From positions 16,430,001-16,494,000 of the forward strand of contig OZ024757.1 of the NCBI GenBank assembly GCA_964016885.1: a stretch of DNA of 64,000 nt. Direction: 5' to 3'. Below, one piece after another: positions 1 through 64,000 of this stretch (positions within the stretch are counted from its first letter, which is position 1; every line of letters starts with the position of its first letter). The position numbers were made by a program, and so were the translations under genes. This DNA is from Eledone cirrhosa. Lineage: Eukaryota. Below the pieces are notes generated by a model, which searched no databases, was not told the origin of the DNA, and saw only the letters and a list, made by a program, of their open reading frames with translations.

Positions 1-199
1 GGCCAGTGGTCGATAAAGAGAATAGTAAAGTTGTGAGGTGGGTGACAGGTAGATGAAATATATCGTAGTGTATTTTATTGTGGTAGGTAGATAGTGAGAA
101 CGTCAAAGGTGAGAATCAGCGTTCTACACTCCAACTTTCCTACTTCACTCACCATACTTACCCTCCCCAATCCACACCACCTTTCCTACTTCAATCTCC

Positions 200-555
200 C
201 CACACTTCACTCACCACACTTCACTCACCACACTTCACTCACCACACTTCACTCACCATACTTCACTCACCACACTTCACTCGCCAGACTTCACTCACCA
301 TACTACACACACACACCGCACTTCACTCACCACACTTCACACACCACACTTCACTCATCACACTTCACTCACTACACTTCACTCACTACACTTCACTCAC
401 CACACTTCACTCACCAACTAACCACTCTCCACTAACCACTCTCTACTTTCTACACTCCACTCTCGACACTCCACTCCTCCCACTCCACACTCCACACTTC
501 ACTCTCTCCACCTATCACACTCCACTATCCACCTACCTCACTTCACTCACCACAC
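200..555. repeat. 14-bp minisatellite (CACACTTCACTCAC)n, degenerating 3'
   Basis: Tandem CACACTTCACTCAC units seen directly; explains ORF 94..435. Confidence 0.85.
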
Positions 556-799
556 AATAGTGTCCATGTCAAACTATACCGATCTCTTATTACACGCCGC
601 CGCCTCACCCCATTCATCAGTATTCTACATCAAGCTAATTAAACAGACATCACGTGACCGTAACTAATCACTACAGATGTCTGTACAGCTGCCATGGCAA
701 CTAATCTGGAGTCTATATCCCATTGAATGAATCTTTTAATTAGCGTTTTCATTAAATGGATGCAGCCACGTCAATGAAAGTCAGTCAGTTAATTTGAAT

Positions 800-1218
800 A
801 TAAGTGACGTCATGATATCTCAGTCTACTTGGATCTAGTGACGTCATAGAGAGTCTGGCAACTTGGACCTAGCGACGTCATAGTAAGGCCGGCAACTCGG
901 ATCCTAATGACGTCATAGTAAGACGACTGGCAACACAGATCTGGTGACATCATGGCGAGCATGTCAACGTGTATCTAGTGACGTCATACCAAGTATGTCA
1001 ACATGGATCTAATGACGTCATAGTAAGACTGGCAACGCGAATCTTGTGACGTCATGGCAAGTATGTCAACGTGGGTCTAGTGACGTCATAGTAAGACTGG
1101 CAACACGGATCTGGTAAACGTCATGGCAAGTATGTCAACGTGGATCTAGTGACGTCATAGCAAGTCGGTGAAGTTGGATGTATTGACGTCATAGCAAGTA
1201 TGTAAGCTTGGATCTAGA
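800..1218. repeat. ~34-bp minisatellite, 12 units, each centred on a CRE palindrome TGACGTCA
   Basis: Perfect TGACGTCA at 805, 839, 908, 979, 1013, 1047, 1081, 1150, 1184; variants at ~873, ~945, ~1116. Confidence 0.9.
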
Positions 1219-1224
1219 GACTCA

Positions 1225-2026
1225 GACACACTCATACACATGAATACACACGCATACACACACCCCTATGCATACACACGCATCCACCTACGCAAACACA
1301 CACAGAACACCCGAATCACCCACTCAGACACACACACAGATGAATGCACACACAGACATAGTCATGCACACTTACACTCATACACCCCCACATATAAATG
1401 CACACACTTAAACACGCACACACACACACACAGACTCATACACAAACATGCAGATAAATGCACACATACACATATAATCATACAAACATACATAAACACA
1501 CACACACACACACACTCAAACACTCATATACAAACACACTCACACACACTTGCGCACTCACACAAAGACTCATACACAAACACAAATGCACACACACACT
1601 CACACGCAGACTCCTACACACAGATACAATCATACAAACATACATAAACACACACACACACACAAATAGAGACTTATACAAACACACATAAACACACACA
1701 TTTACACACAGAACTGACTCACACATAAACACATACTCTCAGACACACTCACACACAAACACATAAATACACACAGATAAACACACACACACATTCACAC
1801 GCTCACACAGAGACTCATACACACACATACACTCACACACACAAACACATAAATACACACACACACACACTCACACAGAGACTCATACACACACATACAC
1901 TCACACACTCACACCCATACACAAACACATAAATACACACACACTCACACACACATAAACACACACATATACTCACACACACACATACGCACACAGACCC
2001 ACACACACACATAAATACACACACAC
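1225..2026. repeat. Degenerate (CA)n-rich microsatellite field
   Basis: CA/TA-rich low complexity. Confidence 0.9.
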
Positions 2027-2249
2027 TTCCTGTAATTATGAAGCGAACTGTTGCAATTATTATTCCCATTCCAAGAGAAATTAATATAATTTGGAAATAA
2101 TTCTTTATTATTAGAAATTTGGTCGAGATTTTCTCAATTTATCTCCGTAAAACTAAGATTTCAGGCTGGAAATAGCAGCCGCCATGTTTTAGTGATAAAT
2201 ACATAGTGAAAATACTTTGCGGCGTGGTTTCATACCATTTGAACTGTTG

Positions 2250-2478
2250 CTGGTGGTGATGGTGGCGGTAGCGGTGGTGGTCATGGTGCTGGTCGTGGTG
2301 GTTGTAATCGTGGTGGTCGTGGTGGTCGTGGTGGTCGTGGTGGTCGTGGTATTGGTTGTAATCGTGGTGGTGGTGGTGGTGGTGGTCTTTGTGATGGTGG
2401 TAGTGATGCTGTTGGTGGTGGCGATGGTGGTTGTGATGGTAGTAATGGTGGTTATATAATGGTGGTGTGGTGGCTGTG
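2250..2478. repeat. (GTG/GTC)n trinucleotide repeat
   Basis: Seen directly. Confidence 0.9.
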
Positions 2479-2761
2479 ATAATACAAGATAGACCTTACC
2501 TATAATTCAAATAGCTAGCTTTGTCACAAACTGTATCACGCTGAATCTCCCTGAGAACTACATTAAAAGTGCATGTGTCGGTAGTGTATTCATCCAGTTG
2601 AACGTTAATTTCACGAGCAGGCTTTTGTTCCGTTGTTCAAACAAATGGGGCACTGTTCCTTGAAAGCGACGGAGATACATCTACCGCAAAACGGCGTTAC
2701 AATTGATTTAATTTCTTGAATGAATTCTGAATCGGTACTTCATGTTGCCTACTGGTTAGGG

Positions 2762-3245
2762 CAGCTTTTCTCAACCAGTGTTACCCGGAACCCTTGGATT
2801 CCGCAAGAGGTCTCTTAGGGGCTGCACGAGAAACAATCATATATAAGCTAATGCATTTTTGAGTAATTTTTATTCCATTTATATATTCGTACTTTTACTA
2901 AACACGTACAGCATATTGTTGGAAAATCTTTTGGTTATTAAGGCTTCAACTTCTTATATTAAGGGATAGATATTAATAATTGTTTCTACTTTAGGCACAA
3001 GGCCAGCAATCACCCAGTATATTACTGGTACTTTATTTTATCGACCCCGTAAGGATGAAAGGCAAAGTTAACCTCGGCGGGATTTGAACTCAGACCGTCA
3101 AAGGACGTAACTATGCTGGAAAGCATGGCGTCCGACTCTCTACCGATACTGCCAATATGGTATATAATAATTTTATGTAGGGGTTCTCTGAGACATGAAA
3201 ACTATTTCAAGGGTTCCACAAGGGTAAAAATGTTGAGAAAGGCTG
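2762..3245. mobile_element. hAT (Charlie-like) non-autonomous DNA transposon carrying a nested SINE
   Basis: TIRs CAGCTTTTCTCAAC (2762) and GTTGAGAAAGGCTG (3232-3245); the 8-bp flanks ggTTAGgg / aaTTAGac share the central TAG of Charlie-type target sites. Confidence 0.6.
2978..3158 (-). mobile_element. tRNA-derived SINE, family S1
   Basis: Minus strand has A-box-like TGGCAGTATCGG, B-box GAGTTCAAATCC and core CTTTCATCCTTACGGGGTCGATAAAATAAAGTACCAG; more than 15 copies in the window. Confidence 0.9.
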
Positions 3246-3254
3246 AATTAGACA

Positions 3255-3360
3255 ATTGGATTAGGATCATAATGTCATGGGTTCGATTTCTGGACTGTGT
3301 CGCGAGTTGAGTTCTTGTACAAAACACTTTATTTCACGTTACATCAGTATACTCAGCTGA
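3255..3360 (+). mobile_element. tRNA-SINE fragment, family S2
   Basis: GGTTCGATT B-box and ACACTTTATTTCACGTT shared with 58503-58712. Confidence 0.55.
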
Positions 3361-3562
3361 AATACAAACCTGTTTATTATGTGTCCCCTAAATTCTATTT
3401 TCTATCATTAACATCCAATAGAATATTTTTTCGGGGAGTTTATTTTATGCGGAAGTGCGTATCATTATATTTTCTCAAAGGGCGATGTATTAGCAGTATC
3501 GGTAGAGAATCGGACAAACTAAATTGCGGCATTTAGTGATGGCGCGTAGCCTACTGGTAAGG

Positions 3563-3635
3563 GAGAAATCATCAGGGCTCCCTGATGATTTCTTTCGAAT
3601 GAAACAGTTCTAGTTCTGTAAAAGCCATATTTATA
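3563..3635 (+). mobile_element. PLE terminus with hammerhead-like core and short 5' fold-back (family P0)
   Basis: CTGATGA 3582-3588 ... GAAAC 3601; hairpin AGAAATCATCAGGG/CCCTGATGATTTCT; related to 62582-62751 and 35815-37153. Confidence 0.6.
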
Positions 3636-3653
3636 TATAAATATATATATATA

Positions 3654-3844
3654 ATAACCAAGGAAGTGTGGTAAGGAACCAGATGGACAATAACGCTCCA
3701 GAATACTCAATACTTAGGGTAGTAGAGTGGGTAATAGGAAAATGTTTAACCCCGACGGCAGAGATCAGGCCGTTTCGACGACTATTTCTGAAATAACAGT
3801 CGAAACGGCTTGAGCTCTGCCGTCGGGGTTAAACAATTTCCTAT
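3654..3844. mobile_element. Fold-back PLE terminus, family P1
   Basis: Inverted arms centred near 3789; tailed arm on the left; short arm ends TTCCTAT into (TA)n. Confidence 0.8.
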
Positions 3845-3855
3845 ATATAGAATAT

Positions 3856-4705
3856 GTAGATCCGAATTCAATATGGATTTAGCTATCGAGAAGGCCGAAG
3901 CTGAGCCATCGGGGACCTGAATAAGACCGGAGCTGAGCCATCGGGGAACTGAATAAGACCGGAGCTGAGCTATTGGGGACCTGAATAAGACCGGAGCTGA
4001 GCCATCAGGGACCTGAATAAGACCGGAGCTGAGCCATCGGGGAACTGAATAAGACCGGAGCTGAGCCATCGGGGACCTGAATAAGGCCGGAGCTGAGCCA
4101 TCGGTGAACTGAATAAGGCCGGAGCTGAGCTATTGGGGACCTGAATAAGGCCGGAGCTGAGCCATCGGGGAACTGAATAAGGCCGGAGCTGAGCCATCGG
4201 GGAACTGAATAAGGCCGGAGCTGAGCCATCGGGGAACTGAATAAGACCGGAGCTGAGCTATTGGGGACCTGAATAAGGCCGGAGCTGAGCCATCGGGGAA
4301 CTGAATAAGGCCGGAGCTGAGCCATCGGGGAACTGAATAAGGCCGGAGCTGAGCCATCGGGGAACTGAATAAGGCCGGAGCTGAGCTATTGGGGACCTGA
4401 ATAAGGCCGGAGCTGAGCTATTGGGGAACTGAATAAGGCCGGAGCTGAGCTATTGGGGAACTGAATAAGGCCGGAGCTGAGCCATCGGGGACCTGAATAA
4501 GGCCGGAGCTGAGCCATCGGGGACCTGAATAAGACCGGAGCTGAGCCATCGGGGACCTGAATAAGGCCGGAGCTGAGCTATTGGGGATCTGAATAAGGCC
4601 GGAGCTGAGCTATCGGGGACATGAATCTATTCATATTACCCACTCTACTATCCCAAGTATCAAATACTCTCGTGGGTTATGGTCCACCTGGTTTTTACCA
4701 CACAC

Positions 4706-4711
<6 letters not shown>
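3856..4711 (+). mobile_element. P1-related PLE terminus containing a 32-bp minisatellite (3901-4620, ~22 units)
   Basis: Unit AGGCCGGAGCTGAGCCATCGGGGACCTGAATA; the P1 tail (TTACCCACTCTAC...GGTCCACCTGG) follows the array. Confidence 0.8.
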
Positions 4712-4747
<36 letters not shown>

Positions 4748-4867
4748 AATAGTGTGTGGTAAAAACCAGGTATATAAGTGTATATATATTCTATATATAT
4801 ATGTATATATGTATATATGTATATGTATATATATATCACCAATATACATAGTTAAATATATGTGTAA

Positions 4868-4932
<65 letters not shown>

Positions 4933-4967
4933 CATACATACACATACATACATACATACGTACATAC

Positions 4968-4998
<31 letters not shown>

Positions 4999-5044
4999 TG
5001 TATGTATGTATGTATGTATGTATGTGTATGTATGTATATATATG

Positions 5045-5077
<33 letters not shown>

Positions 5078-5100
5078 TTGTATGTATGTATGTATGTATG

Positions 5101-5709
5101 TCAGGTCACCAGTTGGTGCTGCTGGTAACATGTATCCCAGTACAACCTGTCCCATGGTCGGGTCGTTGGCGACTAAACTGGCAACCCCACCAAGGTTTCT
5201 TGGTGAGGAGGGTGACTTTGGACATCCTGCAGGACTAAAAACAAAACCTGTCAAAGGGCAAAGGAGCTCTTAAGAGTCAATGGCCATCCAAAATCACCGG
5301 GAGAGATGACCCTTTAGCCTTTATCAAGGCAGAATTCTAGGAGAAGGAAAACTCTGATATAACACCTGCAACCCTGATGGTATCCAATGATGTTGACTTG
5401 TTCTTCTTTTTGGTAAATATCATCTTGGTTAAGAGAGTGGGACTGGCTTTGTGCAATGCCTTTGCTCACTATAGAAGCTTCACGGCACAGGCATTGCTTT
5501 ATATCTGGAGATCTCTCTGCACTTGTCATCACATGGTACCATGGGCCCAGCACTATGTGTCAGTAATTGTCACAAGTGTAGTGTTTGTACCAGAGTTTTC
5601 AAGTCGCTGGCTGGACTAAAAAGTCACACTCGTTCAGCGCATCGGTAGGAGTTCTCCTACATGGATATAAAGTAGTGGCCGTACTCGAAAACGAGTTGGC
5701 AGCCACCAT
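5101..5709 (+). mobile_element. Internally deleted (bipartite) RTE-LINE derivative
   Basis: RTE-like 5' region (AGGAGAAGGAAAACTCTGAT) joined to a C2H2 remnant HKCSVCTRVFKSLAGLKSHTRSAHR* (5571-5648); near-identical copy at 35183-35722; microsatellite flanks. Confidence 0.65.
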
Positions 5710-5876
5710 GTATGTATGTATGTGTATGTATATATATATATATATTGACACATATATTTAACTATGTATATTGGTGATATATATATACATATACATATAT
5801 ATAGAATATATATACACTTATGTACATATATATGTACATATATATATTTACAGACTTATATATACACTCATATATA

Positions 5877-5910
<34 letters not shown>

Positions 5911-5939
5911 TAAATGTATATACATCTATATATATATAT

Positions 5940-5992
<53 letters not shown>

Positions 5993-6047
5993 TATATATA
6001 TACATATGTATATATAGATATGTATATATGCATAAGTATATTATTAT

Positions 6048-6094
<47 letters not shown>

Positions 6095-6187
6095 TAATAT
6101 ACATAAGTATATTATTATTATTATATATATAATTTATATATATATGTATATGTACATATGTATATATACATATGTATATATATATAC

Positions 6188-6223
<36 letters not shown>

Positions 6224-6314
6224 GTATATATACATAAGTATATTATTATTATTATTATATATATACACACACATATGTATATATACATAAGTATATTATT
6301 ATTATATATATATA

Positions 6315-6421
<107 letters not shown>

Positions 6422-6683
6422 GCCAACCCAAATATCTTTTGAACTTATTCATCAAACCCATAATTAATACTCCTTTATTTTTTCCTTTTCACTGAATAAA
6501 TTATTTTACAGAATACCTAGAAAAAATGTCATATGTATTTTTTCATTCGATCAACAATTTACAACATAAAATATTCACATTAATTAAAATCGATTTTTCC
6601 CTTCCTCATTATACTGTAAAAATAATAAAAACAACATAGTTAGTGACTAATTTTTTTGTATTCAATATTTTAAGTTATATATA

Positions 6684-6734
<51 letters not shown>

Positions 6735-6785
6735 ATGTATATGTATATATATGTACATGTGTATATATTTATATGCATGTATATG

Positions 6786-6832
<47 letters not shown>

Positions 6833-6944
6833 GTATGTATATATATATGTATTTATATATTTATATAATGTATGTATAAATATGTATATTATGTATATAT
6901 GCGTATATCATACATATATATATATGTATATTATGTACATACAT

Positions 6945-7566
6945 AAAAAACGGACCCTCCCCCCATAAAAAAGGGGCACCCAAATAAAAAACAGGCACCC
7001 AAGTAAAAAATCCGGACCCCCTCCCATAAAAAATGGGGCACCCGAAAAAAAAATGTCCCCACCCCCCCTAAAAAAACGGGCACCGAAATAAAAGATGGAG
7101 CACCCAAATAAAAAACGCCCCCCCCCCCCCATAAAAAACAGATCCCCCCTATAAAAAACGGGGCACCCAAATATAAAAAAAGGGGTACCCAAATAAAAAA
7201 CGCCCCCCCCCCATAAAAAAAACGGGGCACCCAAATAAAAAACGAGGCACCCAAATAAAAAACGGGACACCCAAATAAAAAACCGGGGCACCCAAATAAA
7301 AAACGACCCCCCCCCCATAAAAAAACGGGGCACCCAAATAAAAAACGGGGCACCAAAATAAAATACGGGGCACCCAAATAAAAAAACGGTGCACCCAAAT
7401 AAAAAACGGGGCACGCCCCCATAAAAAACCGGCACCCCAAATAAAAAAACGGACCCTCCCCCCCCATAAAAAACGGGGCACCCAAATAAAAAACGGACAG
7501 ACACCCCACCCTCTCCCACACTCCATAAAAAACGGGCACCCAAATAAAAAAACGGGGCACCCAAAT
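6945..7566. repeat. ~20-bp minisatellite AAAAAACGGGGCACCCAAAT with variable homopolymers
   Basis: Tandem units seen; source of the spurious Phe/Gly-rich ORFs. Confidence 0.85.
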
Positions 7567-7688
7567 GTAATCTGAGTTTTTCGAATATTAATAATAACAT
7601 TCGATTCGTTTGCAATTATGCAAACAAGCCTCAATTTTATAGCCATGTCAGTAGAATGAACCCTTCATTCTTGCTCTTGTGTTGGCAT

Positions 7689-7754
7689 GTGAACAGAACT
7701 GCAGACACTAATGTTTCTGGGTATCACCCTTCATCAGTACAGCTCACTGTTCAC
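7689..7754 (-). ncRNA. Type I hammerhead ribozyme with long stem I
   Basis: Minus strand: GTGAACAGTGAGCTGTA-CTGATGA-aGGGTgatACCCa-GAAA-CAttagTG-TC|TGCAGTTCTGTTCAC. Confidence 0.7.
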
Positions 7755-7780
7755 CTGACAATTTATATATTTATATATAT

Positions 7781-8052
7781 ATTTATTAAAATAACAGATT
7801 AAAGTTTAAGCAAAGAATTGCTGCTTTCACCCTTAACGGGATCTTCTGAAACTAACGTGTTCATTGTTCTACAAAATAAAGGTAGTGGTTAGTTTCGGAA
7901 GGTCCCGTTAAGGGTGAAAGCAGCGATTCTTTGCTTAAACTTTAATCTGTTATTTTAATAAATATTCGCTCTACAGTTCTTACATATTTGATATATATTT
8001 ATCGTTATCGAGTCCTCTTTGGATTTTAGTCTTCAAATTTATTATTATTACT
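7781..8052. mobile_element. Fold-back PLE-type terminus, family P2
   Basis: Arms 7781-7856 and 7888-7965, tail 7966-8052, in (TA)n; variant core C(A/G)GAAG..CCC GTTAA GGGT GAAAGC. Confidence 0.75.
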
Positions 8053-8064
8053 ATATATATATAT

Positions 8065-8408
8065 ATGTAAAAGTTCTATTTAAATTTTTGGGATACAACA
8101 AGCAAATATTTTTATAACTGATATAAAGCACTCAACAAATATTTGGAGTAGAAATACGATATTAACAAATGGAAACTATATTTATAAAACCATATTTATT
8201 TCATTATACATATTTCAAGGACACCAAGTTAAATTATGGTGTGCTTTCATCGGATAAAATATAATATAGATCAGTTTTATAAATAAATATTGACATACCC
8301 TTAAAGAATGCAACCATTGCTGTTGGAAGCTCCTGGATAGTGCTTTATATCAGTTATAATAAATATTTGCTTGGTGTATCCCAACAATTTAAATAGAACT
8401 TCTACATA
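8065..8408. mobile_element. PLE terminus, family P3 (hammerhead on minus strand), with an inverted tail copy
   Basis: Homologous to 60736-61170; tail sequence at both ends in opposite orientation. Confidence 0.75.
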
Positions 8409-8464
8409 TTTATTATATATATATAGGGAATGCAACGTCATAATGATGACATAACAAATCATTC

Positions 8465-8499
<35 letters not shown>

Positions 8500-8501
<2 letters not shown>

Positions 8502-8680
8502 GTGGTGGACAAGGTTGAAAGGGTTAAAGACAGACACTTTCCTCTTCGGCGAATCCCTAATTAACTTTTTCAAGTTTCACTTGAAGAGGTAAAATCAGGG
8601 TGGAGAGGCAAGTGCTGCCTTCTAGCAAGTTTGTTGAAAGGTGGGTGAATGTAGCGAATTGCAACCATTTCTGTTGGATA
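8500..8680 (+). mobile_element. LINE (Tx1/L1-like) ORF2 C-terminal fragment
   Basis: Homologous to the reverse complement of 56506-56725 (WW.RLKGL..DTFL...ERW). Confidence 0.5.
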
Positions 8681-9152
8681 TGTATATATATATTTACTTC
8701 ATATTTACTTCAGGAATTTTGTCGTTAAAATGTTGATAGAAATTATAAATTATACATACCGTAAACTACTCATAATAGTCGATGATTCTCACAAGAGATA
8801 TTTATATTTTATATACAGTAGCATCGTTATTTCGTGTCAATGATTTCACCATTATGAATGTAATGATCTGAACATCAAAGGAAATAAGAGAAAATGGCGA
8901 CGGCTAACGACTTCGTCACCATTTTTTAATTCTGGTCAAAATTCGTTGGTTGGCGGCGAAGCTATTAACACTACCTTTATTTTGTAGAACAATGAACACG
9001 TTTGTAAATATGTATAAATTCATAGAAACCTTTGAGTGTGTGTGTGTGTGTGTATATATATATTTAAATATATATATATTCATATATATATATATATATT
9101 TAAATAGATATATATTCATATTTATATATATTTATATTTATATATATATATT

Positions 9153-9184
<32 letters not shown>

Positions 9185-9288
9185 TATATATATATGTATA
9201 TATAAATATATATGTATATATATATATATGTGTATATATATATATATATGTATGTATATATATATATGTATATATATATATATGTATG

Positions 9289-9450
<162 letters not shown>

Positions 9451-9806
9451 TACATATATATTTATATGTGTGTGTATATATATATCGAATGTATATATAT
9501 ATATATATATTAATAGATATATACATGTAATGTGTATGTGTGTATATAAGTATGTATATTTATATAAATATATATAAGTCAGTGTGCATATCTGCTACAA
9601 ATCTGAATACATTGAGTTAGTATATTATAACTACCATAATAGATTCCTCTTGTGCTATCTAATACTAACTCAAGTGGTTGTAATTTTGAAGTCATGGTTC
9701 ATAATTTCTGACTTTGATTCTTACAAACTTGCAGGAAACCTAAGATTTCATTGTCACCGAAGAAATATCTATAAGAACATTTTGGTGTATATATATATAT
9801 ATATAT

Positions 9807-10121
<315 letters not shown>

Positions 10122-10230
10122 TAACAGATTGAAGTTTTATTATATTTGATATATATATATTTGATATATATTTATCCTTATCGAGCCCTCTTCAAATTTA
10201 TTATTATTACTATATATATATATATATATA

Positions 10231-10426
10231 CAAAGAGGGTGTGGTAATATACCAGGTGAACCAAAACGCACCAGAGTACTCAATACTTAGGATAGTAGAG
10301 TGGGTAATATGGAATGGAAAGTATCAGGATCCCGCCGGCTGAGCTCCGGCCGTTTCGACAGCTAGATCCGAACTGATCTAGCTGTCGAAACGGCTTGAAC
10401 TCACCACCAGGGGTCCTGAATCTCTT

Positions 10427-10427
<1 letters not shown>
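10231..10427. mobile_element. Fold-back PLE terminus, P1 variant
   Basis: CCGTTTCGACAGCTAGATC...GATCTAGCTGTCGAAACGG inverted arms. Confidence 0.75.
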
Positions 10428-11107
<680 letters not shown>

Positions 11108-11525
11108 ATATATATATTTATATATATATATATTTAGATATATTTAGATATATATAACATATTTAATATAGAAATGATGGCTTCTACAGGTATGTAATAC
11201 GGTGGCATTTTATGTTTTCTGGTGGTTGTGGAAGGCGGTGATATAAAGGATGGGCAGAGGTCACTTAACAAACTATTTTTTAGGAATATACAATGACACA
11301 AATAAAAGTCAGGTTCATGTTCACACTTAGATAGAAATTCATACATACTGACGCCAGCATATTGTTTCTAATATACGTATGTTGTGTTGTAACCTTATGT
11401 TACTGTTTGTTCACGAAGGTGGTTCTGTTGAACTATAATACGGGGTCTTATGCAGTTTATGTTATGCACGGGCACAACAGGATGATGTAATTATCTATCT
11501 CTCTCTCTATATATATATATATATA

Positions 11526-11600
<75 letters not shown>

Positions 11601-11734
11601 TACCGTCTCGTTTTTTATAATATCACCAGTTATTGTGTTTTTCGCAACATTAATACTTTAAACAGATATTCCCAGTCCGGTCTACTGTTGTTTTAATTAA
11701 ATAAATAAATAATATAATATATATATATACACAT

Positions 11735-11828
<94 letters not shown>

Positions 11829-12181
11829 GTGTATATATATATATATATATGCATATATAGGTGTATATATATATATATATGTGTGTATATATATATGAAT
11901 ATATACACTTATATATGTACATATATATATATATATGTATATAAATATATGAATATATATATGTAAATATAGACATATATATGTATATATATATGTATAT
12001 ATACACATATATATGCATATATATATATATGTATGTATATATATATATGCATATATACACATATATATGCTTATGTATATATATAGACATATATATGTAT
12101 ATTTATATATGTATCTATACATACACATATATATGTATATATATATATCTATCTATATATACACATATATATGCATATATA

Positions 12182-12273
<92 letters not shown>

Positions 12274-12329
12274 CTTATATATGCATATATATATATATAT
12301 ATAATATATATATGCATATATATAAATAT

Positions 12330-13430
12330 ATAGGAGCTCATTACCGGCGTTGCCCGGGTTACTGACGTTCTTATTCAGATAAGTAAACTATAAATATGAA
12401 GATATGTTTGTTTTTATCATAATTATTTCAAAATATCTATATTTTATTTTTAAAATATCAAAAATGTAATGATAATAGAATTTAGAAATGTTAATCTGTC
12501 AATCTTGAAGAACCTTTGGGTAAATAGTATTCATTATGTAATTGTTTTATATTTTTTGTGTGTGAATGAATAAATTGTTGCTACACACTCACACATACAT
12601 ATACTAAGACAGACACACACAGACATACATTCACGCAGACACAGGCATAGCTTTCACCTCATTTTTTTTGACAGTCGCTACATGTATATGTACGTGTAGA
12701 TGTGTGTGTATTTAATAACGTACCTAATGAACGTGCACACACGCACACACTGACACACACACACAAACACATACATATTCATATACAAAATGTGATGTGG
12801 TTGTGTTGTTTTCTATTGTTGTAATCCAAATAAAAATAAACAAATTATCACACATACACTCACACACATATACTCTCACACACACACTTACACACATATA
12901 CACTCTCACATACACTCACACACATATACTCTCACACGCACACTTACACACATATACACTCTCACATACACTCACACACATATACAGTCTCACATACACT
13001 CACACACTGTCACATACATATACTAAGACAGACACACACAGATTTACATTCATGCACACCTGTCTGTCATCACATATGTATATGTATGTGTAGATGTGTG
13101 TGTGTCCGCTTAATTATCTCTTTGTATGTGTCAATGTGTGTGTGTGTTTAATTCTCTAAGACCTAACGTATGTAACGAACTCGCAAACACACACAGACAC
13201 ATATACACTCATATACATTGTGACCTCGTCGTGGCCATCATCGTCGTCGTGGTTTACTATAGTTCACTATAGAAAGGTTATTTTAGATAAAATATTATAT
13301 TGTTTTAATCAAAATGAAAATAAAAATTACATGTTGACACTCCTGGGGTTTGATTTGGTCCAGTCGTTAGAGAATGCATAGGAACAGACAGACAGACAGA
13401 CAGACAGGGACAAATAACTTTATATATAGA
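12330..13430 (-). mobile_element. Non-autonomous Helitron-like element
   Basis: Subterminal hairpin CCGGCGTTGCCCGGG near the left end (CTAG degenerate); (GACA)n tract and GA|T (5' TC on minus) at the right end; same plan as 53140-54491; internal duplication ~12585-12800 vs ~13005-13225. Confidence 0.5.
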
Positions 13431-13461
13431 TATATAGAGATGTAGATATGTATAAGTATAC

Positions 13462-13568
<107 letters not shown>

Positions 13569-13821
13569 ATATGTATATATATATAAGTGGTTATACAACA
13601 GTTAGTTCACCATACCGAGAACAATTGTTTCACCTTAGCGGATCCTCAGCTCGTAATGGACATGGTTATACGGAACAGGAAGAACAACCGTACGAACGCA
13701 CATGCGCAGAAACGATCACTTCACACAGGCAATACTAAATTGCGTGCGAGAGGTGTAAGGGCGATAACTGCGAAAGTCCGAAAGTTTCTAGTTGATAAGA
13801 AAAATAGGATGTTGATGTAAT

Positions 13822-14064
13822 TCAATCCGGAGCTTTGTAGTTATGTAAGAGGTGTCTCCAGACGTGTGGACAACGTGTGAAGAATTCATTTCTCGTGTTT
13901 AGGCAATCACTATTGCGTAATCTCTTTAGAATATTTATTCGTTCATCAATACATAGTCCACACGACGGATTGCCCCTTGCGTATGGCTTGGACTTTGTGA
14001 TGGCTTTCCATTGAATGGAGTAGTCTATACTTGAGTCCTTGAGGGACCATACGTGACTATCGAG
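13822..14064 (-). pseudogene. PLE GIY-YIG endonuclease C-terminal fragment
   Basis: SHVWSLKD..YSIQWKAITKSKPY...CGLCIDERINIL...LNTRNEFFTRCPH, homologous to 44779-45348; the N-terminal part of the listed ORF is only the inverted UTR. Confidence 0.85.
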
Positions 14065-14216
14065 TTTTTTCTTATCAACTAGAAACTTTCGGACTTTCGC
14101 AGTTATCTCCCTTACACCTCTCGCACGCAATTTAGTATTTCCTGTGTGAAGTGATCGTTTCTGCGCATATGCATTCGTACGGTTGCCCTTTCTGTTCCGT
14201 ATAACCATGTCCATTA

Positions 14217-14254
14217 CGAGCTGAGGATCCGCTAAGGTGAAACAATTGTTCTCG
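14217..14254 (+). ncRNA. Minimal type I hammerhead ribozyme (mirror copy on minus strand ~13616-13653)
   Basis: CGAG-CTGAGGA-tccgctaaggt-GAAA-CAATTG-TT|CTCG. Confidence 0.75.
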
Positions 14255-14349
14255 GTATGGTGAACTAACTGTTGTGTAACCACCTCTACTTAACTTGTCC
14301 CATGGACTGAGTGCTCTACCACTACGGATATTACCTTTCAGTGTTCTAC

Positions 14350-14454
<105 letters not shown>

Positions 14455-14534
14455 AGATATGTATATATATATATATATATGTGTGTGTTGTTTGTATGTG
14501 TGTGTATTATATTGTATTATATTATACTTGTGGA

Positions 14535-14721
14535 TTGGGCGGTGGATTGGCAGTATCAGTAGAGGGTCGGACGCCATGCTTTCCAGCATAGTTACGTCCC
14601 TTTACGATCTGAGTTTAAATCCCGCCGAGGTTGACTTTGCCTTTCATCCCTACGGGGTCGATAAAATAAAGTACCAGTAATGCAGTGAGTAATTGCTGGC
14701 CTTGTGCCTAAAGTAGAAACA
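14535..14721 (+). mobile_element. Full-length S1 SINE with 19-bp TSD
   Basis: TSD ATTATATTATACTTGTGGA at 14516-14534 and 14722-14740. Confidence 0.92.
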
Positions 14722-14917
14722 ATTATATTATACTTGTGGAGCGTCATGTTGTCATAACATTGCCAGAAATATATAACATGCTATATAATATAATATGATC
14801 TTCCCTAAATATATCAATATTTGTTTCAACACACGATTTCATATTAAAAAACTTGCAAAACGAATATATATATATATATGTGTGTGTGTATGTAATTTAT
14901 ATATATATATATATATA

Positions 14918-15360
14918 TGCAAAAGTTATATTTAATTTGTTGGGATTCAACAAGCTTAAAAGTTATATAACTGATATAAAGCACTCAACAGTTTACTGGA
15001 GTAACTATTCTCATAAATAGAAATTATATTTATACTCATAAATAGAAATTATATTTATAAAACCATAATTATTTTATTATATATATTTGAAGAGCAACCA
15101 AGGCAGTTTTGGTGCGCTTTCGTCAGATAAAATACAAGATTTGTTTTATAAATATTGACATACCCGTAGAAAACAACCTTGACGGTTGAAGGTTCGCTGG
15201 ATATATATATATATTTATTAAAATAACAGATATATATATATCTGTTATGTATATATATATATAAATAAATATTTGCTCTACGGTTCTTATATATTTGATA
15301 TATATTTATCCTTATCGAGCCCTCTTTGGATTTTAGTCTTCAAATTTATTATTATTACTA
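14918..15360. mobile_element. P3 arm (14918-15200, degenerate hammerhead) plus deleted P2 fold-back (15212-15360)
   Basis: Homology to 8065-8300 and 7781-8052. Confidence 0.7.
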
Positions 15361-15388
15361 TATATAAATATATATATATATATATAAG

Positions 15389-15477
<89 letters not shown>

Positions 15478-15564
15478 GTATATATCTATATATATAGACA
15501 GAGAGGGAGAAACAGAGAGATGTAAAATCCGGACGTCGGCCCCAAGCGGTCAGGATTTTATATA

Positions 15565-15677
<113 letters not shown>

Positions 15678-15724
15678 ATATGTATATGTATATAGATATA
15701 TATATATATCTACATATATATATG

Positions 15725-15814
<90 letters not shown>

Positions 15815-15989
15815 ATGTATATATATGTATATGTATGTATATGTATATGTATCTGTATATATATATATGTATATCGCAAACATTTATTCCAAGATGGCGG
15901 CCTACGGGGAAGATTGATTAATGGCGTTCATTTATCCTTGATCTCCCCTTTTTATTCTCTGGAAAAAAATGTTTGTTCCATAAATATAA

Positions 15990-16025
<36 letters not shown>

Positions 16026-16133
16026 GATTTGGGGCCTGTATGGATAACTGTGTATGACTGTATGAGTATGTGGGTTTCTGTGTATGTGTGTGTATGGATT
16101 TGTGTGTATGTCTGTTTGAGTATGTAGATTTGT

Positions 16134-16172
<39 letters not shown>

Positions 16173-16469
16173 TGGATTTGTATGTCTATATGGATTTGTG
16201 TGTATGTCTGTGTCAGTATGTGGGTTTGTGTGTGTGTGAGTATGTGTGTGTGTTTGTGTGTCTGTTTGTCTGTGTGTCTGTGTGTATATATATATGTACC
16301 TCTACCTCTCTGTGTGTGTATGTATGTATGCATGTGAATTTGCGGGTTTGTGTGTGTATGAATGTTTACCTCTGTGTGTGTGTGTGTGTGTATATGTATG
16401 CATGTGTATCTGATGGTTCGTGCGTTTGTATATATGTATGCCTGTGTGCATGAGTGTGTCTGCCTGTGT

Positions 16470-18645
16470 GTATGTGCCTATGTGTGTGTGCCTATGTGTG
16501 TGTGCCTATGTGTGTGTGCCTATGTGTTTGTGCCTATTCGTTTGTGCCTATGTGTGTGTGCCTATGTGTGTCTGCCTGTGTGTGCGCCTATGTGTGTGTG
16601 CCTATGTGTGTGTGCCTATGTGTTTGTGCCTATTTGTTTCTGTCTATGTGTGTGTGCCTATGTGTGTGTGCCTATGTGTGTGTGCCTATGTGTGAGTGCC
16701 TATGTGTGTGTGCCTATGTGTGTGTACCTATGTGTGTGTGCCTATGTGTTTGTGCCTATTTGTTTGTACCTATGTGTGTGTGTCTATGAATGTGTGCCTA
16801 TGTGTGTGTGCCTATGTGTGTGTGTGTCTATGTGTGTGTGCCTATGTGTTTGTGCCTATGTGTGTGTACCTATGTGTGTGTACCTATGTGTTTGTGCCTA
16901 TGTGTGTATGCCTATGTGTGTATACCTATGAGTGTGTACCTATGTGTGTGTGCCTATGTGTGTGTGTGTGTGCCTATGTGTGTGTGCCTATGTGTGTGTG
17001 CCTATGTGTGTATACCTATGAGTGTGTACCTATGTGTGTGTGTCTATGTGTGTGTGCCTATGTGTGTGTGCCTATGTGTGTGTGCCTATGTGTGTGTACC
17101 TATGAGTGTGTACCTATGTGCGCGTGCCTATGTGTGTGTGCCTATGTGTGTGTGCCTATGTGTATGTGCCTATGTGTGTGTGCCTATGTGTGTGTACCTA
17201 TGTGTGTGTGCCTATGTGTATGTGCCTATGTGTGTGTGCCTATGTGTGTGTGCCTATGTGTTTGTGCCTATGTGTGTGTGCCTATGTGTGTGTGCCTATG
17301 TGTTTGTACCTATGTGTTTGTGCTTATGTGTGTGTGCCTATGTGTGTGTGCCTATGTGTGTGTACCTATGTGTGTCTATGTGTGTGTGCCTATGTGTGTG
17401 TGCCTATGTGTGTGTGTCTATGTGTGTGTGTCTATGTGTGTGTGCCTATGTGTGTATACCTATGTGTGTGTACCTATGTGTGTGTGCCTATGTGTGTGTG
17501 CCTGTGTTTGTGCCTATGTGTGTGTACCTATGTGTGTGTGCCTATGTGTTTGTACCTATGTGTGTGTGCCTATGTGTGTGTGCCTATGTGTGTGTGCCTA
17601 TGTGTGTGTGCCTATGTGTGTGTACCTATGTATGTGTACCTATGTGTTTGTGCCTATGTGTGTGTGCCTATGTGTGTGTACCTATGTGTGTGTGTCTATG
17701 TGTGTGTGCCTATATGTGTGTGCCTATGTGTGTGTACCTATGTGTGTGTGTCTATGTGTGTGTGCCTATGTGTGTGTGTGCCTATGTGTGTGTACCTATG
17801 TGTGTGTGTGCCTATGTGTGTGTGCCTATGTGTGTGTGCCTATGTATGTGTACCTATGTATGTGTACCTATGTGTGTGTGCCTATGTGTGTGTGCCTATG
17901 TGTGTGTACCTATGTGTGTGTGCCTATGTGTTTGTGCCTATGTGTGTGTGTGCCTATGTGTGTGTACCTATGTGTGTGTGTTTATGTGTGTGTGCCGATG
18001 TGTGTGTACCTATGTGTGTGTACCTATCTGTTTGTGCCTATGTGTTTGTGCCTATGTGTGTGTGCCTATGTGTGTGTGCCTATGTGTGTGTGCCTATGTG
18101 TTTGTGACTATGTTTTTGTTCCTAAGTGTGTGTGCCTATGTATGTGTACCTATGTGTGTGTGCCTATGTGTGTGTGCCTATGTGTTTGTGCCTAAATGTG
18201 TGTACCTATGTGTGTGTGCCTATGTGTGTGTGCCTATGTGTGTGTGCCTATGTGTGTGTGCTTATGTGTGTGTGCCTATGTGTTTGTGCCTATGTGTGTG
18301 TACCTATGTTTGTGCCTATGTGTTTGTGCCTATGTGTGTGTGCCTATGTGTGTGCGCCTATGTGTGTGCGCCTATGTGTGTGTGTATATGTGTGTGTGCC
18401 TATGTGTTTGTGCCTATGTGTGTGTGCCTATGTGTGTGTGCCTATGTATTTGTACCTATGTGTTTGTGCCTATGTGTTTGTGCCTATGTGTGTGTGCCTA
18501 AGTGTGTGTGCCTATGTGTGTGTACCTATATGTTTGTACCTATGTGTGTGTGCCTATGTGTTTGTGCCTATGTGTGTGTGCCTATGTGTGTGTGTGTGCC
18601 AATGTGTGTACCTGTGTGTGTCTGCCTATGTCTCTGTGTGTGTGT
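16470..18645. repeat. 14-bp minisatellite (CCTATGTGTGTGTG)n, ~2.1 kb
   Basis: Seen directly; source of the long Cys/Val ORFs. Confidence 0.95.
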
Positions 18646-18994
18646 TTCTATATATTCCCACGGCTCACGCAGAATCTCCATCGATATGAAACGCAGTATT
18701 TCTAACCTGTCAACTTGCCATCAAACATCCGGCTGTGATTTATAAACCATCAGCACAACTTTACAACAGACAAAATATAACAAAATTACAGTGATCTTCG
18801 CCCATTTCCCCAGTCCTCTTTCCTTTGTTGTTGTTGTTGTTGTTGTTGTCGTCGTCGCTGCTGTTCCCTCTTCTTCGCCTTCTTCGCCTTCTCTCCTTCT
18901 CCTTCTTCGTCTTCGTCTTTTTCTTCGTCTACTTCTTCATTTCCTTCCTCCCCTCATCAGCCTTCTTCTTTTTCTATAGTAGAAACCATTATTA

Positions 18995-19180
18995 TTGTCA
19001 TGCAGCACAGAGTTATGGCTCTTTACGTTCTGAGTTCAACTCCCGCCGAGGTTAACTTTGCCTTTCATCCTTACGGCGTCGATAAAATAAAGTACCAGTC
19101 ACGCACTGAGGTCGATTTAATCGACTTCCTCCCCCCTCCCTCAAAATTACTGGGCTTGTATAAGAAACCATTCTTATTAT
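18995..19180 (+). mobile_element. S1-related SINE, 5'-truncated
   Basis: B-box and S1 core. Confidence 0.8.
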
Positions 19181-19594
19181 TCATTGTTGTTGGTGGTGGT
19201 GATGGTGGTGGCATTGGATTGGCAACATCGGTAGAGAGTCGGACAGTGAACCAGTGAACCCTCAGAGGCCACTGGTTCACTGCCGTTAAACACGCTGTGA
19301 CTTCTCTCTCCCAGTCACTTTAAAATTCTCTCAGTGTTGTCTGAAATGTATAGCCTTACACACGCTGACGAACCGGGTTTATTTCATTTCTGTCAACAAC
19401 TTACTCGCGAAACAGATCTCTTTGGATTTGTAGGTGTGCTATATAGTTATAGAGGTATTTATTTACGCTATAATTTATATTTTTAATTATCGTGTCTCTA
19501 CTCTGCCTTTCATAGGTTATAGATTCCATACACTGGTGGTTTTTCCCTGTTTTATTGATAGCGCACTGTATCTATCTCTAATGTGTTACCTTTT

Positions 19595-19670
<76 letters not shown>

Positions 19671-19679
<9 letters not shown>

Positions 19680-19883
19680 GAATAGCTTTCAACGTATATT
19701 GTTGACTGGATAAATGGTAAAAGATGAGTATTGACGTACGCCAATACTCATCTTTTTCCATTTATCTGACGGTTTTAAACCCCATTATCAGGCTAAAATT
19801 TCTTTAGTCAAAAAATACGGTGAAAGCTATTCTATTTTCTAATTTCAAACCTGCTCACTGTTTCAAAACATACTTACTTGTCA
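19671..19883. mobile_element. Fold-back insertion with tail in (TA)n
   Basis: TAGAAAATAGAATAGCTTTCA / TGAAAGCTATTCTATTTTCTA outer arms, inner hairpin at ~19735, tail ~19842-19883. Confidence 0.65.
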
Positions 19884-19917
19884 TATATATATATATATAT
19901 ATTTATGTATAAATATA

Positions 19918-20012
<95 letters not shown>

Positions 20013-20062
20013 ATAAGTATATATATATATATATATTTATATATATTTATATAAATATATAT

Positions 20063-20094
<32 letters not shown>

Positions 20095-20205
20095 TTATAT
20101 ATATTTATATAAATATATATATATATATATATAAATATATATATATATTTATATATATATATGTATGTATATATATGTATATATATATATATATGTATAT
20201 ATATG

Positions 20206-20236
<31 letters not shown>

Positions 20237-20298
20237 GTATATGTGTGTATATATATATGTATATATATATGTATATATATATACATATATATATATAC

Positions 20299-20395
<97 letters not shown>

Positions 20396-20659
20396 TGTAT
20401 ATATATATATATGAGCGGTGTGATAGTTTGTAATTTGCCATTCACATTGGTTTTCAAACAAACAGTGCTAGAGAACTAAAGAAAACGAAGAAAAGATGAT
20501 GGAGAAATCTAAAGGATTCATTGGTTATTGTAGTTTGTGAAGCTCCAAATTGATTGGAATTGCTGATGTCTAAACTACGGCTGTCTTGTTTCAGCGTATC
20601 TAAGATTTAATTTAATACCTCTTTCTGTGGCGGCCATTGTTACCGTTGGTTTTCTTTTC

Positions 20660-21872
20660 GGTGTTGTTGTTGCTGTCATTGTCGTTGCTGTTGTTGTTGA
20701 TGATGATGATGTTGTTGTTGTTGTGGTGATTGTTGTTGTTGTTGTTTTTGTTGATGGTGTTGTTGGTGTTTTTTGTTGTTGTTGCTGTCCATTGTCGTTG
20801 ATGGTGTTGCTGTTGTTGTTGTTGATGATGATGTTGTTGTTGTTGTGGTGGTGGTGATTGTTGTTGTTGTTGATGATGATGTTGTTGTTGGTGTTTTTTT
20901 GTTGTTGCTGTCCATTGTTGTTGATGGTGTTGTTGTTGTTGTTGATGATGATGATGTTGTTGTTGTGGTGGTGGTGGTGGTGGTGGTGGTGATTGTTGTT
21001 GTCGTTGTTTTTGTTGATGGTGTTGTTGGTGTTTTTTGTTGTTGTTGCTGTCCATTGTCGTTGATGGTGTTGTTGTTGTTGATGATGTTGTTGTTGTTGT
21101 TGTTGTGGTGGTGGTGGTGTTGTTGGTGTTTTTTGTTGTTGTTGCTGTCATTGTCGTTGAAGGTGTTGTTGTTGTTGTTGATGATGATGATGTTGTTGTT
21201 GTTGTTGTGGTGGTGGTGGTGATTGTTGTTGTTGTTGTTTTTGTTGATGGTGTTGTTGGTGTTTGTTGTTGTTGTTGCTGTCCATTGTCGTTGATGGTGT
21301 TGCTGTTGTTGTTGATGATGATGATGATGTTGTTGTTGTTGTAGTGGTGGTGGTGATTGTTGTTGTTGTTGTTTTTGTTGATGGTGTTGTTGGTGTTTGT
21401 TGTTGTTGTTGCTGTCCATTGTCGTTGATGGTGTTGCTGTTGTTGTTGATGATGATGATGTTGTTGTTGTTGTTGTGGTGGTGGTGATTGTTGTTGTTGT
21501 TGTTTTTGTTGATGGTGTTGTTGGTGTTTTTTGTTGTTGTTGCTGTCATTGTCGTTGATGGTGTTGCTGTTGTTGTTGTTGATGGTAATGATGTTTTTGT
21601 TGTTGCTGCTGTCATTGGCGTTGATGGCTTTGTTGTTGTTGTTGTTGATGGTGTTGTTGCTGTTGTTGTTGTTGTTCTCGTTGATGGTGTTGCTATTGTT
21701 GTTGTTGTTCTTGTTGTTGTAGTAGCTGTTGTTATTGTTGTTATAGTTGCTGTTGTTGTCGCTGTGGTCGTCTTTGATCCTGTCTTTGATGTCGTTGTCA
21801 TCGTCGTCTTCGTTATCCTTGTTGTTATCGTTGTTATTATTATTATTGTTGTTGTTGTTGTTGTTGTTGTTA
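20660..21872. repeat. Compound (GTT/GAT/GGT)n repeat with higher-order ~120-130 bp units
   Basis: Recurring GCTGTCCATTGTCGTTGATGGTG landmark. Confidence 0.9.
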
Positions 21873-22254
21873 CTATCTCTGTCTGTTACTCATTCCTAGA
21901 ATACAATTTCCATTCCATTATTCCGATCACCACAACTTGCCGAAGTAGAATCCAAAAACAAAAGTAAAAGCAAAAAGGAAAACGAGACGAAAACGAAACG
22001 AAATTGCTGTTGATTTTCGTAAATATTCGATCGGCGGCTTTAATATAAAATAACCAATAATTTAGTGAATATTCACGAATGTTATTGTTAGATAGCAATG
22101 TGACAACGCCCCTCCTAAGCCTTCCTAACCCTTCCCCCGCTCCTCCTGATCTCTCCACCCCACCCCCTTTGTTTTCCTCTTCCACCTATATGATCTGATC
22201 ACGTTGAATATTTAAAGGACAAAGTCGAAATATACAGGTGTTGGTGTACTTGAA

Positions 22255-24070
22255 TACCTGACCTGTTAGTTAGCAATGTCCCCACCACTCCCGCCAATTC
22301 AGACACTACCCCCACAAACCAGCACGCCCCCACCAGCACTACTTCACTGCCTCTATCATCCTATTCCATTCACGACCTTCGCCTACACAACACCCCATAA
22401 CTTCCCTACTTTCATACGACCCCATTGAGCTTTAAGAACAAAGCCGAGAGATACAAGCGCTGTGTACTTTAAATAATTGTTTCTACTTTTGGCACAAGAC
22501 CAGCAATTATCCCAGTGTATTACTGGTACTACTTTATTTTATCGACCCCTTAAGGATGAGAGGCAAAGTTAACCTCGGTAGGATTTGAACTCAGAACTTT
22601 AAATAATGATTTCTAATATAGGCACAAGGTTAGCAATTTTGGGGGCGGAGAAAGTCGAGGAAATTGACCCCAGTGTGTTACTGGTACTTTATTTTATCGT
22701 TCTCGTAAGGAGGAAAGGCAATGTTAACCTCGACGGGATTTGAACTCATAACGTAAAGGGCCGTAACTCTATACTTCGAAGCATCTTTTTCATCGCTCTA
22801 GTGATGTTGCCAATCCATCCCCCTCGTACTTTATATAATTGTTTCTACTTTAGGCACAAGGCCAGCAAATTATCCAGTGTATTATTGGTACTTTATTTTA
22901 TCGACCCCGTATGGATGAAAGGCAAAGTTAACCCCGGCGGATTTGAACTCAGAATAGCAAGGGCCGTAACTCTATGCGTCAAAGCATGGCGTCCGACTCT
23001 CTACCAATACTGCCAATCCATCGTACTTTATATAATTGTTTCTACTTTAGGCACAAGGCCAGCAATTACCCAGTGCATTACTGGTACTTTATTTTATCGA
23101 CTCCGTAAGGATGAAAGGGCAAAGTCAACCTCGGCGGGATTTGAACTCAGATCGTAAAGGGACGTAACTATGCTGGAAAGCTTGGTGTCTTACCCTCTAC
23201 CGATACTGCCAATCCACCGCCCTTATCGTACTTTATATAATACCTGTTAGTTAGAAAATTCCTGTCCCCACCTCCACCAACTTCCCCCCCTACTAAACCT
23301 CCCTCTCCCCACTACATCCACTATCTCCTCCATAACTGCTCACCCCTCCACACCCACCCTTTCTTCTATACTACCACATTGAATTAAAAGAAGTGTACTA
23401 TATATAATTTTTTCTACTTTAGGCACAAAGCCAGCAATTACCTCAGTGCATTACTGGTACTTTATTTTATCGACCTCGTAAGGATGAAAGGCAAAGTTAA
23501 CCTCAGTGGGATTTGAACTGAGACCGTAAAGGACCGTATCTCTATGCTGCAAACCATGGCGCCCGACCCTCTAGCGATGCTACCAATTTAGTTAGCAATG
23601 TCCTGTCCCCGCCTCTATCGATCTCCTCCTAACAAGTCCACTCTACCCACTACACCCATTACACCCACTACCCCCACTATCCCCTCCTCTACCATTTCTC
23701 ACCTCGCTTCTACACCCACCCCTCTATACGATCATATTGAATTAAAAGAAGAAAGTCGAAAGGCACAAACGCAGTGTGCTATATATAACTGTTTCTACAT
23801 TTGGCACTAAGGCCAGTAAGTACCCAGTGCATTACTGGTACTTTATTTTATCGACCCCTCAAGGAAAAAGGTAATCTCAGCGAGATTTTACCACAGAAAC
23901 TGCCCCCTAGCAAGCCCCCTGCCCCCCCCCCCCCCACTACCCTCACTTTCTCCTCCGCCACAACTACTCACCTCACCTCGCCTCCACACCCAGCCTATCT
24001 TCTACACGATCACATTGAATTAAAAGAACAAAGTCGAAAGATACAAACGCAACGTGCTTTATATAATACC
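22255..24070 (-). mobile_element. Cluster of six S1-type SINEs interleaved with four copies of a C-rich spacer
   Basis: SINEs at ~22472, 22605, 22836, 23034, 23405, 23785; spacer ends ATTGAATTAAAAGAA...; TSD-like TCGTACTTTATATAAT occurs three times. Confidence 0.85.
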
Positions 24071-24381
24071 TGCTTTCGTTGTTAACAGAATGCTATTATT
24101 TACTGGTCAATATCGGATGAGTTAATCCGCCATTGCGATGCTAACTCACGTACTACGCTTTTCCGCTACCTGTCTCTTCAACATTCCTATTCCAATTCCG
24201 TACATTCTTATATGCTTATATTCTCTTGTATTCTTCTATTCTGCTTTGTGTCCTCTCGATCTCGATTCTATATCTTTTTACTCTCGTCTTTCACTCACTA
24301 CACCACCAATGTATATATATATATATATGTATGTATGTAGATATATGTATGTATGTATGTATATATATGTATGTATGTATG

Positions 24382-24474
<93 letters not shown>

Positions 24475-24679
24475 TACGTATATATATATATTCGGATGTA
24501 GGTATATGTATATGTACGTATGTAGATATATTTATATATATATATATATATACATGTGTATATATATATATACATGTATATATATATACGCATGTATATA
24601 TATATATATATATAAATATATATATATACGTACATATACATATACCTACATCCGAATATATATATATACGTATCTCTCA

Positions 24680-24837
<158 letters not shown>

Positions 24838-24876
24838 GCATATATATATATATATATATACATACATGCATATAAA

Positions 24877-24914
<38 letters not shown>

Positions 24915-25013
24915 CATGCATATATATATATACATATACATATATATATATACACATACATATATATATACATGTATATATATACATGCGTATATATATA
25001 TACATGTATATAT

Positions 25014-25069
<56 letters not shown>

Positions 25070-25342
25070 GTGTATGTGTATGTGCATATATATCTATGTA
25101 TATGTATATATATATACATGTGTATATATATATACATGTATATATATACATGAATATATATATACATGTATATATATAGATATATATATACGTGTATGTG
25201 TATGTGCATATATATCTATGTATATGTATATATATATACATGTGTATATATATATACATGTATATATATACATGAATATATATATACATGTATATATATA
25301 GATATATATATACGTGTATGTATATGTGCATATATATCTATA

Positions 25343-25437
<95 letters not shown>

Positions 25438-25513
25438 ATATATATAGATAAAGATATATATACGTGTATGTATATGTGCATATATATCTATATATGTATA
25501 TACATATATATAC

Positions 25514-25589
<76 letters not shown>

Positions 25590-26019
25590 ATATATATATA
25601 TATATATATGCGCATATGTATATGTACATGTATATATGTGTGTGTATTCTCAACTCTTCCAGGATTATCTGAGCCTCCATTTCGCTTACCGCCTCCCAGC
25701 CATATTTCGCGCAGATTACGTTCGTGGTATGGCATCTATTGTGTATGGTAAATAGCGATGCACTAACTAGCGAAAACAAACGTCTAGGCGGAAATAAAAC
25801 AAGAATATAGGAATATAGGAATATCGGAGCATGTAAATGAAAGCTGCATTGCCAAACACATGACACCTCTTTTACTCTATTTGCTTGATATTCCTCGTCA
25901 TTGTTTATGTAAAAGATTAGATTGCTAGCGTATTCCCACGTAATCATTCGGCCATTTTGTGAGATGTTATTTTCTTTGTAACCAGATAGCGTCTATGAGA
26001 AACATGTGTTTAAACCTAT

Positions 26020-26560
26020 TCCAACCACCAACGCCATCATCACTACCATCACCATCACATGCACCACCACCATCACCACCTTCATGACCACCTAAACCAC
26101 CACCATCATCATAACCACCAACGTCACCATCATATTCACCGCCATCACCGCCATCGTAACCACCACCGCCATCATAAGCACCAACATCATAACCACCACC
26201 ATCATAACCACCAACATCAAAACCACTACCATCATAACCTCCACCATGATAACCACCAAAATCATAATCACCATCATAACCATCACCATCATCTTAATCA
26301 CCACCAGAACCACCACCACCATCCCTTCACCATTAGCACCACCATCACCGCCATTAACACCACCACCACCATTAAGACATTCTCCATCATTACCACCATT
26401 ACCATCATCACCACCATCACCACCATCACCACCACTGTCGTCATCATCACCACCATCATCACCACCATCATCACCATCACCACCACCATCATCACCATCA
26501 CCACCACCATCATCACCATCACCACCACCATCACCACCATCACCACCAACCCTTCACCAT
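26020..26560. repeat. (CAC/CAT)n repeat
   Basis: Seen directly. Confidence 0.9.
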
Positions 26561-26699
26561 TAACGATTATATGGATATCGATTAAGAAGACAGAAGAATT
26601 CAATTGTGTAAGTAGATACGCCTATAGTCGATATAATCATCCCCACCATTGTTTATTAAATTTATTGATTTTCATTAGTTTCAATTTATCGATCTATAT

Positions 26700-27280
26700 A
26701 TGACGATCAGTGGATTTTCTACTGCCTGTTGAATCTTAACAAGGACCTTAGACAGACCGTACTTTACTGGAAATATGTGTAGTACTCCACAGGGCAGTGT
26801 TTTATAGATGAGTACTTTGGGATTAGAGTTCTGTTTACTTAAGATAACCTCTCATTTTAATGGTATTGAACTCACTATTATCTCCTTGCTCTATAGAACT
26901 CGGGAGTGGAAGTTCCACTGACCGTATTGCCCGCCTGGTTGAGGGCAGTGAGTGCCTGGCAACATTCAAGATGCCAAGTACCTAGTCTCGGTCTCTTCTT
27001 GACCCAGGACTGCAGCTCAGTCAGAGAAAGATGAGCTGAGGAAAAGCCTGTTTGACAAAGGGTGACCACATCTGTTCACCGTTTAGGCAGAATACCTGGA
27101 GATGCCGCAGCCTCAGTGCATGTTTGCGCATCATTAACCACGAGATGCCCAGCCCTCCACATAAAGGGTGCTGGCAGCATATGGACCGCTTCACAACGGA
27201 ACCTGTCCCCTGCACAAGAAGTTGAAGAGGAGCCGTTCCAATTTGGCGAAACGTGAACGGGGGCAAGGCACGGGGTTGAT
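26700..27280 (-). mobile_element. Possible internally deleted RTE derivative
   Basis: GC-balanced block; minus frame reads RPRLGTWHLE, resembling the RLGTWN start of an APE endonuclease; ends ...GTCATATA like other RTE derivatives here. Confidence 0.3.
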
Positions 27281-27931
27281 GAAAAAAAAAGTACCAGTCA
27301 CGCACTGGGGTTAATTTAATCGACTTCCGTCTCAAGCAACAGTATGCAGCTGTGGCGAGCCACATATATTCTAGCCATTAGCAAAAGCAAAATGAATGCT
27401 CTACCTTTGATGAAGGATGACTCAAGAAGAAGAATTAGATATGTAGTGTATGTGAGGTTATAGATATAATTTGAAACATCTTCAGAATGTTTTGAACCGG
27501 TATCCTTTAAAGATGGCGGTGTCATATCTTATCCATGTGTTCATCTTTCGTCTTGGTTTACAAAATAAAATGATGTAAAATTGCTGAGTGAGACATTTAA
27601 ACTTTACTGTCTTGCAGTTGGTCTCATCAATATTGCTGTTACATTTGCAGCAGATAACACAGTCAGCACCTCGTCTGTTAATTAGTTCAATAGGAAATCA
27701 AATAGAATTTAAATAGAGTTAGTCATAATCTGATGGGAGAGTTAGAACTAACGCATTTAATGTGGCAAGAACGATAACTTTGCTTTTACCTTATTTACAT
27801 CATTGAAACGATTAGAGACATAAACACTAAGGAATTTACAAAAATTCACATTTACACTTATTTAAACAACTATCTACGAAAGAATATACATACATTAATA
27901 TACACACTGATATATACAACTAGCAAAGAAA

Positions 27932-28081
<150 letters not shown>

Positions 28082-28141
28082 ATATGTATGTATTTATATG
28101 TATGTATATATATGTATGTATTTATATGTATATATATGTAT

Positions 28142-28197
<56 letters not shown>

Positions 28198-28336
28198 TCG
28201 TGTGTGATTATATATATATAGATATATGTATGTATGTATGTATATGTATTTATATGTATGTATGTATGTATGTATATGTATTTATATATATATATGTATG
28301 TATATGTATTTATACGTATTTATATGTATGTATATG

Positions 28337-28393
<57 letters not shown>

Positions 28394-28538
28394 TTATATG
28401 TATGTATGTATATGTATTTATATGTATGTATGTATATGTATGTATATGTATTTATATGTATGTATATGTATATGTATTTATATATGTATGTATGTATATG
28501 TATTCATATATATATATGTATATATATATGTATGTATT

Positions 28539-28651
<113 letters not shown>

Positions 28652-28961
28652 ATGTATGTATATTGTTATATTTGGGGATGGTCATGTTGCCAGTATATAT
28701 ATATGCATAAATTCACATATAAACTGATATAGACAGCAAGCAACGAGAAAATATTTGATATATTTACACACAAGAAATATACATGTATTTATATATATAT
28801 ATATGTGTGTGTGTGTGTATGTGTGTGTGTGTCAGTTTGTCTGTCTGTCTACATGTGTTTATGTGTAACTATATGTGTGTGGCTGCAAAAAGTCAACGAG
28901 AAAAAAATAAAGTATGAGAATAGTAAACTGAAATGGTGACTATTAGTTTAATAGGAGCAAA

Positions 28962-29000
28962 AGAGTTTAAACGTTTCGGACTGCAGTTCTTCATCAGAAA
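28962..29000 (-). ncRNA. Hammerhead-like motif
   Basis: Minus strand: TTT-CTGATGA-agaactgcagtcc-GAAA-CG-TT|TAAA. Confidence 0.45.
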
Positions 29001-29201
29001 TTAGAATGGGAGATAGAAGAAGAAATAGAAAGATAGACAATGAATCTTACAAGAACTACATTATGTATGCTCGTGTGTCTGCAGAATGCTTAGACACATA
29101 CACTTTAATATCATGAGTAGACAGTTCCGTTGTTCAAATAGCTGGAACTCTCGTCACAGGAACCGATGGAAGTACAACTCACATATATACACACACATAC
29201 A

Positions 29202-29301
<100 letters not shown>

Positions 29302-29704
29302 TTATACAGAGAGATAGATAGAGAGAAAGATACTACTTAAGCACACACATATATAGAGAGAGCGAGATACATATATACATACATACATTTATACAGACAT
29401 ATACATACATACATACATACATACATACATACATACATACATACATACATACATACATACATACATACATTTAATATGTAAATATATGGATGCATGTGCA
29501 TATGTAAGTATGAATATTATTTTATGTAGTGTGTTTGTATATATGCATATATATATATATATATATAATATATATATATATATATAATGTGTGTGTGTGC
29601 TGGGTATTGAAATTGGAAATATAATCATATTATATATCCAATTTCCTTTTTTAATCTATAAAAAATTGCAGTTTTACGCTCTTACTGGTATCTCCATCTA
29701 ACCC

Positions 29705-29832
<128 letters not shown>

Positions 29833-29838
29833 GGTATG

Positions 29839-29893
<55 letters not shown>

Positions 29894-29981
29894 ATCTATG
29901 CATGCATTTATGTATATACATTATATATATATATATATGTGTGTGTGTGTATATGTGTATATACAGGTATGTATATATATA

Positions 29982-30045
<64 letters not shown>

Positions 30046-30138
30046 CGTATGTGTGTATGTATCTATGTATGTATGTATATACATATATATATATATGTGT
30101 GTGTATGTATCTATGCATGCATTTATGTATATACATTG

Positions 30139-30169
<31 letters not shown>

Positions 30170-30204
30170 ATATATGTGTATATACAGGTATGTATATATA
30201 TATA

Positions 30205-30267
<63 letters not shown>

Positions 30268-30351
30268 ATGTATCTATGTATGTATGTATATACATATATA
30301 TATATATGTGTGTGTGTGTATGTATCTATGCATGCATGTATGTATATACAT

Positions 30352-30417
<66 letters not shown>

Positions 30418-30874
30418 CGCATGCGTGTGTGTGCGTGTGTGTGTGCAAAGTGTTAAAGTTCTCTCCCCGACAGTTCAACCGGATACTGTACAATATGGCT
30501 GACATCTTGCTGATTAAGTGATGTTGTATCGTCTATCTTCAAGTTTGCAAGTCTGAAATGTTATCGCTGATTGTGAGTCGATATATGAAAGCTTCAGTAA
30601 ATATTAAGAGGCCACACTTTTTAGGCCACTCACGCCTTCATATATATAAATACACTGTCACACATAAATACGTAGTTCACTCATTCAAGTTAAGTCAATC
30701 AAGTATGGAGTTATATATACTTACTTACACACACACTCACACATACAGATAGTCACACTCACTCACACATTCAGAGTGGGAGTGAGAGATAGATATACAC
30801 AGAGTCTCACATTCACATGAACTCATTGATAGAATAAAGTATCAGTCAAGTGCTGATGCTGATGTAATGGTTTC

Positions 30875-31263
30875 TCCACCACCACAACCACCGCCTCCAC
30901 CACCGCCACTACGACGATTACCACCACTACGATGACCACCGCTACTACCACCGCCACCAACACCACCGCAACCACCACTACTACGATCATCACCACCACC
31001 ACTACCACCACCACCGCTACCACCACCACCACCACCAGTACCACCAGCACCAGCACCAGTACCACCACCACCACCACTACGATGACCACCGCTACCACCA
31101 CCACCACCACCACCAACACCACCGCAACCACCACCAGTACCACCACCACCTCCACCACCAGTACCACCACCACCACCACTACGATGACCACCGCTACTAC
31201 CACCGCCACCAGCACCACCGCAACCACCACTACGACGACCATTACCACCACCACCACCACCAC
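30875..31263. repeat. (CAC/TAC)n repeat
   Basis: Seen directly. Confidence 0.9.
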
Positions 31264-31608
31264 TTGATTGTTAGCCCTTGAGCCTAATTTGGAAACAATT
31301 ATTAAGAAACGGACCAGACAAATACAATTTGTCTAAATCGACTCTTGTCATCGCTCCACCATTTTCCAGCAATCGTATTTTGTAAATACAGATCTATATA
31401 TCAGATCGAACACAATTACTTAGTGGTATAAATGGTGTACTCAATAGCAATGTAGAGTTTTAATATTCACTTTACTGCGGCTAAATAGTGGATCTTGTTT
31501 CTCTGGAGTTTCACTTGCTTATCACAGAGTCATTAGGATCCCGTGATAAACAGGCGAAACTCTCATTATTTTGGCTTCACGAAATGAATATATACATACA
31601 TACACACA

Positions 31609-31916
<308 letters not shown>

Positions 31917-31921
<5 letters not shown>

Positions 31922-32440
31922 AATTAAGTTAAAAATGTACATCCACATATGTATACTGAAATACTAGTATGCATATGAATACACACACGTGTACATATGT
32001 AGATGTACCGAGTTTTCACTGGTCACTTTACTGTGAGTGTCCAGCTATTCTGTATGTAGACACACAGACAAACCGGTTCTTAGAGTCATACTGGTTTTTG
32101 AGGAAACACCTTTCCTCTATTCTCCAGAAAGCCAGACAAGGAATATTGGACTAGTTTCGATGTTGTTACATCTCATCAGCAATATTTACCTATCTTCCGG
32201 CTTCTCTAGAGAATCGTGAAAGCACATATCGTTATATGCTTTTTCTATGAAAATTAGTAGTGGGCAGACCAATTTGCATAGAGCGTGAGTACGTACCGGT
32301 TCAACGGAGACGATAAAAACAAATAACGAAACGAAATTAAATTTCGTTTCGTTTGTAACTCACTTTTGTATGACTGGCGCTTAAACAATTAAGTTAAAAA
32401 TGTACATCCACATATGTATACTGAAATACTAGTATGCATA
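31917..32440 (-). mobile_element. Retrozyme-like unit: 465-bp period, ~59-bp terminal redundancy, one internal hammerhead
   Basis: Direct repeats 31917-31975 and 32382-32440; hammerhead at 32142-32186. Confidence 0.6.
32142..32186 (-). ncRNA. Canonical minimal type I hammerhead ribozyme
   Basis: Minus strand: AATATTG-CTGATGA-GATGT aaca ACATC-GAAA-CTAG-TC|CAATATT; stems I and II pair perfectly. Confidence 0.88.
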
Positions 32441-32567
32441 CAAAGACGGTGTGGTAAGAACTAGGAAAATACTCGAGACTTAGGGTAGCAGAGTGGGTAA
32501 TAGGAAAAGATTCAGGACGCCGACGGCTGAGCTCCGGCCGTTTCGACAGTTAGATCCGAAGTTCGGA
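32441..32567 (-). mobile_element. P1-variant PLE terminus
   Basis: Homologous to 10231-10370. Confidence 0.7.
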
Positions 32568-32639
32568 TATATATATATATATATATATGCGTCTGTGTGT
32601 GTGTGTGTGTGCTGAACACCGCACTATATATATATATAT

Positions 32640-32830
32640 AATCGCTTTGATAGGTTTCGGCCAGTATTGGCCCAGGCCATGTTTTACTTAATACCACCAC
32701 CTGGCATATATATGTTTCAATAAGGAATAACCAGGATTTAAAGCAAATAATTTAATTGTTTGCCGAACGTTTCGATTAAAATAACAGGAATATTCATTCC
32801 TATTATATTAATCTCTTCAGAATCTGTTAC
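32640..32830 (-). mobile_element. PLE-type terminus with hammerhead-like core
   Basis: Minus strand: CTGAAGA-long AT-rich stem II-GAAA-CG-TT; stem I not evident. Confidence 0.45.
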
Positions 32831-33226
32831 ATATCATTAATATTTACCAATACATGTCTATAAGACAATCACATAATCCTTGTTATTCTCTATTGATTTA
32901 TATATATAGTCCTATATATAGTCCTTGATATTGTAAAACTACTGTCATTAGAAACTTACCGATTGGATTAAACTCTGAACTGTCTCTTACCTATTTTGTT
33001 CATTGTATTATCACCTCATATAAACTTGTGTATATATATATATATATATATAGGGTCAAACTGCCAAAGTCTATCACGGCTGAAGACCCTGGAGTTCTGT
33101 CTTTCGTTTGTATTTTTGTTTTCAAAAATTATTTTTTTAAGGTTTCCCCTTCAAAAAATTGTTTTTCGATTTGCTTTTTTTCCTCTCGTAGTCTTGGCTT
33201 TACTTTGTTAGTTTTCCTAAGTTTAA

Positions 33227-33362
<136 letters not shown>

Positions 33363-33532
33363 CGCACGCCACATCGGACACTGGATTAGTCCCTTTTATT
33401 TTCCTCCGAAGAAAAGATTTTAATCTCGAAATATTAAGACATATAAATAAATTAAGGTAAAAACACTTGTTTCATCCAAATTGTTTATTTATTCGTCCAT
33501 TTCTCATTGTCGTGGCTTTCAAACTTTGAATT

Positions 33533-33590
<58 letters not shown>

Positions 33591-33593
<3 letters not shown>

Positions 33594-34375
33594 TATGAAG
33601 AGAGAAGAAACATTTAGATATAATTAGTAATAAAATGTATCATACCTAAACTGCTCCTAAATTCTTCGACTACGTAGTTTCGTGGCATAAACAAAAACAA
33701 TATATCATAAAGATATAGAGTCCTTGCGAGGTCTGCCGACTTATCAAGAGGATACCTCATTTTACTAGTCTCAAGAACGCGTCTACACGACGTGAGAAAG
33801 AATCCCAAAAGGCGGAGGGGGAGATAGTCACGCGATATAACGGTCGAGAAACAGAGCTAAGCCTCTTATAACCCCGAAGAAAATACCACGGAGGCGGAGG
33901 GGGTATTTATATCGAGGCCGTAGAAGAGGTGGTGAAGAAGGCGAGAAGTATGAGTAATGGAAGCCTTCCAGCTGTCCCCACACTTCAAAGATTGCTCGAC
34001 CAGAGGGAGTTATTAACAATATAATTAGAAACACACAGATACATGCGGACACACACATATATACATGAATGCATCCGCACCCAACTGTGAGTTAAGGGTG
34101 CCAACTTCACCGATGTTGCTCAATGAATGACTGGGACAGACCAATTCAGTTGAACTAGACTGAACCAGTATCAGAGTTAAAAATACATTATGAAGAGAGA
34201 AGAAACATTTAGATATAATTAGTAATAAAATGTATCATACCTAAACTGCTCCTAAATTCCTCGTCTACGTAGTTTCGTGGCATAAACAAAAACAATATAT
34301 CATAAAGATATAGAGTCCTTGCGAGGTCTGCCGACTTATCAAGAGGATACCTCATTTTACTAGTCTCAAGAACGC

Positions 34376-34380
<5 letters not shown>
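33591..34380 (-). mobile_element. Retrozyme-like or tandem-pLTR element: 195-bp direct repeats (period 595) each with a U3-A8 hammerhead
   Basis: Repeats 33591-33785 and 34186-34380; minus strand TCCTC-TTGATAA...GAAA-CTACGTAG-TC|GA(A/G)GA; (TA)n flanks; TATAAATA on minus at 33911-33904. Confidence 0.7.
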
Positions 34381-34469
<89 letters not shown>

Positions 34470-34774
34470 TTGAGGTTGGTAATGGCACATGGAATATATA
34501 AGAGACAGAGTACTTTTTTGTGAAAAAACATATAATTTTATAAGGTAAGGAAAGAATAAAGGGTATAAAAAATGACCGGTTTCGATGTTTGAAAAGATGG
34601 TTTTTGCAGACCCATCGAAACCGGTCATTTTTTATACCCTTTATTCTTTCCTTACCTTATAAAATTATATGTTTTTTCACAAAAAAGTACTCTGTCTCTT
34701 ATATATTCCATGTGCCATTACCAACCTCAATGTTCTCTATAACCTTCGTTTTGTGTAGAAACTTACACTTTTCA
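34470..34774. mobile_element. Fold-back insertion with ~120-bp near-perfect arms and tail
   Basis: Arms truncated at CATC-GAAA-CCGG-TC (3' half of a hammerhead); tail 34731-34774. Confidence 0.8.
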
Positions 34775-34941
34775 TATATATATATATATATATATATAAT
34801 ATTTTTCTTATGCTTCTTCCGCCTTTGGTATCTTTTCTTATATAAATGTTGATACTTATGCTTACTTCTCATATTATGTATCCTCCTAATGTTCTTATGA
34901 CAAACCTCTGATATTATATTTGTGTTTCAACCTGTATCATA

Positions 34942-34990
34942 TACTCCGATGACATCGGCTTTGTGCTAGGATGAAACGATCGTAAGTGAT
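34942..34990 (+). ncRNA. Hammerhead-like motif (U4C variant)
   Basis: ACT-CCGATGA-cATC...GAT-GAAA-CGATCG-TA|AGT, ~45 nt upstream of (TA)n. Confidence 0.5.
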
Positions 34991-35046
34991 TAAATGTCCT
35001 AAACACTATTTGATTGTTATTTATAAAGTATATATATATGTGTGTG

Positions 35047-35161
<115 letters not shown>

Positions 35162-35182
35162 ATATGTATGTATGTATATATG

Positions 35183-35722
35183 TTGGCGACTAAACTGGCA
35201 ACCCACGAAGGTTTCTTGGTGAGGAGGGTGACTTTGGACATCCTGCAGGACTAAAAACAAAACCTGTCAAAGGGCAAAGGAGCTCTTAAGAGTCAATGGC
35301 CATCCAAAATCACCGGGAGAGATGACCCCTTAGCCTTTATCAAGGCAGAATTCTAGGAGAAGGAAAACTCTGATATAACACCTGCAACCCTGATGGTATC
35401 CAATGATGTTGACTTGTTCTTCTTTTTGGTAAATATCATCTTGGTTAAGAGAGTGGGACTGGCTTTGTGCAGTGCCTTTGCTCACTATAAAAGCTTCACA
35501 GCACAGGCATTGCTTTATATCTGGAGATCTCTCTGCACTTGTCGTCACATGGTACCATGGGCCCAGCACTATGTGTCAATAATTGTCACAAGTGTAGTGT
35601 TTGTACCAGAGTTTTCAAGTCGCTGGCTGGACTAAAGTCACACTCGTTCAGCGCATCGGTAGGGGTTCTCCTACATGGATATAAAGTAGTGGCCGTACTC
35701 GAAAACGAGTTGGCAGCCGCCA
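35183..35722 (+). mobile_element. Bipartite RTE derivative, 5'-truncated copy of 5101-5709
   Basis: Near-identical sequence. Confidence 0.7.
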
Positions 35723-35775
35723 TATATGTATATATATATATATATATGTATGCATGTATGTATATATATATGTAT

Positions 35776-35812
<37 letters not shown>

Positions 35813-35814
35813 CG

Positions 35815-36358
35815 TAGGTCCCGGGTTGAGTCACAGTAAGTAAGGTACTCAATACATGGCAGAGTAAAAAATGTTTATTGTATAGAAGGAGCTTCTACAG
35901 GACTAGTACTATTTCATTCAGATGAAATCTTCAGGAAGCTGGGTGTCATATTAAGTTCTGGTATTTATACATTTAGGTAGTGGCAAGGGAGGGGTGGTGG
36001 CTGGGGGGGGATTTTTGGGGGTATATATATGTGATTATATATGTATGTGTGTATATGTATATATGTATATATGTGTGTATGTATGTGTTTGTGTGTGTGT
36101 GTGTGTATGTATGTGTATGTATGTATATGTGTGCATATGTATGTATGTGTATGTATAGTATAGTTTATACCGAGAGACATACATACATGTATGTGTGTAT
36201 ATATATATATATATGTGTATACGCACGTGTGTATGTGTAAGAGATACATATATGTGTGTGTATGTGTATGCGTGTGTGTGTGTATATTTGTGTGTTTGTG
36301 TTTTTTCTTGTGTGTATATATATATATGTGTGTATATATATGTGTGTGTGTGTATATA

Positions 36359-36421
<63 letters not shown>

Positions 36422-37153
36422 GCATATGTGTGTATATGTATATATATATATGTATATGTGTGTGTATAGGTATGCATATATATATATGTGTGTGTGTAAG
36501 TGTTTATGTATGTGGTTGTGAGTATGTAAATATATTTTATTCTTTCCATTCTACAAAAACACTCTGGCCACCTGGGGCTTGTATGTTAACTTGACCACTC
36601 ACCTCAGTCTGTGCTATGATTCGGTCTTGTTTATCTTCTATTACCAACCCACCTAAAAAGATTTCCCTACTATATATCTGTTGAATTACTATTCTTGGGT
36701 TTTTTTATTTATTTATATTTTTTTTATTTATTTTCTTTATTTATTTATTCATTTATCTATTTATTCATTTATTTACTTATTTATTTATTTCAAAAAAGCA
36801 CTCTGGCTAATTGACCACTCCCCAAAGAAAAAACGGCCTGTGCCATGTTGTGGTTCTGTGTATCTAAATACCATCCTACCCCAAAAATCCCCCCCTCCCC
36901 AGCCACCACCCCTCCCTTGCCACTACCTAAATGTATAAATACTTGTTTCTACTTTAGGCACAAGGCCAGCAAATATCCAGTGCATTACTGGTACTTTATT
37001 TTATCGACCCCGTAAGGATGAAAGGCAAAGTCAACCTCGGCGGGATTTGAACTCATGTATAAATACTAGAACTTAATATGACATGTATAAATACTAGAAC
37101 TTAATATGACATCCAGCTTCCTGAAGATTTCATCTGAATGAAACAGTACTAGT
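35815..37153. mobile_element. Large P0-related fold-back PLE remnant with a nested S1 SINE (36942-37056)
   Basis: ~35905-36020 is inverted relative to 36880-36942 plus 37057-37153; AGCTTC-CTGAAGA-TTTCATCTGAAT-GAAAC-AGTACT-AGT core; tail on the left arm. Confidence 0.7.
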
Positions 37154-38661
37154 ATATATATATATATATATATATAATAAAATATAGAGAAAAATACTGC
37201 AGGTAGCACATGGATAACATGTAATAAAATGAGTCCCTCATCAGTGATTTGCCGACGATCATCGATATTTCATTGCATTAAAAATCAAATATATACATGT
37301 TTAGTTGTTTCTCACGTTGACAGTTAGATATGAAATTCTTTACAAATGTCCATTGGTATTTTTTACATTTTTACACTTTGAAATCGAATCTTGCTTTATC
37401 ACGGCCCAGCCCACGAATGTGCCGCGGTAGATGATGCTTTGAGAAGTAGTAGTTTAGTTAGTTATTAATTTATTGTCAATTACTACTCGTTAAGGAATGA
37501 GATGTATTAAAAATCTGTGGAAATTCTAATTCTGAGAATAACAACACACAGTGAAACTTTAAAGTAATATGGCGACCGTATTCATCTAAATATTCTATTG
37601 TCTTTTGATGTTCATCAATTATTTATATATTCCTGAATTAAAATTAAATTATTTCTTAGTTAAATAATTAATTTCACCCTAAGTTAATTCAATACAACCT
37701 AAAATCTTTCGCTTCTTGTTTGTATGGAGGGATATCATTACAATTTGAATGTCGGTCAGGTTTTCACATCCTTGGATATTGGAATGTAATATATTATTAA
37801 ATTCCTGATATTTTAATTAGCGGATTTATTTGATAAACTAGTATTTAATTTCCATACAGTTTTACATACGCACCAGCCTCTCTGGTACTCTTTCTCTCTC
37901 TCTCTCTATCTATCTATCTCTGCCCATGTTGTCATTGTTTTGTTTTGTTTGTTGCTGTTGTTTTCCTTGTGTGTATGGTGTGTGTGTGTATGAGTGTGTG
38001 CGTGTATCTATATGAGTGTGTGTATATATGTATGAGTGTGTGTTTGTATGATAGTATGTGTAAGAGTCTGTCTGTATGAGTGTGTGTTTATGTGTGTGTG
38101 TGTGTGTGAGCGTTTGTATGAGTGTGTGTGTATGAGTATGTTTGTATGAGTGTGTGTGTTTGTCTGTATGTGTTATTTGGGGTGGGTCTACGACTGTCAG
38201 TTGCCCGTTGTTCAACATCAACACCAATCAAATTAAATTTGTAGCGGTGGAGTCTTTTGGGGTTCTTGGTCTCCCGAAATCCCCTCCCTGATGGCCATCT
38301 GCAGTAGTGAGTCCAACCAATTGAAATGGCTATTTAAACACATCTCTCCTTCGCTATCCTCTCCTCCGGGAATAACACTTTTCCCATTCCATCCTTCGCT
38401 AATTACATGGGGCGAGTTGCGGCCTGGATTTTTCGTTATAGAGAGCATTCTCCCACAATGTCCGGCTTCGTATCATTGAGGTAGTAATGGTATAGGTTGT
38501 TGATATCTACAACGTTTCCTCGCACACACGCACGCACACGCACACACATACACAAACACAAACACACACACACGCACACACACACACACACACGCGCACA
38601 CATACACACACGCGCACACATACACACACGCGCACACATACACAAACACAAACACACACAA

Positions 38662-38694
<33 letters not shown>

Positions 38695-38728
38695 CACACG
38701 CACACACACGCGCACACATACACAAACA

Positions 38729-38770
<42 letters not shown>

Positions 38771-38814
38771 CACACGCACACACACGCGCACACATACACA
38801 AACACAAACACACA

Positions 38815-38887
<73 letters not shown>

Positions 38888-39449
38888 GAACGCACGGGCC
38901 TGCACAATCGCACACATACGCATATACTCTTGGGTCCCAAATAATAGGGGGTAAGTGGAATAAGCATGTGTTGAAATAAGCGGAGGTTCAGAAAATCCGT
39001 AATTTTTCTAGGTCGTCTCCGTTGATTTAAAAAAGAAGACAGAATTAGTCGTTTAGTTTACATATTGAGACCCTAACCCAACCTATTTATTTTGTATAAT
39101 GTTTTGTTTTTTTAATGTATAAAGAAAATTAATTGTCGCAGGAATGCTAGCACTTAAAACTTAAAATAATATTTCGCTGGAGATAGATTAGCAAAATGTA
39201 ATAAGACGTGGGGAGGGGAGATACGAGATGGGGTGGAAAAAATCTGAAAAAAAATAATAAATGTGTGGGGGTTAGTGGCGATTCGAGACCAGAGTGTACA
39301 TACGCACCCACTCACTATATACACATGTACAATGTTAGGAATACAATATTGGATGGTCATTGACTCTCACGAGTTCCTCCTGAGATGAGGAAGTGGTGTG
39401 CAGTTGAGAAAGTTATCCTGTTTAATTGTTTATGCCTAATTACGAAAAT

Positions 39450-39596
39450 ACCGTTTAACGTCCATTTTCCATGCTTGCATGGGTTAGACAGCTGTCACGT
39501 GTGAGGCCAGGCAGATCAGGTGACTAGATCCTGCTTGTACGCTTTGGCTTCGTTTCTATGGCTGAATACTCTTCCTAACACCAACCTCTTTACAGT
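39450..39596. mobile_element. Dispersed SINE-like repeat fragment
   Basis: CGTTTAACGTCCATTTTCCATGC...CTTCCTAACACCAACC resembles an octopus interspersed repeat as I recall it; single copy here. Confidence 0.35.
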
Positions 39597-39614
39597 ACTA
39601 GCGGTGAGAGTGAA

Positions 39615-40604
39615 CAAGAGTGTGGGTGAGCTTAAAACTGGTTGTGGGTTAGCTGTGAGTGAGGTCAAGTGTGGGTGAGAGTAAAACTGGTTGTGGATTA
39701 TCTGTGAGTGGGGTCAAGTGTGGGTGAGCTTAAAACTGGTTGTGGGTTAGCTGTGAGTGGGGTCAAGTGTGGGTGAGAGTAAAACTGGTTGTGGATTAGC
39801 TGTGAGTGGGGTCAAGTGTGGGTGAGCTTAAAACTGGTTGTGGGTTAGCTGTGAGTGGGGTCAAGTGTGGGTGAGAGTAAAACTGGTTGTGGATTAGCTG
39901 TGAGTGAGGTCAAGTGTGGGTGAGAGTAAAACTGGTTGTGGGTTAGCTGTGAGTGGGAACAAGAGTGTGGGTGAAAGTAAAATTGGTTGTGGGTTAGCTG
40001 TGAGTGGGAACAAGAGTGTGGGTGAAAGTAAAATTGGTTGTGGGTTAGCTGTGAGTGGGGTCAAGTGTGGGTGAGAGTAAAACTGGTTGTGGATTAGCTG
40101 TGAGTGAGGTCAAGTGTGGGTGAGAGTAAAACTGGTTGTGGGTTAGCTGTGAGTGGGAACAAGAGTGTGGGTGAAAGTAAAACTGGTTGTGGGTTAGCTG
40201 TGAGTGGGGTCAAGTGTGGGTGAGAGTAAAACCTTGTTGTGGGTTAGCTGTGAGTGGGAACAAGAGTGTGGGTGAAAGTAAAATTGGTTGTGGGTTAGCT
40301 GTGAGTGGGGTCAAGTGTGGGTGAGAGTAAAACTGGTTGTGGGTTAGCTGTGAGTGGGAACAAGAGTGTGGGTGAAAGTAAAACTGGTTGTGGATTAGCT
40401 GTGAGTGAGGTCAAGTGTGGGTGAGAGTAAAACTGGTTGTGGATTAGCTGTGAGTGAGGTCAAGTGTGGGTGAGAGTAAAACTGGTTGTGGGTTAGCTGT
40501 GAGTGAGGTCAAGTGTGGGTGAGAGTAAAACTGGTTGTGGGTTAGCTGTGAGTGGGAACAATAGTGTGGGTGAAAGTAAAACTGAGTGTGGGTTAGCTGT
40601 GAGC
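39615..40604. repeat. 49/50-bp minisatellite, ~20 units
   Basis: GTGTGGGTGAGAGTAAAACTGGTTGTGGGTTAGCTGTGAGTGGGGTCAA. Confidence 0.95.
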
Positions 40605-40804
40605 TTTATTTTTCAACATAGTCCCTGCTAAGAAACAATGCAGTTATTCATAAGGATTCACCAGATTTCACAGCTCTAGCATCACTCCTTCATAGTCAGG
40701 CTATGAAATATTCAGCCGACCTCTGTATATCGTCTTTTTCTTCGATGTGGGCGGAGTTCATAAGAAGTCATTAAACGCTAAACTGTTATGTAATATCGTG
40801 ATTC

Positions 40805-41579
40805 ACTTCTTTTTTTCTTCTTCCCCTTCTTCTTCTTCTTCTTCTTCTTTTTCTTTTTCTTCTTTTTCTTCTTCTTATTTTGCTTTTTTCTTCTTTTTTC
40901 TTCTTTTTCTTCTGCTTCTTTTTTTTCTTCTTCATCTTCTTTTTCTTCTACTTCTTTTTCTTTTCTTTGCCTCTTCTTTTTCTTTTCTTCTTTTTCCTTG
41001 TTTCTTCTACTGTTTCTTCTTTTTCTTCTTCTTTTTCTTTCTTCTTTTTTCTTCTTCTTTTTCTGCTTCTTCTGCTTTTCTTCTATTTTTCTTCTTTTCC
41101 TTCTTCCCTCCTCCACCTCCCTTCTTCCTCCACCTCCCTCTCCTCTTCCTTCTCTCTCCTCCACCTCCCTACCTCTCATCCACTCCTCCCTTCTCCAATT
41201 CTAACAACTGCACAACAGGCTGTTATGGTTGAGAGGGCGTGGTGGTGTTTATTTTTTTTGGGGGGGGGGGGGGTTTATTCCCTTCTTCAGTTTTGTCAAT
41301 AAACTGATGCAAGTTTGCAAATCCAGTGGATTGATAGGTGGGCGGCGGGTGGTGTGTGGTGGACAGAGGTGGTTTAATGAAGAAGGAGGAGGGTTTCAAT
41401 CACCAAAGATTTCTAATTATTAGTTTTATTATTAATGTCAGTCCTGTGTGGCTAAATCAGAAACCAACATCATCATCATCGTCATCAGCAATATTATCAT
41501 TATTATTTTTTTTAATTATTATTTTTATTCTTATTATCATCATTATCATCATCATCATCATCATTATTATTATTATTGA

Positions 41580-41616
<37 letters not shown>

Positions 41617-42240
41617 AGGAAGCAGAAAAGAACATTACTATTATTTTTGTATAATTAATCCCTGCTTTCCTATAAATGCTATTTATGGCTGTTTATAGTC
41701 ATTTAATCTCATGGATATTCCTCTCTCGTTTCCAACATCATCATCATCATCATCAGCATCAGCATCATCATCATCATTATTATCATTATCATTATCATCA
41801 TCGTTATTATCATCATCATCATCATTATCATTATCATCATCGTCATCATCATTTACCACTACCATCATCTTCCTCAATATTATGATCGTCACCATCACCA
41901 CCAATATATATATATATATACACATATATATATATATATATATATATCAATGCCGTTATCATCATCATTGACATCATCATCATAATCATAATCATCATCA
42001 TCATCACCATTATCAGCATCACCATCAACACCATCATCATCACTACTACCACCACCATCAACACCATCCTCATTACCGCCACCACCAACCACCATCATCA
42101 CCACTACCACCATCATCACCATCACCACTACTGCGACACCCCACCCCCACCCCACCACAACCACCACCATCATCATCATCATCATCACCCCCACCACCAT
42201 CACCATCATCGTCATCATCACAACCATCACCATCATATCC
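40805..42240. repeat. Polypyrimidine (CTT)n, (ATC)n, (GTT)n and (CAC)n simple-repeat blocks
   Basis: Seen directly. Confidence 0.85.
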
Positions 42241-42875
42241 AGAGGCAATTGTACCCACTTGCGTCACAAGAATTATCCAAGCGTTATCAGAAATACAGAT
42301 TAGAAACAATGGAAGATAATACTATGAAAATTAGATGATGATTAGATCCAGTCACTTCAAATTTAATTTGGGCTTCCTTTAATTTAGTTTCACGGGAGAT
42401 TTCAATATTTGACCTCAGGAATCATGACTTAATCATAAGGGATTTGAACATTTCACCCCTACAATAATAATTTAGGGTACAATTACAACGGAAACTCCAT
42501 TTAATGTTGAACAAACCATTCGTCATTGGTGGCGTACGGCCTTATTATGCGATTATTTGAGAAGAAAGGCGTATGATTATAGGTGTAGTAATGGCGTCTG
42601 GGGTTAACTAAGGCCAATGACATCGAGATAGTTGATAGCGTTCATACGTAATGACACAGCGGATTAGCTTGTCATAAAATATACACTTGTCACACATTAT
42701 ATACCCTCAAACAAATATATCTATTTTATCTTTGTGTGTGTGTGTGTATAAATATATATATAATTATGTACATTCATACCTACATACACACACACACACA
42801 CACACATATGTATATATATATATATATATATATGGTGCGTTATGGTCCACCTGGTTCCTTACCACATTTCCTTCG

Positions 42876-46822
<3,947 letters not shown>

Positions 46823-47074
46823 CATATATATATATATTAGAAAGAGAGATAAATAAATAGATCAAATACATGCTTACATATGTTATACATAAGTATATGT
46901 ATATACACATAAACACGTGTGTTAATATACATATGCATATATCTTATATATATGTGTATGTATATATATATGTGTGTGTGTGTTATGTATGTATGTGTAG
47001 AAGCTAAACATCATTAGTAAGGAAGGACACATTAAATAATGTAGTCCTAGAAACCATTTTTGTTCTTTTTGGTT

Positions 47075-47455
47075 ATTGTGCTAACCATAAGTAAGGCCAT
47101 AAAGCTGCTAAAATGCAAGGGGTTACTGAGAAGGGTTAAGAACAAGATCATGAGAAGATAATTCAAGGAGAGAGGAGATGATGAATGATGTTGCTTTCGA
47201 ATTTGTTCAAATTGTAGTTAGTGGTCAGGAAAGCAAGACACTGGAAGAGAATTCCATAGGCGAAATGTTCAAGGGACGAAACTAGCAGTATAGAATTTAG
47301 GATTTCATTTATGAATTCCAACTGTAAATAGATGAGACCTAGCTGCAAATCTGGTGATCCATTTAAACTCGGGTATACGAGGCAACAAAGTGAAAAGCTC
47401 ATTAGAAAAATTCCCATGAAAATATTTGTAAAAAAAAGGCAAAGAGAAGCAACAT
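47075..47455 (-). mobile_element. CR1-group LINE 3' end
   Basis: Minus strand: FYTASFVP*TFRLWNSLPVSCFPD..YNLNKFES, then a short 3'UTR and A-rich end. Confidence 0.7.
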
Positions 47456-47472
47456 TTCAATGGTTTTATAAT

Positions 47473-47885
47473 TGTTTCTACTTTTGGCACAAGGCCAGCA
47501 ATTACCCAGTTCATTACTGGTACTTTATTTTATCGACCCCGTAAGGATGAAAGGCAAAGTTAACCTCGGCGGGATTTGAACTCAGAATGACAAGGGCCGT
47601 AACTCTATGCGTCAAAGCGTGGCGTCCGACCCTCTACCGATACTGCCAATCCACCGCCAAATGGTTTTATAATGGTTTCTGATATAGGCATAAGACCAAC
47701 AATTGTTTTGGGGGGGTGGGATTCGCTTAAATCGATCCCATTGCATTACTGGTACTTTATTTTATCGACCATGTAAGGATGAAAGGTAAAGCTAACCACG
47801 GCGTGATTTGAACTCAGAGCGTAAAGGGCCATGACTCTATGGTGCAAAGCATGATGTCAGACGCTCTACCGATACTGTCAAACCA
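47473..47885 (-). mobile_element. Two tandem S1-type SINEs; the first has a 14-bp TSD
   Basis: AATGGTTTTATAAT at 47459-47472 and 47660-47673. Confidence 0.88.
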
Positions 47886-47889
47886 CTGG

Positions 47890-62199: not shown

Positions 62200-62751
62200 T
62201 ATGTATGTAGGTATGTAAAAGGTAAACAACACGATCGGTAATATATATATATTTTTAAAACAGGAGAAGAATGACTTCACTTGTAGTTCTTTGTAGTTCT
62301 AAACAATTTTATTTAATTTTAAAATAATATTTTACAATTTGATTTTGTAGATTTAGTAAGTTCTTTGTTAACTTCGATGGTGAGATTTTTTTTAAGATTC
62401 CTGGTTAACTTTCCTGAAGAACTTTCTCGCATTCGTCGGTGGCTATCAAATTGTAAAATTATAATATTATTAAATTAAATTGTTTAGAACTACAAGTGAA
62501 GTCATTCTTTTCCTTTTTTTAAATATACCTAACCGTACCAATAATCTCACACCATATTTTCCAATATATATATATATATATTTAATATAGAAATGGCTTC
62601 TACGGGAATAGAAATGTCTCATTCGGAAGAAATCATCGGGAAAGCCATGCTGATTGATTCCGAATGAAACAGTTCTAGTCCTGTAGAAGCCATTTTTATA
62701 TTAAATATTTATACTCTGTTATGTTACCCCCGATTGAACCCGGGATAAACA
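61662..62751. mobile_element. Chain of further fold-back insertions (61662-61822, 61888-62011, 62252-62566, 62582-62751)
   Basis: Each has inverted arms plus a one-sided tail; 61662 is related to the 13.6-kb PLE 3'UTR, 62582 to P0. Confidence 0.75.
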
Positions 62752-62760
62752 TATATATAT

Positions 62761-62793
<33 letters not shown>

Positions 62794-62796
<3 letters not shown>

Positions 62797-62989
62797 CGAA
62801 GGAATTGTGGTAAGGAACCAGATGGACCATAACGCACCAAAGTACTCAATACTTAGGGTAGTAGAGTGGGTAATAGGAACGAGTAGGACCCCGACAGCAG
62901 AGCTGAAGCCGTTTCGACAGCTATTTCTGAGTCCAGAAATACCCGTCGAAACGGCTTGAGCTCTGCCGTCGGGGTCATACTTGTTCCTA
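62794..62989. mobile_element. P1 fold-back
   Basis: Tailed arm left; short arm ends TTCCTAT(AT)n. Confidence 0.85.
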
Positions 62990-63002
62990 TATATATATTG
63001 TT

Positions 63003-63065
<63 letters not shown>

Positions 63066-63255
63066 ATGTATGTATTTATATATATATGTATATATATATG
63101 TCTATATATATATACGTATATGTATATATATATATATGTATATATGTATATATATATATATGTATATATATGTATATGGGTATATATGTGTGTGTGTGTA
63201 TATATATATATGTATATATACATTTATATATATAAATATATGTATATATATATAT

Positions 63256-63496
63256 CTAGGGCGGGTAAAATTCCCGAGATCCATGGACGAGTTCTCTCCA
63301 GCGGTCTCTGTCCCTCATTATCGCTGCCATGTCCTGCATCTCCAACAGACCAGTGTCTGTCCTTAGGGCATCAACATACGTTAACCTTGGTCTTCCTCTT
63401 CTAGTGTGTCCATGTAGGAGCTCCCACAGGAGCACTGAGTGCAATGTCAACTCTGGATGTCGGTGAGCATGTCCAGCTAACCTCAGTCTCCTCTGT
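63256..63496 (-). mobile_element. RTE LINE 3' end in (TA)n
   Basis: [43 protein letters not shown] runs directly into the TA repeat. Confidence 0.85.
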
Positions 63497-63559
63497 ATAT
63501 GTATAAATGTTTATATATGTATATGTATATGTATGTATATATATATATATATATATGTG

Positions 63560-63597
<38 letters not shown>

Positions 63598-63758
63598 TAT
63601 GTGCATATACACATATATACGCATATATAAATATATGTATATATATATACATATATGTATATATATACATATACATATATATGTATATATATGTATATAT
63701 GTATATATATATATATATACATATATGTATATATATATATACATATATGTATATATAT

Positions 63759-63806
<48 letters not shown>

Positions 63807-63935
63807 GTATATACATACATATATGTATATATATAGATATGTATATATATACATATATGTGTATATATGTATATATATACATTTATGTATATATATATAT
63901 GTGTATGTATATATATATATGTGTGTGTGTATAAA

Positions 63936-63972
<37 letters not shown>

Positions 63973-64000
63973 GAACATATATATATATGTGTATATATAT

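Follow-up and report, generated by a model that had tools for sequence, protein, structure and literature searches.

Insertion ends and unit uniformity in a hammerhead retrozyme family of Eledone cirrhosa: indications of Penelope-type insertion from a probably circular RNA

The present analysis assigned the segment at 31917-32440 (minus strand) of the window, a stretch of 64,000 nucleotides of Eledone cirrhosa (assembly GCA_964016885.1, contig OZ024757.1, positions 16,430,001 to 16,494,000), to an abundant family of non-coding hammerhead repeats which is, by its sequence, a non-LTR retrozyme. We consider it probable that the mechanism as a whole is that of a 5'-truncated retrozyme, inserted at an (AT)n tract by a Penelope-like element (PLE) and copied from a circular RNA of 465 nt. 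Taken singly, the window copy is ordinary. The kind of element is known, and the genomic evidence on its movement was not found in the literature searched.

The window copy and its family

In this study, unit position 1 is the base directly after the predicted ribozyme cut. The window copy, a 5'-truncated retrozyme insertion of 1.13 units (524/465, as an earlier note on this DNA had calculated), covers unit 174-465 and then 1-232, and its 3' end is of the '230' class. The exact redundancy of 59 bp without the ribozyme that the same note had described was confirmed, since 31917-31975 and 32382-32440 are identical at 59/59 bases with a spacing of 465 in a segment of 524 bases. The 3' copy of this overlap (31917-31975, minus; unit 174-232) is incidental to the point of 5' truncation, and the 5' copy (32382-32440, minus) starts at the 5' junction with TAT, which may be microhomology to the target tract. 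The 3' end abuts a (TA)14 target tract (31891-31918) with which it shares 2 bases, so that the first 2 bases (TA) of the segment may belong to the tract. Between the two fixed 3'-end sites of the family lies a 'tail' segment (unit 233-301; 32313-32381, minus), and the second of these sites (301, at 32313) is internal in the window copy. The tail contains the perfect hairpin that had been reported at 32326-32353; it is present, and that interval is one base too narrow, the 13-bp arms being 32325-32337 and 32341-32353 (32325-32353, minus). A long AU-rich hairpin (31935-32008, minus, unit about 141-214) is located just 5' of the 230 site.

The right flank was tried as a second arm and rejected, as it is an older high-copy repeat on the same strand, outside the element (32441-32568, minus), whose own 3' end, one that usually precedes (AT)n, lies at the 5' junction. 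Because the 5' junction adjoins a repeat end that is usually followed by (AT)n, the target was probably that tract.

The octamer ATTTGCAT was found at 32272-32279, where it had been claimed, and is given on the minus strand as ATGCAAAT (unit 335-342). Newt satellite 2 is an snRNA-type promoter repeat, in which an octamer and a proximal element occur as in host snRNA genes. In 4 of 48 U2 loci, no octamer was present within 320 nt, and the unit had no significant match to these loci (the best was equalled by 21/300 shuffles); a role of the octamer as part of an snRNA-type promoter thus received no support in these 4 loci. At C3:307.35-307.45 Mb, U2 snRNA genes form a tandem array that repeats every ~2.2 kb.

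The textbook hammerhead that had been noticed at 32142-32186 (minus) proved to be of type I, with stem I formed by AATATTG (32186-32180) and CAATATT (32148-32142) and with the core CUGAUGA followed by a 5-bp stem II with a 4-nt loop and by GAAA. The predicted cut is GUC/C, between 32149 and 32148. Helix III is minimal, reduced to the palindrome ACUAGU (32155-32150), as in the dimer-dependent type; a short helix III is usual in animals and needs a second hammerhead nearby, according to the available text of PMC4209133. Rfam HH9 matched with 38.9 bits and E 3.9e-8, below its gathering score of 52, and the Rfam search of the whole window returned no motif at or above the gathering score. The catalytic core was unvarying in 30/30 aligned units, in an alignment in which the first 100 columns of L069 are misaligned, and one stem II pair was compensated (A-U in 16 units, U-A in 14), a swap that is probably one inherited event. 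A large subfamily has U for C at the cleavage position (GUU), usually alongside the compensated stem II pair.

Genome-wide, 9,214 exact matches to a 35-nt hammerhead pattern were obtained vs 0 for the reversed control; therefore, the hammerhead is not a product of chance. The similarity search of the 3.0-Gb genome gave 266 matches from 33 scored of 544 candidates, mostly in head-to-tail arrays with a period of 465 that were spread over many contigs. The copies were ~87% to 100% identical to the window unit and fell into several subfamilies of 465-470 nt. No ORF of at least 150 aa was found over the unit, which thus does not carry the RT and GIY-YIG ORF of an autonomous PLE. The GC content was 173/465, below 50%, the folding of the 465-nt unit was stronger than that of its shuffles (z -8.2; 0/100 shuffles as good; circular MFE -153 kcal/mol), and there were no long terminal repeats, the element ends abutting (AT)n. 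A self-paired monomer, tandem dispersal, lack of coding and low GC are retrozyme features, and the earlier proposal of a non-LTR retrozyme candidate is therefore upheld by the testable features of the class. The window copy itself, with one hammerhead, falls short of the two-unit criterion for an active element in a 2026 preprint (bioRxiv 10.64898/2026.07.22.740005); it is a product, and it is unlikely to make the circle itself.

The appearance of this single locus would also suit a long target site duplication (TSD), or a local duplication, of 59 bp around a chance hammerhead. Copies lacking the 59-bp segment would speak for such a duplication; none was observed, as every array has the segment inside each of its units (9,214 units), so that the TSD reading falls and its probability is negligible. 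A long TSD among the targets is unreadable because these are (AT)n tracts.

Several variants of the family were also observed. A distant relative at L038:5700-6450 and L105:2700-3090, 70-76% identical over parts of the unit, differs in its hammerhead-like core, which ends in GAAACTAGTA; an octamer occurs in L038, 88 nt upstream on both strands. One arm at L041:3880-5024 alternates between full units and two units that have an identical internal deletion (unit 331-444). The loci L178 and L179 (C1:55.96-55.99 Mb) contain an identical insertion with identical flanks 17.7 kb apart, either a segmental duplication or an assembly duplicate.

Insertion ends, paired arms and a candidate PLE

The 3' ends, in the ribozyme sense, were located at unit 300-301 or 224-232 in 106/114 arms not cut by a locus edge, many of whose loci had been selected by having a 301 end, and nearly all of these ends stood against (AT)n. 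Exact junctions of 301 with (AT)n numbered 1,850 genome-wide, and exact 230-type junctions numbered 385 on the forward strand; the pattern used for the latter misses some subfamilies, and overlapping matches inflate its count on the reverse strand. As the whole genome gave 0 junctions at the cut, priming from the 3' end that the ribozyme would generate was rejected. The 5' ends were scattered and were not enriched at the cut site (2/133 within 3 nt vs 1.7 expected; 2/117 in an overlapping earlier sample), with an apparent mild excess at unit 1-15 (9/133 vs 4.3 expected). Clusters of 5' ends were visible at unit 256-269, the 13-bp hairpin, and at 172-175, a range that includes the stop of the window copy; the 5' junctions may be set by structure or palindromic microhomology.

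Since the 3' ends are fixed and the 5' ends alone vary, the 59-bp redundancy represents the point at which the window cDNA stopped, and the window copy is likely a lone 230-type arm that ended 59 nt beyond one full turn. The description 'circularly permuted', under which the copy had been introduced, needs correction to the extent that the copies are not freely permuted. The genome-wide check proposed with it, which expected copies in different permutations or tandem arrays, yielded tandem arrays of the 465-470-nt unit; free permutation was not found, the 3' ends lying at the two internal sites.

Most insertions consisted of two back-to-back arms, one ending at each 3' site. In 79 consecutive C1 loci selected by their 301 end (80 taken; L179 dropped as a duplicate of L178), 83 insertions were recognized, 47 of which paired 301 with 230 and 0 of which paired 301 with 301; the others comprised 5 with a very short 230 arm, 24 one-armed, 2 with an odd second end and 5 extending past the sequence taken. 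All 14/14 resolved two-armed insertions of a similarity-chosen set paired 301 with 230. In the first 146 Mb of C1, where 100 and 42 ends were listed, 18/19 divergent pairs of at most 10 kb were 230/301, and no 230/230 divergent pair occurred among the 42 listed 230 ends; the lone 301/301 divergent pair (L162) consisted of two separate insertions. At L223:969-1035, 66 nt of GC-rich foreign sequence lie between the arms, both of which end at unit 14.

The target and the end rule were common to the retrozyme family and a young PLE in the same genome, of which 40/40 copies (the 40 scored of 1,836 candidates) were near-identical. Its 3' ends, all of them in (AT)n, fall at +172 or +232 past a hammerhead-like motif of the element itself. 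The +172 and +232 ends are paired in 11/11 two-armed copies. The ORF of 1,291 aa contains DKSG, YVDD, CX4CxxC and VYIG motifs and is weakly similar to GIY-YIG loci by tblastn; the PDB search gave only a weak GIY-YIG match (1mk0, E 0.18). As Pfam had no match in this ORF, and none in the 15 of the 71 window ORFs that were scanned, the identification as a PLE rests on the motifs and on tblastn to GIY-YIG loci. By the CX2-5CxxC motif as described in the accessible text of PMC8557442, its sequence is Neptune/Nematis-like.

In the available parts of the literature, a tail and an inverted arm are hallmarks of PLEs (PMC8557442), and an Anolis PLE in vitro cuts and extends both strands, its two start sites lying inside the RNA and delimiting the tail, with no strand difference in the start site and with hammerhead cleavage dispensable for insertion (PMC11167929). 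Based on these biochemical data and the shared end rules, the mobilization by a PLE that the earlier note had inferred is well supported, the ends, the pairing and the (AT)n target all being as in the young PLE, and we are confident that the retrozyme is inserted in the PLE manner. In array L031, the retrozyme is linked 5' to 5' with the young PLE ORF (99.5% identical), a single case located where a small contig ends. Locus L167 adjoins a broken PLE ORF that is possibly an older neighbour, and was therefore not counted as a second chimera. The young PLE may be the actual partner of the retrozyme. The unit has no significant homology to it, nor to the 30 GIY-YIG loci compared out of 10,595 candidates, and the tail lengths differ (60 nt vs 69-77 nt in the retrozyme), so that another PLE may serve instead.

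A 10-mer, GAAACGAAAT, common to both tails was noticed by eye. In the window, ~52441-52647 (+) is a terminal part of the young PLE with the hammerhead-like motif and the +172 end in (AT)n. The two arms of two-armed PLE copies (L134-L150) mostly have the same 3' UTR haplotype, as judged by eye, with L140 differing; this hints at the use of a single RNA for both arms by the autonomous PLE as well. These two-armed copies of the autonomous PLE presumably need no circle.

Other families in the window have comparable outlines. A high-copy insertion (31703-31890) immediately to the left of the (TA)14 tract includes a long perfect inverted repeat (31703-31805), the right arm of which continues for ~85 nt until (AT)n. 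This insertion, whose sequence is also found beside L045 and L162, resembles a two-armed tail/no-tail insertion on a small scale, from another family. The 32441-32568 repeat has 2,411 candidates, with the best other copies at 94-95%; its ends adjoin (AT)n, and partial copies in inverted orientation are frequent. Many of its contigs in run X1 end in (AT)n at 32500, suggesting that this repeat has two ends as well. Divergent pairs of hammerhead-core-like motifs (13617-14253, 35901-37156, 50638-50865, 60787-61031 and 42961-46715) are probably further two-armed PLE-type insertions, and single hammerhead-core-like motifs occur at 3582, 7737, 28997, 52819 and 61513.

Unit uniformity, A>G changes and the template

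The units of one array were more alike than those of different loci: in L165, L166, L172, L177 and L182 the mean distance within the array was 0-0.7 vs 2-6 to the nearest other locus, and the arrays of L154, L158 and L187 were more mixed. No unit differences were seen in either arm of L165 (17 pieces) and L215 (10 pieces). A near-private variant was fixed in both arms of 16/52 two-armed insertions, and a difference fixed between the arms was found in 0/18 insertions with at least 2 units per arm.

The changes fixed throughout an array, read on the ribozyme strand, comprised 28 A>G vs 7 T>C (p 3e-4; 28/53 in all), and those confined to a single unit comprised 20 A>G vs 23 T>C (20/189 in all), the A>G share differing between the two classes with a Fisher p of 3e-10. 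Three A>G changes were present in 14/14 covering units of L165, and one A>G each was present in 12-16 units of both arms of L182, L192 and L203. The 28 A>G events represent 22 distinct sites, and 8 of them come from one insertion (L187a). Their neighbour context gave no indication of the 5'-G avoidance of ADAR (3/22 vs 26/145, p 0.77). Because the A>G bias is found in array-fixed and not in single-unit changes, the changes arose on one strand in one unit and were then copied throughout, the units not having changed one by one; repeated reading of one edited circle would give this outcome. These data suggest that one monomer, probably edited, was read repeatedly, although the same reasoning would hold for a polymerase error with a strand bias. 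Of the reverse transcription around a circular RNA envisaged in the earlier note, a repeatedly read monomer template has good genomic support.

Some arrays point to other templates. In L185, two variants are present in both 3'-most units and absent from the inner units, two unit types follow each other in rough alternation in L210, and the array of L157 is a mosaic; accordingly, some templates were dimers or multimers, or were switched. If the PLE copied uncut linear multimers of existing arrays, with no circle, these three loci with more than one unit type would be expected, as would 5' ends that ignore the cut site, and the dispensability of hammerhead cleavage for PLE insertion in vitro (PMC11167929, available text) would agree. 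However, independent editing of the units of a multimer would give an A>G excess in single units, whereas the excess was confined to array-fixed changes, and a linear route can neither make arrays longer nor bring a new variant to fixation in 12-16 units. The 5' ends of the 301 arms were also not clustered at 230 as L1-type twin priming predicts (11/79 in 210-250 vs 7.0 expected). We consider this linear route unlikely.

Block-duplicated variants were found in L154, L192, L206, L218 and L228. Some arrays thus grew later by DNA duplication, and long arrays overstate the turns of reverse transcription. These loci are what would be expected if a short insertion from one edited RNA unit had afterwards expanded in place by unequal exchange, the satellite or local expansion model that is favoured by Li, Clavereau and Pollet (2026, bioRxiv 10.64898/2026.07.22.740005) in the available text of their discussion. 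Such expansion is an improbable origin for the family as a whole, since both arms exceed one unit in 21/54 two-armed insertions, each arm starting mid-unit and having to cross the cut site, and since very long arrays are found among the near-uniform copies (22 pieces in L032+33, 23 in L059+60, 17 in L165; rows L041 and L051 were left out of the listing of array lengths and internal differences).

The uniformity and the fixed A>G changes are equally predicted if one monomer was amplified, prior to insertion or in its course, by RNA-RNA rolling replication to a linear multimer, by template jumping repeated on one cut monomer or by fold-back copying of the initial cDNA. RNA-RNA replication is raised in the accessible text of PMC7229834, and the mosaic L157 does switch unit type. 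Jumping between free monomers should mix haplotypes, against the 0/18 arm-fixed differences, and fold-back is a poor fit, as either arm can be the longer one (0.9 vs 12.4 units in L039); amplification of this kind is quite improbable. A circular template for reverse transcription is, in our estimation, rather probable. Contigs from the sequencing runs X4 (495 nt) and X6 (496 nt), approximately one unit plus 30 nt, are compatible with a DNA tandem or a circle and were left out of the evidence.

Proposed mechanism and comparison with known elements

Based on the combined evidence, the following course may be proposed. Multi-unit arrays would be transcribed, and adjacent hammerheads, pairing as dimers, would cut out monomers that are then ligated, as in other retrozymes. 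Some of these RNAs would gain strand-specific A>G changes, probably by A-to-I editing, with the bias observed in the arrays and the enzyme assumed. Nicks in both strands of an (AT)n tract would then supply two ends, from which cDNA would be primed on one and the same RNA, at unit 301 and at 224-232; the ends and their pairing are observed in the genome, and the priming is taken from PLE biochemistry. The cDNAs would run across the ligation junction for a variable length and be joined 5' to 5', as the arrays and junctions are, and some arrays would later lengthen by the block duplication of DNA that is seen in the genome. In its strictest form, to which we give an even chance, each insertion is the fossil of one circular RNA, copied in many turns by an asymmetric pair of PLE reverse transcriptases that are primed from the two strands of the cut (AT)n tract and start at two sites ~70 nt apart, with the edits written into all units of both arms.

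In the available text of PMC7229834 and of the 2026 preprint (bioRxiv 10.64898/2026.07.22.740005), metazoan non-LTR retrozymes are likewise non-coding tandem units with one type I hammerhead each, low GC, strong self-pairing, no LTR, thousands of copies and co-occurrence with PLEs, and the palindromic helix III of the window family resembles that of axolotl HHR_Amex1. Unlike those retrozymes, for which circles were shown in coral, mussel and axolotl, the window family is known from the genome alone. Fixed 3' ends, two-armed insertions, (AT)n targeting and array-fixed A>G changes are not described for published retrozymes in the accessible text of these two papers, and the words 'inverted' and 'microsatellite' do not occur in the text of PMC7229834 that was available. 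The searched literature, mostly from outside subscription journals, contained no report of two-armed retrozyme insertions or array-fixed editing marks. The preprint, as far as its text was accessible, reports co-occurrence with PLEs and, in Xenopus, homology of the retrozymes to pLTRs, whereas in the window family no homology to the candidate PLE was found.

With EN+ PLEs, as presented in the available text of PMC8557442, PMC11167929 and PMC4209133, the family shares two internal 3' ends split by a tail, an inverted 5'-truncated arm, a tail that is as a rule confined to one end, targets that are AT-rich or (TA)n, and a hammerhead upstream of the start sites. It differs from them in lacking an ORF, in the tail length (69-77 nt vs 30-40) and in having multi-unit arrays in both arms. 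The pairing of one end each is strict in the window family, whereas in vitro the EN+ PLE starts without strand preference (PMC11167929, accessible text). The non-autonomous MRC1 of Chlamys is similar in being non-coding and PLE-mobilized with multicopy head-to-tail insertions; the Chlamys elements, however, match their autonomous partner at the 3' end, unlike the window family, for which no homology to the candidate was detected (PMC8557442, available text). The same text describes N-terminal-EN PLEs as being without canonical hammerheads, whereas the window family has one.

Mobilization of metazoan non-LTR retrozymes by PLEs and a circle as the template of reverse transcription have been proposed as hypotheses (available text of PMC7229834 and PMC4209133), and this family provides genome-only evidence for both. 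The exact start sites (unit 224-232 and 301), together with a young PLE with an open frame, make both steps testable in the existing in vitro PLE assay, and the strict tail/no-tail pairing in both retrozyme and PLE constrains models of PLE integration. If each insertion is indeed the fossil of one circular RNA, the strict rule of one end each would show how the PLE integration complex is built, and RNA editing would be a heritable mutagen driving the evolution of the family.

What the first reader, a model, noticed from the sequence alone, without database searches (positions are those of the whole stretch)
33591..34380. 595-bp-period unit with two hammerheads and an internal TATA box
Seen: 195-bp direct repeats, each with a TTGATAA/GAAA hammerhead, around 400 bp of non-coding sequence with TATAAATA pointing toward the downstream ribozyme. 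One copy has a stem I mismatch; the other has GAC instead of GTC. Inference: the ancestral double cleavage would release a 595-nt monomer (retrozyme or non-autonomous PLE with tandem pLTRs). The palindromic stem III loop TACGTA would allow dimeric folding.
Basis: partly seen in the sequence, partly recalled or inferred. Interest (0 to 1): 0.7.

Follow-up and report, generated by a model that had tools for sequence, protein, structure and literature searches.

The report
Two-ended hammerhead retrozyme, Penelope-mobilised
This is one damaged copy of a young, non-coding 595-base jumping repeat that carries a hammerhead self-cutting RNA motif and sits thousands of times in TA microsatellites of an animal genome; its back-to-back insertions end once at each of two fixed sites, which suggests that a Penelope-type retrotransposon enzyme likely copies one RNA from both cut DNA ends.

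Summary
The hammerhead 22-mer occurs 5,731 times in the genome. The core is invariant, and both lesions in this copy are private decay. Copies sit in (TA)n and end at one of two fixed points, 80 or 245 nt after the cleavage site. All 61 inverted insertions with both ends at these points use one of each, never the same one twice. An ORF-bearing RT-GIY-YIG Penelope-like family in the same genome follows the same rule (21 of 22). The two arms share one haplotype and are often not nested, which favours priming from both target strands on one RNA. Variants fixed in all units are enriched for A>G (10/29 against 3/154), consistent with an edited sense RNA passing through a monomer, likely a circle. 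No RNA data were available, so cleavage and circles are untested. The TATA promoter is unresolved and the partner is not identified. Verdict: new member of the animal non-LTR retrozymes (non-autonomous PLEs). The scan noted this two-ended pattern earlier in other families.

The parts
33588..34380 (-). Whole insertion: 1.33 tandem copies of the 595-nt unit (q1-595 plus q1-198; q1 = 34380), direct (not inverted), ending at the short (S) site
33668..34262 (-). Predicted 595-nt monomer between the two cleavage sites; no long ORF; folds strongly as a circle
   Evidence: sequence; family-majority circle -183 kcal/mol versus shuffles -136 +/- 6.6, z -7.2
34258..34347 (-). Upstream type I hammerhead (U3-A8 core 34342-34336, GAAA 34276-34273); GAC instead of GTC at 34265-34263, a private lesion predicted to block cleavage
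   Evidence: (1 of 311 units)
33663..33752 (-). Downstream type I hammerhead (core 33747-33741); GTC intact; private helix I mismatch at 33665
   Evidence: (1 of 312 units)
33588..33600 (-). S end (q193-198, about 80 nt after the cleavage site): the 3' end used by this copy, running into (TA)n; inferred reverse-transcription start
34192..34262 (-). Hairpin just 5' of the S site; it takes up the helix I 3' strand, so the ribozyme is predicted not to form in the folded monomer
   Evidence: z -4.6, 0 of 200 shuffles as good
34018..34030 (-). T end (q362-363, about 245 nt after the cleavage site): second fixed 3' end of the family, internal in this copy; S-to-T distance (the PLE 'tail') is 165 nt
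34030..34093 (-). Hairpin just 5' of the T site
   Evidence: z -5.05, 0 of 200 shuffles as good
33904..33911 (-). TATAAATA (q470-477); promoter role unresolved; lies in a predicted hairpin spanning about 33857-33923
   Evidence: hairpin z only -1.55
33535..33590 (.). (TA)n target, 3' flank
34379..34428 (.). (TA)n target, 5' flank

Best explanation
This is a decayed 1.33-unit copy of a young non-coding tandem retroelement (thousands of copies, hammerhead in every unit, inserted in TA repeats) that is likely mobilised in trans by a Penelope-like RT-GIY-YIG protein, which likely primes two cDNAs on one sense RNA, often a predicted circular monomer. Steps: (1) Tandem loci are transcribed (inferred; promoter unresolved). 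(2) Hammerheads would cut at GUC, best as dimers through the helix III palindrome, and the 595-nt monomer would be ligated (inferred from ribozyme conservation and from published retrozymes). (3) The enzyme would nick both strands of (TA)n, and each 3' end would prime on a short AU stretch just 3' of a hairpin, one at site S and one at site T (fixed ends and their pairing are shown; priming is inferred). (4) Each cDNA would run for up to several units. If both survive they join head-to-head with 0-3 nt overlap (shown as genomic structure); if one is lost, a direct copy like this one results. (5) This copy later took two point mutations that are predicted to stop monomer release (mutations shown, effect inferred).
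For: Copy number and youth. Fixed ends: direct copies end at S (34) or T (25), 2 elsewhere, 1 at a locus edge; inverted copies with both ends at these sites are S+T in 61 of 61 (40, 19, 2); independent choice would give about half same/same. The ORF-bearing family L067 (RT plus GIY-YIG; 10,850 hammerhead matches; same U3-A8 core, same TA target) ends at cut+82 and cut+150 and pairs them in 21 of 22 inverted copies. One template: arms mismatch at 28 of 1,358 polymorphic comparisons versus 19.9% when shuffled; 5 of 88 versus 42% in L067. Not fold-back: 15 of 40 arm pairs are not nested, and nesting (25) equals random pairing (26.4). No fixed 5' end in inverted arms (132 ends, chi-square p 0.49; 1 at the cut site), whereas L067 arms pile up 30-60 nt upstream of the core (20 of 43). 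Monomer bottleneck: 29 private variants are fixed in all units of an insertion, up to 8 units across both arms, and a 30-nt deletion is in both units of L195/196. RNA-level imprint: A>G is 10 of 29 all-unit versus 3 of 154 single-unit variants, p 5e-7. Ribozyme under selection: 0 of 72 subfamily sites in q99-125 (3.3 expected, p 0.035) with a normal singleton rate (22 versus 22.5). Literature: two internal RT starts, both strands nicked and extended, predicted dimer (PMC11167929); retrozyme circles (PMC7229834).
Against: No direct RNA evidence was obtained. No autonomous element with extended similarity to the unit was found (0 of 43 GIY-YIG loci, apart from an adjacent insertion in L062; best local scores 20-23), so the partner is unproven. 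5' ends of direct copies are not uniform: 22 of 60 fall in q460-530 (7.2 expected) and 8 of 60 in q488-510 (2.3 expected), many on arms longer than one unit, which fits uncleaved read-through transcripts from the TATA region. In vitro the anole PLE used uncleaved RNA and non-homologous priming, and only 1 of 9 Xenopus retrozyme dimers cleaved. The A>G test rests on 10 events, and the replication set could not test it (1 all-unit variant). Some shared variants are mixed within insertions (61 cases versus 269 fixed, many being indel-placement artefacts). The hammerhead region alone is not more stable than shuffles (z -0.6, -0.8). Seven inverted copies were not counted: 4 had an end elsewhere and 3 ran off the locus edge.
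Confidence: 0.68

Rival explanations
1. Same element and same two-site priming, but the template is an uncleaved linear read-through transcript of a tandem locus, started near the internal TATA box. The hammerhead is marginal, and arrays grow by template jumps or DNA-level expansion.
For: Direct-copy 5' ends are enriched at q460-530 and q488-510, also among those without TA homology (8 of 47). The ORF-bearing relative clearly uses uncleaved transcripts that start about 30 nt after a TATA box. Uncleaved RNA was the main substrate in vitro. The roughly 20-kb array L031/L032/L193 shows repeating unit variants typical of DNA-level duplication.
Against: Inverted arms show no excess at q488-510 (5 of 132, 5.1 expected). 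The cluster straddles the TATA box and coincides with a predicted hairpin. The TATA box is mutated in 27 of 74 insertions. Linear multimers should give single-unit A>G changes, which are rare (3 of 154). Private variants fixed in up to 8 units need a monomer stage. The ribozyme is under purifying selection.
Confidence: 0.22
2. Inverted copies arise by one priming event followed by cDNA fold-back or self-priming (possibly on an antisense template), with the endonuclease trimming the second end at the other site.
For: Proposed for PLE palindromes in PMC3846280; the tail is ascribed to EN-mediated resolution in PMC8557442. A few junctions are exact palindromes (L124, L126), and short L067 insertions are nested by construction.
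Against: 15 of 40 arm pairs are not nested, including L086 and L114, which contain no full repeat unit that could have been gained or lost. L192 of the ORF-bearing family is also not nested. Either end occurs alone in direct copies. The heritable bias is A>G on the sense strand, not T>C (10:6 versus 3:21, p 0.002).
Confidence: 0.06
3. A satellite or minisatellite spread at the DNA level (unequal crossover, DNA circles), whose hammerhead is a relic of an old pLTR.
For: Long arrays exist and one shows higher-order duplication. Li et al. discuss local tandem amplification of pLTRs.
Against: Dispersed insertions into (TA)n with two fixed 3' ends, 5' truncation and head-to-head inversion identical to an ORF-bearing PLE; strand-asymmetric A>G; conserved ribozyme.
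Confidence: 0.04

Closest known systems
Metazoan non-LTR retrozymes (Cervera and De la Pena 2020, PMC7229834; passages read)
   Same: Non-coding tandem repeats with one type I hammerhead per unit, GC below 50%, predicted self-paired circle, co-existing with PLEs; dimeric cleavage described for amphibian members.
   Different: Unit is 590-595 nt (170-400 nt there). The core is the U3-A8 variant. Inverted insertions, microsatellite targeting and fixed paired ends were not found in the passages read ('inverted' and 'microsatellite' have 0 occurrences in the main text). Circles were shown there and are untested here.
Animal retrozymes as non-autonomous PLE derivatives (Li, Clavereau, Pollet 2026, bioRxiv 10.64898/2026.07.22.740005; parts 1-3 of 5 read)
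   Same: Meets their definition at family level (tandem units each with a type I hammerhead); length within their 51-972 bp range; PLEs co-occur.
   Different: They link retrozymes to PLEs by pLTR sequence similarity. Here no such similarity was found, and the link is the shared insertion footprint. They give no analysis of ends or priming.
Anolis Poseidon PLE PAc (Frangieh et al. 2024, PMC11167929; parts 1-2 of 4 read)
   Same: Two internal RT starts downstream of the hammerhead that define the tail; first start 85-92 nt after the cut there (computed from their figures) and 80 nt here; AT-rich target; both strands nicked and extended; predicted dimer.
   Different: PAc is autonomous. Its two starts are adjacent (30-40 nt) versus 165 nt apart here. 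It primes without homology and shows no strand preference of start site, whereas here the ends have AT homology to the target and are strictly paired.
Canonical EN+ PLE insertion structure; non-autonomous Chlamys elements (Craig et al. 2021, PMC8557442, passages; Arkhipova et al. 2013, PMC3846280, passages)
   Same: [quoted passage not shown] L067 has the CX2-5CxxC linker of Neptune/Nematis (read from the protein).
   Different: The tail is 165 nt (68 nt in L067) rather than 30-40. The one-end rule is counted here as strict. Chlamys elements mostly lack hammerheads. Clade placement of L067 by tree was not done.
Minimal PLE hammerheads (Cervera and De la Pena 2014, PMC4209133; parts 1-2 of 4 read)
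   Same: U3-A8 covariation, 5-bp helix I, long bulged helix II, palindromic helix III, dimer model, circle-template proposal.
   Different: Helix III can form 3 bp as a monomer and loop II is about 46 nt and structured.
L1 twin priming (recalled; only search listings seen)
   Same: Two target-primed cDNAs on one RNA give a head-to-head inversion with microhomology at the joint.
   Different: In L1 the second primer anneals at variable internal sites and arms do not overlap (recalled); here both sites are fixed and arms overlap in sequence.

Membership tests
Metazoan non-LTR retrozyme | Head-to-tail tandem units, each with a type I hammerhead | tested here: met
Metazoan non-LTR retrozyme | Non-coding; no LTR layout | tested here: met
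   Stops in the first frame submitted; no open frame of 150 aa over 33588-34380; variable 5' ends. PBS/PPT not searched.
Metazoan non-LTR retrozyme | Low GC and highly self-paired monomer | tested here: met
   GC 249 of 595; circle z -7.2
Metazoan non-LTR retrozyme | Ribozyme self-cleaves | not testable with these tools
   Core invariant and under selection; needs an in vitro assay; this copy is predicted inactive
Metazoan non-LTR retrozyme | Expressed as linear and circular monomer RNA | tested here: inconclusive
   No RNA holder listed; contigs closing on themselves do not separate tandem DNA from circles; only indirect genomic evidence
Non-autonomous Penelope-like element | Fixed 3' end with optional tail, 5' truncation, partial tandems, head-to-head inversion | tested here: met
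Non-autonomous Penelope-like element | AT-rich or microsatellite target | tested here: met
   3' flanks are (TA)n in nearly all loci shown
Non-autonomous Penelope-like element | Co-resident ORF-bearing EN+ PLE with the same footprint | tested here: met
   L067 family:
Non-autonomous Penelope-like element | Sequence similarity to the pLTR of an autonomous partner | tested here: inconclusive
   None among 43 of 10,595 GIY-YIG candidates examined; only short end motifs resemble L067; search far from exhaustive
Type I hammerhead ribozyme | Core with 3-8 pair, GAAA, NUH, three helices | tested here: met
   Family majority fits within 1.1 kcal/mol of the free MFE; U3-A8 variant described in PLEs; not detected by Rfam
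Plant-type LTR retrozyme | Type III hammerheads in two LTRs around a unique interior | tested here: not met
   Type I motif, tandem units

The most novel reading that the evidence does not exclude
Penelope-type integration is obligately two-primed. One enzyme complex uses two non-equivalent start sites on one sense RNA, one per target strand, which explains PLE tails and head-to-head inversions. This retrozyme feeds it a hammerhead-made circle that is rolled from both sites, and A-to-I edits of that circle are written back into the genome as the main source of new subfamilies.
Probability: 0.4. Interest if true: 0.78.

Novelty: new member of a known kind. Interest (0 to 1): 0.5.

Why it matters
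The element class is known. Its value is as a large, young natural record of PLE integration. How PLEs make tails and inverted repeats, whether they use a sense or antisense template, and whether retrozyme circles are really reverse-transcribed are stated as open in PMC8557442, PMC3846280 and the 2026 preprint. The strict S+T pairing in both a non-coding family and an ORF-bearing PLE of one genome gives exact, testable predictions for the published in vitro PLE system. The A>G imprint, if it holds in thousands of copies, would fix the template polarity and show RNA editing shaping a mobile element's heritable sequence. I found no paper applying twin priming to PLEs or retrozymes in searches, but the library lacks most subscription papers and no supplements were read.

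Tried and rejected
Rfam scan: 0 hits. Sequencing runs: no RNA holder listed; 6 contig runs of unknown kind from 3 studies. Laying four of them showed a contig joint from unit end to unit start in each, which tandem DNA gives as well, so it says nothing about circles. A pile-up of 5' ends at the cleavage site: not seen (1 of 132 inverted arms and 1 of 60 direct at q117-122; q119-149 was 9 of 86, p 0.035, but 11 of 132, p 0.08, in the larger set). The idea that this copy's two ribozyme lesions reflect selection: rejected, since singleton rate in q99-125 is as expected (22 versus 22.5). Both arms stopping at the same position modulo 595: 8 of 40, p 0.10. Search for a partner by a shorter-helix-II pattern: 3 hits, all deletion variants of this family. 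An intron starting after an ATG at q26-34 was considered by eye; spliced frames are short and there were no RNA data, so it was dropped. Replication of the A>G excess in 42 further insertions was uninformative, because those loci were picked for near identity to a query (1 all-unit variant; 0 A>G of 37 single-unit variants). ADAR neighbour preference was weak (5' U 16 of 31 versus 51 of 133); flanks of A>G sites are more paired (p 0.03). Rows dropped before counts: loci that overlapped other loci, L104 (same junctions as L101), hits under 88% identity, the diverged sister pieces in L093 and L146, L231/L232 (edge) for 5' ends. L180 looked T+T but is two separate short insertions; the first pair in L191 looked T+T but BLAST shows an S end plus a separate fragment. 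The protein search with L067 gave 296 relatives, few with names, and did not place its clade.

Full report
Observation. The window lies in a 3.0-Gb animal genome rich in TA microsatellites. From recall this resembles an octopus-type cephalopod genome; no call names it. On the minus strand, 34380-33588 holds a 198-nt direct repeat with period 595 and two differences, each copy carrying a type I hammerhead with the core TTGATAA. That core is the U3-A8 covariant of the usual C3-G8 pair, reported in PLE hammerheads. The upstream copy has GAC at the cleavage triplet, which by the established NUH rule should not cut; the downstream copy has a mismatch in the 5-bp helix I. TATAAATA sits at 33911-33904. 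Both flanks are (TA)n. I number the unit q1-595 from 34380; the cut falls after q118.

It is a large young family. The spacer gave 1,436 candidates, and all 40 scored were full length at 99-100%. A 22-mer of the core has 5,731 exact matches against 0 for the control. The first 100 matches fell in 56 clusters, which suggests roughly 3,000 insertions (my extrapolation). I examined three sets: best hits to the spacer, all pattern hits in the first 64 Mb of contig C1, and best hits to two 591-nt subfamily units; 128 insertions entered the variant analysis. Copies are head-to-tail arrays of 590-595-nt units, so the window locus is a 1.33-mer, not an LTR element. GTC is in 310 of 311 units and the intact helix I base in 308 of 312. 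This copy's lesions are private and occur at the background rate. None of 72 subfamily-defining sites falls in q99-125 (3.3 expected, p 0.035) or q33-51 (the latter was partly selected by my pattern), so propagating lineages keep the ribozyme. The helix III palindrome pairs between two units at -12.9 kcal/mol versus +1.5 as a hairpin, which supports the dimer idea on energy only.

Two fixed ends, used as a pair. 3' ends fall at q198 (S, 80 nt after the cut) or q362-363 (T, 245 nt after), each just 3' of a strong hairpin and running into (TA)n. A target-like base replaces an element base in 15 of 65 terminal S ends and 0 of 132 internal S sites, as expected if the TA primer overlaps the RNA. 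Direct copies end at S 34 times and T 25 times, with 2 elsewhere and 1 at a locus edge. Inverted copies are head-to-head, and every one with both ends at these sites has one S and one T: 40 of 40, 19 of 19 in the replication set, and 2 more. Four had an end elsewhere and three were cut by the locus edge. With free choice about half should be same/same.

The same rule in an ORF-bearing PLE. The genome has 10,595 GIY-YIG candidates. L067 holds a 938-aa open frame with RT and GIY-YIG, a cysteine linker of the Neptune/Nematis type, and U3-A8 hammerheads 4,979 nt apart; its hammerhead has 10,850 exact matches. Its ends are cut+82 and cut+150 into (TA)n, paired S+T in 21 of 22 inverted copies, the other having a shortened arm. 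The end motifs resemble those of the 595-nt unit (a pyrimidine tract then TATA-like at S; TTTCTAA then TATAT at T), but there is no extended similarity. L067 is therefore a candidate partner or a relative of it, not a proven one.

One template, two primers. Arms of one insertion mismatch at 28 of 1,358 polymorphic comparisons versus 19.9% after shuffling, and 5 of 88 versus 42% in L067. Fold-back of one cDNA requires one arm to lie within the other; 15 of 40 pairs do not, and nesting is no commoner than in random pairs (25 versus 26.4). Junctions overlap by 2 nt or more in 16 of 43 cases versus 18% expected (p 0.003). This fits two cDNAs primed on one RNA and joined at their 3' ends. The anole PLE protein nicks and extends both strands, starts at two internal sites and is predicted to be a dimer. 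[quoted passage not shown]

Circle or linear template. For a circle: 5' ends of 132 inverted arms are even around the unit (p 0.49), with no pile-up at the cut, whereas L067 arms stop sharply about 30 nt after a TATA box, 20 of 43 within 30-60 nt of the core. Private variants are fixed in all units of an insertion 29 times, in up to 8 units across both arms, and a 30-nt deletion is in both units of one locus. The family-majority monomer folds at z -7.2 as a circle, with helix I taken up by the S hairpin. Against: direct copies have 22 of 60 5' ends in q460-530 and 8 of 60 in q488-510, which fits transcripts starting near the TATA box; it also coincides with a weak predicted hairpin (z -1.55), and the TATA box is mutated in 27 of 74 insertions. 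Both templates may be used. One 20-kb array shows later DNA-level duplication.

A>G imprint. Variants fixed in all units of a single insertion are A>G in 10 of 29 cases, against 3 of 154 single-unit variants (p 5e-7); A>G to T>C is 10:6 versus 3:21 (p 0.002). Subfamily sites show 21 A>G and 10 T>C of 72, polarised by majority. Errors of the RT on a circle would be single-unit, so the change precedes copying. A-to-I editing of a structured sense RNA is the simplest cause (inferred); polymerase error or unsampled source loci remain possible, and the replication set could not test it.

RNA. No RNA holder was listed, and contigs cannot separate tandem DNA from circles. Cleavage, circularisation and expression are untested.

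Comparison and verdict. It meets the structural definition of animal non-LTR retrozymes and has the insertion footprint of EN+ PLEs; it is a new member of a known kind, with a long (165-nt) tail. Papers were read as stated under Closest known systems; PMC9977147 was seen as passages and added only that autonomous and non-autonomous PLE pairs are active in Chlamydomonas. No supplements were read; figures of end structures there could bear on novelty. After my own analysis I found that this scan had noted the same two-ended pattern in other families; those notes are unchecked and are not counted as support. Interest 0.5: ordinary class, but a quantitative footprint that makes the PLE priming question directly testable.

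Noticed in passing
window 34467-34776: Palindromic insertion of another U3-A8 hammerhead family right beside the finding (126-nt arms, 99% complementary). The right arm ends about 150 nt after the cut in (TA)n, like the L067 T end; the left arm ends about 112 nt after the cut in (AG)n.
   Followed up: partly
window 31917-32447: Partial tandem with 66-nt direct repeats, period 465, and a canonical-core hammerhead on the minus strand at 32143-32185; probably another retrozyme-like family.
   Followed up: no
window 50635-50868, 52225-52291, 52764-52825, 60781-61037: Further hammerhead-like motifs, two as head-to-head pairs, of other PLE-like families.
   Followed up: no
window 42955-46730: Decayed PLE on the minus strand: frames with RT-like, cysteine-linker and GIY-YIG-like motifs (read by eye), with near-identical hammerhead-like motifs in inverted orientation at both ends. 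A similar nuclease-like fragment lies at 13822-14289.
   Followed up: no
L067 (G000:C1:145870500-145877000) and L150-L192: Young ORF-bearing PLE family with 10,850 hammerhead matches; many insertions are tiny palindromes whose arms both stop about 43 nt before the core, marking a transcription start and showing uncleaved RNA as template.
   Followed up: yes
L193, L031, L032 (G000:C1:193,981,004-194,001,325): About 20-kb inverted S+T insertion of the 595-nt unit; the long arm has about 30 units with repeating variant patterns, i.e. a satellite in the making.
   Followed up: partly
L093 834-1130; L146 1042-1336; L095: Diverged sister family (72-94% identity) inserted next to members of this family, as short inverted copies ending at the equivalents of S and T.
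   Followed up: partly
L195/L196, L194: Copies with about 30 nt deleted from hammerhead loop II, in both units of L195/196 (period 565).
   Followed up: partly
runs X4 and X5 (coded organisms B and C): Each holds a single self-closing contig of the 590-nt variant at depth about 8 with no other variants; run kind unknown, could be trace DNA or RNA.
   Followed up: no
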